Origin: a virus
DNA: 64,000 nucleotides
IMG/VR virus record: IMGVR_UViG_3300043466_003163
Span: 24,590-88,589 of that record
Strand: one strand, 5' to 3'
In this document: positions 1 through 64,000 of the stretch, in pieces
Layout of the letters: each line of letters begins with the position of its first letter
Numbering within the stretch: the stretch's first letter is position 1
Translations under genes and position numbers: made by a program
Notes under the pieces: generated by a model
What the model saw: the letters and a program-made list of their open reading frames with translations, nothing else
What the model was told of the DNA's origin: nothing
The model's database searches: none

Positions 1-435
1 AATTATGTGCAAGCCCCCATATCGTATGTTGAAAAAATAATACAAACAGAAAACCCAAAAAATATAATAATAGTTTATGAAGATTTTTCAAACCCAAGTG
101 TTAATTATCTAATAAATAATTATAAAAATATTGTTTTGGTTAATAATTTAATAGAAGGGATAAGTTATATTTTATCTGCAAAAAAAATAGTTATAACTGG
201 AGTCGGAACATTTGCTAGAAGTTTGGTAATGTGTTCTAACAATATTGAAAAAGTTTTCGTACCATCTTTTTTAAAAAAAGATAATAATAATGATAACACT
301 CTTTATGATTATGATTGTTGTGTTGATTATTCAGATTTAGAAATAATAAAAATTAATATACCAAACTACTTAACAACCAATAGCTGGGAATGGAATAATG
401 AAATAAAAAATTTATATGTAACACATAAATTATAA
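1..435 (+). CDS. Partial glycosyltransferase-like protein (possible fucosyltransferase), 5' truncated
   Basis: Frame open from base 1; YVQAPISY..II and A..IV..GTF motifs; directly upstream of gmd/fcl. Confidence 0.4.
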   Translation, partial: NYVQAPISYVEKIIQTENPKNIIIVYEDFSNPSVNYLINNYKNIVLVNNLIEGISYILSAKKIVITGVGTFARSLVMCSNNIEKVFVPSFLKKDNNNDNTLYDYDCCVDYSDLEIIKINIPNYLTTNSWEWNNEIKNLYVTHKL

Positions 436-466
436 TAATTGATAACATTAAATTAAAAAATATATA

Positions 467-1444
467 ATGAAAAAAGCACTTATTACAGGAATTAATGGTC
501 AAGATGGTTCCTACTTAGCCGAATTACTTTTAGATAAGGGATATGAGGTTTGGGGTACAGTAAAAAGAAATTCAGTATCAGAAACACAATCCAATAGAAT
601 AGATCATTTAAGGGACTTTAATAAAGTAAATTTAGAATACGCCGATTTGACTGATATGGCATCTTTAATTAGAGTACTATCTTTAGTTCAACCAGACGAA
701 GTGTATAATTTAGCAGCACAATCACACGTAAGAATATCTTTTGATCAACCAATTTATACCGCAAATGCAACAGGATTAGGTACGTTAAATTTATTAGAAG
801 CAGTTAGGATGGTTTCACCACATTCCAAAATTTATCAAGCATCTTCATCAGAGATGTTTGGTAACAATATTGATATTGACAGTTACCAAAGAGAAACTAC
901 CCCGATGAACCCTGTTTCTCCTTATGGTTGTGCCAAAGTATTTTCTTACAACATTTGTAAGAATTATAGAAATTCATACGGAATGAAAATTTGGAATGGT
1001 ATTCTATTCAATCACGAATCACCAAGAAGAGGGACAAATTTTGTAACTAACAAAGTTGTTAAAGCCGCTGTCAGAATCAAGTTAGGGTTACAAGATAAAC
1101 TACATTTAGGAAATCTTGACGCAACAAGAGATTGGGGGCACGCAAAAGATTATGTTAAGGCAATGTGGATGATGCTACAAACAGATACACCTGATGATTA
1201 CGTTTGTGCAACAGGAATATCACATTCGGTTAAAGATTTATGTGAATACACATTTACAAAATTAAATTTAGATTTTAAAGAATTTGTTGTTGTAGATGAA
1301 AAACATTTCAGACCTGAAGAACTGCATGATTTAAAAGGCGACTCATCAAAGTTAAGAAATGAATTAGGATGGAAACCTAATTATACTTTTGAGTCTATGT
1401 TAGATGAAATGATAGAATATTGGTTGGATTATTATGGGAAATAA
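467..1444 (+). CDS. gmd: GDP-mannose 4,6-dehydratase
   Basis: ITGINGQDGSYLAE, YNLAAQSHV, SPYGCAK, FNHESPRRG, RDWGHAKDYV. Confidence 0.97.
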   Translation: MKKALITGINGQDGSYLAELLLDKGYEVWGTVKRNSVSETQSNRIDHLRDFNKVNLEYADLTDMASLIRVLSLVQPDEVYNLAAQSHVRISFDQPIYTANATGLGTLNLLEAVRMVSPHSKIYQASSSEMFGNNIDIDSYQRETTPMNPVSPYGCAKVFSYNICKNYRNSYGMKIWNGILFNHESPRRGTNFVTNKVVKAAVRIKLGLQDKLHLGNLDATRDWGHAKDYVKAMWMMLQTDTPDDYVCATGISHSVKDLCEYTFTKLNLDFKEFVVVDEKHFRPEELHDLKGDSSKLRNELGWKPNYTFESMLDEMIEYWLDYYGK

Positions 1445-2345
1445 AATTTTAGTAACAGGTGGAAATGGTTTAGTTGGATCAGAATTTATAGGAGACAAAT
1501 ATTATAAACCCACATCAAAAGAGTATAATCTAATCGATAAAGAAGAAACACACCATTTAATGTCTAAAAAGTTTTACGGTGTTATTCATTGTGCCGCTAA
1601 AGTAGGTGGAGTTGGTGCGAATTTGAATTATAAAGGAGATTTCTTTTATGATAATATAATGATGAATACAAATGTTATCAATGGAGCTAGATTATCTGGA
1701 GTTAAAAATTTAGTATGTTTTCTTTCTACATGTATATTTCCTGATAATATTGATTATCCATTAACTGAAAAAAAAATACATCTTGGTCCACCACATTTTT
1801 CTAATGATGCCTACGCCTACGCTAAAAGAATGGCGGATGTTCAAATAAAAGCATATTGGGAACAATATGGTTTGAATTATAAATCGGTAATACCTACAAA
1901 TATTTATGGACCAAATGATAACTATAGTTTAGATAATGGACATGTGATACCTTCATTAATACATAAATGTTATTTAGCTAGAGAAAATAAAACTGACTTT
2001 ATCGTTTGGGGTAGTGGTAAACCTTTAAGAGAATTTATTTTTAGTAGGGATGTTGCCAAATTAACCGAATGGGTTTTAGAGAATTATAATGAAAATGAAC
2101 CTATAATATTATCAACCTCAGATGAAATATCTATAAAAGAAATAGTATCTATAATAGTAGAATTAATGAATTTTAAAGGTGATATTATTTTTGATGAATC
2201 AAAACCTGATGGGCAATATAGAAAACCTAGTGATAATTCTAAAATAAAGTCGTATTTACCTAATTTTAGTTTTACACCGTTATATGATGGATTAAAGGAA
2301 ACTATTGAATATTTTGAAAATAATTACGAAATTATTAGAAGATGA
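1434..2345 (+). CDS. fcl: GDP-L-fucose synthase
   Basis: GGNGLVG, HCAAKVGG, YAYAKR, PTNIYGPNDN, WGSGKPLREF; coupled to gmd. Confidence 0.95.
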   Translation: MGNKILVTGGNGLVGSEFIGDKYYKPTSKEYNLIDKEETHHLMSKKFYGVIHCAAKVGGVGANLNYKGDFFYDNIMMNTNVINGARLSGVKNLVCFLSTCIFPDNIDYPLTEKKIHLGPPHFSNDAYAYAKRMADVQIKAYWEQYGLNYKSVIPTNIYGPNDNYSLDNGHVIPSLIHKCYLARENKTDFIVWGSGKPLREFIFSRDVAKLTEWVLENYNENEPIILSTSDEISIKEIVSIIVELMNFKGDIIFDESKPDGQYRKPSDNSKIKSYLPNFSFTPLYDGLKETIEYFENNYEIIRR

Positions 2346-2382
2346 TCTTTAATTTTTCATTATTAATTAATAAATTTAATGT

Positions 2383-3135
2383 ATGAGTAGAAGTAGAAGA
2401 AAAAATAAACAACTTTCTGAAGAAGAAATTTTAGAAATGGAAGCGTTCCTTAATAGGAATAACATAGAAGAAGAGAAAGTTTTTAAAACAATCTCAATAA
2501 ATGTAAAATCTAAAACAGAAAATCAAAAAAAATTAATAGATTCTATACGTAATAATGAGATAACTATTTGTAGTGGTTTACCAGGATCTGGAAAAACATT
2601 TTTATCTTGTGCAGAGGCATTAAGACTTGTTACTACACAAGAAAAATATAAAAGAATCGTTTTAGTTAAATCTATTACACCCTTAAAAAATGAAGAGATT
2701 GGGCATCTACCTGGTGATTTAAAAGAAAAAATGGCACCAATAATGGAATCTTTTACTGACAATATAAGAAAAATAATTGGTAAAAGTAGAATGGAGAAAT
2801 TAATTGAATTGGGTGTTATTGAAATTGTCCCTATCGCTTTTGCTAGAGGTAGAAGTATAGACAGTTCAATAATCCTAATTGATGAAGCTCAAAATATTAC
2901 ATTGGATAACATTAGAACGCTTATGACTAGAATAGGCGACAATTCCAAAATGGTTATTATGGGGGATGTTAAACAAAAAGATTTACGTAATAAAAAAGAA
3001 AGTTCTTTAGAGATTGTTTTAGAAAAATTTAAGGACGTTGAGGGATTTGGATGTGTTGAATTAAGGAATCCTGAAGATGTTGTTAGAAACCCTATAATAA
3101 AAATAATTGAGGAGATTTTTGAGGGATTAGAATAA
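2383..3135 (+). CDS. phoH: PhoH-family ATPase
   Basis: GLPGSGKT, IGHLPGDLKEK, RGRS, DEAQN, TRIG, GDVKQKD. Confidence 0.93.
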   Translation: MSRSRRKNKQLSEEEILEMEAFLNRNNIEEEKVFKTISINVKSKTENQKKLIDSIRNNEITICSGLPGSGKTFLSCAEALRLVTTQEKYKRIVLVKSITPLKNEEIGHLPGDLKEKMAPIMESFTDNIRKIIGKSRMEKLIELGVIEIVPIAFARGRSIDSSIILIDEAQNITLDNIRTLMTRIGDNSKMVIMGDVKQKDLRNKKESSLEIVLEKFKDVEGFGCVELRNPEDVVRNPIIKIIEEIFEGLE

Positions 3136-3152
3136 TAAAAATACATTAAACT

Positions 3153-3320
3153 ATGGAAAAGTTTATTTTAAAGACAAAGAATGGAGAAAAGATAAATATT
3201 ACAGAACAGGAAGATTTAGATTTATCCATAGAATTTTTTGCTAAAATGAAAAAAATTAGTAAAAAAGAATTATTAAAAATTTATATCGTAGAAAAATATG
3301 AAAATAGGAATATCGATTGA
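3153..3320 (+). CDS. Small hypothetical protein (55 aa, not in ORF track)
   Basis: MEKFILKTKNGEKINITE...; fills the intergenic gap in operon orientation. Confidence 0.6.
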   Translation: MEKFILKTKNGEKINITEQEDLDLSIEFFAKMKKISKKELLKIYIVEKYENRNID

Positions 3321-3915
3321 TGGTGTTATTAGAGATTTTATAACAAAATTTGAATCTGTTTATGATAAATATCATCCGTTAGAAACTGAAGGGGGTGAAG
3401 AACCCCAAAAAAGAGAAATAAATAATTTAAATCTTTTAGAACATTTTGTTTTTACTGGTGGTACTGACGAATTAAATAAATTTCTTTATGTTGATGCGTC
3501 TTTAGAAATATTTGGACATGCTGGAGAAACAAAATTAAATTCTGTAGAACATTTAAATCAATTACATAACATTATTGAGGATATGGGTCATACCCCAATA
3601 GTTATAAGTAAAGAATTAAATAATAGTAAACCTGCGACTTTATTCTTTTTATCTAAATTATCGTCCAAAGTTAATAATATAATATTTGTGAGAGATAATG
3701 AAAAGAAATGGGAACATGTCGATGTATTAATAACTGCAAATCCTGAATCTTTAGATAAAAAACCTGATGGTAAAATTTCTATTAAAGTTATTAATCATTA
3801 TAATAAAGATTGTTCATCCGATTATACCATAATTGATTTAAAAGAGTTATTGGATGATAAAAAACTATTGGAAAAAATATTAAATACGGAAACTATAGAA
3901 TTTGAGGATATATAA
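3298..3915 (+). CDS. HAD/5'-nucleotidase-like protein with degenerate motif I
   Basis: IGISIDGVIRD (canonical IGIDIDGV); DVLI later in sequence. Confidence 0.55.
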   Translation: MKIGISIDGVIRDFITKFESVYDKYHPLETEGGEEPQKREINNLNLLEHFVFTGGTDELNKFLYVDASLEIFGHAGETKLNSVEHLNQLHNIIEDMGHTPIVISKELNNSKPATLFFLSKLSSKVNNIIFVRDNEKKWEHVDVLITANPESLDKKPDGKISIKVINHYNKDCSSDYTIIDLKELLDDKKLLEKILNTETIEFEDI

Positions 3916-3960
3916 TCTTTACTTATTCTTAAAATTAAATAAAATAATAAATAAAAGCTT

Positions 3961-4281
3961 ATGGATAATTTACTTTTAGAAATTGGTGGTAAAGAATTAT
4001 ATTTTGATATTGATAGACTTTCAGATGTAGTTAAGATAGAATCTAAAATTACCCCTAACCAACCCTTAACTGATTCAGAAGGTGAGGAAATTATGGACGA
4101 ATCTTTATTACAGATAGATATAACTAAATACGAAATGTATAGAGAAATGATATCAACTATTTTAAATTATAATGAAGAAATAGATGATAAATTAGGTTTT
4201 GTTGGTTTAAATAAGACTAACGTACCTTTTAAAATAGCTTATAATACTTTACTTATGAAAGGTATTATTAAGGAATTATAA
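3961..4281 (+). CDS. Hypothetical protein
   Basis: ORF in operon context. Confidence 0.7.
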   Translation: MDNLLLEIGGKELYFDIDRLSDVVKIESKITPNQPLTDSEGEEIMDESLLQIDITKYEMYREMISTILNYNEEIDDKLGFVGLNKTNVPFKIAYNTLLMKGIIKEL

Positions 4282-4302
4282 TAATAAAATAAAAAAACTA
4301 TT

Positions 4303-5418
4303 ATGAGTGAACAATTAGAAAGAATTAAAGAGTCTATTGAAAAAATTAAAAACAAAGATTTTGGAATTTATTTTTTTACTATTGATACTAAAGGTAACCC
4401 AACCGCAGGTGTCGCAACAATTTATGAACATGTTAAAAAATTAAGAGAGTTAGGGTATAACGCTCAAATTTTACATGATAAAGACGATTACAAACTACGT
4501 GAAGATGAAAATGGTATGGGTATTGCGGAATGGTTAGGTGAGGAATACGCAAATTTACCACACGTATCTATAGAATCGCAAAAACTACAAGTAAGTGCCT
4601 CTGATTTTGTAGTAATACCTGAAGCGTTTGCTAGTATTATGAAACAAACTGTTAATTTCCCTTGTAAAAGAATTGTATTTTTACAATCTTACGAATACAT
4701 TTTTGAAATGTTAGAAATTGGTGAGGGTTGGGAGCAGTTTGGTATTAGAGATGTTATCACCACAAATGAAAATCTTAGTAAGTATGTAAACTCATTGTTT
4801 AGAGGTTTATCTACTGATGTTATACCTGTAGGGATTCCTTCCTATTTTGAGTATGATGGAAAACCAAAAATACCTACGGTATCTTTATCTGCTAGAGATA
4901 AAAGAGAATTGCTTAAAATAGTGAAAATATTTTACCAAAAATACCCACACTATAGATTTATCACTTTTAGAGATATGTCAGGATTACCTAGAAAACTATT
5001 TGCTAAAGATTTGAGTAAGTCTTTTTTAAGTGTTTGGATAGATGAATTATCTAGTTTTGGTACATTTCCATTAGAATCGATTAAAGTTAATACACCAGTT
5101 ATTGGTAAAATACCTAGAATGGTTCCTGAATGGATGGGTACGGTTGATGAAACTGGTAACCTTATTTTAAATGATAATGGTGTTTGGACTGCCAATTTAA
5201 ATGCAATTCCTGATATTATTGCAACTATGGTAGGTTTGTATTTAGAAGATGCATTACCTAAAAATATTTTAGATGGAATGGTAGAGTGGAAAGATAAATA
5301 TTCTACTGAAGAATCAGATAAAATTTTGTCAGAAGTTTATGATAATATCTTTAAACGAAGAATTGTTGAATTAGAAGTTAGTTACCAACAATTATCTACT
5401 AAACAAGAAATCGTATAA
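4303..5418 (+). CDS. GT-B glycosyltransferase-like protein
   Basis: AGVATIYEHVKKL, VVIPE, SSFGTFPLES..TPVIG. Confidence 0.7.
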   Translation: MSEQLERIKESIEKIKNKDFGIYFFTIDTKGNPTAGVATIYEHVKKLRELGYNAQILHDKDDYKLREDENGMGIAEWLGEEYANLPHVSIESQKLQVSASDFVVIPEAFASIMKQTVNFPCKRIVFLQSYEYIFEMLEIGEGWEQFGIRDVITTNENLSKYVNSLFRGLSTDVIPVGIPSYFEYDGKPKIPTVSLSARDKRELLKIVKIFYQKYPHYRFITFRDMSGLPRKLFAKDLSKSFLSVWIDELSSFGTFPLESIKVNTPVIGKIPRMVPEWMGTVDETGNLILNDNGVWTANLNAIPDIIATMVGLYLEDALPKNILDGMVEWKDKYSTEESDKILSEVYDNIFKRRIVELEVSYQQLSTKQEIV

Positions 5419-5440
5419 TAATTTTTAAATTTAAATTAAG

Positions 5441-5578
5441 ATGTCTAAGATTCAAAGTGCCACATATTACGTAGGTAACGCTAGAAAAAAAAGAAAAGGT
5501 GTTCATGCAAAGACTAAAACTAGTAAAACTAAATCGAGTAAACTCTATAAGAAAAAATATAGAGGACAAGGTAAATAA
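5441..5578 (+). CDS. Small very basic protein ending YRGQGK (45 aa, not in ORF track)
   Basis: MSKIQSATYYVGNARKKRKGVHAKTKTSKTKSSKLYKKKYRGQGK. Confidence 0.7.
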   Translation: MSKIQSATYYVGNARKKRKGVHAKTKTSKTKSSKLYKKKYRGQGK

Positions 5579-5605
5579 TAACATAAAAAATAATTAAAAT
5601 TAAAT

Positions 5606-6382
5606 ATGAATAGTATTTCATTAATAGTACCAGTACATAAATTAGAAAAAGAATTTTTAGATAGTTGTATATTGAGTATTAAAAATCAAAAAGAAAAGCC
5701 TGATGAGGTTTTATTTGTAACAACAAAAGATGAAGAAATTACATCTTTTTTAACTGATTATGATTTTGGTGATTTAAAAGACGTTGTTAAAGTTATTACA
5801 AATGACGGAGATGATTACGGGTTTCAATCACAAATTAATTATGGTGTTAAATCATCAACGTCAACATACTTTACATTTTTAGAATATGATGATCAATTAT
5901 CACCAATATGGATTAAAAATGCTAAAGAGTATATTCATCATTATCCAGAAGTTGGGGTATTTTTACCTATTATTTATGAAACTGATGAAAATGGTAATTT
6001 TATTTCATTCACAAATGAAAGTGTTTGGGCAAAAGATTTTACTGAAGAATCAGGTTATTTAGATAATAATGCGCTACAAAGAGTTCAAAACTTTAATTTT
6101 GATGGTATGGTTGTAAAAAAATCTGATTTTGAGGAATATGGTAAACTTAAAAGTAATATAAAATTGACTTTCACATATGAATTTTTATTAAGAATGACTT
6201 ATTTTTCTGTACCTGTTATGGTAATCCCTAGATTAGGGTATAAGCATTTAAACAATAGAGAGGGATCTTTATTTGTAGAGTATAAAAATACTATTGATGT
6301 ATTAGAAAGTAAATTTTGGGTAAATAAAGCCAAAAAAGAATATTTCTTCAAAGAAGATAGAGAAATAACATATGAAGTATAA
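5606..6382 (+). CDS. Family 2 glycosyltransferase
   Basis: ISLIVPVH, SIKNQ, INYGV, TFLEYDD. Confidence 0.8.
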   Translation: MNSISLIVPVHKLEKEFLDSCILSIKNQKEKPDEVLFVTTKDEEITSFLTDYDFGDLKDVVKVITNDGDDYGFQSQINYGVKSSTSTYFTFLEYDDQLSPIWIKNAKEYIHHYPEVGVFLPIIYETDENGNFISFTNESVWAKDFTEESGYLDNNALQRVQNFNFDGMVVKKSDFEEYGKLKSNIKLTFTYEFLLRMTYFSVPVMVIPRLGYKHLNNREGSLFVEYKNTIDVLESKFWVNKAKKEYFFKEDREITYEV

Positions 6383-6390
6383 ATTTGTTT

Positions 6391-7125
6391 ATGTCAGAAG
6401 AACCTAAAAAAAGGGGTCGGAAGAGAACAAAGAATTTATATTTTGGTCCAGAACAGGAAGAAGCAGTAGTTAATTTTTTAACAAGTGAATCGTATAGTGA
6501 AAGAAATAAAATTTACAATGAGCATCTAAAAGGCCCAATTGATAAGATGGTTGAGTCCATCATAAGGCGTTATAAATTATATAGAAAAGAATATGAGTAT
6601 GAGGACGTACATTCTGATACTCTTTCTTTTTTGATAACTAAAATGCATAATTTTAAACCCGATAAGAATAAAAAAGCTTATTCTTATTTCGGTACAATAT
6701 GTAAACATTATCTTTTAGGACAATTAATAAAAGATGATAAAAAATTAAAATCTGATGTGTCATACGAAGATGTTTACAACACAGTAGAAACTATGGAGGA
6801 TTTAACCTATACCATAGATGATGATAAGTTGCAGTTAGATATTTTTATTGAGGAAATTTCTGCAAGTATTAAGGCAGAAATGAAATATAATAAATTATCG
6901 GATACTGAATCTAAAGTTGGGTCCGCATTAACAACTATTTTAGATAATTGGGAGACTATATTTGAACAAATAGAAAGTGGTAATAAATACAATAAAAATT
7001 TAATACTTTCTTATATCAGAGAAATATCTGATTTATCAACCAAAGACATCAGAATAGGTATGAGAAGATTTAAAAAGATATATGTTTTTATGAAGAATGA
7101 TAAATTAGAAGATGATTCTATATAA
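6391..7125 (+). CDS. Phage sigma factor-like protein (T4 gp55-like late sigma candidate)
   Basis: Region-2-like DVHSDTLSFLITKMHNFKPDKNKKAYSYFGTICKHYL. Confidence 0.7.
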   Translation: MSEEPKKRGRKRTKNLYFGPEQEEAVVNFLTSESYSERNKIYNEHLKGPIDKMVESIIRRYKLYRKEYEYEDVHSDTLSFLITKMHNFKPDKNKKAYSYFGTICKHYLLGQLIKDDKKLKSDVSYEDVYNTVETMEDLTYTIDDDKLQLDIFIEEISASIKAEMKYNKLSDTESKVGSALTTILDNWETIFEQIESGNKYNKNLILSYIREISDLSTKDIRIGMRRFKKIYVFMKNDKLEDDSI

Positions 7126-7161
7126 AAAACTAATATCAGATATTTATAGAAAAAGATTAAT

Positions 7162-7545
7162 ATGAGTAGACCGAAAAAAACTAAGATCAATTTAGATAAA
7201 AATAGTTTACAAGAATTAATGCAAGAAATCTATAATGATTGCACTAATATAATGAGTAGTGCTAGAAGAGAATTAACTGAAAGAAAACATAGGGTAGATA
7301 TTGAAGATATCAATGATGAATATCAAATAGGTAAAGTAAACAATGAGACACTAAAAATTATTGAGACTACTATTGATAAAAAAATTGCCTTAGCAAAATT
7401 ACAATCACAAATTTTAGGTAACAATTCAAACGATAACGAACAAACTTCATCTAATGGGGGTATTACTGAAGATGATAAAAATATTCTTAGGGAGTTATTT
7501 AAAGAGAAGGCTATAACTAAAAATACTGAATACGATGTAGATTGA
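7162..7545 (+). CDS. Hypothetical helical protein, first gene of a late unit
   Basis: TATTTATA at 7141-7148 upstream. Confidence 0.65.
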   Translation: MSRPKKTKINLDKNSLQELMQEIYNDCTNIMSSARRELTERKHRVDIEDINDEYQIGKVNNETLKIIETTIDKKIALAKLQSQILGNNSNDNEQTSSNGGITEDDKNILRELFKEKAITKNTEYDVD

Positions 7546-7546
7546 T

Positions 7547-9253
7547 ATGAATGAAAAATTTAGAAATGTTGTTTGTGAACCTAAAGATGTTATTGGTGAT
7601 ATTAAAAGACAGATACTTGAATTAATATCACTAAATCAAACTATTTGTAATAATCTACCTGATTTATCAATCCCCAATATAATACCTGAAGTACCTGATC
7701 TTAATATAAGTCAAAGAATTATTGATTTATTAAATGATATATTGGCAACAGTTTCAGGAATCAATGTTGATGAGATGAGGATGCAATTAATTAATTGGTT
7801 AGTTGAGCAACTAAGACCCCTTTCTGAAGATTTATCGTTAACTCTAATAGATAAAATTAAATGTTGTTATGCATGTAAAATAAGTCCTAAAATACCTAAT
7901 TGGTTATTTGTTACTGATCCGTCAACAATAGTATTTGATTCTAATGGCGTTCCTGTACCTAACTCTGGTAGTCCAGGTATTGGAATAAATATAGAAATTA
8001 ACAAGATTGATTTAAGTTGTTTATTTGCGGTTGAACCTAATAGTAGTGTAGGTAAATTATTTTATGACGGTAACTCAAATGAAGATATAAACGCATTTTT
8101 ATGGGATGTAATACAAGAAAATGGTAATCCATTGATATGGAAAGACCCAATTTCAGGTAAAGAAATTGCTGAAATAAGATATTTAGAAAATAGTTCTACC
8201 GCTTTCGTTAAGAGTGATGGTACAGTAAATTATCAAAACATAGAATCGAGACCTAGAGTTTTTAATGTAAGGATAGTTAATCAAACTTACCAAAATAAAA
8301 CTCTAATTAATTTTTTAATTGATTACTTTAATAGTCAAAATCCATTATTTAATCCTGAAAAAGTGGTACCAAATGTTATAGATTTAATTTATGGTTCTTT
8401 AACTAATAAGGTTAAATTACCAGATGAGTGTTTGAATAAAGTTGTTGAACTAGAAAAATCTATTGAGGATTATGTAGATAAAGGTGTAGACAATCCTGAA
8501 GTTACTTTAGATGATAGTTTTTATACTTTTACTTCTGCCCAATTAGCTAATATAAAACAAACAGTCAATGAAAAAAAATTAGGAGTAAAACAATTCCAAA
8601 AATGTTGTAGTAAACAAACTAGTAGTATTTCATTTGAGACTTTAGATACTATAGATAAAGAAATAAAAAATTCATCTAATTTAGAACAAAAAATACAGAC
8701 TTATACTAAAGCGTTAGATACTTTAATTTCTGAATCAGTTGCGGGTGTAAAAAATTTAGAAAAAAATAATGCAACATCTGAATTTTTAGCAAACTTTATC
8801 AGTTCATTACAAATTGCATTAACTAAAATAGTTTTAACACCTAAAAATCTTTTAATGTTAAATATTTTTTATTATTTAGTTAATTCTAAACCAGTCGAAA
8901 AAGTTAGGATTAAAGAAATATTGAGGGAATATGAATGTATTATAAGTGCAATTATTGCCGATTTGATAAGGAAAATTGTTTACGAATTTTTATTACCTAT
9001 GATTTTAAAAGCATTAAAAGAAATTATTTTATGTGCAGTTAGAAAAAAAATTAAAGAAATTAATATAAATTATTTAAAAACTAAAAGAAGTCTATTACCT
9101 CCATTTGTTACTGATACTGCAAATGCGATAGAAGGACTTTTAGGTAAGGCGGAAAATACTGTAGATAAGGCTAGAGGATTTACAGATAAAATAAATTTAG
9201 ATTCATTGAATAATGTTAATCTATTTAATAATAAAGGAAGATTTTGTGATTAA
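7547..9253 (+). CDS. Large hypothetical, probable baseplate/structural protein
   Basis: 568 aa in the late unit next to a gp5-like gene. Confidence 0.45.
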   Translation: MNEKFRNVVCEPKDVIGDIKRQILELISLNQTICNNLPDLSIPNIIPEVPDLNISQRIIDLLNDILATVSGINVDEMRMQLINWLVEQLRPLSEDLSLTLIDKIKCCYACKISPKIPNWLFVTDPSTIVFDSNGVPVPNSGSPGIGINIEINKIDLSCLFAVEPNSSVGKLFYDGNSNEDINAFLWDVIQENGNPLIWKDPISGKEIAEIRYLENSSTAFVKSDGTVNYQNIESRPRVFNVRIVNQTYQNKTLINFLIDYFNSQNPLFNPEKVVPNVIDLIYGSLTNKVKLPDECLNKVVELEKSIEDYVDKGVDNPEVTLDDSFYTFTSAQLANIKQTVNEKKLGVKQFQKCCSKQTSSISFETLDTIDKEIKNSSNLEQKIQTYTKALDTLISESVAGVKNLEKNNATSEFLANFISSLQIALTKIVLTPKNLLMLNIFYYLVNSKPVEKVRIKEILREYECIISAIIADLIRKIVYEFLLPMILKALKEIILCAVRKKIKEININYLKTKRSLLPPFVTDTANAIEGLLGKAENTVDKARGFTDKINLDSLNNVNLFNNKGRFCD

Positions 9254-9255
9254 TT

Positions 9256-9702
9256 ATGGCTAGTGGATGTGAATCAAATGATAGAAACGATATCTATAAA
9301 AATATAGGTATTGCTGGTGCACTCGTAACAATTGCTTTGTTACTTAAAAATGCGTTTAAAACACCTAAGAAAAAACCATTCGTCTCTAAGGAAGAAATTT
9401 TAATTGGTACTAAAACTAGAGAAGGTCTTAGTGCAATTAGAATGGCATCTAAAATTATTGAAAGGAAAAAGGAATTAGGTATCCCAACAACACCGTTAGA
9501 AAGTGGTGGAGTTAATTTAGATTTACAGATGGAGGTAGTTAGGTGTGAAACTATTATTGATGAATTTTTAACTCACGCTAGAGTAGAATCTGCATTCCCT
9601 CCTGGTGTTCCTATAACTGCAACTGGTGGTAATGCTGGTGGACCAATAGTTGTTCAAGGTGCAACAACAAATTCAGTTAAGGTTGATGGTATTGTAACAT
9701 AA
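9256..9702 (+). CDS. Hypothetical, possible baseplate/spike-associated protein
   Basis: C-terminal PPGVPITATGGNAGGPIVVQG; gene context. Confidence 0.4.
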   Translation: MASGCESNDRNDIYKNIGIAGALVTIALLLKNAFKTPKKKPFVSKEEILIGTKTREGLSAIRMASKIIERKKELGIPTTPLESGGVNLDLQMEVVRCETIIDEFLTHARVESAFPPGVPITATGGNAGGPIVVQGATTNSVKVDGIVT

Positions 9703-9712
9703 TGTTAGTTTT

Positions 9713-9904
9713 ATGAGTGATAATAAAATAAATTGGGATAATTTGAGTAATGCTTCTATAAAAATGAATTTAGAATCATTAATGCATGAACAAATATCTT
9801 TAAGAGAAAAAATAATCAAATTATCAGAAAAATTAGAATCTATAGAGAAAGAATATTTTTATGGTAATAAAGTTTTAATTAAAAGATATAAAGGTGAAGA
9901 ATGA
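9713..9904 (+). CDS. Small coiled-coil protein
   Basis: 63-aa ORF overlapping the next start. Confidence 0.6.
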   Translation: MSDNKINWDNLSNASIKMNLESLMHEQISLREKIIKLSEKLESIEKEYFYGNKVLIKRYKGEE

Positions 9905-11208
9905 TGAATAATTTTTATAATGATAGTACAAATACTAATGTAATCCCAATTATAAGGGTAGGTGAAGTAATATCTATTGCGGATACAACTAAATCAGGTA
10001 GAATTAAAGTTAGAATAACAGGCGTTGATGATACAGAAAGTGATAAAAGTTTAATTGATTGTGTACCATTAATACCAAAATATTTAATTACGTTACCTAA
10101 AGTAGGTGAATGTGTTTTTGTTTTTCAATACGAACATAATGATTCATCACCGACAGCATCTTTCAAAAACAAAAGATTTTGGATTGGTCCGTTAATATCT
10201 CAACCAATTAAATTAGATGGTGAAACATACAATTCATCACTTTCAATTTTACCTGATGGGTATAGTAAATTAAAAGATCCTAATTTAGAAATTGGTGCCT
10301 ATGGTGATGATGAAGATGTAATTTTACAGGGTAGATATAATACTGATATTATACAAAAAGATAGACAAATTTGGTTAAGGGCTGGTAAAAATATAGAAGG
10401 TTCTGTAAATAAATTTAATGATAAAACTTTAGGTTATGTCCAAATAAAATTTGGGGGAGAAAAACTAAAACGTACTTTAGTTGATAAAGAAATTGTCACA
10501 TTTGTAGAATTACAACCTGATATAATAATCACAGCAACTTTGAATACAGTAACTAATTCAGGTAATATTCTTTCTGGTAATTTACCTGAAGAGTCTTATA
10601 GGGGTACAGATATTAATAGAACTGAAGTATTTATAACTATAACTGACGCAAAAACAGGTACAGTTAAAAATTCTTTTGAAAACATAAATAGCTTCTTAGG
10701 TTCAGGATCTAGAGAAAGTGCATTAGGAGCTGCAAAAACTTTTATAGATACAAATAAGGGTGCGAGATGGAAAATTAAATCTACTTCAGTAGACTTAATA
10801 AAAATATATAAGGGTGATAATGGTATTGCAACATTTACTAGTGAACCTGTAGAAGTTAGAAAAAAAATAAAAGAACTTAAATTAGAAAAAAATAAAAGTG
10901 ATAGTACCAGTGTAGTTAATATAGTGGCAAATAAAATTAATTTGATTAGTCATGATGGTGAACACACATTTAATTTAACTGACCCCAAAAATTTAATTAC
11001 TGATGACGAACAAACAAAAATAAACAATGAAGCTCACCCAATCGTATATGGTGATATTTTGGTGGAATTTTTAGATTTAGTTAAAAAATATGTACAACTT
11101 CATGTACACCCATATCATGGTTTACCTGCGGATCCGAGTTCTATAGTAACAAATGTCACAAGTTTTGATTTAAATAAGATTCTCAATAAGAATATTAATA
11201 GCAATTAA
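9901..11208 (+). CDS. Baseplate hub/central spike protein (gp5/VgrG-like OB fold)
   Basis: GEVISIADTTKSGRIKVRI..LPKVGECV; C-terminal HVHPYHG metal-binding tip motif. Confidence 0.7.
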   Translation: MMNNFYNDSTNTNVIPIIRVGEVISIADTTKSGRIKVRITGVDDTESDKSLIDCVPLIPKYLITLPKVGECVFVFQYEHNDSSPTASFKNKRFWIGPLISQPIKLDGETYNSSLSILPDGYSKLKDPNLEIGAYGDDEDVILQGRYNTDIIQKDRQIWLRAGKNIEGSVNKFNDKTLGYVQIKFGGEKLKRTLVDKEIVTFVELQPDIIITATLNTVTNSGNILSGNLPEESYRGTDINRTEVFITITDAKTGTVKNSFENINSFLGSGSRESALGAAKTFIDTNKGARWKIKSTSVDLIKIYKGDNGIATFTSEPVEVRKKIKELKLEKNKSDSTSVVNIVANKINLISHDGEHTFNLTDPKNLITDDEQTKINNEAHPIVYGDILVEFLDLVKKYVQLHVHPYHGLPADPSSIVTNVTSFDLNKILNKNINSN

Positions 11209-11229
11209 GATATTTATTAATAAAAAGAA

Positions 11230-12639
11230 ATGGTATACAGAACTTATATAGATAAAAATAATACTATTATTTATGGTACATTAATTAATACGGGTAGAAA
11301 TCCTATTGCTGAATTATATTATGGTGGTAAAGAAACTCAACCTAACTATACAAGACATTTACTTTACTTTGATGTAACCAATTTACAGGATAAATATAAT
11401 AATGGTGAGTTAGGTGATTTATCGGATGTCAAACATGTATTAAGAATGACTAATAGTTCTTTTTTCGATAGGGATTTACAAGCACAAAAATTATTAGATG
11501 GTAAACAAAGGACATCTTCTTTTGATTTAATTTTATTTAGAGTTAATCAATTTTGGGATGAGGGTTGTGGGTATGATTACCAACAAATTAGGTATCTTGA
11601 TTATGGAGGGGATATTACTTTTGTAGAATCCGCAAGTAATTGGTTAAATTCCACTACATCCACATCTTGGTCCGAACCAGGAGTGTATTCAGGTTCACCT
11701 TTAAGTAGTATTACTGTTACAACACAACATTTTGATAAAGGTAATGAAAATATTGAAATGGATATTACTAACGAAGTTAATGATTTAATAACTGGTGGTA
11801 CAACAAATTATGGTTATGGGGTATCATTTGACTATGATTTAGAAACAAAAGAAATAGTTCCAGCACAATATGTAGGATTTTTTACTAGACATACACAAAC
11901 TTATTATGAACCTTTTGTTGAAACCACATTTAATAATACTATAAAAGATGATAGAAAAAATTTTTATAGGGGTAAATTAAATAGATTATATTTCTATACA
12001 AATTTAGGGGGCGAGCCAACTAATTTAGATAATAAACCTAGTGTCACTATTAAAGATACTAATGAATCAATTATTTCTGCATTTACTAGCAATGATGTAA
12101 AACAATCAGATAAAGGAATATATTATATAGAATTATTTATACCAATAAATAATAAGGAATGTGGTTTATTTACAGATACTTGGTCAGATATAACCATAAA
12201 TGGTGTTAGTTTATCTGATATTACTTTAGAATTTGAAGTAAAAGATGATACCGAATATTACAATTTTGGTAATAATGAGTCTTTACCTATTGAATATTTA
12301 GTAAATCTTAGTGGTATTATGAGAGATGAAAAAATTAAAAGAGGTGATAAAAGAAAAGTTTTTGTAAACGCTAGAATACCATATACTATTAATGAAACTA
12401 GTGTTATAGATGGGTTACAATATCGTTTATGGATTAGAGAGGGTACAACTGAGGTTAATGTAATAGATTGGACTGATGTTAATAGGGCATATTTAAAAAA
12501 TTATTTTATTTTAGATACTTCTTGGATGATACCTAATGAATATTATGTGGATATTAAGTTAACATCTAATCAATTAGTTAAAACTTATACAAATACACTT
12601 AAATTTAGTATAGTTAATCAAATTGAGAATCTACATTAA
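11230..12639 (+). CDS. Probable virion structural protein
   Basis: Beta-rich, WDEGCGYDY and SNW..WSEPG motifs; TATTTATT upstream. Confidence 0.5.
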   Translation: MVYRTYIDKNNTIIYGTLINTGRNPIAELYYGGKETQPNYTRHLLYFDVTNLQDKYNNGELGDLSDVKHVLRMTNSSFFDRDLQAQKLLDGKQRTSSFDLILFRVNQFWDEGCGYDYQQIRYLDYGGDITFVESASNWLNSTTSTSWSEPGVYSGSPLSSITVTTQHFDKGNENIEMDITNEVNDLITGGTTNYGYGVSFDYDLETKEIVPAQYVGFFTRHTQTYYEPFVETTFNNTIKDDRKNFYRGKLNRLYFYTNLGGEPTNLDNKPSVTIKDTNESIISAFTSNDVKQSDKGIYYIELFIPINNKECGLFTDTWSDITINGVSLSDITLEFEVKDDTEYYNFGNNESLPIEYLVNLSGIMRDEKIKRGDKRKVFVNARIPYTINETSVIDGLQYRLWIREGTTEVNVIDWTDVNRAYLKNYFILDTSWMIPNEYYVDIKLTSNQLVKTYTNTLKFSIVNQIENLH

Positions 12640-13438
12640 TTGGATTTATAGTTTCAGGTAAATTAAATTTAGTATTAGATATTTTTTCTAATACATCATT
12701 CATAATTAATGTAAAAAGATTATTAATTACTTCTTTATTTAATTTTTGTGGGTATGGGACATCAAAAGACATAAAATTTTTCCATCCTTCCCCATCCGTA
12801 TTACTTTTATATTTAACAGTGATATTAAAATTATTCATATCAATAGTCTCATCATCTATATTAAAATATCTACCATCTAAAATAGTACCATCAACTTTTT
12901 TGGCGTTACAGTCTATTTCAAAACTCATACTTCTGGCACCATACTCAAAACTATTTAAATATCGTACTCTATCATTTTTTGAAATAGAAAAAGAAGGGAA
13001 TGGTACATAAAAATATAAACCTCTGTAAGAGGTATTAACATTAACATCACGATTTTCATACTCACCTAAATCCTCATTTTTGAAAGATATTTTTGTAGAT
13101 AAATTAGAAAAATCATTTTTTCTAATAAATTCTTCTAATAATTTATATAAATTCTCAAAAAATAAACTTGGCATTGGGTAATTTTTTCTATAACTATCAA
13201 ATTCAGAAAATAATTCCCTTTTATTCCAACTATATGTTCTAGTTAAAGTATATGCGTCTACATAATCTAGTTCAAAATCCTCTATTAATTCTGCCGCCAC
13301 TTCAAACATATTAAAATCTTTATCTAAACCATATTTTTTATATAACATATATAATATCTTTTTTTCAAAAGGAGAAAATTCTGTACTAACATCTATTATT
13401 TTAGACTCTAATAATATGTATTTCTTTTTTACTGCCAT
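12614..13438 (-). CDS. Hypothetical protein with short leader (MAVKKKYILLES)
   Basis: ATG at 13438 preferred; late and host promoter motifs upstream. Confidence 0.65.
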   Translation of the reverse strand: MAVKKKYILLESKIIDVSTEFSPFEKKILYMLYKKYGLDKDFNMFEVAAELIEDFELDYVDAYTLTRTYSWNKRELFSEFDSYRKNYPMPSLFFENLYKLLEEFIRKNDFSNLSTKISFKNEDLGEYENRDVNVNTSYRGLYFYVPFPSFSISKNDRVRYLNSFEYGARSMSFEIDCNAKKVDGTILDGRYFNIDDETIDMNNFNITVKYKSNTDGEGWKNFMSFDVPYPQKLNKEVINNLFTLIMNDVLEKISNTKFNLPETINPINVDSQFD

Positions 13439-13473
13439 AATCACAAATATAATAATAAATATTTTAAAAAATA

Positions 13474-13505
13474 AAAAAGGGTAGAAAAAATCTACCCTTT
13501 TTTTT
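13474..13505 (-). terminator. Intrinsic terminator after the major capsid gene
   Basis: AAAAAGGGTAGA-N5-TCTACCCTTTTT hairpin with T-tracts. Confidence 0.85.
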
Positions 13506-13522
13506 AACCTATTGATTTACGA

Positions 13523-15274
13523 TTATCTCAATTCGTTGATATCAAACGTTACTACACCGTCAACAGTTACAGTTCCGTAGAATCTGTTGTTAACCATTTT
13601 CTTAGCGTATCTCGTCATAATACCCTTCGTTGGAGCGAAGTTGAATGGATTTTGTAATGTAGGAGTCAATTGTAGAGGTACATACGGAGCGTAAATGTAA
13701 CCTGTATCTAACAATGACTTACCTTTATGTCCAACAATAATTGAGTTAGCTGGTGCGTAAGGGTCTCTATACACAGTATATCTACCACCTAATGAACCAA
13801 TTTTCTCAATACCCATATTGTACTGATCTTGCTCAGGAGAAGCGTTTGATACGTGGAAGTATTCTAAATCATCGAAAATTGCTGAAACTTCAGAAGATAC
13901 AACGATAAAGTTAGCACCAGCTCTCAAAGTAGATTTGTGGATTTGAGCTGAAATTTGGTTGATTTTAGTAATCAACGTTTGATTCCACTCTTTTTGAGTG
14001 TAAGCATTGAATCCACCACCGTTGTTAGCTCTTTTCCAACCGTTGTAATCCCATCTCAATTGCCAAGCCGCACCTTTTCTTAAATCTCTTAAGATCTCTC
14101 TATCGATCTCAGCAGCAACCTGCTCAGACAATAAAGCTGTAAGTTCAGCCTCAGCATCGATGTTATGGAATGCACTAACGTCTTGTGCTAATTCTGGTGA
14201 CCAAGTAGCTCTTAGTTTTCTTTCTGTAACTGATACTACTACTTCATCTAATTCAAAAGATACTTCACCCATTTCTGTAGCGAATTCTAATGAATCATAT
14301 CTTCTCCAAGATATTGTTAAACCTGTGAATGTTGTAGCTGAAGATGCTCCAATGTAACCATCAAAAGTTTTAGAAGCACAATCAACACAAGTTGGGTGTG
14401 TTAAATCTAATTCGATTAACAATTTACCATCTGCAGTACAGATATCACTATAATCTACAATTCCTCTACCATATTTTTGTGTAACCAATCTGAAAGGAAC
14501 TTCAGAACCAGATGCGATGATAGAATTTCCTGATGGGTCAACGATTGCTGGAGTAGAAACTACTTTCAAAGAAGATAAGAAAGTTTCAGTATCCATTTCA
14601 TTACCATCTGGACCAGTTAATCTACCAGCATTTGTAGTAGAGAAACCTGTTACTGCTAAAGTAACGTGTCTAAATGAACCGTCAGCTGCTTTTGCTTGTG
14701 CAGTAAGAGCTGTAGGAACTTGTACACCACTAGAGTTTAATACAACACCTTGGTAACCTGCAGTTGCGAAAACTATTTGTTTACCTTTTGAAGCGTCATA
14801 TAAACCATCATTATAAAACAAATCATACAATGATTTAGTTTGGAACTCAGTAAGAGTTGTTGATCCACAAGCTGAGATTGTACACTCAGGTAATGCACCG
14901 TGACCATCTAAATCTTTACCGTTCAAAGGAACTTGTGTTGTAGATGTTTTTGGTACAAAGTAGAATAATTTACCGATTGGCATGTTCATCGCTTGTACCG
15001 ATACGATATCGTTAGCCAATAATTTAGAGAATACTCTTCTTACAATTGGGAAAACAACTGTTTCGAATGATCCAGAAGAATCAGCAGAAGTTGACTCACT
15101 CAATAGAGCAGACGCTTGGTTTTCGTATAATTGTGCGATGTTCTCTTTGATGTGACCTTTTAAACCATCTAAGAAACCTAAAGAGTTCCACTTAGAGATA
15201 GTTTTAGATCTAATTTGCTTTAGGTGCTCAAGTCCGATATTACCGACTTCACCAGAATTTAACAAATGTCCCAT
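13523..15274 (-). CDS. Major capsid protein (T4 gp23-like)
   Basis: RKLRATWSPELAQDV.AFHNIDAEAEL, EIDREI, GYIYAPYVPL, FAPTKGIMTRY. Confidence 0.97.
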   Translation of the reverse strand: MGHLLNSGEVGNIGLEHLKQIRSKTISKWNSLGFLDGLKGHIKENIAQLYENQASALLSESTSADSSGSFETVVFPIVRRVFSKLLANDIVSVQAMNMPIGKLFYFVPKTSTTQVPLNGKDLDGHGALPECTISACGSTTLTEFQTKSLYDLFYNDGLYDASKGKQIVFATAGYQGVVLNSSGVQVPTALTAQAKAADGSFRHVTLAVTGFSTTNAGRLTGPDGNEMDTETFLSSLKVVSTPAIVDPSGNSIIASGSEVPFRLVTQKYGRGIVDYSDICTADGKLLIELDLTHPTCVDCASKTFDGYIGASSATTFTGLTISWRRYDSLEFATEMGEVSFELDEVVVSVTERKLRATWSPELAQDVSAFHNIDAEAELTALLSEQVAAEIDREILRDLRKGAAWQLRWDYNGWKRANNGGGFNAYTQKEWNQTLITKINQISAQIHKSTLRAGANFIVVSSEVSAIFDDLEYFHVSNASPEQDQYNMGIEKIGSLGGRYTVYRDPYAPANSIIVGHKGKSLLDTGYIYAPYVPLQLTPTLQNPFNFAPTKGIMTRYAKKMVNNRFYGTVTVDGVVTFDINELR

Positions 15275-15312
15275 TTTTATTTTTTTTTGTTTTGTTATTT
15301 TTTTATTATTAT

Positions 15313-16578
15313 TTATGAGATTCTTCTCATTAAATCTTTAATAGCTGTAATTTGAGGATCAACATATGCAGTAGATTCATTCAAATTAGTAGTCTTATAA
15401 GATTTTACTGTTTTATTAACTTTATTTTCTACAGACTCATTAATTGGTTTTGTATTCTCTAATTCAGTTTTAATTGTCTTATAGATATTTTTAGATTCTT
15501 TAATTGTTTCCGCATTGTCGAATCTTTTTAAGATATCCATTTTTTCTTTCTTAGTAGTAGAATGTTCAGTAAACAATCTATTAACGTAAGCTAAATTAGT
15601 ATTGAATAAAGCAACTTCATTAAGTTTGTCTTTGAATACGTTAAGTGCTTTTTTATACTCTTCGTTTTTATTTTTCAGCTCTTCGTATTCCTTCATTATT
15701 TTTGATTCGGAAACTGTGTTTTTGTTAGGTTTTTTAGAAATTAACGGTTTACGAACACTTCTAGATTCTCTAGCAGCAAGTCTAGCGCCATGATATCTTT
15801 GTTTACCACCAGATCTTCTGTGTCTTTGTAACTTGTCTTCTTCTAGTCTAGGTTCTTCATCTTCGCCACCTTCACCATCTTCATCGACAATTGTTTCATA
15901 CATAGATGAAAGTTCGTCTAATTGAATTTCGTAAATGGTTTCTTCGCTGTCTTCGTACATAGAACCTGAACCACATTCAGAGCAATACTCATCTTCTTCT
16001 AAACCGAATCTATCCATAGATTCCTTAATGTAATACTCTACACCTGTTTCGCGATCTGTCAAATGAATTCCTTTTTCATCTTTAACAACTTCTACTTCGT
16101 CATTATCACCTAATTTGTTTTTAAATACGTGAATAACTTCTTCGTCAGAAGCATCTGTTAAGTCTAAAACTTCTTCCCCTCCTGGTTCCTCAAAACCAAA
16201 ATCAAATTCTTCAGGTTCTTCTTCACCTTCTTCTGAATCTAAATCTAAATCAACATCTAAATCTAAATCAACAGGTTCTTCTTCACCTTCTTCAGAATCT
16301 AATTCAGATGGTTCTTCTTCACCTTCTGGAGATTCAGTCTCTTCTTCATCGTCAAGATCTAACTCAACATCTTCTTCATCATCATTGGATCCTTCTAAAT
16401 CTATATCGTCTATTTCTACTTCTTCATCTTCCTCTTTTAAAGATGACTCAACGATACTTTCAATTTCTTTCGACAAGTGTGCCGCAAGCATTTCTTTCGT
16501 GTTGGCTTTTAAGGCATCCTCTAAAGACTTAGCTTCTAGCAAAGCCTCTTCGATGATAGATTTCTTTTTTTCAGCCAT
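15313..16578 (-). CDS. Prohead scaffolding/core protein (gp22-like)
   Basis: Acidic and coiled-coil, LNEVALFNTNL; between protease and capsid genes. Confidence 0.8.
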   Translation of the reverse strand: MAEKKKSIIEEALLEAKSLEDALKANTKEMLAAHLSKEIESIVESSLKEEDEEVEIDDIDLEGSNDDEEDVELDLDDEEETESPEGEEEPSELDSEEGEEEPVDLDLDVDLDLDSEEGEEEPEEFDFGFEEPGGEEVLDLTDASDEEVIHVFKNKLGDNDEVEVVKDEKGIHLTDRETGVEYYIKESMDRFGLEEDEYCSECGSGSMYEDSEETIYEIQLDELSSMYETIVDEDGEGGEDEEPRLEEDKLQRHRRSGGKQRYHGARLAARESRSVRKPLISKKPNKNTVSESKIMKEYEELKNKNEEYKKALNVFKDKLNEVALFNTNLAYVNRLFTEHSTTKKEKMDILKRFDNAETIKESKNIYKTIKTELENTKPINESVENKVNKTVKSYKTTNLNESTAYVDPQITAIKDLMRRIS

Positions 16579-16676
16579 TTTGTTTCTTTTTTAGTTTTTA
16601 TTATTTTATTATTACATTTACGCTAAAATGCGTTTCCTAATAAATATGTAGTTTTTTTGAAAAAGATTAATTTTTT

Positions 16677-17366
16677 TTAATCTAATAAAAAATTGTTTAA
16701 ATTATTTTTTAATAAATCTAAATCTTTTTTAGTTTTTGATTCTGACATTTGTTGTTCTCTAGATGGTTCTTCACTATAAATCCAAGAACCAGGTGTAGAT
16801 GGTGAAGTTACAATATCCCAACAAATAAGTTCATAATCATCCTGAACTACATTTTTACCACCTTCTTTTTCTAATGAACCTACCCCTCTAGATGAAACAC
16901 CAATTTTTAAACCTTTTCTTAAATAATTTGCTACCCTATCTCCTTCACAAGAAATAATTCCTTGATTGACAAATCCTGGTGACATTATGATTTCTAATTT
17001 ACCCATCAATATATTACCTTCCCACCATAAGTCTACAACATTATGTGAAATTCTACTTACCGCAACTATTGACGATTCTGGGTGATCAGCTTCACCTAAT
17101 GCTCTTTTTTCTTTTATAAGTTTAAGATAGTTTTCTGCTTCCCTTCTTAGAATTGCTTCGGGATATACTCTTTCATTTCTATTCTCTACACCGTATTTTT
17201 GCATAACGGCATAAACAACTAAAGGTTCTTCTATTATAGGTGTACCTTCAGTTAATTTATTTACTTCATTTACAAAGTGTCTATTATCTTTAGGGGAAAT
17301 ATATCCTGCGTCATATTCGATTAGGATTCCCTTTTTTCTAAAGTCATTCTTTTTTAAGATTTCCAT
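16677..17366 (-). CDS. Prohead protease (T4 gp21-like)
   Basis: NRNERVYP, ALGEADHP, GVSSRGVGSL, DIVTSPSTPGS. Confidence 0.95.
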   Translation of the reverse strand: MEILKKNDFRKKGILIEYDAGYISPKDNRHFVNEVNKLTEGTPIIEEPLVVYAVMQKYGVENRNERVYPEAILRREAENYLKLIKEKRALGEADHPESSIVAVSRISHNVVDLWWEGNILMGKLEIIMSPGFVNQGIISCEGDRVANYLRKGLKIGVSSRGVGSLEKEGGKNVVQDDYELICWDIVTSPSTPGSWIYSEEPSREQQMSESKTKKDLDLLKNNLNNFLLD

Positions 17367-17412
17367 AATAATGATATAGTTTTATTATAAATATATCATT
17401 ATCCTAAAAAGA

Positions 17413-17850
17413 TTATTTTTTAGTTTTATAGAATTTAAAAATAGAATTATTTTCAAAACAGTTATTTACTACATCGTAAATAATTGTTTTTGTGTGGTCA
17501 ATTATGTTTGGTTGATTTAATGATAAATTTTTCTTTTGATAAAGTGTTATCTCACAAGACATAAAACTTCTTTTATTAATATCAAAACCTGAAGTTCTCA
17601 TATCTAAATCCACTATGTATCTATCACTATAGAAATAATCTTTATTTAGAGTATTATTTAATTTTTGTTTTATTTTTTTTCTGATATTACTTAAAAAAAT
17701 ATCATAATTATTTTCTTCCCCATCATTTATTATCTGTCCCCACGCAGTAAAGTTTATATACAAACTTTTTGATTCTTTATTGTTTACTGTACCAATTTTT
17801 GTTTTATAGTTGTCTAATAAATCTAATTTGATTTCTTTTCCTAATTTCAT
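17413..17850 (-). CDS. Hypothetical protein within the head module
   Basis: 145-aa ORF; own TAAATTTG motif at 17899-17906. Confidence 0.65.
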   Translation of the reverse strand: MKLGKEIKLDLLDNYKTKIGTVNNKESKSLYINFTAWGQIINDGEENNYDIFLSNIRKKIKQKLNNTLNKDYFYSDRYIVDLDMRTSGFDINKRSFMSCEITLYQKKNLSLNQPNIIDHTKTIIYDVVNNCFENNSIFKFYKTKK

Positions 17851-17932
17851 TAAAATTTTCTTTCATATTATGTTATTTAAAGTTTACATATAATAATACA
17901 AATTTATTCGTGAAATGTCAAATTATGGTAAT

Positions 17933-17956
17933 AAAAAACCCTCACTAAGAGGGTTT
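17933..17956 (-). terminator. Intrinsic terminator
   Basis: AAACCCTC-ACTAA-GAGGGTTT hairpin. Confidence 0.7.
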
Positions 17957-17959
17957 ATA

Positions 17960-18739
17960 TTAATCATTTGTGATTGTTTGTTTTAAATTATAAAACTTAA
18001 TTATGTCATCACTAAAATTATCTTTTTGATATTTAGTATTTAATAGTTTATCTTTAACTTTAAGTAACTTATCTTTTAAATCTAAATCAGATGACTCATT
18101 CAATTTAGAATCTACTGTAATTACACAATCTCTTTTTAATTTATTGTATATATCTTCTTTTTCACTATCACTACCATTTAAAATTGAGTGTATGATTTTT
18201 TTATCTGATTCATTAATATCACTATATTTGCTATTAAACTTATTTACAAATAATTTAGTTAAAACACTAGGTGGTACATTAATAGTTTCATGATTAATTT
18301 CTTCTGTAAAGATTTCATTTTTTGTAGTCATAAATTCTATTAATTTATTAGTTGCCTCATTTATTTGATTTATATTTGAAGGTGTTTTTTTAGTACTACC
18401 TAAATAAGATATATTTTTATAAAATTCATTATTTTCTTTAACAATTTTTTTACCCTTTAAAAGTTTTAATAAAGAATTGTTAGATTCATTAATTTTATTT
18501 TTATCAATAGATTTAAGTAGCTCAATATTTTCATTTAAATATTCTTTCGCCTCAAATTTATCGTCAAATTTTTTAGTCTCTAAATTCTTATATATTAAGA
18601 ATTGATCTCTAATAGTTTTATTTTCTTTTAATGTTTTTAAATACTTTCCAAATAATTTTTTACCTGATGAATCTTTTTTAATTACTGATTCAATAATTAT
18701 TTTTTTAAAAGTATCCTTTATATTACCAAAATTTTCCAT
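17960..18739 (-). CDS. Probable prohead core protein (positional gp67/68 equivalent)
   Basis: Follows portal; many [ILV]xE sites (IIES, LKEN, LNEN, INES x2, INEA, LNES). Confidence 0.55.
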   Translation of the reverse strand: MENFGNIKDTFKKIIIESVIKKDSSGKKLFGKYLKTLKENKTIRDQFLIYKNLETKKFDDKFEAKEYLNENIELLKSIDKNKINESNNSLLKLLKGKKIVKENNEFYKNISYLGSTKKTPSNINQINEATNKLIEFMTTKNEIFTEEINHETINVPPSVLTKLFVNKFNSKYSDINESDKKIIHSILNGSDSEKEDIYNKLKRDCVITVDSKLNESSDLDLKDKLLKVKDKLLNTKYQKDNFSDDIIKFYNLKQTITND

Positions 18740-18778
18740 AGATGTTTTATTTAATAAATATTAATTAATTTAAAAAAA

Positions 18779-20689
18779 TTAATCTATCATATTATCTATT
18801 TGTTTTGTTATCTCATTTATCTTAGAATTTAATTTTTCTGCACCATCCTCAAACATATCTAAACTATATACATTCTCATTTTTTTCTAAACTTTCAGTTA
18901 ATTTTTTTAAATAAATTCCTTGATATTTTTTTACCTTTTCTAAATATTTTTTATTTTGTTGTTCTAATAGTAAGTTATCCGTTTTTTTGGTTGATTCCAT
19001 AGCAGGTTCAGCACCTCCCGCAAGTTCAGCACCTCCCGCAGGTTCAGCACCTCCCGCAGGTTCAGCACCTCCCGCAGGTTCAGCACCTCCCGCAGGTTCA
19101 GCACCTCCACCAGCACCTGGTTCTGCAGCACCAGCACCTGCCATCAGTGAATCAAAATCACCATATAATCTATCAACCCTATCAAATATACCTGTCTTTT
19201 TAATAACTTCTGCAGTTTGTTCCATTTCTGCTGCCGCAGCTTTTTCTAATCTTTGTTGTTCTAAATCATTCCTTATTTCTTCCTCAGACATACCTAAAAT
19301 TTCTTTTTTGGCTCTAGTCATTGACATTGCACCAAATCCATTACCTGCGTCCGCAACTGCATCTTTATAAAGGGTTACTTTTAATTGAGTTTGTTCTACT
19401 TTAAGCATTTCTGCTTGAGTTGATGGGTTATTTAAAGTTAAAGTAAAATTTTCTAATTCATCTTCTAACCCTAAAATGTATAAATGTATGATTGCAATCT
19501 TATTTAATTCTTGCAACATAGCTTGTTGTATTCTATTTATAGTTCTAGCAAATCTTATATCTTGTAAAGCTAAATTCTTACCTTCACCATTTGCTTCCTC
19601 AAACCCTAAAAATGGTTTAGGTACTCTAAGAGCCGTAAATAATTTTTTCTGTAAATACTGAATATCCGCAATTTCAGATAAGTTAGTTGCACCAGCGAGT
19701 GTATCTATTGGGCTAGGGGCATTTGCATCTCTAACTGGAATAAAATAATCCTGATCCTGAGCCATTTGATTATAACGTGTATCTATTTGTCCTGTGTTTT
19801 GATCGATAACAGGACTTCTCTTAAAGTTATTTGCGATTTTATTAACATATGCGGGTACGTCTTGTTCATCAATGTTACCAACATAAATTTTAAATATTCT
19901 TCTTTCTGGTGCCCTTGTAACTCTATAAATTAACATTGCATCTTCAGAAAGTAATAATTGTTTCCATATTCTTCTACCTTTTTCTAACATAGATGTTCCA
20001 TAAGGTAATCTTCTATCATCACCTAATAATCTAAAGTGTGCAACTTGCCACGCATTAAATTCAACATCTCTTTGACCCCAAACAAATTTTACTGGATTAT
20101 ATTTATCAGTTTCAGCATTCATAGAATTCTCACCAAAACCTTCATTTTCTTTTCTAGTAATTTCTATATTAGGTAATTGTTTTACCCCTAATATTCCTTC
20201 TTCACTATCTATGTTTAAAAATAAAAAATTATCTCCGTATTTACAGGTATTTCTTGTCCACATTGGAAGTGAGGTGTGGATATCTAATCTATTAAAAAAT
20301 AAATCTTCTAATATTCTTCTAACTCTTTTACTTTCAGAAAAAATATTTATCATTTTATTTTCTGAATTAAGTGTAGTAGATTCTTCCATCATAATGTCTA
20401 ACGCTGCAGAAATTTCAGGAAAGAATTCCATACCCTCAAAATCTGCGTATGATGCCAATCTAGTTGTTTCATAATAAACGGAATGTTGATAAATATTATT
20501 ATCAACTTTTTGCCACATATTAGCCAAATAGGCATCTTGCTGTCTTTTTAATTTTTCAAATTCAAATTCTTCTTTTGATTTTGTTTTTAATAATTCTTTA
20601 TCGTTTAAAGAATATCTAGATTTATTTTGTTGTTTTACTTCTGGTCCAAATAAATCATTCAATTGTTGGAATACAGTTTTTCTTGCCAT
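18779..20689 (-). CDS. Portal protein (T4 gp20-like)
   Basis: LLLSEDAMLIYRVTRAPERRIFKIYVGN, DYFIPVR, IDTLAGA, LFTALRVP. Confidence 0.95.
   Translation of the reverse strand: MARKTVFQQLNDLFGPEVKQQNKSRYSLNDKELLKTKSKEEFEFEKLKRQQDAYLANMWQKVDNNIYQHSVYYETTRLASYADFEGMEFFPEISAALDIMMEESTTLNSENKMINIFSESKRVRRILEDLFFNRLDIHTSLPMWTRNTCKYGDNFLFLNIDSEEGILGVKQLPNIEITRKENEGFGENSMNAETDKYNPVKFVWGQRDVEFNAWQVAHFRLLGDDRRLPYGTSMLEKGRRIWKQLLLSEDAMLIYRVTRAPERRIFKIYVGNIDEQDVPAYVNKIANNFKRSPVIDQNTGQIDTRYNQMAQDQDYFIPVRDANAPSPIDTLAGATNLSEIADIQYLQKKLFTALRVPKPFLGFEEANGEGKNLALQDIRFARTINRIQQAMLQELNKIAIIHLYILGLEDELENFTLTLNNPSTQAEMLKVEQTQLKVTLYKDAVADAGNGFGAMSMTRAKKEILGMSEEEIRNDLEQQRLEKAAAAEMEQTAEVIKKTGIFDRVDRLYGDFDSLMAGAGAAEPGAGGGAEPAGGAEPAGGAEPAGGAEPAGGAELAGGAEPAMESTKKTDNLLLEQQNKKYLEKVKKYQGIYLKKLTESLEKNENVYSLDMFEDGAEKLNSKINEITKQIDNMID
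19002..19110. repeat. 18-bp tandem repeat (5-6 copies) encoding GGAEPA in the portal tail
   Basis: GCAGGTTCAGCACCTCCC repeated. Confidence 0.9.
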
Positions 20690-20740
20690 TATATTTTTTT
20701 CTTTATTACTATTATAATAAATATTGTGGAAAATTAAATA

Positions 20741-22531
20741 TTATTTAATACCAAATAACCAATTATATTCTCCATTATTGTTATTGTCGTGAGGTTGTTT
20801 TGGGTGATAAGATGGTGTATTAACATAAAATGGATTAACATATCCTTCTTTCATCATAGGTTTTGACGGTGTAGTAGACATATTCACCCAACTCTCTAAC
20901 ATAGCCTTAGTTTGTTTTTCAACTTGTTCTAATTTTTTAAAAGATGTTTGTATTATAAAAATACACATCGCATATGCCATAATTATATCATCATGATATC
21001 CTTCCATATGATCTGGTCTACCATTTTTATATACAAATGTTCTTAACTCAGATATCATCCTTTGGGAACGTATTATAGTTTTATTTTCTCTAATATGTTC
21101 TTCTAATTCCGAAACCATTTGTAATCTGGTGTTACCCACATTAAACCCAGGAACTTTATCACCCTCTTTATATTTTGTTTTTGCATATTTCTCACTCAAT
21201 TTTCTACTTTTTGGGTCATCATAATGTAAAAATTTATAATCCATTTCCATTAATTTTAGTACCGTTGATACTCCCATACCACCAGTAATATCTATAACTG
21301 TATAGGCATTATACATATTACCGTACTTATATACTATTTCCGCCAATATATCAGGTGGTAGTTTATATTTAAATTCTGCAACTTGTTCTAAATTTTCAAA
21401 GTCTAATATTACTATTGTAGAACTATCTTTTCCATCACCTCTACTAACGTCTACACCCATAATATATTTATGACCAACTTCAGGTTCTTTCCAAATCCAC
21501 ATAGACTTTTCAATCTCTGACGCAAAATTAGGGTCAGTAACATAATTTTCTTCATGATATGTAATATATTCATCATCTATTACGTTACCTCCTGAACCAA
21601 TAAAAGATACATCTAATTCTTGTGCAATCTTTTTAGCATCACCCATATCTGCTGCCATCTCTTCATACCAAGGGGATAGAGGTTTCCAACCATCTTTTAT
21701 CATCACCTCATAGTATTCTATCGTAGATTCGTCAGTTTCATAAATTTTATCGAGATATTCCCACCTTAATCTAGTTCTGTCTAATGTTTTACAAAGTAAT
21801 TTTTCATCGTCACCTCTTTTCCAATATAAATTTCTATTATATCTTACATCTTGATACCACTTCATCTCAACAATGTTGAAATTGTTTTCTTTTTTCTTTG
21901 CCCCATCATACGTTTTATAATATAAAGGATCCATACCATTTGGTGTAGAAATTAAAGATATCTTACCACCCGTACCTAATGATGCTAAAGCCGCCCCAAA
22001 AACTTCTGAACCATTATCGATAAACGCCGCCTCGTCCATTACTAAGAATGTTGGTGTAAAACCCCTCAATGCATCTTTTGAAGTTGCTAAGGCTCTTATT
22101 TCACATCCATTTGATTTTAATTTTAAATGACCTTTAGAATTTATTTCTAAATAATCTGTGCCTTCATCTAACCCCCAAACCCAATAAGGAATTTGATCTA
22201 AGAAATCTTTAATTTTTTTAAGAAATTCTTGTGCTAATGTTTGTTTGTTGGCTAATATCAAAACTTTATGTGGATTATCAGGATCACCAAAAGCAGTTTT
22301 AACTGCAATATATGCGGCAGTTGTTGTAGATACACCCGCCTGTCGAGGTTTAGTAACTAAATTACGATTATACTTTTCATACGATTTAATAATTTCTTTT
22401 TGTTTATAAAATAACTTAAATGGTACATTACCTCCTTGAGTTAAATCGAATGTTTTTAAAAAAGTTTCTATCGCATAAATTGGATCACCTAAACATCGAG
22501 CATATGTCTTTAATTGTTCTGCTCTTTCCAT
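20741..22531 (-). CDS. Terminase large subunit (T4 gp17-like)
   Basis: KPRQAGVST, MDEAAFI, ISTPNG, GVDVSRGDGKDSS, HDDIIMA. Confidence 0.96.
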   Translation of the reverse strand: MERAEQLKTYARCLGDPIYAIETFLKTFDLTQGGNVPFKLFYKQKEIIKSYEKYNRNLVTKPRQAGVSTTTAAYIAVKTAFGDPDNPHKVLILANKQTLAQEFLKKIKDFLDQIPYWVWGLDEGTDYLEINSKGHLKLKSNGCEIRALATSKDALRGFTPTFLVMDEAAFIDNGSEVFGAALASLGTGGKISLISTPNGMDPLYYKTYDGAKKKENNFNIVEMKWYQDVRYNRNLYWKRGDDEKLLCKTLDRTRLRWEYLDKIYETDESTIEYYEVMIKDGWKPLSPWYEEMAADMGDAKKIAQELDVSFIGSGGNVIDDEYITYHEENYVTDPNFASEIEKSMWIWKEPEVGHKYIMGVDVSRGDGKDSSTIVILDFENLEQVAEFKYKLPPDILAEIVYKYGNMYNAYTVIDITGGMGVSTVLKLMEMDYKFLHYDDPKSRKLSEKYAKTKYKEGDKVPGFNVGNTRLQMVSELEEHIRENKTIIRSQRMISELRTFVYKNGRPDHMEGYHDDIIMAYAMCIFIIQTSFKKLEQVEKQTKAMLESWVNMSTTPSKPMMKEGYVNPFYVNTPSYHPKQPHDNNNNGEYNWLFGIK

Positions 22532-22561
22532 AATATTTTATTATATAAATATGGATATACT

Positions 22562-23416
22562 TTAAAAAGCAATTAAATTACCATTTTCCCACTCATCATA
22601 ATTTGGTCCAAATGTATATGTGACATTGTTACCTGACCCTATTTTTTGTATGATACCCGATTTATTTAAGGCACTCCAAAATGTAGCATGTTGTCCACCA
22701 CCTAACGATGAACCTATATATTTTAAAAATCCTGTTTTAGTTTTAATCTTTTCTGATGGATCTTTTAAATAATTAATTACATCTCTAACCATAGAATTTT
22801 CTTTTCTATTAAAAGTGAATCCTTTATCTTTTGGAATTAATAGTAAACCATTATCTTCCGCGTATTTTTTAACTACCTTAAAAGTCCTCTTTTTTAGAAA
22901 ACTTAATTTATCTGTGACAATTGATAGTTTTCTTACCGCATCTTTAGCTGGGTATTTATTAAACATTATGGGTATCACTCTATCTATTGAGGATTCTATT
23001 AAGTCAATTAAAAAATTATTGCGATAGGAATAAGGTAATTTTAATTTAAAGTCAACAAGTTTATAAAAATTATTTATAACATCTTCCTTATTTCTGACTA
23101 AATACATTGAGTAATCTTCAATTATATAGTCAAACATAGGGTATAAAAATTCATAATCCTTTAAATATGTGTTATAGAAATAGCCTGATTTAAATTTTTC
23201 TAAAAAAATATTATAAAGTTCTCTATCATTTTGTACGACATTTAAAATAGTATTAATATCCTTTTCATCATTAAGATAAAAAATTCTATGAAAAACGTCT
23301 AAAAACGCAGAGGGGTTAACCCAATTATTTGAGACTTTTTTAAAATGTTCTATTTCATCTCTATAATCTTCAGATAATAGTTTTTTATATTGACTTTCAG
23401 TAATGATTATTTTCAT
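22562..23416 (-). CDS. Leader-bearing hypothetical protein
   Basis: MKIIITESQYKKLLSE. Confidence 0.7.
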   Translation of the reverse strand: MKIIITESQYKKLLSEDYRDEIEHFKKVSNNWVNPSAFLDVFHRIFYLNDEKDINTILNVVQNDRELYNIFLEKFKSGYFYNTYLKDYEFLYPMFDYIIEDYSMYLVRNKEDVINNFYKLVDFKLKLPYSYRNNFLIDLIESSIDRVIPIMFNKYPAKDAVRKLSIVTDKLSFLKKRTFKVVKKYAEDNGLLLIPKDKGFTFNRKENSMVRDVINYLKDPSEKIKTKTGFLKYIGSSLGGGQHATFWSALNKSGIIQKIGSGNNVTYTFGPNYDEWENGNLIAF

Positions 23417-23419
23417 ACC

Positions 23420-24442
23420 TTATAAATTGCCTATTATGTAGTCATTTAAATGTTCTGACACTTTAGAACTATCAGGGTAAAAATAACTCATATCTCTAGT
23501 TTGTAATTTGTCATCTATACAATCTAAATATTCTGAAATCACATTTAAAAAATAACTTTCATATTCTTCTGGTAATTGACCTTTACATTCGACATATCTT
23601 TCAATGTAGTACATAAAAATTTTATCTACATTAAACTTTAATACTTGTTTTTTATTTTCAGTTTCTCCCCATTCACCTTCAGAACCTATTGTATCTACTA
23701 TTTGTTCTTTTAATTCAGAAAATAATTCATCTTCTGCTGCAGATTCATATGACCATCTATAATGATTTTCTAATTCATTTCTTAAATCGTAAAAAATATC
23801 ATCCTCATCAATTAGATTTAAAATAGTTTCGGTATCGTCAACCATCTCTTCTGTTAAAACATCGGTATCGTAACCTTCTGGTTCATATTCTAACTCTTTC
23901 CCAATAAAATCATTTTCCTTTATATAATTTTTTATATGTTCTATAGATTTTTCATCTAAATTATCTACAACATCATTTTCAAAATCCACATCAAACCAAC
24001 CATAGATTTCTGCCCAATCAGGTTCTAATATTCTTCTTACAAAATCTCTATCGTCAGACTCAAAAAATTCTGAAAAATCATGCCATTCATCACATATTAA
24101 ATATGGTGTTTCGCCCATCCATTCTATGTCATTAAAATGTTTTTCGTTCGCATATCTATCTTTATTAAGAAATTTTTCGACCCAACCCGACTCACTCAAT
24201 ATTTGATGTATATCTTCCGCATAAAACCATTTACCTAATTCACTGGTATCTATATAATCTAAAGGGTTCTCATCGTTATCTATAATATATTTAAATACCC
24301 CCTCAAATATATCTTTTTCACTAAAACTATTATCAGTAATATCTTTTATATTATTTATATGTTCTATATAATCATCACCAATTTCGTCAAAGTACGTTAC
24401 AATTAATTTATTTATTAATTTTTGTAATCTACTATCTTCCAT
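23420..24442 (-). CDS. Acidic hypothetical protein
   Basis: ATG at 24442 preferred; late motif at 24459-24465. Confidence 0.7.
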   Translation of the reverse strand: MEDSRLQKLINKLIVTYFDEIGDDYIEHINNIKDITDNSFSEKDIFEGVFKYIIDNDENPLDYIDTSELGKWFYAEDIHQILSESGWVEKFLNKDRYANEKHFNDIEWMGETPYLICDEWHDFSEFFESDDRDFVRRILEPDWAEIYGWFDVDFENDVVDNLDEKSIEHIKNYIKENDFIGKELEYEPEGYDTDVLTEEMVDDTETILNLIDEDDIFYDLRNELENHYRWSYESAAEDELFSELKEQIVDTIGSEGEWGETENKKQVLKFNVDKIFMYYIERYVECKGQLPEEYESYFLNVISEYLDCIDDKLQTRDMSYFYPDSSKVSEHLNDYIIGNL

Positions 24443-24482
24443 AATAAAATGTTTTTTAATAAATATATTACATAATATAAAA

Positions 24483-24503
24483 AATCCCACATTGAGTGGG
24501 ATT
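24483..24503 (-). terminator. Intrinsic terminator
   Basis: AATCCCAC-ATTGA-GTGGGATT hairpin. Confidence 0.65.
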
Positions 24504-24526
24504 AAATAATTTATTATAGGATGTTA

Positions 24527-25951
24527 TTACATAAATTTGTGTAATTTTTCTACTAATTCAAAATCACCTTTATCTAAAGCGTCATCTATTAATTTTTCTA
24601 TTTCACGTTTACTCATTTTAGAATAATCAACCTCTTCGTCTTCTTTTTCTTCAGTTTCAGGTTCATCACCTAAATGATTTAATATATCATCCATATCATC
24701 ATATCCTGTATCGTCAAACATATCAGATAAACTATCATTTTTATCTTGATTATGTAAATCTTTTAAGGTTTGAATTACTTCTTTACATTTTTGACTTCCC
24801 GATAAAATTTCTTTCATAAAATCATGAAATTGTTGTGCGGGTAGTTTAGTTAATTCTCTAAACAACCATTGTTTAATATCGTAATTTTCATTACCTACAC
24901 AATCTAAGAATTTTTCCCACATACCTGGTCCTAATCTCATACCCCAAATCTCCCCTTCATCTGTATCAGCCTTAGAGATTACTTCCTTTTGTTCATCAAA
25001 GTCCAAATGTCCGTCAGCCCAATTAATTGCGGATAATTCTAAAGTACCTTTAATTAATTCATGAACTAAAAGAGGGAAAATCCAAGCTTTAGCTACTACA
25101 ACTGGCATATCATCACCTTCTTCTAAGTTAATGTCTTCCATATCTTCTTCTTCATCTTTATTTTCTGGTTTTTCAGCCTTTCTCCATTCTATCTTTTCAA
25201 CACCACCAACTTGTCCAGTCATTATAGAATCAGGAATTATCCAGTATTGGAAATCTGCTAATGACATTAATTTACCATATAGAACCATTAATCTGGGATC
25301 CAATGCGTCTAATTCATCTGCCACCATATGAAATATATAATGTCCTTTTTTAGCTGCTCCTTGCATTAATGCATTTATAACTCTCCTTTTGTCAACCTCT
25401 AATTCTAATTCTTCCATTCTTTTAGCACTTTTAGGTTGTTTAGGTGTTTCAAAGTCAGAACCATAATCTTGATCGTCTTCCTCTTCTTCATCAGATTCAT
25501 GACTTAATTCTGAACCAGGAGGTGTTAAAGTAGCCTCTAACATTTGTTCAGGGATATCGAACTCTTCTGATACTATATCTACCGCCAATCTTTCTAATGC
25601 TTCTTTATGTCTAGTTTCTATTTGACTTATTTCACCCATTATTTGAAACATTAATTGCATCATATTAGGAGTTATGGTATTTATACCGTGATATCTTTTA
25701 ACTTTGTTAACAATTTCTTTAAATCTTTGTCCTGCTAATTTTTCAGAATAATTTTGTGTTCCAGAACCTGCGGGTATAGATTTACTACCACCAAAAATAT
25801 GTTCTCCACTTCTTAATTTACCTTCTAAACCTGGATGCATTCTTTCTGGATGTTCAGGATCATATTCTACGGCTTCACTTATTCTTTTAATTCTAACTTT
25901 TTCTGAAAGAACTCTCTTAGTTACTTCACTAATTATATTTTTTCTTTTCAT
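24527..25951 (-). CDS. Head-associated hypothetical protein with C-terminal IDEAL/UVR-like helix
   Basis: Leader with ISE/LSE sites; LVHELIKG; IDDALDKGDFE. Confidence 0.6.
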   Translation of the reverse strand: MKRKNIISEVTKRVLSEKVRIKRISEAVEYDPEHPERMHPGLEGKLRSGEHIFGGSKSIPAGSGTQNYSEKLAGQRFKEIVNKVKRYHGINTITPNMMQLMFQIMGEISQIETRHKEALERLAVDIVSEEFDIPEQMLEATLTPPGSELSHESDEEEEDDQDYGSDFETPKQPKSAKRMEELELEVDKRRVINALMQGAAKKGHYIFHMVADELDALDPRLMVLYGKLMSLADFQYWIIPDSIMTGQVGGVEKIEWRKAEKPENKDEEEDMEDINLEEGDDMPVVVAKAWIFPLLVHELIKGTLELSAINWADGHLDFDEQKEVISKADTDEGEIWGMRLGPGMWEKFLDCVGNENYDIKQWLFRELTKLPAQQFHDFMKEILSGSQKCKEVIQTLKDLHNQDKNDSLSDMFDDTGYDDMDDILNHLGDEPETEEKEDEEVDYSKMSKREIEKLIDDALDKGDFELVEKLHKFM

Positions 25952-25966
25952 AATTTATATATTTAA

Positions 25967-26644
25967 TTAATTTCTTTGATTTAATAAACTAACCCACATT
26001 TTAAAACATTCTTGACTTATTTTTTCAAAAACTCTTTGGACTATAGTTAACTCTAATTCCCCATTTGAATTTTCTATTCTTGTTATTGCAGCCCTTATTA
26101 AAATATCTCTAACTTTATTTTTATTCTCTAACAAATAGTTAATATTTTCTTTTTGTGATTCTAACGATTCAATTTCAGAATCATTCTCACCTTCTTCATT
26201 ATCATATTCTAAATCTTCTATTTCAGATTCTATAGACTCAATATCTTTACTCATACCATATAACCATCTATGTAAATCTTCTTTAGTCCAGTTAAGAATT
26301 ACATGACTACCAAACATATTAATAACCCCACTATCCCTTAAATTTTTAAAGTATTTGAATATTTCTCTTTTTTCTGGTGAAGGTATCTCACTTACATAAA
26401 AAACATCTTCTGTATTTTCTTTTATAGAAAGTTTTTTATTGATGTATTCGACTAAATCTTTTTTCTTCATTTTAGGGTTAACACTTTCTTCTTTTTTCTT
26501 TTTAGAGTGTTTAACGTCTTTACACATTTCAGTCGCCTTACTTTTAGATATTTCTCTTTCAGATTTAGGTGCATTCATTTGCCAACAAGCCCATCTTCTT
26601 TGTTTTTCAGTATATACTTCGTCTAAAATATCTATTTTTTTCAT
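25967..26644 (-). CDS. Hypothetical protein (DUF5049-like motif)
   Basis: LRDSGVINMFG. Confidence 0.5.
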   Translation of the reverse strand: MKKIDILDEVYTEKQRRWACWQMNAPKSEREISKSKATEMCKDVKHSKKKKEESVNPKMKKKDLVEYINKKLSIKENTEDVFYVSEIPSPEKREIFKYFKNLRDSGVINMFGSHVILNWTKEDLHRWLYGMSKDIESIESEIEDLEYDNEEGENDSEIESLESQKENINYLLENKNKVRDILIRAAITRIENSNGELELTIVQRVFEKISQECFKMWVSLLNQRN

Positions 26645-26907
26645 TTTAAACTTTTTTTAAATTGTTTCTTTTTTAAATTTTTAGATACAATTTTTTCTTC
26701 TTTATCTTCTTCATTAACAGTAACCGATTTAACTGTTCCTGTTTTTTCATCTTTTACACCATAAGTACCCTTTTCTAAAGTATCAAAAGCACTATTAAAT
26801 TCGTTTTGATCGTAAACTGTCATTTGTTCTGCCTCGTCAATGTATCTTTCCATAAGTTTTCTTCTGATAGCCCTTTTTATTTCCGACTCATAAATTCTAA
26901 TTTTCAT
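26641..26907 (-). CDS. Leader-bearing small protein
   Basis: MKIRIYESEIKRAIRRKLME. Confidence 0.65.
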   Translation of the reverse strand: MKIRIYESEIKRAIRRKLMERYIDEAEQMTVYDQNEFNSAFDTLEKGTYGVKDEKTGTVKSVTVNEEDKEEKIVSKNLKKKQFKKSLK

Positions 26908-26910
26908 AGT

Positions 26911-27309
26911 TTACGTATTTATTGTTTCTTTATCATATTTTATAATCATATCTTTTTCATATAGTTTATCTTCTACTGAAGAAATTGTTTCCCCAAAAGT
27001 AAAAAATAATCTTTTTTCTGGATATTCATCATACCCTTCCATATTTTCCCAACCCAATGCTATAATACCATCGACTGCATCCCACATTGCAAATGAATCA
27101 GATTCTTGTACTAAATCTAATTTAAGTGTTGTGTTTAAAGTACCTGATTTTTTTATGAATTTAGTTTCAGGTGGTTCTGGATTTCCAGAAGAAGGATATG
27201 AATCCCAACCATCACCGTCTATATCTTCTAAAATATCAGAAAAGAGGAACTCATAAATGTAGCTCCCCTCCCAGTTTTGTCCTATTTTATTAATATAAAC
27301 TAAATACAT
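26911..27309 (-). CDS. Hypothetical protein
   Basis: YEFLFS, DAVDGIIALGWE. Confidence 0.7.
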   Translation of the reverse strand: MYLVYINKIGQNWEGSYIYEFLFSDILEDIDGDGWDSYPSSGNPEPPETKFIKKSGTLNTTLKLDLVQESDSFAMWDAVDGIIALGWENMEGYDEYPEKRLFFTFGETISSVEDKLYEKDMIIKYDKETINT

Positions 27310-29090
27310 TATCTAAACATTCCTCTTCTTCTGTATGATGGACGAATTCTTTCTTCGTCACCTAATGCCTTAGGTTTTGGTTGAACTTTAGGTCTTTTTA
27401 TTCTATCCCAATCTGTTCCTGTACCTGGTTTAGTTCCTGGTCTTGTAGTAGTTCTTTCTCTTTCTTTAGTACCAGGTTCACTATTTCTTAAAAAATCAAT
27501 ATCTAAATCAATAAAATCATCACCTTTATTATCAGAAAAATCTAATACACCATCAGAATTATTATCTAAATCTAATCTATTTGGGATTCTATCAAAGTCT
27601 CTATCTAAATCTCCTGTTGGTAAATAACCTTGACCTAATTCCATTGCGTCTATAGTAGACATTTCATCTTCATCTATATATCTTCTTCTATCTCTTTTTC
27701 GACCTTCTTTTCTTAAAGCTGCAAAATCTGCTGAAGTTATTTTACCGTAAGGTTTAGCTCTATCTATTTTTTTTCTACCATCTTTAAACCCAGTATGTTT
27801 TTCTCTTAACATAGTATTCTCATTCAAACCACATTCCATACATAACCCTTCTCTCATTATTCCACCACATTCAGAACACATACCTCTACTACTTTCATTG
27901 ATACATGATTTACAACCAGCACCCATACATCTTTCACAAATATTTCTACCTTCTCTTAAAACTTTTTTAAGTGATTTTTTTGTAGTGTTTCTTAAAAAAG
28001 ATTCTAATAGTTGTTTTTTAGAAAAAATTTTACTTTCATTAGTTTCTTCTTTAGTTTCTTTTGTTTTATATACTAATTTATGTCCAGAGCATTCACACTC
28101 ACCTTTTTTCAGTAACATTGCAATCATATCAGGTGTTATCTCTAAAGATTTTTTTGTTTTATCTTCTACTTCAGATAATTCTACACCTTCTGGTTCTGCA
28201 GGTTCTTCTGTTTCTTCACCTTCTGGTTCTGCAGGTTCTTCTGTTTCTTCACCTTCTGGTTCTGCAGGTTCTTCTGTTTCTTCACCTTCTGTTTCTTCAC
28301 CCTCGATTTTTGCGATAATATCTTCTTTATCACTTTCATCCATATCATCTAAATGTAGAGCAGATATAATAGAATTAATTACATATTTTTCTAATTCTGG
28401 ATCAACTTCTTCTTTATCTCTTAACATTTGACCAATTTTACCAGTAAGTTTTTGTATTTTTTTAGTAGTTTCATCACTACCTTCTTCACCTTCTGTATCC
28501 GTATCTTCTTCATCACCAAAATCTACATCTGCAATATCACCACCCATATCAACATCAGGTTCTTCAGATTCAACGTCATCCTCAACAGGTTCTTCTGTTT
28601 TAGGTGCGTCTACTTTTATAACTTTCTTTTCATCTGATATGATTTGTTCTTTATCTTCTTTCTTCTCATCTTCATCTTCTAAAACAAAACCAAAACCCGC
28701 ACCTCCAGCAATTGCTCTACCATCAGATTCAAAAATATTAATATTACCTTTGATGCCATATGATTCATTTAACATATCAAATTTTATATTTAAATGTTTT
28801 AGTGCCTCCGCATAAGAACGATATCTTTCATCATATTTATTTTTTAAACCACCAATGTAGTTAAAATCTTCAGCTAAAAATTTACCTGATGGTTTATTAG
28901 AAGTTTTTATAAAATAATCATGATTTTCTCTAACAATACCATATACAATACCATTAGGTCCCCTTTTTATTAATTCTAATTCTGAAAATGATTTACTTTC
29001 ATTTAAAGTATTCATTTTACCCATAAGATCTAACATTCTATTTAATTTGTCTTGACCTTTTAATGTTTTTGGATTTACGTGTTTTCCCAT
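27309..29090 (-). CDS. Large low-complexity probable head-interior protein
   Basis: Multiple xNES sites, CxxC clusters, acidic repeats, DxDxD motifs, basic tail. Confidence 0.6.
   Translation of the reverse strand: MGKHVNPKTLKGQDKLNRMLDLMGKMNTLNESKSFSELELIKRGPNGIVYGIVRENHDYFIKTSNKPSGKFLAEDFNYIGGLKNKYDERYRSYAEALKHLNIKFDMLNESYGIKGNINIFESDGRAIAGGAGFGFVLEDEDEKKEDKEQIISDEKKVIKVDAPKTEEPVEDDVESEEPDVDMGGDIADVDFGDEEDTDTEGEEGSDETTKKIQKLTGKIGQMLRDKEEVDPELEKYVINSIISALHLDDMDESDKEDIIAKIEGEETEGEETEEPAEPEGEETEEPAEPEGEETEEPAEPEGVELSEVEDKTKKSLEITPDMIAMLLKKGECECSGHKLVYKTKETKEETNESKIFSKKQLLESFLRNTTKKSLKKVLREGRNICERCMGAGCKSCINESSRGMCSECGGIMREGLCMECGLNENTMLREKHTGFKDGRKKIDRAKPYGKITSADFAALRKEGRKRDRRRYIDEDEMSTIDAMELGQGYLPTGDLDRDFDRIPNRLDLDNNSDGVLDFSDNKGDDFIDLDIDFLRNSEPGTKERERTTTRPGTKPGTGTDWDRIKRPKVQPKPKALGDEERIRPSYRRRGMFR
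28184..28289. repeat. 33-bp tandem repeat x3 (EETEEPAEPEG)
   Basis: CACCTTCTGGTTCTGCAGGTTCTTCTGTTTCTT repeated. Confidence 0.9.
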
Positions 29091-29111
29091 TTTATTTGTT
29101 TTTTATTTATT

Positions 29112-29435
29112 TTATCCGTTAGTTGGTAATCCTGTTTTAATATTTACAAATTGATATTCTTCAGTTCCACCAGTTGAAGTTATTAATCCTGTTTGGAATA
29201 CACCTAATGGTTTAGGATTCCCTAAAAGTAAAAATCCTGAATTTAATGTAGTGGTTGGAGGTGCTTGTATTATATTATCTAATGTTTTTCCTGCCACACC
29301 AGTTACGGTAGCACCATTAATAGTATAAGATCCATTAGAATTAAAATATACTGCACTGTAAACATAGTTATCAAAATCAGCAGTTACATTAGTATGTATT
29401 ACTGAATATGTTCCAGTTAAATAAGTTGTTCCCAT
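29112..29435 (-). CDS. Small Thr/Gly-rich probable structural protein
   Basis: Composition; late motif at 29450-29456. Confidence 0.5.
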   Translation of the reverse strand: MGTTYLTGTYSVIHTNVTADFDNYVYSAVYFNSNGSYTINGATVTGVAGKTLDNIIQAPPTTTLNSGFLLLGNPKPLGVFQTGLITSTGGTEEYQFVNIKTGLPTNG

Positions 29436-29475
29436 ATATTATTTTATAAATAAATATTACGTTTTGATTAAAAAA

Positions 29476-30270
29476 TCACAATTTATAATTATTATATATT
29501 TTAGATTCTTTTAAAGTAAGTGATTTATCATACGCTTTGGTTTCTATATCACTTAACTTATCTAAATACATAGTTCTTCTTAATACTTTAAAAGATATAT
29601 TTTCAAAAGAATACTCACCTTCTCTATCTAATCCAGTTTGTCTCATTTTCTTTATTTTATCTTTTAAATTTTTAACCATTCTTATGGTTTTATCGTATTC
29701 ACCAGATTTATACATAAAATATATTTCTTCTATCGTATCTACTATACTGTTAACTTTTTGTTCTACTTTTTTACTATCTATTTCCTTTTTAGTGGAGTCA
29801 GGTTTTACTACCCATCCATCCCATAAAATAGAATAAACCCCACTAGAAACATGAGGTTCTTCAGTATCTTGCATATATAACTCTACATCATATCCTTTAA
29901 TAGTAATATCATGTTTTTCATTCCATAAGTTTTTCTTTGAATTAAAGTATTCTTTAACTAATTCTTCATTTTCATCAACATCATCAAAGTTAACTAAAAT
30001 ATGTAAATCTACATCGGAGAATTTTGACCAGTTAAAATTAGCCAAACTACCAGTTAAAATAATGTCTTGAATGTCTACCCAATCTATATTTAAAGTTTCA
30101 AAAAAATCATCTGCAATCATAAGAAGTCTTCTTCTTATTTCCGAATAAATATGTTGATCTTTATCGAATATTTTAGGGTTTAATGTTGATCTTACCTCAA
30201 AAGAAGATAAGTCAATATTTTCTTTTTTGATTATATCGTTTACTTCTTGTTCTGTAATTTTCTTAACCAT
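29476..30270 (-). CDS. Pol-beta superfamily nucleotidyltransferase
   Basis: LTGSLANFNWSKFSDVDLH (GS..DxD) plus VELY. Confidence 0.8.
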   Translation of the reverse strand: MVKKITEQEVNDIIKKENIDLSSFEVRSTLNPKIFDKDQHIYSEIRRRLLMIADDFFETLNIDWVDIQDIILTGSLANFNWSKFSDVDLHILVNFDDVDENEELVKEYFNSKKNLWNEKHDITIKGYDVELYMQDTEEPHVSSGVYSILWDGWVVKPDSTKKEIDSKKVEQKVNSIVDTIEEIYFMYKSGEYDKTIRMVKNLKDKIKKMRQTGLDREGEYSFENISFKVLRRTMYLDKLSDIETKAYDKSLTLKESKIYNNYKL

Positions 30271-30314
30271 AAAATTTTTATTATATAAATATAAGGATAA
30301 ATATATAAAAAATA

Positions 30315-30740
30315 AGAAACGGGCATTTTCTTATTAGTCGTTAAGGACTTGTTTTTTTGAAATTGTTTTTTTATTATCTAAATGTTCGAAGTACATATCG
30401 ATTAATTTATCTATTCGAGAATCAATATAACTTCTTGTTTGTCTTATTTCATGATGAATATCTTTTACATCATTTTCTAAATGTCTAAAAATATTATCAT
30501 GATATTCATCTACTTTTCTATAACAACCATCTATTCGATAGTTTATTGATTGTTCTGTTTGATTTAATTGAGTAATTAAATCGTTTTTTTCTTTCTTTAA
30601 CTTTTTTACCTGAAGCGTAAGCCATATCACAAGTACACCTAATAGCACACCTAAAACAGAACCTACACCTAAAGCGAATGAAATTGTTTCCATAATTTTT
30701 ATTTTTTATTTTATTTATTATTAATAAAACGCCCGTTTCT
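30315..30740. repeat. 15-bp inverted repeats flanking gene 30334..30693
   Basis: AGAAACGGGCATTTT (30315-30329) and AAAACGCCCGTTTCT (30726-30740), 14/15 complementary. Confidence 0.8.
30334..30693 (-). CDS. Single-pass membrane protein with coiled coil
   Basis: Hydrophobic residues ~4-27 followed by a basic coiled coil. Confidence 0.75.
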   Translation of the reverse strand: METISFALGVGSVLGVLLGVLVIWLTLQVKKLKKEKNDLITQLNQTEQSINYRIDGCYRKVDEYHDNIFRHLENDVKDIHHEIRQTRSYIDSRIDKLIDMYFEHLDNKKTISKKQVLND

Positions 30741-30741
30741 A

Positions 30742-30930
30742 TTAATTTGTGATGGTTATGATTTCATATCTCCATCCACTATCTGTATTAGTATTTAATA
30801 ATTTACATAATTTTGATACCTCATCAAAATTAACGGTTTCAAAAACTTCATTATCTGAATTTAATAAAATAACATGTAATTTTTTACCGTTTAAATTCAT
30901 AATTTTTTTAATCTGATAACTTTTATTCAT
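30742..30930 (-). CDS. Small hypothetical protein
   Basis: Coupled ORF. Confidence 0.6.
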   Translation of the reverse strand: MNKSYQIKKIMNLNGKKLHVILLNSDNEVFETVNFDEVSKLCKLLNTNTDSGWRYEIITITN

Positions 30931-31124
30931 AACTTTTCATTTTTATATTCTTTCCAATTAACCCAAAAACCAATAGCGACTAATATATTCATACCAAAAT
31001 AAGTAACTATTTCATATATATCTTCATATATATTTAAACTAAGATGAATATGACCAACTACCCAAAATGGAATAGCTAAATTTTGACTCACCCATAATAA
31101 AAAATATTTAAAAAAGTTTTTCAT
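30927..31124 (-). CDS. Small two-TM membrane protein
   Basis: Two hydrophobic segments. Confidence 0.6.
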   Translation of the reverse strand: MKNFFKYFLLWVSQNLAIPFWVVGHIHLSLNIYEDIYEIVTYFGMNILVAIGFWVNWKEYKNEKL

Positions 31125-31596
31125 ATTTTAATCCCCATTTTTCACTTATTTCAGTGAATTTATTGTTTATTATTTCTTTTTTAATTCCATTTAAAGATGA
31201 TAAATCATTCTCAAATTGTAAACCGTGTTCATTGTTTGCGTCCGTAATTTTTTGACTAAGAATGGAAAGTTCGTTTGAGGTGAAGAATTCCGTACCGTAG
31301 TCAACAATTCTAAGTTCCACAAGAATCTTATCATCAAAGGTTTTTATTTGGTGTGTCATAATTAATTTATTTTGTTTTGAGAGTTTAGCGTAACTAAACG
31401 GATTAAAAATTTCCTTATCATAACCAGTGATAACCATTTCAAACTCTACTTCATCACCATCTTTATATTTTGTTTCATCAACAACTTCTGTTTGATGTAG
31501 TGGTGTCCACATCCAATGCGTTCCGTGTGCGAATGAATGTAGGTCTGACCATCTAATAAACCAACCTTCTTCTTTTTTTTCTAAAATTCCTTTCAT
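31108..31596 (-). CDS. Hypothetical protein
   Basis: ORF in operon context. Confidence 0.6.
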   Translation of the reverse strand: MKGILEKKEEGWFIRWSDLHSFAHGTHWMWTPLHQTEVVDETKYKDGDEVEFEMVITGYDKEIFNPFSYAKLSKQNKLIMTHQIKTFDDKILVELRIVDYGTEFFTSNELSILSQKITDANNEHGLQFENDLSSLNGIKKEIINNKFTEISEKWGLKYEKLF

Positions 31597-31598
31597 AA

Positions 31599-32825
31599 TT
31601 AATTTGATAACGGTGCTTTAATTGTTGGATGTGATTGATAATTTTCAACAACAAAATCCGTATTTTCTAAATGAGTAAATAAAGATATATCTTTAGATAG
31701 TGATTTATAAAATTCATCTGTTTTCATATGTACCAATTTTGGTAGTTGGTAAGGTTCTCTTATAATTTGTTGTCCTGCTTGTGTTAAATGGTTTTCATAC
31801 AAATGTGTATCACCCAAGTTACCAATCAATTCATCAGGAACCATATTCACTGTCTTAGCAATGATTTCTAATAACAATCCATAAGATGCAATGTTGAATG
31901 GTAAACCTAAGAATGTATCTACTGAGCGTTGATTCCACATTAAAGAGATTGCTCTGGTTGGAATGTTATACTTATTCAAAACCTCTAATGTTTTACTTTC
32001 AGGAATTATTAATCCTGATTTATATTTCATAAATTCATAAGGGTCTAAACCTCTTTTAGCATATTCTAAAATTCTGTCATTTAAACTTAACTCTCTTGTA
32101 TAAACTTGAAATCCATAATGACAAGGTGGAAGTACCATTAAATCCAATTCTCCAACATTCCAAGCATTAACCATTAATCGTCTTGAATCTGGGTTTGTTT
32201 TAAGGTCGTTAATCAGGTTTGTGATTTGATCGTTATTAGGTACGTCATTATAATCGGTTACAGATCCATGGTTCCAGCCAGAAGGAACTCTTTTATAACC
32301 ACCCCAATTTCTCCATTGCTTACCATAAATAGGTCCTAAATCACCCCATTTTTCAGCAAACACATTATCTGTTTTGATTTTGTTGATGAACTCTTCTTGC
32401 GTGAAAGGTCTAAAATACCCATTAGAGATGGAACCACTCACAGTTCCATAAACATCAATAGATTCCATATCAAAACCTGTTATTGTAATAACACCATTTC
32501 CTTTTACTTCAAAATCATCGAATGTTAAATCCTTTGTTTTATTATAATAATTCTTATAAGCATCACCATCCCATATATGACACCCATTATCAACCAAGAA
32601 CTTAATGTTTGTATCACCACGTAGGAACCATATTAATTCCGTTACAATAAGACGGAATGGCATCTTCTTTGTTGTTAGGAGAGGAAACCCCTCACTCATT
32701 TTATGACGGATTTGTCTACCAAAAACAGAACGAGTTCCTGTACCAGTTCTATCTTGTTTTTTAATACCATTTTCTATGATGTCAAATAATAATGATTGAT
32801 ATTGTCTATCTAAAAGATTATTCAT
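31599..32825 (-). CDS. thyA: Thymidylate synthase with insertions
   Basis: DRTGTGT, FPLLTTK, LGPIYGKQWR, LPPCH, QRSVDTFLGLPFNIASY, GDTHLYENH. Confidence 0.96.
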   Translation of the reverse strand: MNNLLDRQYQSLLFDIIENGIKKQDRTGTGTRSVFGRQIRHKMSEGFPLLTTKKMPFRLIVTELIWFLRGDTNIKFLVDNGCHIWDGDAYKNYYNKTKDLTFDDFEVKGNGVITITGFDMESIDVYGTVSGSISNGYFRPFTQEEFINKIKTDNVFAEKWGDLGPIYGKQWRNWGGYKRVPSGWNHGSVTDYNDVPNNDQITNLINDLKTNPDSRRLMVNAWNVGELDLMVLPPCHYGFQVYTRELSLNDRILEYAKRGLDPYEFMKYKSGLIIPESKTLEVLNKYNIPTRAISLMWNQRSVDTFLGLPFNIASYGLLLEIIAKTVNMVPDELIGNLGDTHLYENHLTQAGQQIIREPYQLPKLVHMKTDEFYKSLSKDISLFTHLENTDFVVENYQSHPTIKAPLSN

Positions 32826-33114
32826 TTTTTTTTAATTTATTAATTTGTTCCATTATTGGCGATATATCCACTATATCTTTAGATTTATCAAAAGAGTATT
32901 TTTTAATTACTGTATTAAGTAATTTTCCTTGACTTTCACCACTCTCAAATAAATTATAATCTGTAAAAGTCACGTCCTTATAGACATATTGTAATCCAGA
33001 TTTAAATATAATTGCCAATTTACGTTCATTTTTTAAATATTTTGAACCTATTACGTTTGATGAGTCGTATATACATTCTACCGAATTATTTTCTTCATGT
33101 TTTAAAAGTACCAT
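32818..33114 (-). CDS. KTSC-domain protein
   Basis: DSSNV..SKY, L.IIFKSG.QYVYKDV, ESQGK. Confidence 0.8.
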   Translation of the reverse strand: MVLLKHEENNSVECIYDSSNVIGSKYLKNERKLAIIFKSGLQYVYKDVTFTDYNLFESGESQGKLLNTVIKKYSFDKSKDIVDISPIMEQINKLKKNE

Positions 33115-33117
33115 ATT

Positions 33118-33342
33118 TTAATTTTTAAATAATTTATATGAGTGAATATCTTTCATCTCAAAAATTTTCCCACTAACTGAAGCGGGAATATTTACATCGG
33201 ATGAATTTTCTTCTGTTATGATAACATAATTTCCTGTTATTACTATTGCAGAATCTAAAAATTCTTCTTTGTCAGTTGGTTTACCTTCTTTATCTTTTAG
33301 AAGTAATACTATTTTACCGAATTTTGGTGCGGATGGTATCAT
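33118..33342 (-). CDS. Hypothetical protein, first gene of a host-promoter unit
   Basis: TATATTTG at 33347-33354 (- strand). Confidence 0.6.
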   Translation of the reverse strand: MIPSAPKFGKIVLLLKDKEGKPTDKEEFLDSAIVITGNYVIITEENSSDVNIPASVSGKIFEMKDIHSYKLFKN

Positions 33343-33393
33343 TTTACAAATATATATATAATATTATTATTTAACAAATTAAATATAAAAAAA

Positions 33394-33419
33394 AATCCAT
33401 AACTGTAAAGCTATGGATT
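33394..33419 (-). terminator. Terminator after the Hsp20 gene
   Basis: AATCCATAGC-TTTACA-GTTATGGATT then T-tract on - strand. Confidence 0.7.
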
Positions 33420-33438
33420 AAAAAAAATAGGATATTTT

Positions 33439-33888
33439 TTAATCTATTTTAACTTTTCTTTTATATGATTTTGTTTTAGTAGGTTTCTCTTTAGGTAAAA
33501 AAATTGTTGTTATACCATTTTCTGTTTTTGCAAAAATTTCTTCACTTACAACATTGGAAGGTACTTCAAATACCCTATAAAATTTAGACCAATGATATTC
33601 TTTAGAGATATATTCACCTTTTTCTGTTTTATCTTGTTTACGTTCCCCACTAAAAATTAATTTATCCCCACTAATTTCAATATTTAAATCTTGTTTTGTT
33701 AGTCCTGGTGTAATAATTTCGTATTTGTAAACCCACTCATCCTCAAAAATATTGGTAGACACTAAATTATCCCCGACTCTAAAAATTTTAGTACTCCCTA
33801 AGTTATTTTTAAAATCATAATTAGAAAACGAATCTTTCCCAAATAAATTTTCAAACTCGTTAATTAAATCAATAAAATTTCTGTTCAT
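33439..33888 (-). CDS. Small heat-shock protein (Hsp20)
   Basis: PGLTKQDLNIEI, SGERK, F.RVFEVP, A..ENGI..I.LPK. Confidence 0.92.
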   Translation of the reverse strand: MNRNFIDLINEFENLFGKDSFSNYDFKNNLGSTKIFRVGDNLVSTNIFEDEWVYKYEIITPGLTKQDLNIEISGDKLIFSGERKQDKTEKGEYISKEYHWSKFYRVFEVPSNVVSEEIFAKTENGITTIFLPKEKPTKTKSYKRKVKID

Positions 33889-33931
33889 TTTAATTATATT
33901 TTTTAATTTTTGTTATTATAAATATTTTTAG

Positions 33932-33972
33932 TCAAATGGTATACCATTACAAAAAATCTGTCAAAATGTCAG
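33932..33972 (-). promoter_or_regulatory. Putative sigma54-like heat-shock promoter with upstream TGACA boxes
   Basis: - strand CTGACATTTTGACAG-N11-TGGTATACCATTTGA (GG-N10-GA). Confidence 0.45.
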
Positions 33973-34892
33973 GGATTATTTATATGTTTACCTTTTATTT
34001 TATAATAATTGACATCTATATCTTTTTCTTCTAGTAAATTTTTGGGGATATAAGTTTCACCTGTTTCTAAAAAATGATTCATTCGTTTGTTACCAAAATC
34101 TATATTAAACTCCACCAAATCAATACCTATAAACTTTCTATTATTTTTTAGTGATGCAACACCAGTTGTGGACGATCCAGCAAATGGGTCTAAAATGATA
34201 TCATTCTCATCACTACCAATCCTCACAAACCAATCTGCTAATTCAACAGAGAATGGTGCTGGGTGTAAAACACTTGGGTTTGATTCTGCAGCAGCAATAA
34301 TGACATTATGTGGTAGAGAACCATTTTCGTTTAATTCCCTCATCTGAGAATCATAAATACCATCTCTAGAATTAATAGTAGTTACTGGTTTTTTAAATCT
34401 TCTTTTAGTGACTTCAGAATGTTCAGTTCTACAATTATCCGCCCTAAATTTAGGTTTATTTGAGTTAGAGAAATGGAATACGTATTCATATCTATCTATT
34501 GCCCTATATTTACAATTTGTTGGTACTGCATTCTTTTTAAACCATATATATGGTTTTGCTACTAAATACCAACCCTGTTTCCTCATTTTATATTTTAATT
34601 CATCTAAAACTGGATGAACTACACCATTTTCTATCTTATCATTTATGTTTAGAAAAAAACTACCATTTGGTTTTAATACTTTTAAGAATAATTCAGTAAA
34701 TTCTAGAAACCAATCAACATAATCGTCTACATGTATAGAACCTATTTCTCCATCACCTTCTCCACTGTAATTTTTTCTCATAGAATAATAGGGTGGTGAT
34801 GTAAATATCATATCTACTTTTTCACCTTTTTCTACCATATTTTTTAATATAATTTTTGTGTCCCCTAAATGTAATTTGTATTGACTTTCCAT
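33969..34892 (-). CDS. DNA methyltransferase, beta class (N4-C/N6-A)
   Basis: FTSPPY precedes HPAPF and DPFAGSSTT. Confidence 0.92.
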   Translation of the reverse strand: MESQYKLHLGDTKIILKNMVEKGEKVDMIFTSPPYYSMRKNYSGEGDGEIGSIHVDDYVDWFLEFTELFLKVLKPNGSFFLNINDKIENGVVHPVLDELKYKMRKQGWYLVAKPYIWFKKNAVPTNCKYRAIDRYEYVFHFSNSNKPKFRADNCRTEHSEVTKRRFKKPVTTINSRDGIYDSQMRELNENGSLPHNVIIAAAESNPSVLHPAPFSVELADWFVRIGSDENDIILDPFAGSSTTGVASLKNNRKFIGIDLVEFNIDFGNKRMNHFLETGETYIPKNLLEEKDIDVNYYKIKGKHINNP

Positions 34893-34951
34893 TTTATTAT
34901 GTTTAAATTTGAAACAAATATAATGATATTTATAATATAAAACAAATTAAA

Positions 34952-37432
34952 ATGAAAAAAGTCTTACCTAAAGTTAAAAAAGTGATTAATATGTCACTAA
35001 AACAGGCAAAAATGTATGGAGATACGGAAGTTCGTATTGAACATATAATAATATCATTAATAAATGACTATAATAATAACGCAATACGAGTTTTAAATGA
35101 TTTAGGTGTAGATGTCGATAATTTACATAAAAAAATAGAGATTTCTCTTTTAAAAGAAAAAAAAGAAGAGTTAGTTATTGCTCAGAGCGGTGATTTACCT
35201 TTAGAATATGTATCAGAAAAAATTTTAAAAGGTGCGGAAAAGGAATGTGATGAATTAAATGATGATTTTTTGGATACTCACCACATATTATTATCCACAT
35301 TAAAAATAAAAAATAATGTTAATAGTATTTTAAAAACTATGAAAATAAATTATAATATAGTAAAAAAACATATGGAAAAAAATATAATACAAAATAGTAT
35401 TGATCCTATAGATAGTGAAGATGATAACTTCTTTAAAGATAATAAAAAAAGTAATAAAAAAAGTAATAAATCTAATGAAACCCCTATTTTAGATAACTTC
35501 TCAATTGACGTTACTAAAAGAGCATCTGAAGGTAAAATTGATCCTGTTATAGGTAGAGATGAATCAATACAAAGAGTAGCTCAGATATTAGCGAGAAAAA
35601 AGAAAAATAATCCTGTTTTGATTGGTGATCCTGGTGTTGGTAAAACGACAATTGTTGAAGGTTTGGCATTAAAAATATTTCAGGGGGACGCACCTAGAAC
35701 TCTTTTAGATAAAAGAATTTTATCATTAGATATAACTTCATTAGTTGCTGGTACAAAATATAGAGGTCAATTTGAAGAAAGAATTAAAGGTATTGTTGAC
35801 GAACTTATGAATGTGGATAATGTAATTTTATTTATAGATGAATTACATACAATTGTTGGTGCAGGAAACGCATCAGGTTCTATAGATGCTGCCAATGTAT
35901 TAAAACCAGCCTTAGCGAGAGGTGATATACAAGTTATTGGGGCAACAACTTTAGATGAATTTAGAGAAAATATAGAAAAAGATGGTGCATTAGCTAGAAG
36001 ATTTCAACAAGTTTTGATTAATCCCCCTTCAGTTGAGGACACAATTAAAATTTTAAATAAGATAAAAATATCGTATGAAAATTATCATAAAGTTTTTTAT
36101 CCACAAGAAACTATAGAACAATGTGTAAAAATGGCTGATAGGTATATTACCGATAGGGAATTTCCTGATAAGGCAATAGATATTTTAGATGAGGTAGGTT
36201 CTAGAACTCAGGTTAATGCTAAACCACCAAAAGGTATAAGTACCTTAGAAGAAAAAATTAATGAGATTAAAGAAAGAAAAAGTAATGTCGTTAAAAAACA
36301 AAAATATGAAGAAGCTGCTAAACTAAGAGATGAAGAAAGAAACATCAACGAAAAACTGGAAGTAGAAAAAGAAAAATGGTTAGAAACTATTAATAAAGAA
36401 AGAAAAAAGATAACTCCTGAGGATGTTAATGAAGTTGTTTCTATTATGACAGGTATACCATTAAAAAGACTTAGTGGGGATCAAGGTAAACGAATGTTGG
36501 AGATGGAAAATGAATTAATGAAACATATTATTGGACAGGAAAATGCGTTAGAAAAAATAGCTAAATCTCTTAGAAGAAATAGGGTAGGTATTAGAAATCC
36601 AAAAAAACCAATAGGTTCTTTTATGTTTTTGGGTCCTACAGGTGTTGGTAAAACTCATATTGCTAAAAAATTGGCAGAATATATGTTTGGAGAAGAAGAC
36701 TCTTTGATTAGATTGGATATGTCAGAATTTCAAGAAAAACATTCTATTTCTAGATTAATTGGTTCTCCTCCTGGTTATGTCGGTCATGAAGATGGGGGTC
36801 AATTAACAGAAAAAGTTAGAAGAAAACCTTATTCTATCGTATTATTCGATGAAATTGAGAAAGCAAATAAAGAAATATATAATACATTATTACAATTATT
36901 AGATGATGGACAATTAACTGACAGTTCAGGTAGAAAAGTAAACTTCAAAAATTGTATGGTAATTATGACATCAAATGTAGGAGTTAAAAAATTACAAGAT
37001 TTTGGTACAGGAGTTGGTTTCGGAACTAAATCAAAAATAGAAAGAGAAGAGTCAGTAAAAGAAGGTATGTTACTCGATGAACTTAAAAAACAATTCCCAC
37101 CAGAATTTTTAAATAGATTAGATGACGTAATTATATTTAAATCTTTAACCAAAGATCAGATAGGTAAAATTGTAGATTTAGAAATATCTAAATTAGAAGA
37201 TAGAGTTTTAGAAATTGGGTATACATTACAAATAAATAAAACCGCAAAAGATTATTTAGTTGATCAGGGGTATGATGAAGAATATGGGGCAAGACCTTTA
37301 AATAGATCAATTCAAAAATATATTGAGGATCCCGTTTCAGAAGAAATTTTGAGCGGTAGAGTTAAAGAAGGTCAAACTATTAAGGTAAGTTACTCCAAAC
37401 CTAAAGAAGAAATAATTGTTAAAATTTGTTAA
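34952..37432 (+). CDS. clpC: ClpC/ClpB-family AAA+ chaperone
   Basis: Clp-N domain, [11 protein letters not shown]-like middle ([11 protein letters not shown]), [23 protein letters not shown]. Confidence 0.92.
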
Positions 37433-37488
37433 AAAATTTTGATATTATAAAAACTTTTTACAATATTTGTATTATAAAAATAAAAATT

Positions 37489-37989
37489 ATGAAAAAGTTT
37501 GTTGTTTCTATTTCCCTTTTAGTAAGTGTTTCGTGTTTCGGACAGGATTATTTCACTGAATATTGTTACTCTAACAACAAAAAAATTGTTAGTGAATTAA
37601 ATATCGATTCGTTAGAGAATGTTCTATTCGAAAAAATCAACGATTTTCGAAAACAGAATGGTTTAAATCTTTTGGTCATGGATGAATCATTAAATAATTA
37701 TTCCGAAAAATGGTCAAGAAATATGTTGAGTAAAGACAAAATCTATCACTCGAGTATTGGTGAAAATGGTATTGTGTCGGAAAATGTTTATTTGACTAAA
37801 AGTTTTGGTGTATTCCCAATGGAAAAAAGTAATATTCTAACAATATCCGATAGAATTTTCAAAAGTTGGGTAAATTCTGAAAAACATAGAAATAACATGT
37901 TATTGGAAAATGTTGAAAATATTGGTGTATCGATTGTTTTATTACCTAATGGTATGATTGATGAGTCAGCAACAATGGTGGTTAATTAA
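37489..37989 (+). CDS. Secreted CAP/SCP-domain protein
   Basis: Signal MKKFVVSISLLVSVSCFG|Q; INDFRKQNGL, ENV, WVNSEKHRNNML. Confidence 0.85.
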   Translation: MKKFVVSISLLVSVSCFGQDYFTEYCYSNNKKIVSELNIDSLENVLFEKINDFRKQNGLNLLVMDESLNNYSEKWSRNMLSKDKIYHSSIGENGIVSENVYLTKSFGVFPMEKSNILTISDRIFKSWVNSEKHRNNMLLENVENIGVSIVLLPNGMIDESATMVVN

Positions 37990-38005
37990 CCACCATTGTT
38001 TATTT

Positions 38006-38536
38006 TTAGAAATCCGTATCATATAAACATTCTGAAATAGATTTAATATTTTCTATATCTTTTGTGAAATCATATTTTTTAACCCATTCCTCAATTGATT
38101 CACCGCTTTCTGGTACATATTCAGGTTTTATATGTTTTATTTTTAGTGACACATCACTATCACCAGATTCAAATGTTTTGACAACTTCTTCTAGATGCCT
38201 TCTACACATATTAACAGTTTTCTCAACAGCCTTTTCTTTAATTCCTGAATTAGTTATTTTAGATAAAATGCCAGCATTTAATTTTTTATTTTTTAATCCC
38301 TCACAATTTGTTATAGAGAAAATTACACCATCTCTTAATTTAGTGTATAGATTATTTTTATCTCTAGATGTTTCAGTGGCAGTAAGACCTACTGTTGTAC
38401 TATCTGACCTTAACCATGATGGGAATGTTTGAAAACAAGAACTGAAATCTACTTTAGATTCATTAATAAACTTTAAAATAGATTTGATTTCTCTTTCAGT
38501 TAGTGTTATAATTTGATTATTTTTTTTTATTTTCAT
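38006..38536 (-). CDS. Leader-bearing hypothetical protein
   Basis: Start 38536: MKIKKNNQIITLTEREIKSILKFINES. Confidence 0.65.
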   Translation of the reverse strand: MKIKKNNQIITLTEREIKSILKFINESKVDFSSCFQTFPSWLRSDSTTVGLTATETSRDKNNLYTKLRDGVIFSITNCEGLKNKKLNAGILSKITNSGIKEKAVEKTVNMCRRHLEEVVKTFESGDSDVSLKIKHIKPEYVPESGESIEEWVKKYDFTKDIENIKSISECLYDTDF

Positions 38537-38564
38537 TTTTTTAATATTAATATTTAAATCGTTA

Positions 38565-40526
38565 TTAAAAACCTGGACAACAAGTTGGGCAAGTCCATTT
38601 TGGTACAAATGGACGAGTTCTAGGTTTAAACGATACTCTACCTAATTTTTTCCTAATTTTTCGTATACCTCTTTTTAAATCGTTCCATGTATCTGTTAAA
38701 TTAAATTCACCATTTGCATCAAATTGTAAACCTAAACCCGGAACTGCAATAACGTAGTAATCTTCACCAACTTCCTCTTTTGTTACGACTTCTGGTTTTT
38801 TAAGTGTTACAGTTAAACCACCTAAATTCATTCTATAAGGGCCATAAACTTTATTATATTCTCCACGAAGTTCTTTTTGTGAAATTTCTCTACCTGCATA
38901 TTTGCTCGCCTGAATAGCCGATGATTCAGTTCTGTTACCGTAAAACATTTGTGGTGTAATTTTTTTACCTGCATCGTTAAATCTTTTATATGCAATTTGG
39001 AATAGTTCACCATATTGGGATATAGGTACTTCAGATCCATCAGCATTTTTACCGTCAATCTTTTCCCATCCAGGTCCAATATTTGGACGAGTAACTTTAG
39101 ATCCTAACACTATATTGTATTTACCTAACCCTAATCTATCTAACATATTACGTATAGATGTTTCTATAGTATCACACCTATCTTCCGCCAATTGTATATT
39201 ATTTTTTTCACTAAATGTTTTATCTTTACTCTTATAAGTGGTTCTTACTTTACTAGTTGACCCATAAACATAAATATTTATAGATTCTACTACTAATGCA
39301 AAATCTTCACCTAAATTATGTTGGTTTCTTAATTTAATAACATCGTCTTCCTGTTGATTGATGAATTTTCTAAGTAATACAATTTGTTCTTTTAAACCTT
39401 CTCTGGCCGAATCAGACATTTGAGTTCCGTCATCTGGGAAAAAGTTTCTACTCATTTCATTTCTTTTTTCAGTATCTTCTGTTACTGGTGGGTATTGAAA
39501 CATTTGACTTTCACCTGTAACCATTTTAGGTATTACTTTCACTTTACCGTCATCTAATCTAACTTGTTCTAAAGATTCAGGTTTATCAGTTATTTTTATA
39601 GTATTTATCTTACCAATTATTTTTTTAAATGTATCCTCACCCATTTTTTCCACATCTTCGGATAGTTTAGACAATAATTGTTTTTTTAAACCAGCCCCTT
39701 GAACTTCTCCAACTTTAATTTTTGAGTCACTATCCGCCTTTAACCCAATAGCACCCTTTTTTTGTAAATTTAATCCGACTAAAGCACTTACTCTATTTAT
39801 TGTATCATTAACATCATTATGTTTACCTTCTACAAAATCTACTATCGATTCTAATCTTTCACTTATATCGTTTATATCAGATTTAGGTAAAAATACGTTG
39901 GCCGAGTTTAATGCCTCCGCTTCTTTTTTTAATTTTTCTAATGTTCTAGTAGACTCTAATTTTTTTATTTGTTCTAAACCTTTAACATCAGTAATTTTTG
40001 ATTTTAATGTTTCTATATTTATTTTTGATAATAATGTGGGAATATTTTTTTGCATTTCCTCATCATACTTATCAGGTTTAACTTCGTTTTTTTTATTTTT
40101 TTTAGTAGGTTCGGTTTTTGTAATACCGTAATAAATCTCACCAAACATCCAGTTCTTTAAACTAGATTTAGTTTCTGGACTATCATTATTTATAAACCAT
40201 TCCATCATTATTTCATAAGATGGATTATTTTTGATTGATGTGTCAATATAGTCATCTACTTCTTTAACATATTTAATTATGTCTTTTATTTTTGCATTTT
40301 CCCAATTTACAGAACCACCTTTTGACCAATCATGAAATTTAGGGGGTTCAGTAGAGTTTGTTTGTGGTTGACCTTCTTCTCCTTCTTCTTTTAATAAGTG
40401 TTTTTTTAGAATTCTTTCCTCCAAAAGTCTATCATATGAGGTAACATTTTCTCTATAATGAGATGAATTAAAATTCATTAATTTTCTCATTTTAAATATC
40501 TCCTCACTTAAATTTTTTGATCCCAT
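38565..40526 (-). CDS. Large leader-bearing protein with possible degenerate OmpA-like domain
   Basis: LSEE...LLEE...LLKEE; IYVYGSTS...NNIQLAEDRCDTI. Confidence 0.5.
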   Translation of the reverse strand: MGSKNLSEEIFKMRKLMNFNSSHYRENVTSYDRLLEERILKKHLLKEEGEEGQPQTNSTEPPKFHDWSKGGSVNWENAKIKDIIKYVKEVDDYIDTSIKNNPSYEIMMEWFINNDSPETKSSLKNWMFGEIYYGITKTEPTKKNKKNEVKPDKYDEEMQKNIPTLLSKINIETLKSKITDVKGLEQIKKLESTRTLEKLKKEAEALNSANVFLPKSDINDISERLESIVDFVEGKHNDVNDTINRVSALVGLNLQKKGAIGLKADSDSKIKVGEVQGAGLKKQLLSKLSEDVEKMGEDTFKKIIGKINTIKITDKPESLEQVRLDDGKVKVIPKMVTGESQMFQYPPVTEDTEKRNEMSRNFFPDDGTQMSDSAREGLKEQIVLLRKFINQQEDDVIKLRNQHNLGEDFALVVESINIYVYGSTSKVRTTYKSKDKTFSEKNNIQLAEDRCDTIETSIRNMLDRLGLGKYNIVLGSKVTRPNIGPGWEKIDGKNADGSEVPISQYGELFQIAYKRFNDAGKKITPQMFYGNRTESSAIQASKYAGREISQKELRGEYNKVYGPYRMNLGGLTVTLKKPEVVTKEEVGEDYYVIAVPGLGLQFDANGEFNLTDTWNDLKRGIRKIRKKLGRVSFKPRTRPFVPKWTCPTCCPGF

Positions 40527-40601
40527 ATGATTATATTATATTTCTAACATAAATACCATTTTGGGTATCAATGTTTTTATTTTTTTTATACTACCTTTTA
40601 A

Positions 40602-40742
40602 TTATTTTAACCTTCTTTTTCTATTAATTGTAGATTCTGAAATTTGATTTCTTTTTTCTCTTTTAACTTCGTTAACAATAGTTTCGATAAGATTAATCAT
40701 TTCTGATTCTGTTAATCTAATAGTTTTTTTACCCTGTCTCAT
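40602..40742 (-). CDS. 46-aa leader-only peptide (not in ORF track)
   Basis: MRQGKKTIRLTESEMINLIETIVNEVKREKRNQISESTINRKRRLK. Confidence 0.7.
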   Translation of the reverse strand: MRQGKKTIRLTESEMINLIETIVNEVKREKRNQISESTINRKRRLK

Positions 40743-40770
40743 TTTTTTTATTTTTTTGTTTTGTTATTTA

Positions 40771-42408
40771 TTAAAGCATATTACCTTTAGTCATTTCTAA
40801 GAATTTGTTAAAATCTTCTACACCTTTTTCATCTAAATTTTTAGTACTTATAGATAACATAACTAAACTACCATTACCCTCCCTATACATATCCATTGCA
40901 ACATCTAAATTAAATTTAGTGATTGGGTTTTCAGTTAAATTAAGTAAGAAAAGATTTGTTAATTTTTCATACCCCCTTAATGGTACTTCTTTTATATTAT
41001 TATTTTTTGCGATAAACACGTTAAAATTTTCGTGATTCGGTAAATACTCTATTGGTGGTAGCCTTTTTAAATCACAATTATTTGCATTAAGTCTCTCTAA
41101 TTTATGGAATTTAGATAAATCAGGTATTTCTTTTATAGATAGTCCTGAGAAATCTAAAGAAGTAGTATTATCAGAATCTAAGTAATCTATGATATTTACT
41201 TCTTCTGTGTTTTGCATTAACCATTGTAAATATTTATTACTTTGTAAAGGACCTTTTGTTTGTGATGCCATCTTTTTTATATTGTTAACACCCTCTTGAT
41301 AAATTTCAGGTGAAATAACATCCCCAACACTACCACCAAACATATTTAGATATTTTATGTAACTACTATCCATTAATCCAGTACCTTTTTTAACATCCAT
41401 TTCAGTTAACTTACCTAACTCTTTATTAAAGAATGTTTTTAAACCAGGAAATCTATTAAGTACCTCTGATAATTTACCACTTCTTTCTATTGAGCTATTA
41501 TTTTTATCATGTAACTGATTAGATTCGAAATGGAATTGTAATGGGTATAAATTTCCTTCATCATCACCATCAAATAGTTTTTTTGGCATAATTACATAGT
41601 ATTCAGATAAAGAACCATCAGGTTTAGGATTATTTCTTCTATAAGATTCAAAATAACTATTACCTTCCCTTCTTGTACACCAAGAAGCTAAAGGTCCTAA
41701 TGGATCACAACTCGATTCTATTGTTAATGGTGTATAAACTAAAACATCGTTATCTCTATACACTAATTTAGCTTCACCTAAATCAATATATTTTTTAAGT
41801 TTTTTCCATAATCTACTTTCACCTTCTTCACTGTCTTCTTCATCTTCAGAACCAACAAAAGGACTAACTACTGAATATAAATGTGCTAAATCATTATACT
41901 GATTAATATTTGTTACATCTTGAGGTGCATTAGGTCTATTAGGCGCACTTCTTTTAAATACTTTTTTATTTTTAACTGAATCAAATACTGTTAAAAATTC
42001 ATTTGCTTCTGGTAAATCTTCCGTTAAAAATCTAATCGCTTGATCAACATCACCTTCATTAATATGTCTCATAAATACTTGTATCATCCATTGTACATAT
42101 TGTTTATTAGATGACGGATCTGCCTCAACTATGTCATTAAAAATATGTTCACTTAACTTTACTGATTGTTTTCCTTTTTTGTTTTTTACAATATATGCTA
42201 TATCTACACCATTATGATCTTCTATTGGTTCTATAATAGGTTTATTTGGCTTCATTCCACCTGAAGTTCTTTTGTCATCCTTTTCATCTTCTCCATCTAC
42301 CGCATCATCTAATAGTTTAGGATCAATAACATTTTGTGTTTTTAAATACTGAACTCTATCTTCTTTTAATAAAATTCTATACTGATTTTCAGTTATAATA
42401 TATTTCAT
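40771..42408 (-). CDS. Leader-bearing protein with WCT-motif domain and C-terminal leucine-rich repeats
   Basis: MKYIITENQYRILLKE; ASWCT, LQFHFESNQ; LxxLxxxNN repeats. Confidence 0.7.
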   Translation of the reverse strand: MKYIITENQYRILLKEDRVQYLKTQNVIDPKLLDDAVDGEDEKDDKRTSGGMKPNKPIIEPIEDHNGVDIAYIVKNKKGKQSVKLSEHIFNDIVEADPSSNKQYVQWMIQVFMRHINEGDVDQAIRFLTEDLPEANEFLTVFDSVKNKKVFKRSAPNRPNAPQDVTNINQYNDLAHLYSVVSPFVGSEDEEDSEEGESRLWKKLKKYIDLGEAKLVYRDNDVLVYTPLTIESSCDPLGPLASWCTRREGNSYFESYRRNNPKPDGSLSEYYVIMPKKLFDGDDEGNLYPLQFHFESNQLHDKNNSSIERSGKLSEVLNRFPGLKTFFNKELGKLTEMDVKKGTGLMDSSYIKYLNMFGGSVGDVISPEIYQEGVNNIKKMASQTKGPLQSNKYLQWLMQNTEEVNIIDYLDSDNTTSLDFSGLSIKEIPDLSKFHKLERLNANNCDLKRLPPIEYLPNHENFNVFIAKNNNIKEVPLRGYEKLTNLFLLNLTENPITKFNLDVAMDMYREGNGSLVMLSISTKNLDEKGVEDFNKFLEMTKGNML

Positions 42409-42448
42409 ATCTTATTTTTTTATATAAATATTACAAATTTTTAAAAAA

Positions 42449-43300
42449 TTATTCTACCATATCAGATCTAACCCACCCACTCGTATAATCACCAACTTTC
42501 TTTTCTAATGTTACTTTATACCATTTATTTCCTTCTCCATCTATTTTAACTTCACTAACCTTACCTATTTTATCGGGAATAGATATTTTAGTAACTCTAT
42601 CACTTTCTCTGTCTGCTTTTGCTCTGACATTAACATATCCATCACCACTTTTTTTAGGGTATACTACTTTACCGATTAAATTAGATTTAGAACTTATTTT
42701 TTCAGTAGATTTATTTCCTTTATTACCTTTTGGTATGTATTTACCTAAAATATAGTCATGAATTCTTTTTGCGGATTCTTTCCTAATATCAATAGTACCA
42801 TCACAATCCCCACATCTTTCTACTAAGGTTGCAAACTTAACCGCCTTTTTTTGTACAGTATCAGCCTTCATTGCGGAATTAAAGTTTTTTACTTCATATT
42901 CGTCAGAAGATTTTATATCTTTAGGTAAATTTGGTATGTGTTTACCATTATTTAACTTATATCCGTCTATTAATTCTAATTTTATGAAATCTAATTGAGT
43001 ATTTTCACTAGACCATTTAGATTCTTTATGTATTGCAAAATTAATTAATGCCTTTTTTCTATCACCCAACCATTGCATCAACCCTATAGCACCATTAGGA
43101 CTCTGTATTGATGCATCAAATTGGGATTCTGCCCACATATTACCAGCCATTGCACATGCATGATCAGCACTAAAACCTCTAGAAGATAATTTTTTAACGA
43201 TACTTACTGCCTTATCTAAATATTCATCAGTAATAATTTCTTGTTTAGTTTCAAACAACAATACTTTTTTTAATTGTGTTTCTGTTATAATAATACGCAT
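42449..43300 (-). CDS. Phage tail-lysozyme-like muramidase with C-terminal SH3b
   Basis: AGNMWAES, GAIGLMQW..DR; VNVRAK...WYKV...GWVRSD; leader MRIIITETQLKKVLLFE. Confidence 0.8.
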   Translation of the reverse strand: MRIIITETQLKKVLLFETKQEIITDEYLDKAVSIVKKLSSRGFSADHACAMAGNMWAESQFDASIQSPNGAIGLMQWLGDRKKALINFAIHKESKWSSENTQLDFIKLELIDGYKLNNGKHIPNLPKDIKSSDEYEVKNFNSAMKADTVQKKAVKFATLVERCGDCDGTIDIRKESAKRIHDYILGKYIPKGNKGNKSTEKISSKSNLIGKVVYPKKSGDGYVNVRAKADRESDRVTKISIPDKIGKVSEVKIDGEGNKWYKVTLEKKVGDYTSGWVRSDMVE

Positions 43301-43341
43301 TTCATCTATTTATTAATAAATATAGTATTTTTTTGTCTTTT

Positions 43342-43740
43342 ATGAAAAAACCTGTCAAAAATAGTAAAAAAGTTAGTAAAAAAGAAATTTTTTTGACGCA
43401 AATTAAAAAAGAAATTAGGAAAATATGTAAAAAATACCCCAAAATCAAACAAAAAATCAAAAATATTACTGATTTAGAGAAAAAATTGTATTATGCTATG
43501 GTTTGGGAGGTTACTGAAAGTCAACCATTGTTTATTTTGGAGAATTTCGATAAGAGGGGTTGGAAAAACTATCATTTAGATCATATTTACCCTATATCTA
43601 TGGGATATAAAGAGCAAATAGCCCCAGAAAAGATCGGAAATATTAAAAATTTAAGATTTATTCATTATGAGGAAAACTTAAAAAAGGGATCTAAAATTAC
43701 AAACGATTCTAAAAAATCATTAAAAAGATTAATAAAATAA
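43342..43740 (+). CDS. HNH endonuclease-like protein
   Basis: YHLDHIYPIS...NLRFI...ENLKKG. Confidence 0.65.
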   Translation: MKKPVKNSKKVSKKEIFLTQIKKEIRKICKKYPKIKQKIKNITDLEKKLYYAMVWEVTESQPLFILENFDKRGWKNYHLDHIYPISMGYKEQIAPEKIGNIKNLRFIHYEENLKKGSKITNDSKKSLKRLIK

Positions 43741-43762
43741 AATCCCTATTTTTAGTTTAAAA

Positions 43763-43951
43763 TTAGAAAAGTTTTTTAGCTTTTTCGACTAAATCTGCTT
43801 TTTGTGCCTCTAATAAAGATAGTTTATTTTTTTGTTCTTTATTTAATTCCATACCAGCAGCTTCAGATTTTATATCTGCAATTTTAGCATCTAATTTATC
43901 GTGTGCCAATAAAATTGAGTGGTACATTCTTGCTTTTTCTTCGTTATTCAT
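43763..43951 (-). CDS. Small helical protein
   Basis: 62-aa ORF. Confidence 0.6.
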   Translation of the reverse strand: MNNEEKARMYHSILLAHDKLDAKIADIKSEAAGMELNKEQKNKLSLLEAQKADLVEKAKKLF

Positions 43952-43972
43952 AATTTTAATTTTAAAACTTTG

Positions 43973-44488
43973 TTATTGGTTATTAAATCCTAGTCTATTT
44001 CTAAATCTACCATGTACTTTAACCATCATTAAAGCTAAAGGTTCCATTTTTTCAGTTAATTCATCGATAATATTTAAAATTTCCGAAATTAGTTCATCTT
44101 CATTCATTTCTACACCTATTCCTAAACCTTGATTATATATTAATCTTAATTGTTTTTGAAACTTTTGTAAAGCTTTAAGATAATTTAAAACTAATAAATA
44201 AAAATCTGTGTCAACAAAAATTTCGTCCTTATAAGAATTAATCATATCTATATCACTAGTTAGTTTATTTGAAATGTTTTCACAAAAAGCTAAATAATTT
44301 TCTTTTCTTAAATTTTTTTCTTTAGTATTCATTAAAAATGATCCTATAATCTCACTAAGAGTATTAAATTGTATAAAAATAGTAGATTGTATTTGTGAGG
44401 CATGTTCTCCCATAGATGTTTGATCATCATAACCACCTATTTCGTTTATCAATCTTTTTAATTGATTCTCATTTATTTTTATTTTCAT
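43973..44488 (-). CDS. Leader-bearing helical protein
   Basis: MKIKINENQLKRLINE. Confidence 0.7.
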   Translation of the reverse strand: MKIKINENQLKRLINEIGGYDDQTSMGEHASQIQSTIFIQFNTLSEIIGSFLMNTKEKNLRKENYLAFCENISNKLTSDIDMINSYKDEIFVDTDFYLLVLNYLKALQKFQKQLRLIYNQGLGIGVEMNEDELISEILNIIDELTEKMEPLALMMVKVHGRFRNRLGFNNQ

Positions 44489-44527
44489 ATTTTTTATTTA
44501 ATAAATATAATTTTTTTTATTAAAAAA

Positions 44528-44558
44528 TTTGGTAATTAAAAAAAAAGTGTTATATTTG
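44528..44558 (+). promoter_or_regulatory. Bacteroidota primary-sigma promoter (-33 TTTG / -7 TAnnTTTG)
   Basis: TTTG-N19-TATATTTG upstream of 44578. Confidence 0.75.
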
Positions 44559-44577
44559 TCTATATAAATCAAACAAA

Positions 44578-45072
44578 ATGAAAACTATTTTAATTTTATT
44601 ATCTACTTTAACTTTAACATTTTTAAGTTATAGTCAAAAAAAATCTCTTTTTGAATGGCCTATAGTTGATGAGTCTATTGATATTTACGAAGCTAAAAAA
44701 GAGGGTTTTGCAATGTCATTTAATGAATCGAATTCTTACGTATATAGAGGTAAAGTAGATTTGAGTGAACTATATAGTATCGAATCAGACATTGAATTGG
44801 GTACGTCAACCGTTAACTACTTTTATTTTTTCGATATTAAAAAGAAAAAAGTTACTGTTTTAGAAAATCGTAATATGGTTTACAAATACAATAAATTAAA
44901 AGTTAAAGATAAAGAAGGTATATTAGTTTTTAAAAGAAAATATCGTAAAAATATCATTGAGATTCGTGTTGATTTAATAAATAATGTATTTCAAATATCA
45001 GAATACAATAAAAAATTAAAAATAAATAATGTTAGTGTTTCTTTAGATATTGCCTTTTACCCTAAAAAATAA
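44578..45072 (+). CDS. Secreted hypothetical protein
   Basis: Signal MKTILILLSTLTLTFLSYS|Q. Confidence 0.7.
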   Translation: MKTILILLSTLTLTFLSYSQKKSLFEWPIVDESIDIYEAKKEGFAMSFNESNSYVYRGKVDLSELYSIESDIELGTSTVNYFYFFDIKKKKVTVLENRNMVYKYNKLKVKDKEGILVFKRKYRKNIIEIRVDLINNVFQISEYNKKLKINNVSVSLDIAFYPKK

Positions 45073-45098
45073 AACCGATGATTACTCATCGGTTTTTT
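45071..45098. terminator. Bidirectional terminator between convergent genes
   Basis: AAAACCGATGA-TTAC-TCATCGGTTTT. Confidence 0.75.
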
Positions 45099-45258
45099 CC
45101 ACTTCAGCAATTTCTAAGTCTCTATTTTTTAATTTTTCTAATTCTTGTGTGAAATACTCATTAAATTTTTTCTGAACAAATTTTTGTTCTGATTTAATTC
45201 TTTCTGTTCTAGCCCTAGATTTTTGTTTTTGATTTTTTCTATGTTTACTTTTTGGCAT
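45082..45258 (-). CDS. Small basic protein (58 aa, not in ORF track)
   Basis: MPKSKHRKNQKQKSRARTERIK... Confidence 0.65.
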   Translation of the reverse strand: MPKSKHRKNQKQKSRARTERIKSEQKFVQKKFNEYFTQELEKLKNRDLEIAEVEKTDE

Positions 45259-45318
45259 AATTAATATTTTTATAAGTAATAATAATGATATTTTACTACA
45301 ATGTCAATATTTATTAAT

Positions 45319-45720
45319 ATGAAATTTTTAGATATCTTATCAGAAAATACAAACATTTCTTTTAAAAATAAATGTAATATAACGATAATAAATTCCAAAG
45401 GAAAAGAAATTACCGTTGATTGTGAAATACCTAAAACACAGGAAGAGAAATCTATTGGATTAATGTATAGAGACAATCTTTGTGATAATTGTGGGATGTT
45501 TTATGATGAAGTTAATAGTGGTTTTTGGATGAAAAATGTTAAATTCCCATTAGATATGATTTTTGCAAAAAATGGTATTATAGTAGATATTAAAAAAGCA
45601 TTACCTAATGACCCAACAATTATTTCACCTTCAGAAGATTCTGATTGGAATTTAGAAGTTAATGAAGGTTTTTGTGAAAAAAATAATATATCTTTGGGGG
45701 ATAAAATCTATAGATCGTAA
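45319..45720 (+). CDS. DUF192-family protein with short leader
   Basis: GLMYRD, GMF, FWMKNV.FPLDMIF, LEVN.GF; start MKFLDILSE behind TATTTAT. Confidence 0.8.
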   Translation: MKFLDILSENTNISFKNKCNITIINSKGKEITVDCEIPKTQEEKSIGLMYRDNLCDNCGMFYDEVNSGFWMKNVKFPLDMIFAKNGIIVDIKKALPNDPTIISPSEDSDWNLEVNEGFCEKNNISLGDKIYRS

Positions 45721-46721
45721 ATATCTGGATTCATCTCACCAAACTTTCTAACTAAAGAACCCGCTTTAGCATTCGCCTCATCTTCCCAAGGAGATCCTGT
45801 TTCACCTTCTTCTGGGTTACCTCTTAAATCGCCTCTACTATTTTGTTGATGGTGTACCATTTCATGTCCGATGGATCTAATAATATCCGCATCCGCCCTA
45901 TTTTTAGTTAAAATAGTTATTTTATTTTTATCTATGTTGTAATTACCCAAAGTATCTAATTCATCCCCACTATCAACCAAATCAACTTTAAAATCATCCC
46001 CTAATGAAAGTTCAGATTTGGCGAATTCAATAAAATCATCAATTACCCCTTCATTCATTATAGATATATTTTTTTCCTCAGATAGATTTTTAACAATTTC
46101 AGGTAATTTATTAAAAAATTGGGTTAGTACATAATCCATACTATTACCATCACTAACATTGAAATCTTTATCTAATAGTTTCATAATAACTATCCTATTT
46201 GATGGGTTATTACAAACACCAACCCTATATCCCTTATTTAAGACATCCCAATGAAAATAACAATTAAACCCCCTTAAAAAATCTGATGTTAGTTTTAATG
46301 ATTTAAATCTAAAATACCATTCACCTGAGTCACCCATTTCATCGTCATAACCTAATTCACCTGAGTCAACTAAGGTATTTAACCATTCATATATTATCTC
46401 ATGATAAAATTCATCGTAATCATATTGATATTGAGGTTTTTCTACTCTATAATAATAATAATCACCATCTTCGTCTTCTTCGTAATCCCAACCTAATTTT
46501 CTAAATTCATCTTCAGAATTTATTAGGTTTTGTGTCTCACTATCTAGTATACCTAAATCTTCCATTTCACCAATACTACCGAAACTAACTAATTCATCTG
46601 TTTTTTCTTCTATATAGAAACTGGATAATATGGTAGATACTATTTTATCTAGATAGTTTTTTAATTTAATATTTTCTACCTCTTCTTTTAAAATATGTTT
46701 TATAATTTTTTTCATGCCCAA
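45708..46721 (-). CDS. Leader-bearing protein with C-terminal zincin (HExxH) peptidase-like domain
   Basis: MKKIIKHILKEE; IGHEMVHHQQ...EDEANAKAG. Confidence 0.7.
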   Translation of the reverse strand: MGMKKIIKHILKEEVENIKLKNYLDKIVSTILSSFYIEEKTDELVSFGSIGEMEDLGILDSETQNLINSEDEFRKLGWDYEEDEDGDYYYYRVEKPQYQYDYDEFYHEIIYEWLNTLVDSGELGYDDEMGDSGEWYFRFKSLKLTSDFLRGFNCYFHWDVLNKGYRVGVCNNPSNRIVIMKLLDKDFNVSDGNSMDYVLTQFFNKLPEIVKNLSEEKNISIMNEGVIDDFIEFAKSELSLGDDFKVDLVDSGDELDTLGNYNIDKNKITILTKNRADADIIRSIGHEMVHHQQNSRGDLRGNPEEGETGSPWEDEANAKAGSLVRKFGEMNPDIYDL

Positions 46722-47188
46722 CTGTATGAATTTATGAAATATTTGTTATCTGCAACACCTAAAACTTTAATTTTGTCTATACCGACTATAACATTTAATT
46801 TACTACCATTTTCCCACTCAACCATTAAATGATCCTCACCAAAAGTATATACTGTACTAATATTTCTAACCACACCTTTAGTTCCTGGTTCGATAGGGTT
46901 AGGATCATCAATCATTTCAACCATTTCTATAGTGTCTCCAGGAAGTGCCATACTACCATTACCATAGTTTTTCCTAATCCAATTCTTAATTAACCAAAAA
47001 AAATCTTCACTATCTATTTCTATCCCATAATTATTTACTAAGTCTAGTGAAATATCTTTTTTTGCAATGTTTAATAAATTTTCATAGAGATAAAAGTTTC
47101 CAAAGTTAGATGAATTATTAGGGTAGGTACCTCTATTGTAGTCTTTATTTAAAAAGTCTAATATTTTATTTAGGTATTCTTTTTTCAT
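46712..47188 (-). CDS. Protein with C-terminal DUF4314-like domain
   Basis: GDTIEMVEM.DDP.PIEPGTKGVV...VEWENGS.L. Confidence 0.65.
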   Translation of the reverse strand: MKKEYLNKILDFLNKDYNRGTYPNNSSNFGNFYLYENLLNIAKKDISLDLVNNYGIEIDSEDFFWLIKNWIRKNYGNGSMALPGDTIEMVEMIDDPNPIEPGTKGVVRNISTVYTFGEDHLMVEWENGSKLNVIVGIDKIKVLGVADNKYFINSYSWA

Positions 47189-47189
47189 T

Positions 47190-47831
47190 TTATAATGGAT
47201 TATATTCACCCATTTTAAACGGTTCTAAAATTGGATTAATTGCATGTAATGAATAACTACCATCTGGTCTATATTCAGCATAAACAAATTCCGCCCCCAA
47301 TACTTTATTACTACCATCAGCAGTATAAAAATAATCAGAAATAAATGGGTTGTATTTTATTTCTTCTGCTATACCTTTTAATGTAATTGGGTCATCAGGT
47401 AATTCTTGAACTACACCACCGACACCGACAACTTGTTCTCTATCAGCCATTTCACCTTCATCTCTAGTAGTTCTCATAATTTCATGATAACCAGGACTTA
47501 TATCGAAATTAATGTCACCCCCTAAAAGAATATCATTAGTATAACCTATAATCCCAGCTTTTTGATTCTTTCTACCCGTTTTAGTTCTACCATAAACCCC
47601 AAACGCACCATTCTTATTATGTTTTATATTATGTCTATTGGTGTGGAACCACACTTCCTTACCTATTAATTCAGGAGAATCACCTTCTAAATAACCATGT
47701 TGTGCTTTTGAAGCAACTACTGGATCTATCATATTTTCATGCCATGGTGGTGTTTCATTCAGTAAGTTACCTCTCATTTCCATAAGAAGATTTACTTTTT
47801 TAATATTATATTTTTTGTCTTTAGTTCTCAT
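47190..47831 (-). CDS. Leader-bearing hypothetical protein
   Basis: ..NLLME..LLNE; YNPF motif; late motif upstream. Confidence 0.65.
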   Translation of the reverse strand: MRTKDKKYNIKKVNLLMEMRGNLLNETPPWHENMIDPVVASKAQHGYLEGDSPELIGKEVWFHTNRHNIKHNKNGAFGVYGRTKTGRKNQKAGIIGYTNDILLGGDINFDISPGYHEIMRTTRDEGEMADREQVVGVGGVVQELPDDPITLKGIAEEIKYNPFISDYFYTADGSNKVLGAEFVYAEYRPDGSYSLHAINPILEPFKMGEYNPL

Positions 47832-47855
47832 AATTTATAAATATAAAAATTTTCA

Positions 47856-48782
47856 TTAATGGTTATATATTCTATCACTTAATATATCATTAAAATAATT
47901 CCAATTAATGTCACCGTTTCCACCATATCTAAAATGTTTATCCGTATTAATACGTATTAGGTCTTCAGGAAAAAAATAATTACTTGTACCGTAATATCCA
48001 TCAGATTCTCTACTTTTTATGTCGTAAAATATATCATCAAAAGAACTTGGGTATCCACTTGATAAATAATCATCTAATAACTCCCCAAAATGTTCTGAAT
48101 TAACCAAATCACCAATTTCCACACTACCCCTATATTCAAAACCACTATTAGTAGTTATAAGTTTTCCAACAAAATTAGATAAATAATTTTCAACCCCATC
48201 TATAAAATCTGAATGTAGGTAATCTATATCTGCATGAAATTGAGCGTCTCCTGCAGCACAACCTATTTCAGTTCCATATTCCTCCTCAATAAATTCCATA
48301 AAATCTTCTTTACTACCTTCCCCATCTAAATCTTCTAAATATTTTTCTTTTAACATTTTCATGTTATCTGAATCAATTTTACTTATCAACCAAGAATCTG
48401 TATCAAAACAATCATAATCGTACCCATAATCATATTCACCATCAAAATAATCTTTTACCATTTTTCTAATATCATAATCTCTATCCTCATAAAATAAATT
48501 AGATAAATCTTCAGAATCTAATGTAAAATCAATGTAAAAAGGTGCCCTATTTTCGTGTTCTGTTAAATACTTATAAACAATATTATATTCTTTTTCGGAA
48601 CCCTCAAAGTCATCATCTGAGTCTAAATTTAAGTCTTTAAGTACCCCAAATATATTTGACGGATCAGCATCAAAAATATTAAATATTTTTTCATAAACTT
48701 TTTTAGGGAAAATATCATCTTTACGGTAATCTAAATCATCATTTTCTACCTCATCAAACTCTCTAAATAATATTCTTTTCAT
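47856..48782 (-). CDS. Highly acidic hypothetical protein
   Basis: MKRILFRE then D/E/Y/F-rich body. Confidence 0.7.
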   Translation of the reverse strand: MKRILFREFDEVENDDLDYRKDDIFPKKVYEKIFNIFDADPSNIFGVLKDLNLDSDDDFEGSEKEYNIVYKYLTEHENRAPFYIDFTLDSEDLSNLFYEDRDYDIRKMVKDYFDGEYDYGYDYDCFDTDSWLISKIDSDNMKMLKEKYLEDLDGEGSKEDFMEFIEEEYGTEIGCAAGDAQFHADIDYLHSDFIDGVENYLSNFVGKLITTNSGFEYRGSVEIGDLVNSEHFGELLDDYLSSGYPSSFDDIFYDIKSRESDGYYGTSNYFFPEDLIRINTDKHFRYGGNGDINWNYFNDILSDRIYNH

Positions 48783-49363
48783 ATATTTGCGTAATCTATT
48801 AAATCAATTAATTCATTTTTTATAAATAAATAGTCATTTTCTGTTAATGTATCTGTAATATCATAACTAGTCTCACTATGTGCATCATGTATTTTTAACT
48901 TGTGCCATTTGATAAATTTTTTAAAACTATCCATATCATTTAAATCTACAATTTTTAATCCTGAATTCTCATTACGGAAATTTCTCATATCTATTTTATA
49001 AGAAGGGTAATTAGAAAATTGGAAAAACTCATCGAATAATATATTTGGTAGTCTATAAATAGTATTTTCTCTTTTTAAACCATACGAAATTAAATCATAG
49101 ACTTTTTCTGCACTTTCGTAGTCTAACCCAAATGAGTGTATAAGGTATTCCACAATAATTTCATTAAAATACCCACCTTTTTTTAATTGTATATTTATAC
49201 CACTTCTAGAATCAGGTTCTATAATCTTACCATCGGAACCCCAAATATTTGTTTTAACTTTACCATCATATAAATAAAATTCATCTCTAACTAAATCATA
49301 AACTTTATTTATAACTTTTTCGTTTGAGTATTCTAGAAGTATTCTTTTTATTTTTAATGACAT
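48779..49363 (-). CDS. Leader-bearing hypothetical protein
   Basis: MSLKIKRILLE; divergent YGL-module-like segment. Confidence 0.65.
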   Translation of the reverse strand: MSLKIKRILLEYSNEKVINKVYDLVRDEFYLYDGKVKTNIWGSDGKIIEPDSRSGINIQLKKGGYFNEIIVEYLIHSFGLDYESAEKVYDLISYGLKRENTIYRLPNILFDEFFQFSNYPSYKIDMRNFRNENSGLKIVDLNDMDSFKKFIKWHKLKIHDAHSETSYDITDTLTENDYLFIKNELIDLIDYANI

Positions 49364-49419
49364 TTAATTTTATTTATAAATATACTTTAAGATTAATAAA
49401 TTTTTTTTAAATTTGTATT

Positions 49420-49692
49420 ATGGAAAGAAAAAAAGTTAAAAATGTAGTATTATCTTCTGAAGAGATTAAAAAAAGAGAGGAGAGTGGAGAAGAAAAAAAA
49501 TCTATATTCCTTAATTCAGGTAATGACACTAAAATAAGATGGGATAAAGTTAAAGGTATTAATGGTAAAATAGTTAGATTTAAAACTGGTGATAAAAATA
49601 GGAAGGAAGAATTAGATAAAAAAAAATACCGCCAATTATATGTAGGAATTGACGGTAATGATTTATATCTTTATTATGAAATTATAGAGTAA
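49420..49692 (+). CDS. Hypothetical protein behind host-type promoter
   Basis: TAAATTTG at 49408-49415. Confidence 0.6.
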   Translation: MERKKVKNVVLSSEEIKKREESGEEKKSIFLNSGNDTKIRWDKVKGINGKIVRFKTGDKNRKEELDKKKYRQLYVGIDGNDLYLYYEIIE

Positions 49693-49693
49693 T

Positions 49694-50092
49694 TTATCTA
49701 GTTCTATTATTGTCTCTTTCTGAACTTACAGAATTATCTAAATCCTCTATTATAATGTCATTTGTATCTATAACCATTTGGTAAGCCTCTAAAGCATCTG
49801 CAATATGTTTAGACAATCTTTCATAAGATTGATTAGTCATACTAGATTTATTAGATTTATCTAAAATTCTTTCTAATTCTAACATAGTCTCCTCTAATTC
49901 TTCATTTAAATCTTTTAATGATCCAGTTAATTCATACGCATATTTAGTATAACTATAACCAGTTCCTTTAAACATACCACCTATACCTTTTATTGATGAA
50001 GCTAACCCCTCATCAACTTTAGAATTTTCAACTATTCTTTTAAGTTCAGAATTTGATAATTTTATTACCTTACCATTTTTTTTAATTTTCAT
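49694..50092 (-). CDS. Leader-bearing helical protein
   Basis: MKIKKNGKVIKLSNSELKRIVENSKVDE. Confidence 0.7.
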   Translation of the reverse strand: MKIKKNGKVIKLSNSELKRIVENSKVDEGLASSIKGIGGMFKGTGYSYTKYAYELTGSLKDLNEELEETMLELERILDKSNKSSMTNQSYERLSKHIADALEAYQMVIDTNDIIIEDLDNSVSSERDNNRTR

Positions 50093-50181
50093 AATCTTTT
50101 TTTATTATAAATATATTATTTTAAATAAAAATTTTTTAATTAAATTTTTTTTTGTATATTTGCATATAAAATTAAGTAATT

Positions 50182-50583
50182 ATGATTTTTAATTTCACAC
50201 AACCAAAAATAGAGGGAGATATTAAATGTAGTGGTGATTGCATGATTAGGGCTGTAACTAATATTAGTAAGGAAAACTATTCAAAGGTACATAAACTTAT
50301 GTATAATAATGGATGGAGAGCCTCACGTAAAAACTCTAAGGGTGATTGGGAATCCCACATTACTAAAACATTAAAGGAATTAGGAATTAATTATGAAAGA
50401 GTTTCATTTCCTGGTGTTAAAGGTGAAAAGCGTATGACAGCCAAAACTTTAGCAAAAATTGATCCTAATGGTCGATATATAATTAGGGTATCCAAACATG
50501 TTGCAGCTTTAGATAGTGGTAAATTGTTAGATACTTGGGATTGTTCAGATAAATGTATATATTTCGCATGGAAAATAAAATAA
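50182..50583 (+). CDS. Papain/C39-like fold phage protein
   Basis: GDCMIRA...HVAAL...DTWD (Cys-His-Asp); TATATTTG upstream. Confidence 0.55.
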   Translation: MIFNFTQPKIEGDIKCSGDCMIRAVTNISKENYSKVHKLMYNNGWRASRKNSKGDWESHITKTLKELGINYERVSFPGVKGEKRMTAKTLAKIDPNGRYIIRVSKHVAALDSGKLLDTWDCSDKCIYFAWKIK

Positions 50584-50768
50584 AAAAATGTTGTAAAGAA
50601 TGTCCTTGGGTTGTTAAAAATAAAAATAACGATTCGATCACTAGTCACTCAAAAAAGCTTAATAAAAGACATAATTGTCATATGTTAATTAAAAATAAAG
50701 ATATTAAATTATGGGATACATTCCCAAAATTCCAGTGTGTAGGTAATAAATTATTTTTAGATAATTAA
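50568..50768 (+). CDS. Small Cys-rich metal-binding protein
   Basis: CCKECPW...HNCHM...QCVG. Confidence 0.55.
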   Translation: MENKIKKCCKECPWVVKNKNNDSITSHSKKLNKRHNCHMLIKNKDIKLWDTFPKFQCVGNKLFLDN

Positions 50769-51001
50769 TATCTACCTGAGATATATATAAATAAAACTTC
50801 AGGTATTTTAACACATTGAGTATGCCATCCGTTTCTATCGTAACACCCCATAACTTCTAAACTCCTAACTATATTTTTAATTTCTCTAGGGGCTTTAGCA
50901 GTCACATTTTCAATATATTGTTTATTGTATAATTTTTCTGAGTCATAATAAGACTCATTTAATATTTTTTTTAACTGATTTTCTGTTAAAATGATTTTCA
51001 T
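50765..51001 (-). CDS. Leader-bearing small protein
   Basis: MKIILTENQLKKILNES. Confidence 0.7.
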   Translation of the reverse strand: MKIILTENQLKKILNESYYDSEKLYNKQYIENVTAKAPREIKNIVRSLEVMGCYDRNGWHTQCVKIPEVLFIYISGRY

Positions 51002-51003
51002 AG

Positions 51004-51789
51004 TTATACTGCTGCTTTATATCCATCACAATTATCTACACACCACTTACCAAATTCGAACATTCTCATTTGTTCTTTTGTTGGGTCTCTCATAGGCATT
51101 AAATTAATATATCCAGGTTTGAAGTATTTTCTACAACCTTCACAACTAAAATCATTTGATATTTTATCATCTTTTACCCATCCGATACAACCCTCAAAAC
51201 CTTTATAATCTGGTGCGGGTATTATAATGTGTTTTTTAACACAATCTTTAAGTATTTTACAATCAATCCCATCAATAATTTTTATAGGATCATATTCATC
51301 TCTTTCTTGCCATCTATCATCATCTCTTTCTTGCCATCTATCATCTTCTTTACAATCACACGATGGACAAAATTCATTTTTAGGTAGAGATTTACTATAC
51401 GCCAAAGTAGTACACATCGCCTTCCAAGTATTATAACCAACAATACCATCAACAACTAACCCATATTTACTTTGTAGACTTCTTTGGAATTCTTTTACTG
51501 CGTCTTCAGTATGACCTTTAAATATTCCATCACATCTTCTCCAGTCAGTGGCACAAAAATCAGTCATACCTCCACCACCATACTTGGAATTATATCCATG
51601 AACTGCTAAAATGTGTTGTATCATTTTAATTACATCTCCTGAAGATCCTTTAGCAGCAATTTTTCTTCTACATATTATATCACAAATTATATCACCTCTA
51701 GTGATTAAACCTAAATATGATTCATTTAATACATTTTTAACAATTTTTTTAAACTGAGTCTCAGTCAATCTATATACCTTTTTTTTCAT
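51004..51789 (-). CDS. Leader-bearing peptidoglycan-binding, Cys-rich protein
   Basis: GSSGDVIKMIQ..L, DGIF...TEDAVKEFQ, GLVVDGIVG..TW. Confidence 0.8.
   Translation of the reverse strand: MKKKVYRLTETQFKKIVKNVLNESYLGLITRGDIICDIICRRKIAAKGSSGDVIKMIQHILAVHGYNSKYGGGGMTDFCATDWRRCDGIFKGHTEDAVKEFQRSLQSKYGLVVDGIVGYNTWKAMCTTLAYSKSLPKNEFCPSCDCKEDDRWQERDDDRWQERDEYDPIKIIDGIDCKILKDCVKKHIIIPAPDYKGFEGCIGWVKDDKISNDFSCEGCRKYFKPGYINLMPMRDPTKEQMRMFEFGKWCVDNCDGYKAAV
51296..51343. repeat. 24-bp tandem duplication
   Basis: TCATCTCTTTCTTGCCATCTATCA x2 (DDRWQERD). Confidence 0.85.
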
Positions 51790-51790
51790 T

Positions 51791-52069
51791 TTAAATAAAT
51801 AAATTTATGTCATCATCATCTTCATATTCTGTACCTACATTAGTTAACCATTGATCAAATAAAGTGGCGTATTCTTCATCAGTCATTCCTTCTTTAATCT
51901 CACCCAACCAAGATTCGAATTCTTCTAGTTGTAAAGGAGATAAATCACCCCAACCAAATTTAAATTTCATTATATATAATACATTATCCTCATCTATTAA
52001 AGATTCACCTAATAATTTTTTATTTGCTTCAAAAATAAACCTTCTTTTCATTTTAAGTAATCTACTCAT
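51791..52069 (-). CDS. Small protein with basic leader and acidic body
   Basis: ..KKLLGES then D/E-rich; late motif upstream. Confidence 0.65.
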   Translation of the reverse strand: MSRLLKMKRRFIFEANKKLLGESLIDEDNVLYIMKFKFGWGDLSPLQLEEFESWLGEIKEGMTDEEYATLFDQWLTNVGTEYEDDDDINLFI

Positions 52070-52161
52070 AATTAATTTTTATTAATAAATATAAAAAAAC
52101 TGCTAAAAAATTTTTTTATTTAAAAAATTATTTTTATATTTGTTCTATAAATCTAATAATT

Positions 52162-52314
52162 ATGATAGTAGAATCTTTTAGAAACCTTAATGGTACGGAC
52201 AGAAAAGTAATTAAGTTTGCTTTGTTTCCTTTATTTGTAAATGGTAAATTTGTTTGGTTAAAACGTGTGGTTATCCATCAAGACTTTATTGATGGTGAAT
52301 GGGTAGATTTATAA
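52162..52314 (+). CDS. Small protein (50 aa, not in ORF track) behind host-type promoter
   Basis: MIVESFRN...FALFP...VWLK; TATATTTG at 52135-52142. Confidence 0.6.
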   Translation: MIVESFRNLNGTDRKVIKFALFPLFVNGKFVWLKRVVIHQDFIDGEWVDL

Positions 52315-52331
52315 TTAACTATTAAAATATT

Positions 52332-52415
52332 GAAAACCCATCATGGTAGCGAACCTGATGGGTTTATTTTTTGTCCGTAGACAACAACGGTCCTAATCCG
52401 TTTTATCTTTAATTT
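52332..52415 (-). ncRNA. Candidate late small RNA with three hairpins
   Basis: Late motif at 52421-52427, no ORF; hairpins with loops AUUAGGA, cUACGg and UCGCU. Confidence 0.55.
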
Positions 52416-52462
52416 TATATATAAATATTTACTTTAATCAAAAATATGATTAGATTTTTTAA

Positions 52463-52864
52463 ATGGAAGAAAAAAGTATATTAAACTGGGATTTACATCA
52501 AAAATTAATTGAGGGGAGATTTGGTAAAAGAAAAATAACTAAAATTATAGAAACAAATATCTATTCTAAATACGAAAAAGAATATTTAGAAAATAATAAA
52601 AGAATATTTTATGTTAACTCTATTGATATATTATCTGATGATACCGTAGTTTTAGAATGTTATTATCAAGATAGAAAAAAATATTATTTATCTGACAAAT
52701 TTGTTTTATACAATGATTACCCACTAAACGATAGGAATATCGTCAATAAAAAATGTGAAATTTTTTGGGTGATTAAATCATTTCGAGAATATATTCTTAA
52801 CGAAGAAAATCGTTTATATAAACATAAAATTATTTTAGAAGATTTAATTAGAAGTTTCCTTTAA
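52463..52864 (+). CDS. Hypothetical protein
   Basis: 133-aa ORF. Confidence 0.6.
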   Translation: MEEKSILNWDLHQKLIEGRFGKRKITKIIETNIYSKYEKEYLENNKRIFYVNSIDILSDDTVVLECYYQDRKKYYLSDKFVLYNDYPLNDRNIVNKKCEIFWVIKSFREYILNEENRLYKHKIILEDLIRSFL

Positions 52865-52972
52865 ATAAAAACTTTTTAATATCTCTTCGTTTTTTTTGAT
52901 TACGGATAATCTTTTGTTAAGATTAGACATATTTCTTTTTTGTCCTTTTATTTTTTTTCTTGCTTTAGCCAT
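52844..52972 (-). CDS. Small basic protein (42 aa, not in ORF track)
   Basis: MAKARKKIKGQKRNMSNLNKR... Confidence 0.5.
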   Translation of the reverse strand: MAKARKKIKGQKRNMSNLNKRLSVIKKNEEILKSFYLKETSN

Positions 52973-52989
52973 AGTTGTTTTTTTTAATC

Positions 52990-53589
52990 CTAATTATATT
53001 TATGAGAGAAAAACTCTCTACCATTTAAAGATATTTCATGATGATTAAGTAAAAAACCATCATCTATTAATCTTTCATAATCTTTTGTTGGTGTCATAGA
53101 CATTTTAGTATTATATATTAAAATATCTTGTTTAAATCCTTCTTCTATATAATATTCAAATTCAGACATTTTTTCAAACTCACTATCGTATTCTTCATCG
53201 TCTCCAGTTACAATTGCAAAATTAAATTTTTTATCTGATAATGGTAAAGTTTCTTTTAAAACATCATCTCTTTTATACATTCTTTTCCACACATTAAAAG
53301 CATCTCCCCTTATATCACCATCTCTGGAAACCATTAACCCATTGGGATAACAAAACATTAAAGCAATTTCTAAAACTGTTGGACCAAAACCCTTTTCTGC
53401 CGCAACCATAGGAAAATAATAAGTACCATCTTTACTTCGACTTAAACCCACAAAACCTAAAATTTTACTATTTTCAAAATCATACAATGTAATATTCATA
53501 TCATCGTATATTGAAATAATTATATTTCTAGGTAATAAAGACATTTTTTTATATTCCTCTTTTAATATTCTCCGTATTATTTCCTTCAT
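52990..53589 (-). CDS. Leader-bearing GNAT-like protein
   Basis: MKEIIRRILKEE; VAAEKGFGPTVLEIAL, DAFNVWKR. Confidence 0.55.
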   Translation of the reverse strand: MKEIIRRILKEEYKKMSLLPRNIIISIYDDMNITLYDFENSKILGFVGLSRSKDGTYYFPMVAAEKGFGPTVLEIALMFCYPNGLMVSRDGDIRGDAFNVWKRMYKRDDVLKETLPLSDKKFNFAIVTGDDEEYDSEFEKMSEFEYYIEEGFKQDILIYNTKMSMTPTKDYERLIDDGFLLNHHEISLNGREFFSHKYN

Positions 53590-53617
53590 ATTATAACAAT
53601 AAATATATTTTTATAAG

Positions 53618-54688
53618 TTAAAAAGGCATTTTTTCTGTTATTTCTTTTGCCAATTCTTTAATATATTTTTTAAAAATAACTTCCCCCAAATTTTCGTCTA
53701 CCCCAAAATTATTTACAACATAATCAATATCTAACGCACCTATCTTCCATCCATCAAAATGTAGCCAAGTATGTATATTCCAAGATTTATAAGCGTATTC
53801 TTCCCAAGGATACATAGGAAATTTTATGGCAATAATTTTTTCAGTAACAGTACCACCATAATTTTTATCCAATATTTCGTACTCAGTATCATCTAACATT
53901 GTTTTTACAATGTAATCGTAGAACTTTTCTTTTCTATCTACTGATTCCGTAACATAACTTTTACCTTTATCATCTTCAAATCCTATTAATTGACCAGTTT
54001 TAGAATCGTATTCTTTTTCCACCCAATCCCCATAGGCATCTTCGTAATACACCATCAATTTTTTATTAGTGTAAGGAATTTCTAAATATATTTGTACATA
54101 TTGTGGTGTTTCCGTAAAAATAGACTCAGACATATGGATTGTTATACGCCACCCATAAATCATTCTAAAAATATCCCCCCAATCACTCATAGGTATATTA
54201 AAATTATTAAAATCAACCATATAAGGTTTTTTTAATAAAGGAATTATTTTTTTATAATACGAATTTTTAACTTCTGTTGACTCATTAATATTTCTATTAT
54301 GTCTTCTATCAATTACCTGACCTTTATCATTTATAAAATATATTAGTTTTCCATATTCATCAAATTCTCTTCTAGCCCATTCACCTTTTGAATTATAATA
54401 GTATATCAAATTTCCGTATTCATTATGTTCATAAATTTGCCAAGCCCCATTATCGGTTTCAAAATATATGATTTCTGAATTTTTATCTACAACACTGTAA
54501 CCTTCATAATTGATAGTGTCCACAATAACTTTTTGATTAAATAAATTAGAAAAAATATCTTTCCACAAACCTTTAGGTATATCCATATTTATTAAATCTT
54601 TAAAATATGGTTTTTCTAATGATTTAGATATTTTTTCTATAACATCCTCTTTAGATTCTTTTAGTATACCCTTAATTGTTACTTTCAT
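53618..54688 (-). CDS. Three-module protein (two KPY/YD-like modules plus one YGL module)
   Basis: ILKES, INES and VTES at the module borders. Confidence 0.65.
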   Translation of the reverse strand: MKVTIKGILKESKEDVIEKISKSLEKPYFKDLINMDIPKGLWKDIFSNLFNQKVIVDTINYEGYSVVDKNSEIIYFETDNGAWQIYEHNEYGNLIYYYNSKGEWARREFDEYGKLIYFINDKGQVIDRRHNRNINESTEVKNSYYKKIIPLLKKPYMVDFNNFNIPMSDWGDIFRMIYGWRITIHMSESIFTETPQYVQIYLEIPYTNKKLMVYYEDAYGDWVEKEYDSKTGQLIGFEDDKGKSYVTESVDRKEKFYDYIVKTMLDDTEYEILDKNYGGTVTEKIIAIKFPMYPWEEYAYKSWNIHTWLHFDGWKIGALDIDYVVNNFGVDENLGEVIFKKYIKELAKEITEKMPF

Positions 54689-54719
54689 TAATTTATTTTC
54701 TATATAAATAGTTATTTGA

Positions 54720-55001
54720 TTAAAATACTGAATCTATTAGAATTTCTTTATATTCGTCCCATATTAATTTTGTGATTTTATAATCATCAACATTAAAGTT
54801 GTCATATAAATATATACTTAATTCTACTGGTGGGTTTTCATAAGTAATTATTCTTCTAACTTTACTATTAGGTATTAATAAAACTTTTTTCCAAGGAAAA
54901 CTAATGTACGGTTTTTGGGATGGTGATAAACTTTTTATTTCAGTTTCGTCTACTAAAACAGAAATTATATAATTAATATATTTTTTTATTTTTTCTTCCA
55001 T
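54720..55001 (-). CDS. YGL-module family protein
   Basis: KYINYIISVLVDET...NFNV...IWDEY. Confidence 0.65.
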   Translation of the reverse strand: MEEKIKKYINYIISVLVDETEIKSLSPSQKPYISFPWKKVLLIPNSKVRRIITYENPPVELSIYLYDNFNVDDYKITKLIWDEYKEILIDSVF

Positions 55002-55031
55002 TTTAACACATTTAACCTATTAATTATTTTT

Positions 55032-55790
55032 TTATTGTGGTATTGTTATAAAATGTTCAGTGATTTTACCAAAAGATCCTTGAAATATATGAGTTACTGG
55101 ACCATAACAACCTATATTTTTTTTACATTTACTATTCATTAAAGACTTACCATCACTCGCAGAGTGCCCCCAACCACCTCTTCTTTCTAATTGATAATGT
55201 ATATCAGATAATTCTAGCGGAATTGAGATGGTTAGTTTATAATTTTTACCAACCTTACTAGATTTATAATCAATTTCATCAATAATTGGTTTTGCTTTTA
55301 AAGAAGATAAAAAAGTATTTATTTCACATATCAGAACGTTAAATATTTGGTGAATTGTATCCCCCTTACTTCCAGAAGCGTGTGCAATACTTATACCTGT
55401 AGAAGGACCAATATAAGTCAATTCAAATAAAGAGGGTGTTTTTGTAAAAGTAAACATATCACCAAAAACATATTTATTCACCCCCCATTGTTTACATGAT
55501 TTCCAATCTGACCCTATTATAGATTTATTTTTTTCTTTTGGTGATGGGGTAATTATTTCTATAGGATTTATTTTTTTACTATTCATAGAAATACAGTATT
55601 CAAATTTTTTATTATTTTGTGTCTTTATTATATATTTAATGACACAATCTTTTATGGTTCTACACCCAACATCATCAAATATTTTTAATGAATCGTTAAT
55701 ATCATAATCATCATTCGATAACAATGAAAACTCATCTTCATTTAAAAATTTTTTTATTATTTTTCTTAATTCCGTATTAATTAATTTCAT
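55032..55790 (-). CDS. Leader-bearing hypothetical protein
   Basis: MKLINTELRKIIKKFLNE; RRGGWGH, EHFIT. Confidence 0.65.
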   Translation of the reverse strand: MKLINTELRKIIKKFLNEDEFSLLSNDDYDINDSLKIFDDVGCRTIKDCVIKYIIKTQNNKKFEYCISMNSKKINPIEIITPSPKEKNKSIIGSDWKSCKQWGVNKYVFGDMFTFTKTPSLFELTYIGPSTGISIAHASGSKGDTIHQIFNVLICEINTFLSSLKAKPIIDEIDYKSSKVGKNYKLTISIPLELSDIHYQLERRGGWGHSASDGKSLMNSKCKKNIGCYGPVTHIFQGSFGKITEHFITIPQ

Positions 55791-55814
55791 ATATAATAAA
55801 TATATATAAAATTA

Positions 55815-56378
55815 TTAAAATGTTAAAGTAATAAGTTCACATTTTATTTCAGGTATAGGAGAATCACCCCAAAAAGGTTTTCTATTGACAAAAGATATTA
55901 TCATTTCATTAGTCCTACTACAATCTATTTTTTGACTACTTAATATGTTTGGTAACTGATAATAATAAGGTAAAAAATAAATATGTGGATTTACTAAATC
56001 GTATCTATGTTTATTTACAAAGTTATAAACTACTTCATTTAAATCATTCACTAATTTATCCCATATAAATCTAAAGTATTTTGGTGGTAAACACATATCA
56101 TTTACAAAATAATCATAAACTTCACCGATTATATCAGTAATGTATTGTTTATAAAAATGATTATCGTAATAAGTATTACTATAATGTGGTTTTAAATCGA
56201 TTCCTCGCATATAATTACTTATCGAATTATTAACCTCATCGTCAAACACCAAAAAATGTTTTAAATCGTTATATTTTTTAAATGCAATAACAACTCGATT
56301 AAAACCTTCAAAATGGAATACTAAATCAAAATTATGATCTTTGTATATTTTTTCAATATATGTTGTATAATTAAACAT
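55815..56378 (-). CDS. Hypothetical protein
   Basis: 187 aa; TTGACA-N17-TAATCT upstream. Confidence 0.6.
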   Translation of the reverse strand: MFNYTTYIEKIYKDHNFDLVFHFEGFNRVVIAFKKYNDLKHFLVFDDEVNNSISNYMRGIDLKPHYSNTYYDNHFYKQYITDIIGEVYDYFVNDMCLPPKYFRFIWDKLVNDLNEVVYNFVNKHRYDLVNPHIYFLPYYYQLPNILSSQKIDCSRTNEMIISFVNRKPFWGDSPIPEIKCELITLTF

Positions 56379-56417
56379 ATATTAAGATTAATAAAAAAAA
56401 ATTTATTTGTCAAATAA

Positions 56418-57332
56418 TTAGTGATAACGTGGATTACGTATACCCCATTCATTTATAAGTATTTGATCCACTTCATATGAATAATCTTCCCATAAACTAT
56501 ATGATTCATCCATAGTTAACCCATAAGTATCCCTACAATACTGAAAAAAGTCTGCCCTATCAAAATGTCTTATTCTACTATATTGTAAATTGGTAAATGG
56601 TGTTGAGATATTAACCCACCCAAAGTTAGAATTAGAAGTAATGTATGTATCAGATAAAAGATATTCTAAAATTTTATTTAAATATTCATCTCTTTTAGGA
56701 TTTAATGTAGATTCATTCATAGAATCCCCACCTTTAAATTTATTAAACATTTTTTTACTATAAATTTCCCACACATAATCAAACTCCTCATCCGTCAACC
56801 CATAATTATGACCACAATATTCTTTAAATTCATTATAAAATGCGTCTGAAGGTTCTAATAAAGACATATATGAAGAATAAAAATTGATGGGTGGATATAA
56901 AATTACCTCTAAATTAACAATAATCTTAGTATCTTTAATTAATAAATCTACAATCTTATCGTAAAATATTTTTTGGTTATTCCCTATTGATTCGTTAAGA
57001 TTATTTTCATCCATCATTCCTTCTACCTCATCCCTTAATTTAGTGAATAATATTTTTGAGTATCTATTAAATATCTTTTGTATAATATTTTTATCGGTAA
57101 TGCCGAATTGATCGTTCATATAAGTATAATCGTCACTACCAACTTGCCAACTACCCAATAAGTATAAATGATAATCTAAACCGTCCCAATCCTCAGTATA
57201 AACTTCTTTCCCGTAAAAGGGGTATATTATTCTAACAATAGGATCACCTTTAATAGTTTTAATCTTATAGTTAGTATCTTCTAACATATAAGATACAATC
57301 TTATCTATTACACTATTTTCTTTATCCTTCAT
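56418..57332 (-). CDS. Three tandem YGL modules
   Basis: DKIV..L.DT ... YGLT...W x3, joined by LNES and MNES. Confidence 0.75.
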   Translation of the reverse strand: MKDKENSVIDKIVSYMLEDTNYKIKTIKGDPIVRIIYPFYGKEVYTEDWDGLDYHLYLLGSWQVGSDDYTYMNDQFGITDKNIIQKIFNRYSKILFTKLRDEVEGMMDENNLNESIGNNQKIFYDKIVDLLIKDTKIIVNLEVILYPPINFYSSYMSLLEPSDAFYNEFKEYCGHNYGLTDEEFDYVWEIYSKKMFNKFKGGDSMNESTLNPKRDEYLNKILEYLLSDTYITSNSNFGWVNISTPFTNLQYSRIRHFDRADFFQYCRDTYGLTMDESYSLWEDYSYEVDQILINEWGIRNPRYH

Positions 57333-57442
57333 AAAGTTTGTACAATTTTATTATTAACATCTAAGAAAAATTCGGTTAATTTATCCTCCATTTCATCATC
57401 AAACTCAACAAAATCATCACCATCATGTAAATCAAAAGTCAT
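57329..57442 (-). CDS. Small acidic peptide (37 aa, not in ORF track)
   Basis: MTFDLHDGDDFVEFDDEMEDK...; ATGA overlap with the next gene; late motif at 57474-57480. Confidence 0.45.
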   Translation of the reverse strand: MTFDLHDGDDFVEFDDEMEDKLTEFFLDVNNKIVQTL

Positions 57443-57492
57443 AAACTCATAATTTTCATTCTTTATTTTATTAATAAATATTGTGTAACAAT

Positions 57493-57520
57493 AAAAAACC
57501 TCATCGGATGATGAGGTTTT
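57493..57520 (-). terminator. Intrinsic terminator
   Basis: AAAACCTCATC-GGAT-GATGAGGTTTT. Confidence 0.8.
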
Positions 57521-57550
57521 AGTATTTTCGAAACCTTGTTTTTATTTTTA

Positions 57551-58579
57551 TTAGTCAATAACGATAGCTCTTAACGAGTTAGATGTTAATGAATCTGATT
57601 TTATGTAAATTAGTTTATTTTCATGTCTCTTTAAGAAATTATCTAAAGTATCATTATAGGTTGACATAAGATATTGTTTACCATCAATTATCATATTAAC
57701 TGCCAAAGTATAATGAATTTCAGTTTTGGTTCTAACCATTTGATGTCCGCATTCAGGACAAAACTTCCAAGATGATTTTTTAATCTTTGTTGTACATTTT
57801 GGACACCTCTCAACTAAATCTTTCTTTTCAAATGGTTTTTGTGATTCTGGTAAAATTTTCCAAACTGATGTTGATACTGACCAAACATTAAAGTTTTTAT
57901 TTACAGTTTTAAATGTTTGATCACTTGAAGACCCTTTTTCCACTCTACCTGTTTCAACTGATTTAGATTTTTTTACAAAACTTCTACTTCTTGGTTTTTG
58001 GTCATATTTCGACTCAAACTTATTTGATCTTACATTGTTACTGAAACTTAGTGTACCACTATTATTAGAAGTAAAAGTAACGTCCGTAGGTCGATAAGTG
58101 TAATCAATATTTGAGGTGTATAAATTGTTTCCAATTACATCATTAGTTGATGTAAGGTGATCAATACCACCAGTGGTAATAGTACCATAATTTTGATTCC
58201 ATTTAATGTTATTTAATAAGTCAATAATTGGATCTTCTTCCTCATAAAATACAACCTCAACGTCTCCATTGTTTGCAATTGCATTCATTGTTTCATTTGT
58301 CGAATCTACAGTATAAGTCTCAAACTTAAATTTGTTAGGGACATCGATGTACCTCTCAAGAAATATTCTTTCTCCTGGTCTTAGTACAATTCCTCCTCCA
58401 TTAATAAATTCTCCGTTTATTTTGATTTTTGATAAGACGGTTTTTCTTGATGGGTTATAAAGTTCTATCTCAAACTCCGATCCGTCTTTTAGATAAACAT
58501 TCTGTCCGAATTGTTTAATTCTTTGTTTGTTTTTTGTGATATACGCACATGGGTTATCACTGTTTACATTGTAATTCAT
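57551..58579 (-). CDS. Beta-sandwich-type protein with C-terminal zinc ribbon
   Basis: EFEIELYNP, LRPGERIFLERY; CPKC...CPECG. Confidence 0.7.
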   Translation of the reverse strand: MNYNVNSDNPCAYITKNKQRIKQFGQNVYLKDGSEFEIELYNPSRKTVLSKIKINGEFINGGGIVLRPGERIFLERYIDVPNKFKFETYTVDSTNETMNAIANNGDVEVVFYEEEDPIIDLLNNIKWNQNYGTITTGGIDHLTSTNDVIGNNLYTSNIDYTYRPTDVTFTSNNSGTLSFSNNVRSNKFESKYDQKPRSRSFVKKSKSVETGRVEKGSSSDQTFKTVNKNFNVWSVSTSVWKILPESQKPFEKKDLVERCPKCTTKIKKSSWKFCPECGHQMVRTKTEIHYTLAVNMIIDGKQYLMSTYNDTLDNFLKRHENKLIYIKSDSLTSNSLRAIVID

Positions 58580-58597
58580 TTTTCCTTATTTTTATTT

Positions 58598-58680
58598 TTT
58601 GTTATTATTGGAGATCGATTCGTTGGTAGTTATCCAACTCAAATGTTATTTAAACACTCGAACCCCATCAACAAGGTTTC
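58598..58680 (-). promoter_or_regulatory. Structured ~100-nt 5' UTR (three-way junction)
   Basis: Long closing stem plus GUGUU/AACAU and GUUGG/CCAAC hairpins after late motif 58685-58691. Confidence 0.5.
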
Positions 58681-58727
58681 AATTATAAATATAAGGTATT
58701 TTTATTTTATTGTAAATAGTTAAATAT

Positions 58728-59480
58728 TTACCACCAACCAAAACCACCAAATTTAGTGGCGTTAAAACCAAATTTTCTATTTAATACTGTTACTAACTCA
58801 GATTCCCAAATTTTAGTTTTATTAAAATAATTATTTAGAGTTTCCATCATTTCATGATGAATTATAATCACATCAAATTCAGGATTAGTGATATCAGGGC
58901 GGTTGTAACAAGGTTCAGGTAATTCTTCATAAATTTCGATAGGGTAATCACCCATAATATTATAATTTTTACCATCTACAAGTTTAAATAGATAATCGTT
59001 ATACTGATATTCTTCATCTGGTAAAACAAAACCGATTGCGTAAGGATCGCAACATATACCCATACCACAATTAAATTCTGCCCAATCAATCGATGAATCT
59101 GATAAATTAGGGTATTCTATATCTAATACTCTTTCTACAGTACTAATCATTTTATTTTCAGATTCATTAATAGGGTTAGATTTAAAATCATTTAAAATTT
59201 TCCTACATAAATTTTTTATATAGTTATCCATCACATAACTCGATTCCGTTTTATCTAAACCATAAGTATTATTAAGAAATTCTAAAACATTGTCATCCAT
59301 ATACCACCCAGACTCAATCCAATCCTTTATTTCTTCAATTACATAGTTATAAGAAATTTGTGCGAAGGGAAAACTTATACTAATCAAGTCACCAAAAGGG
59401 AAGGATCCATCTTTTGGTATCATATATGAGGTATCTTCTACTAAATACCTTACAATTTTATCTAAATATTTTTTATCCAT
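58728..59480 (-). CDS. YGL module fused through INES to a second, Cys-containing domain
   Basis: MDKKYLDKIVRYLVEDT...TYGLD; CGMGICCDP. Confidence 0.7.
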   Translation of the reverse strand: MDKKYLDKIVRYLVEDTSYMIPKDGSFPFGDLISISFPFAQISYNYVIEEIKDWIESGWYMDDNVLEFLNNTYGLDKTESSYVMDNYIKNLCRKILNDFKSNPINESENKMISTVERVLDIEYPNLSDSSIDWAEFNCGMGICCDPYAIGFVLPDEEYQYNDYLFKLVDGKNYNIMGDYPIEIYEELPEPCYNRPDITNPEFDVIIIHHEMMETLNNYFNKTKIWESELVTVLNRKFGFNATKFGGFGWW

Positions 59481-59506
59481 ATATTATTATAAGTATAAAC
59501 AAAAAT

Positions 59507-59771
59507 TTATTTATAACGTAAATATAAATCTATGATATGGTTAGAATACCATCCCCACACACGATCAGACTCAATTTTATCCAATCCGTAATGAGTTAAC
59601 ATAGTATAATAAAAACATTCAGGTACAATATCTATGGTTCAAAAAAACAGAAATATTACAATCAAACAAATACCAATGAAATGGTGACTCCTTTTTTCTA
59701 GTCGTGTTTTCGATTATGTCACTTATAACATAATTATTAAATCTCTTATTATTAGTAATATTAATATCCAA
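59507..59771 (-). pseudogene. Frameshifted YGL-module gene
   Basis: ..KRFNNYVISDIIENT.. in one frame and ..HYGLDKIESDRVWGWY.. in the +1 frame; break near 59640. Confidence 0.6.
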
Positions 59772-60066
59772 ACCCAATCTCATTTATTTTTTTCATATAT
59801 TCTTTCCAAACCCAATCAATCTCATCTTCAGTTAACCCGTAGTTATCAATACAATAATATTTAAAGTAAATCAACTGTGAGTCCAACCCACTATACGCAG
59901 TATCTTTCAACAACCCAAATGTGTGTAAATAAACTGATTTAAATCCAGTCCTTCCCGCAGTACTTTTACCACCACCCAAATAGTAAGGTGGGTTAAACCA
60001 ACCATAACCGATTTCAGTATCTTCTACCAAATACCTTACAATTTTATCTAAATATTTTTTATCCAT
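59761..60066 (-). CDS. YGL-module family protein
   Basis: MDKKYLDKIVRYLVEDT...YCIDNYGLTEDEIDWVWKEY. Confidence 0.75.
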   Translation of the reverse strand: MDKKYLDKIVRYLVEDTEIGYGWFNPPYYLGGGKSTAGRTGFKSVYLHTFGLLKDTAYSGLDSQLIYFKYYCIDNYGLTEDEIDWVWKEYMKKINEIGFGY

Positions 60067-60143
60067 ATCTAAATATAAATACCAGAATATTTAAAAAACA
60101 AATATATAAAAAATATTTTAACCCATCAAAGTATTTATTTAAT

Positions 60144-64000: not shown

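What the first reader, a model, noticed from the sequence alone, without database searches (positions are those of the whole stretch)
52332..52427. Candidate late small RNA with a cUACGg tetraloop
Seen on the - strand: a late motif (52421-52427) with no ORF behind it, then AACGG-AUUAGGA-CCGUU (52386-52402), UUGUC-UACG-GACAA (52371-52384) and AAACCCAUCA-GGU-UCGCU-ACC-A-UGAUGGGUUU (52334-52365). Established: cUNCGg is an extra-stable tetraloop, and it reads correctly only on this strand. Inference: a standalone ~85-nt RNA with exposed AUUAGGA and UCGCU loops, possibly a protein sponge, packaging RNA or regulator. I recognise no named family.
Basis: partly seen in the sequence, partly recalled or inferred. 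Interest (0 to 1): 0.7.

Follow-up and report, generated by a model that had tools for sequence, protein, structure and literature searches.

The report
Conserved late small RNA of jumbo phages
The three hairpins are real and belong to a previously uncatalogued, single-copy structured small RNA, found in about a hundred uncultured aquatic T4-like phage sequences, that is made late in infection; its job is still unknown.

Summary
On the minus strand, a late-type promoter box ATATTTATA (52428-52420) is followed by three hairpins (52402-52334) and a U tract.

The element is not chance and not just a terminator:
- Pattern scans and a covariance model found about 100 distinct copies in IMG/VR and metagenome contigs, including TARA Oceans and ENA marine contigs.
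- There is one strong copy per phage record, including a complete 380-kb record.
- None was found in 185,579 prokaryote species genomes, in cultured phages or in Rfam 15.
- 17 of 24 base pairs show compensatory changes.
- G-U pairs, the U tail and a UACG-to-UUCG loop swap all put the RNA on the window's minus strand.
- The three loops (AUUAGGR, UNCG, UCGCU) are nearly invariant between phages whose terminases are only 44% identical.

In about 90% of copies the RNA lies 0-40 nt behind a co-oriented late gene, beside the terminase or portal genes, with no promoter box. Where no such gene exists, as here, a late box lies 15-47 nt upstream.

My best reading is a stable, about 80-nt, late, trans-acting RNA whose loops bind a partner. 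The function is unproven. The scan noted the same RNA once before, on another genome.

The parts
52420..52428 (-). Late-type promoter box ATATTTATA. The predicted transcription start is about 6-8 nt downstream, near 52413.
   Evidence: the box is orientation-specific and precedes 24 of 30 non-coding occurrences' genes, including terminase and portal. It is conserved in the syntenic relatives L020-L022 and L039.
52403..52413 (-). Predicted short A-rich 5' leader of the RNA.
   Evidence: Inferred from the box-to-ATG spacing of 5-30 nt elsewhere in the window. In L181 the box lies only 15 nt before hairpin 1.
52386..52402 (-). Hairpin 1: 5-bp stem with the 7-nt loop AUUAGGA. It is the most conserved part of the RNA.
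   Evidence: The loop is AUUAGGR in 65 of 67 distinct sequences. One pair covaries (G-C to A-U in 6 sequences). A scan that left the stem free found no other stem variants.
52371..52384 (-). Hairpin 2: 5-bp stem closed by a c(UACG)g UNCG tetraloop.
   Evidence: 5 of 6 pairs show compensatory change. The loop is UUCG in L088, and the stem is fully swapped around UACG in L090.
52366..52370 (-). A/U-rich single-stranded linker.
   Evidence: variable in length (3-7 nt) and in sequence.
52334..52365 (-). Hairpin 3. The outer 10-bp stem is terminator-like. The conserved apical module is GGU-UCGCU-ACC plus an unpaired A (52355-52344).
   Evidence: 11 of 13 pairs show compensatory change. The outer stem is entirely replaced in L088 while the apical AGU-UCGCU-ACU module is kept.
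52324..52336 (-). U tract (UUUU CAAUA UUUU). It is weaker here than the U5-U7 tracts of relatives.
52162..52314 (+). Convergent 50-aa ORF. On the plus strand, hairpin 3 followed by TTTATTTTTT would also terminate it, so the terminator is probably bidirectional.
   Evidence: (weak phrog_11031 match). Relatives have 93-102-aa opposite-strand ORFs ending 2-7 nt from the hairpin.
52463..52864 (+). Divergent 133-aa ORF (P0001) on the other side of the promoter box.
   Evidence: Opposite-strand ORFs of 128-157 aa occupy the same place in relatives.

Best explanation
This is a gene for a single-copy, phage-specific, structured small RNA of about 80 nt. It is read on the window's minus strand, from its own late-type promoter box (ATATTTATA, 52428-52420) to an intrinsic terminator formed by the outer stem of hairpin 3.

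It belongs to a family of about 100 known loci in uncultured aquatic T4-like phages, some with records of 224-380 kb. In most relatives the same RNA is the last 70-80 nt of a late mRNA in the terminase-portal module. So it is always made with the late genes, either as a 3'-UTR-borne RNA or, as here, as its own transcription unit.

Inferred working: the RNA acts in trans as a stable molecule.
- Hairpin 2, with its UNCG tetraloop, and the outer stem of hairpin 3 give stability and the 3' end.
- Hairpin 1, with its near-invariant stem and AUUAGGR loop (a U-turn-type YUNR loop presenting AGGA), is a sequence-specific recognition surface for a protein or RNA partner.
- The apical UCGCU module of hairpin 3, flanked by unpaired A's, is a second such surface.

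Shown: structure, strand, conservation, copy number and the promoter/ORF dichotomy. Inferred: late transcription, release as a discrete RNA, action in trans, and the nature of the partner.
For: Structure:
- 94.8% of cells are paired, 17 of 24 pairs have compensatory changes, and 0 of 500 shuffles reach the observed values. Slid controls give 31-58% pairing.

Strand:
- 21 G-U against 6 A-C cells. Inside hairpin 3 the count is 14 against 0.
- A U5-U7 tail follows hairpin 3 on this strand in nearly all members.
- The tetraloop is UACG or UUCG.

More than a terminator:
- Loops 1, 2 and 3 stayed invariant even in scans that did not fix them.
- The RNA is near-identical between phages whose TerL proteins share 44% identity.
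- Syntenic flanks are 67-83% identical, against about 100% for the element.

Copy number:
- One strong hit in each of five records of 149-380 kb and in the window's own record.

Trans rather than cis:
- Where no co-oriented gene lies upstream, a late box does (10 of 11 contexts against 1 of 90). This covers at least three different surroundings: the window group, L042 and L181.
- In the window group the nearest neighbours on both sides are on the other strand.
- At the junction where relatives carry the RNA, the window has a plain terminator instead. So the terminator function is replaceable, yet the RNA is kept elsewhere in the genome.
Against: - There is no expression data of any kind, so the 5' end, processing and stability are all inferred.
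- The window's U tract is short (U4, interrupted) and the plus-strand side has the better T run. Here hairpin 3 may therefore serve mainly the convergent plus-strand ORF.
- The standalone contexts are mostly one lineage with shared synteny, so the 10-of-11 count is not ten independent events.
- In about 90% of members the RNA sits 0-40 nt behind a stop codon, which also fits a cis 3'-end element.
- No partner protein or target was identified. The complement of loop 1 is not enriched in the window.
- The pattern scans required parts of the sequence, so some of the invariance reflects how members were found.
Confidence: 0.55

Rival explanations
1. It is a cis-acting 3'-end module of late mRNAs: a terminator with two extra hairpins that protect the upstream message from 3' exonucleases, set termination efficiency or mark a processing site. 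The standalone copy in this window would be a relocated remnant.
For: About 90 of 104 contexts place it 0-40 nt after a co-oriented stop codon. The outer stem of hairpin 3 looks like the phage's ordinary terminators (AAACCC...GGGUUUUUU).
Against: There is only one copy per genome, although these phages have many late operons with plain terminators. The upstream gene differs between lineages (647-aa, 254-aa, 90-aa, 102-aa, 107-aa or none). The standalone copies keep a conserved late box and a perfect sequence. Sequence-invariant loops are not needed for exonuclease protection.
Confidence: 0.2
2. It is a tRNA-like decoy or cofactor. Hairpin 1 would mimic an anticodon arm (5 bp, 7-nt loop, U33, anticodon UAG, G37, as in tRNA-Leu(UAG)). 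Hairpin 2 would mimic the long variable arm of a class II tRNA. Hairpin 3 would be an acceptor/T-like minihelix (GGUUCG...). The RNA would then bind a host tRNA-targeting nuclease or a tRNA enzyme.
For: The geometry of hairpin 1 and the linker to hairpin 2 fits class II tRNA numbering, and GUUCG opens the apical loop of hairpin 3. The comparison with tRNA rules rests on established tRNA knowledge, not on a tool result.
Against: - ARAGORN and the Rfam tRNA model do not recognise it.
- The T-loop position corresponding to A58 is C, and the helix is 13 bp with a bulge.
- There is no CCA or discriminator. A closing 5'/3' stem is not supported: 63% paired, no better than slid controls.
- No prokaryote genome carries these two arms in a tRNA gene.
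- The complete 380-kb relative has 7 tRNAs but no tRNA-Leu, and its tRNA-Ser variable arm is unrelated.
- Loop length varies (6 or 8 nt) in two members.
Confidence: 0.1
3. It is a GGA-motif protein sponge or Shine-Dalgarno mimic. Loop 1 (UAGGA) and two ACGGA words would bind a CsrA/RsmA-type protein, or the 16S rRNA 3' end.
For: There are three GGA words within 30 nt of a 27% GC genome, one of them in a hairpin loop. The AGGA is presented after a YUNR turn.
Against: Two of the three GGA words are inside stems. Known CsrA sponges carry many loop GGAs (from memory). The phage's own genes mostly lack Shine-Dalgarno sequences. The host and its CsrA status are unknown.
Confidence: 0.05
4. It is a DNA-level element, such as a recombination, replication or packaging signal, or a mobile cassette like the T4 promoter-early stem-loops, rather than an RNA.
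For: It occupies three different genomic positions in related phages and often sits next to a conserved promoter.
Against: Compensatory changes keep the pairing rather than the sequence. The G-U/A-C asymmetry, the UNCG loops and the one-sided U tail are RNA features. It is always co-oriented with the flanking late genes. It is single-copy, unlike repeated cassettes.
Confidence: 0.04
5. It is only a bidirectional terminator between convergent genes, with two chance hairpins beside it.
For: Hairpin 3 followed by a T run terminates the plus-strand 50-aa ORF as well.
Against: Hairpins 1 and 2 and all the loops are conserved and covary in about 100 loci with unrelated flanks.
Confidence: 0.02

Closest known systems
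3'-UTR-derived and terminator-ended bacterial small RNAs (for example the enterobacterial CpxQ/SroC type; from memory)
   Same: A short RNA that ends in an intrinsic terminator, with an A/U-rich linker before the terminator hairpin. It is made either from its own promoter or as the tail of an mRNA.
   Different: This one is phage-encoded and late. Its conserved parts are hairpin loops and a whole hairpin, not a single-stranded seed. No sequence relation exists, no target is known, and processing has not been shown.
Bacteriophage T4 stable RNAs C and D (species 1 and 2 RNAs; from memory)
   Same: Small stable non-coding RNAs of unknown function, with some tRNA-like traits, encoded by a T4-type phage.
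   Different: The T4 RNAs lie in the tRNA cluster, are matured like tRNAs, and are longer (about 120-140 nt). In the complete relative this RNA is about 170 kb away from the tRNA cluster, is late, and ends at a terminator.
phi29 packaging RNA (pRNA)
   Same: A small structured phage RNA. In about three quarters of family members the gene lies inside the terminase-portal module.
   Different: pRNA multimerises through complementary loops. The three loops here (AUUAGGA, UACG, UCGCU) are not complementary to each other. There is no sequence or structural match, and T4-type motors are not known to need RNA. In this window the gene is 30 kb from the terminase gene.
Class II tRNA (tRNA-Leu UAG): anticodon arm plus variable arm
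   Same: A 5-bp stem with a 7-nt loop carrying U at loop position 2 and G after the 'anticodon'. It is followed at once by a short UNCG-capped hairpin.
   Different: It is not recognised by tRNA models. It has no D arm, no acceptor stem at the ends, no CCA and a non-canonical T-like loop. No tRNA gene with these arms was found.
Rfam 15 families
   Same: None: the best E-value is above 1 for every family.
   Different: There is no match at gathering thresholds across the whole window.

Membership tests
Any Rfam 15 family | Covariance-model score at or above the family's gathering score | tested here: not met
   0 matches in the window; the best score is 16.8 bits against a threshold of 80, and every E-value is above 1.
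Intrinsic (rho-independent) terminator | G+C-rich stem followed directly by a U run on the transcribed strand | tested here: met
   Hairpin 3 has CCC/GGG pairs followed by U5-U7 in nearly all members. The window has only UUUU, then CAAUAUUUU. The simple scanner missed it because of the inner hairpin.
UNCG tetraloop hairpin | A C-G closing pair around UNCG, kept as UNCG when it varies | tested here: met
   c(UACG)g in 63 of 67 distinct sequences. c(UUCG)g in L088. u(UACG)a in L090. One member has CUCG.
tRNA / tRNA-like structure | Recognised as a cloverleaf by tRNA finders or models | tested here: not met
   ARAGORN found none. The Rfam tRNA model is not among the hits at E up to 10.
tRNA / tRNA-like structure | Closing acceptor-type helix between the 5' and 3' ends | tested here: not met
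   63% paired, against 55-80% in the slid controls.
tRNA / tRNA-like structure | Anticodon-arm geometry: 5-bp stem, 7-nt loop, U33, purine 37 | tested here: met
   Two members have 6- or 8-nt loops.
tRNA / tRNA-like structure | Derived from a host or phage tRNA gene with the same arms | tested here: not met
   only 7 chance coding hits in 185,579 species genomes; the complete relative has no tRNA-Leu, and its tRNA-Ser arms are unrelated.
T4-type mobile promoter/stem-loop cassettes (PeSL; from memory) | Many dispersed copies per genome | tested here: not met
   One strong copy per record of 149-380 kb and one in the window's own record.
Hfq-type sRNA 3' module | A/U-rich single strand, terminator hairpin and long U tail, bound by host Hfq | not testable with these tools
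   The sequence features are present. The host, and whether it has Hfq, are unknown.
CsrA/RsmA-sequestering RNA | Several GGA motifs exposed in hairpin loops | tested here: inconclusive
   One loop GGA (UAGGA), plus two GGA words buried in stems.
phi29-type packaging RNA | Complementary loops that allow ring formation | tested here: not met
   By inspection of the invariant loops there is no complementarity between them.

The most novel reading that the evidence does not exclude
The RNA is a minimal tRNA mimic: an anticodon-arm look-alike of tRNA-Leu(UAG), a class II variable-arm look-alike and a T-like capped helix. These phages would make it late to occupy or divert a host tRNA-directed enzyme, for example an anticodon nuclease used in defence or a G37-type modification enzyme. 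That would make it an RNA-based counter-defence or translation-control device. A second untested lead from gene position is a role in head assembly or packaging, because most members lie between the terminase and portal-proximal genes.
Probability: 0.1. Interest if true: 0.85.

Novelty: new variant of a known kind. Interest (0 to 1): 0.62.

Why it matters
Small RNAs of lytic phages are barely charted, and none is known for this large group of uncultured aquatic T4-like phages (records up to 380 kb).

- This RNA is better conserved than the terminase protein.
- It is kept as one copy per genome.
- It is re-equipped with its own late promoter whenever it loses its upstream gene.

Together these point to a function that matters late in infection. 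The family now has a covariance model, about 100 members and clear mutational targets (three invariant loops), so the question of what it binds can be tested directly.

It also gives independent support to the reversed late promoter box (ATATTTAT) of these phages, because here the box drives a non-coding gene.

Tried and rejected
- **Rfam:** gathering and permissive scans gave nothing.
- **tRNA finders:** ARAGORN found nothing in the window or in 27 loci.
- **Cultured phages (INPHARED):** blastn with the 2-kb region and with the 85-nt element gave no match. The capsid protein is below 45% identical to any cultured phage; the nearest are Rhodothermus, Flavobacterium and Microcystis phages, so no host can be named.
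- **Relatives through P0001:** only a 25-residue motif inside unrelated longer ORFs, not syntenic.
- **Relatives through the 261-aa neighbour:** none.
- **RNA sequencing runs:** no RNA holder was listed.
- **Prokaryote genome scans:** 0 hits for the element and 7 chance coding hits for hairpins 1+2.
- **Scan with the hairpin-1 stem left free:** only 4 new loci, all rejected by the model. L086 and L089 from earlier scans are also chance hits in coding DNA.
- **Cloverleaf-type closing helix:** rejected.
- **Base-pairing target for loop 1:** its complement is not enriched in the window.
- **Small peptide:** the only ATG in the RNA lies in hairpin 3 and is not conserved.
- **Riboswitch or attenuator:** rejected, because a promoter separates the element from the downstream gene in both main contexts.
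- **Literature:** word and sequence-string searches found no description of this motif. This shows only that the held library does not mention it.

Full report
**What the window is.** The window is part of an 88.6-kb IMG/VR virus record. It has 27% G+C and carries T4-type capsid, portal and large-terminase genes. Its capsid protein is less than 45% identical to that of any cultured phage. Close relatives are metagenomic contigs of up to 380 kb.

**The observation.**
- The 91-nt stretch folds into the three named hairpins at -26.9 kcal/mol, z = -4.5.
- The plus strand folds nearly as well, so folding alone does not choose a strand.
- The 'late motif' is real. In non-coding DNA of the window the sense-strand word ATATTTAT occurs 30 times, and 24 of these lie within 40 nt of a co-oriented ATG. 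These include the terminase and portal genes. Only 5 of 30 do so in the opposite orientation.
- The site at 52428-52420 has the same extended form as the proven-looking sites, and no minus-strand ORF follows it.
- The two nearest ORFs, 52162-52314 and 52463-52864, are on the plus strand.

**Relatives.**
- Three syntenic contigs were found through the 199-aa neighbour. They are 67-83% identical to the window in the flanking genes but essentially 100% identical from the promoter box to the end of hairpin 3.
- Four pattern scans of IMG/VR, each fixing a different part of the element, and one metagenome scan gave about 100 distinct loci with unrelated flanks. They include TARA Oceans scaffolds and an ENA marine-metagenome contig.
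- A covariance model (R1) scores 97 of them at 58-105 bits. The window scores 87.9 bits, and its next-best hits are ordinary terminators.
- Nothing was found in one genome each of 185,579 prokaryote species, in 50,697 cultured-phage records or in Rfam 15.

**Structure and strand.** The counts below come from 67 distinct sequences.
- 94.8% of pair cells are standard pairs and 17 of 24 pairs show compensatory changes. No shuffle reaches the observed values, and slid controls pair at 31-58%.
- Hairpin 3's outer stem is completely exchanged in L088 (GGGG/CCCC for CCCAC/GUGGG), while its apical AGU-UCGCU-ACU module is kept.
- Hairpin 2's stem is exchanged in L090 around an unchanged UACG, and its loop becomes UUCG in L088.
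- Hairpin 1 varies least: one G-C to A-U swap and loop AUUAGGA/G. A scan with its stem left free found no further variants.
- G-U cells outnumber A-C cells 21 to 6, and 14 to 0 inside hairpin 3.
- A U5-U7 run follows hairpin 3 on this strand only.
- A tRNA-style closing helix between the A-rich 5' flank and the U tail is not supported.

**Genomic behaviour.**
- There is one strong copy in each of five records of 149-380 kb, one of them rated complete, and one in the window's own record.
- In 90 of 104 distinct contexts the element starts 0-40 nt after the stop codon of a co-oriented ORF, and only one of these has a late box upstream.
- In 11 contexts there is no such ORF, and 10 of these have the box 15-47 nt upstream (Fisher p = 6e-12).
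- The boxed cases comprise the window's syntenic group plus at least two other surroundings, L042 and L181. They are therefore few independent events, but not one.
- The two main 3'-UTR contexts both lie in the packaging and head module:
  - between a 600-650-aa gene and the large terminase gene;
  - between a 254-aa gene, itself behind a late box, and a 145-aa gene next to the portal gene.
- The window has homologues of all four genes, at 24527-25951, 20741-22531, 17960-18739 and 17413-17850. Both junctions there carry plain terminators.
- At 17900-17955 the same conserved TTGACA-N17-TATTAT promoter follows that in relatives follows the RNA. So the terminator role is replaceable, yet the RNA itself has been kept elsewhere with its own promoter.

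**Interpretation.**
- The data show a single-copy, strongly constrained, structured RNA that is always placed so that late transcription runs through it.
- Three observations argue for a molecule that works on its own rather than as a cis element of one mRNA:
  - the promoter box appears when the upstream gene is absent;
  - the nearest neighbours in the window group are on the opposite strand;
  - the upstream genes differ between lineages.
- Near-invariant loops, and an almost invariant hairpin 1, point to sequence-specific recognition by a partner.
- Loop 1 has the YUNR form of anticodon and antisense-recognition loops and would present AGGA. This rests on established RNA-structure knowledge and was not tested here.
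- I found no enriched complement in the window and no candidate partner protein.
- In this window hairpin 3 probably also terminates the convergent plus-strand ORF, and its own U tract is weak.

**tRNA resemblance.** Hairpin 1 plus hairpin 2 look like the anticodon and variable arms of a class II tRNA-Leu(UAG), and hairpin 3 opens its loop with GUUCG. Every membership test I could run failed:
- tRNA finders and models do not recognise it.
- There is no closing helix.
- No tRNA gene with these arms exists in the species genomes.
- The complete relative has no tRNA-Leu, and the element there lies about 170 kb from the tRNA cluster.
It remains a mechanistic lead with low probability.

**Earlier notes of this scan.**
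- A first-reader note on another genome (e1-5364774) describes the same three hairpins behind two tandem TATTTATA boxes. L109 here shows two such boxes.
- Notes e1-6084282 and e1-6084276 proposed the reversed late box. I tested its orientation bias.

**Verdict.** It is a new family of phage small RNA. The kind of thing (a terminator-ended small RNA, 3'-UTR-borne or standalone) is known. The family, its loops and its distribution are not catalogued, and its function is open.

Noticed in passing
window 58580-58691 (-): Another late box (58691-58685) is not followed closely by an ORF. About 100 nt of leader, containing GGGGUUCGAG, precedes gene 57551-58579. The leader folds moderately well (z = -2.4). 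It may be a structured 5' UTR.
   Followed up: partly
window 16640-16646 (-): A late box lies 61 nt before the 421-aa gene 15313-16578, which sits next to the capsid gene. A small hairpin lies in between.
   Followed up: no
window 47837-47843, 55796-55802, 62884-62890 (-) and 60132-60138 (+): The late box ends only 5-6 nt before the ATG. If the box is a -10-type element, these late mRNAs would be leaderless. Most genes also lack Shine-Dalgarno sequences.
   Followed up: no
window 17900-17955 (-): A plain terminator (AAACCCTC-TTAG-TGAGGGTTTTTT) and then a textbook TTGACA-N17-TATTAT promoter sit inside the head-gene cluster, before the 145-aa gene. The same promoter is conserved in many relatives directly after the RNA.
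   Followed up: partly
window 52463-52864 (+), P0001: Residues 4-27 (SILNWDLHQKL..) match an internal segment of longer, non-syntenic ORFs at 68-81% in 17 IMG/VR contigs; an 18th locus (L019) matches residues 1-19 only. This may be a shared short domain or a gene fragment.
   Followed up: partly
relatives L024, L047, L064 etc., downstream of the RNA: Before the terminase gene the late box sits inside a small inverted repeat (CATGCC...GATATTTATTGGCATG), with the ATG 4-5 nt after the box.
   Followed up: no
G001 (complete 380-kb relative), loci L206, L217-L219: Seven tRNA genes (Glu, Asp, Ser, Met, Arg, Ala, Gly) lie at 317-351 kb, and ARAGORN calls a tmRNA at about 82.6 kb. The tmRNA call was not verified.
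   Followed up: no
window 34952-37432 (+): An 826-aa ClpB/ClpC-type double AAA+ protein is encoded by the phage.
   Followed up: no
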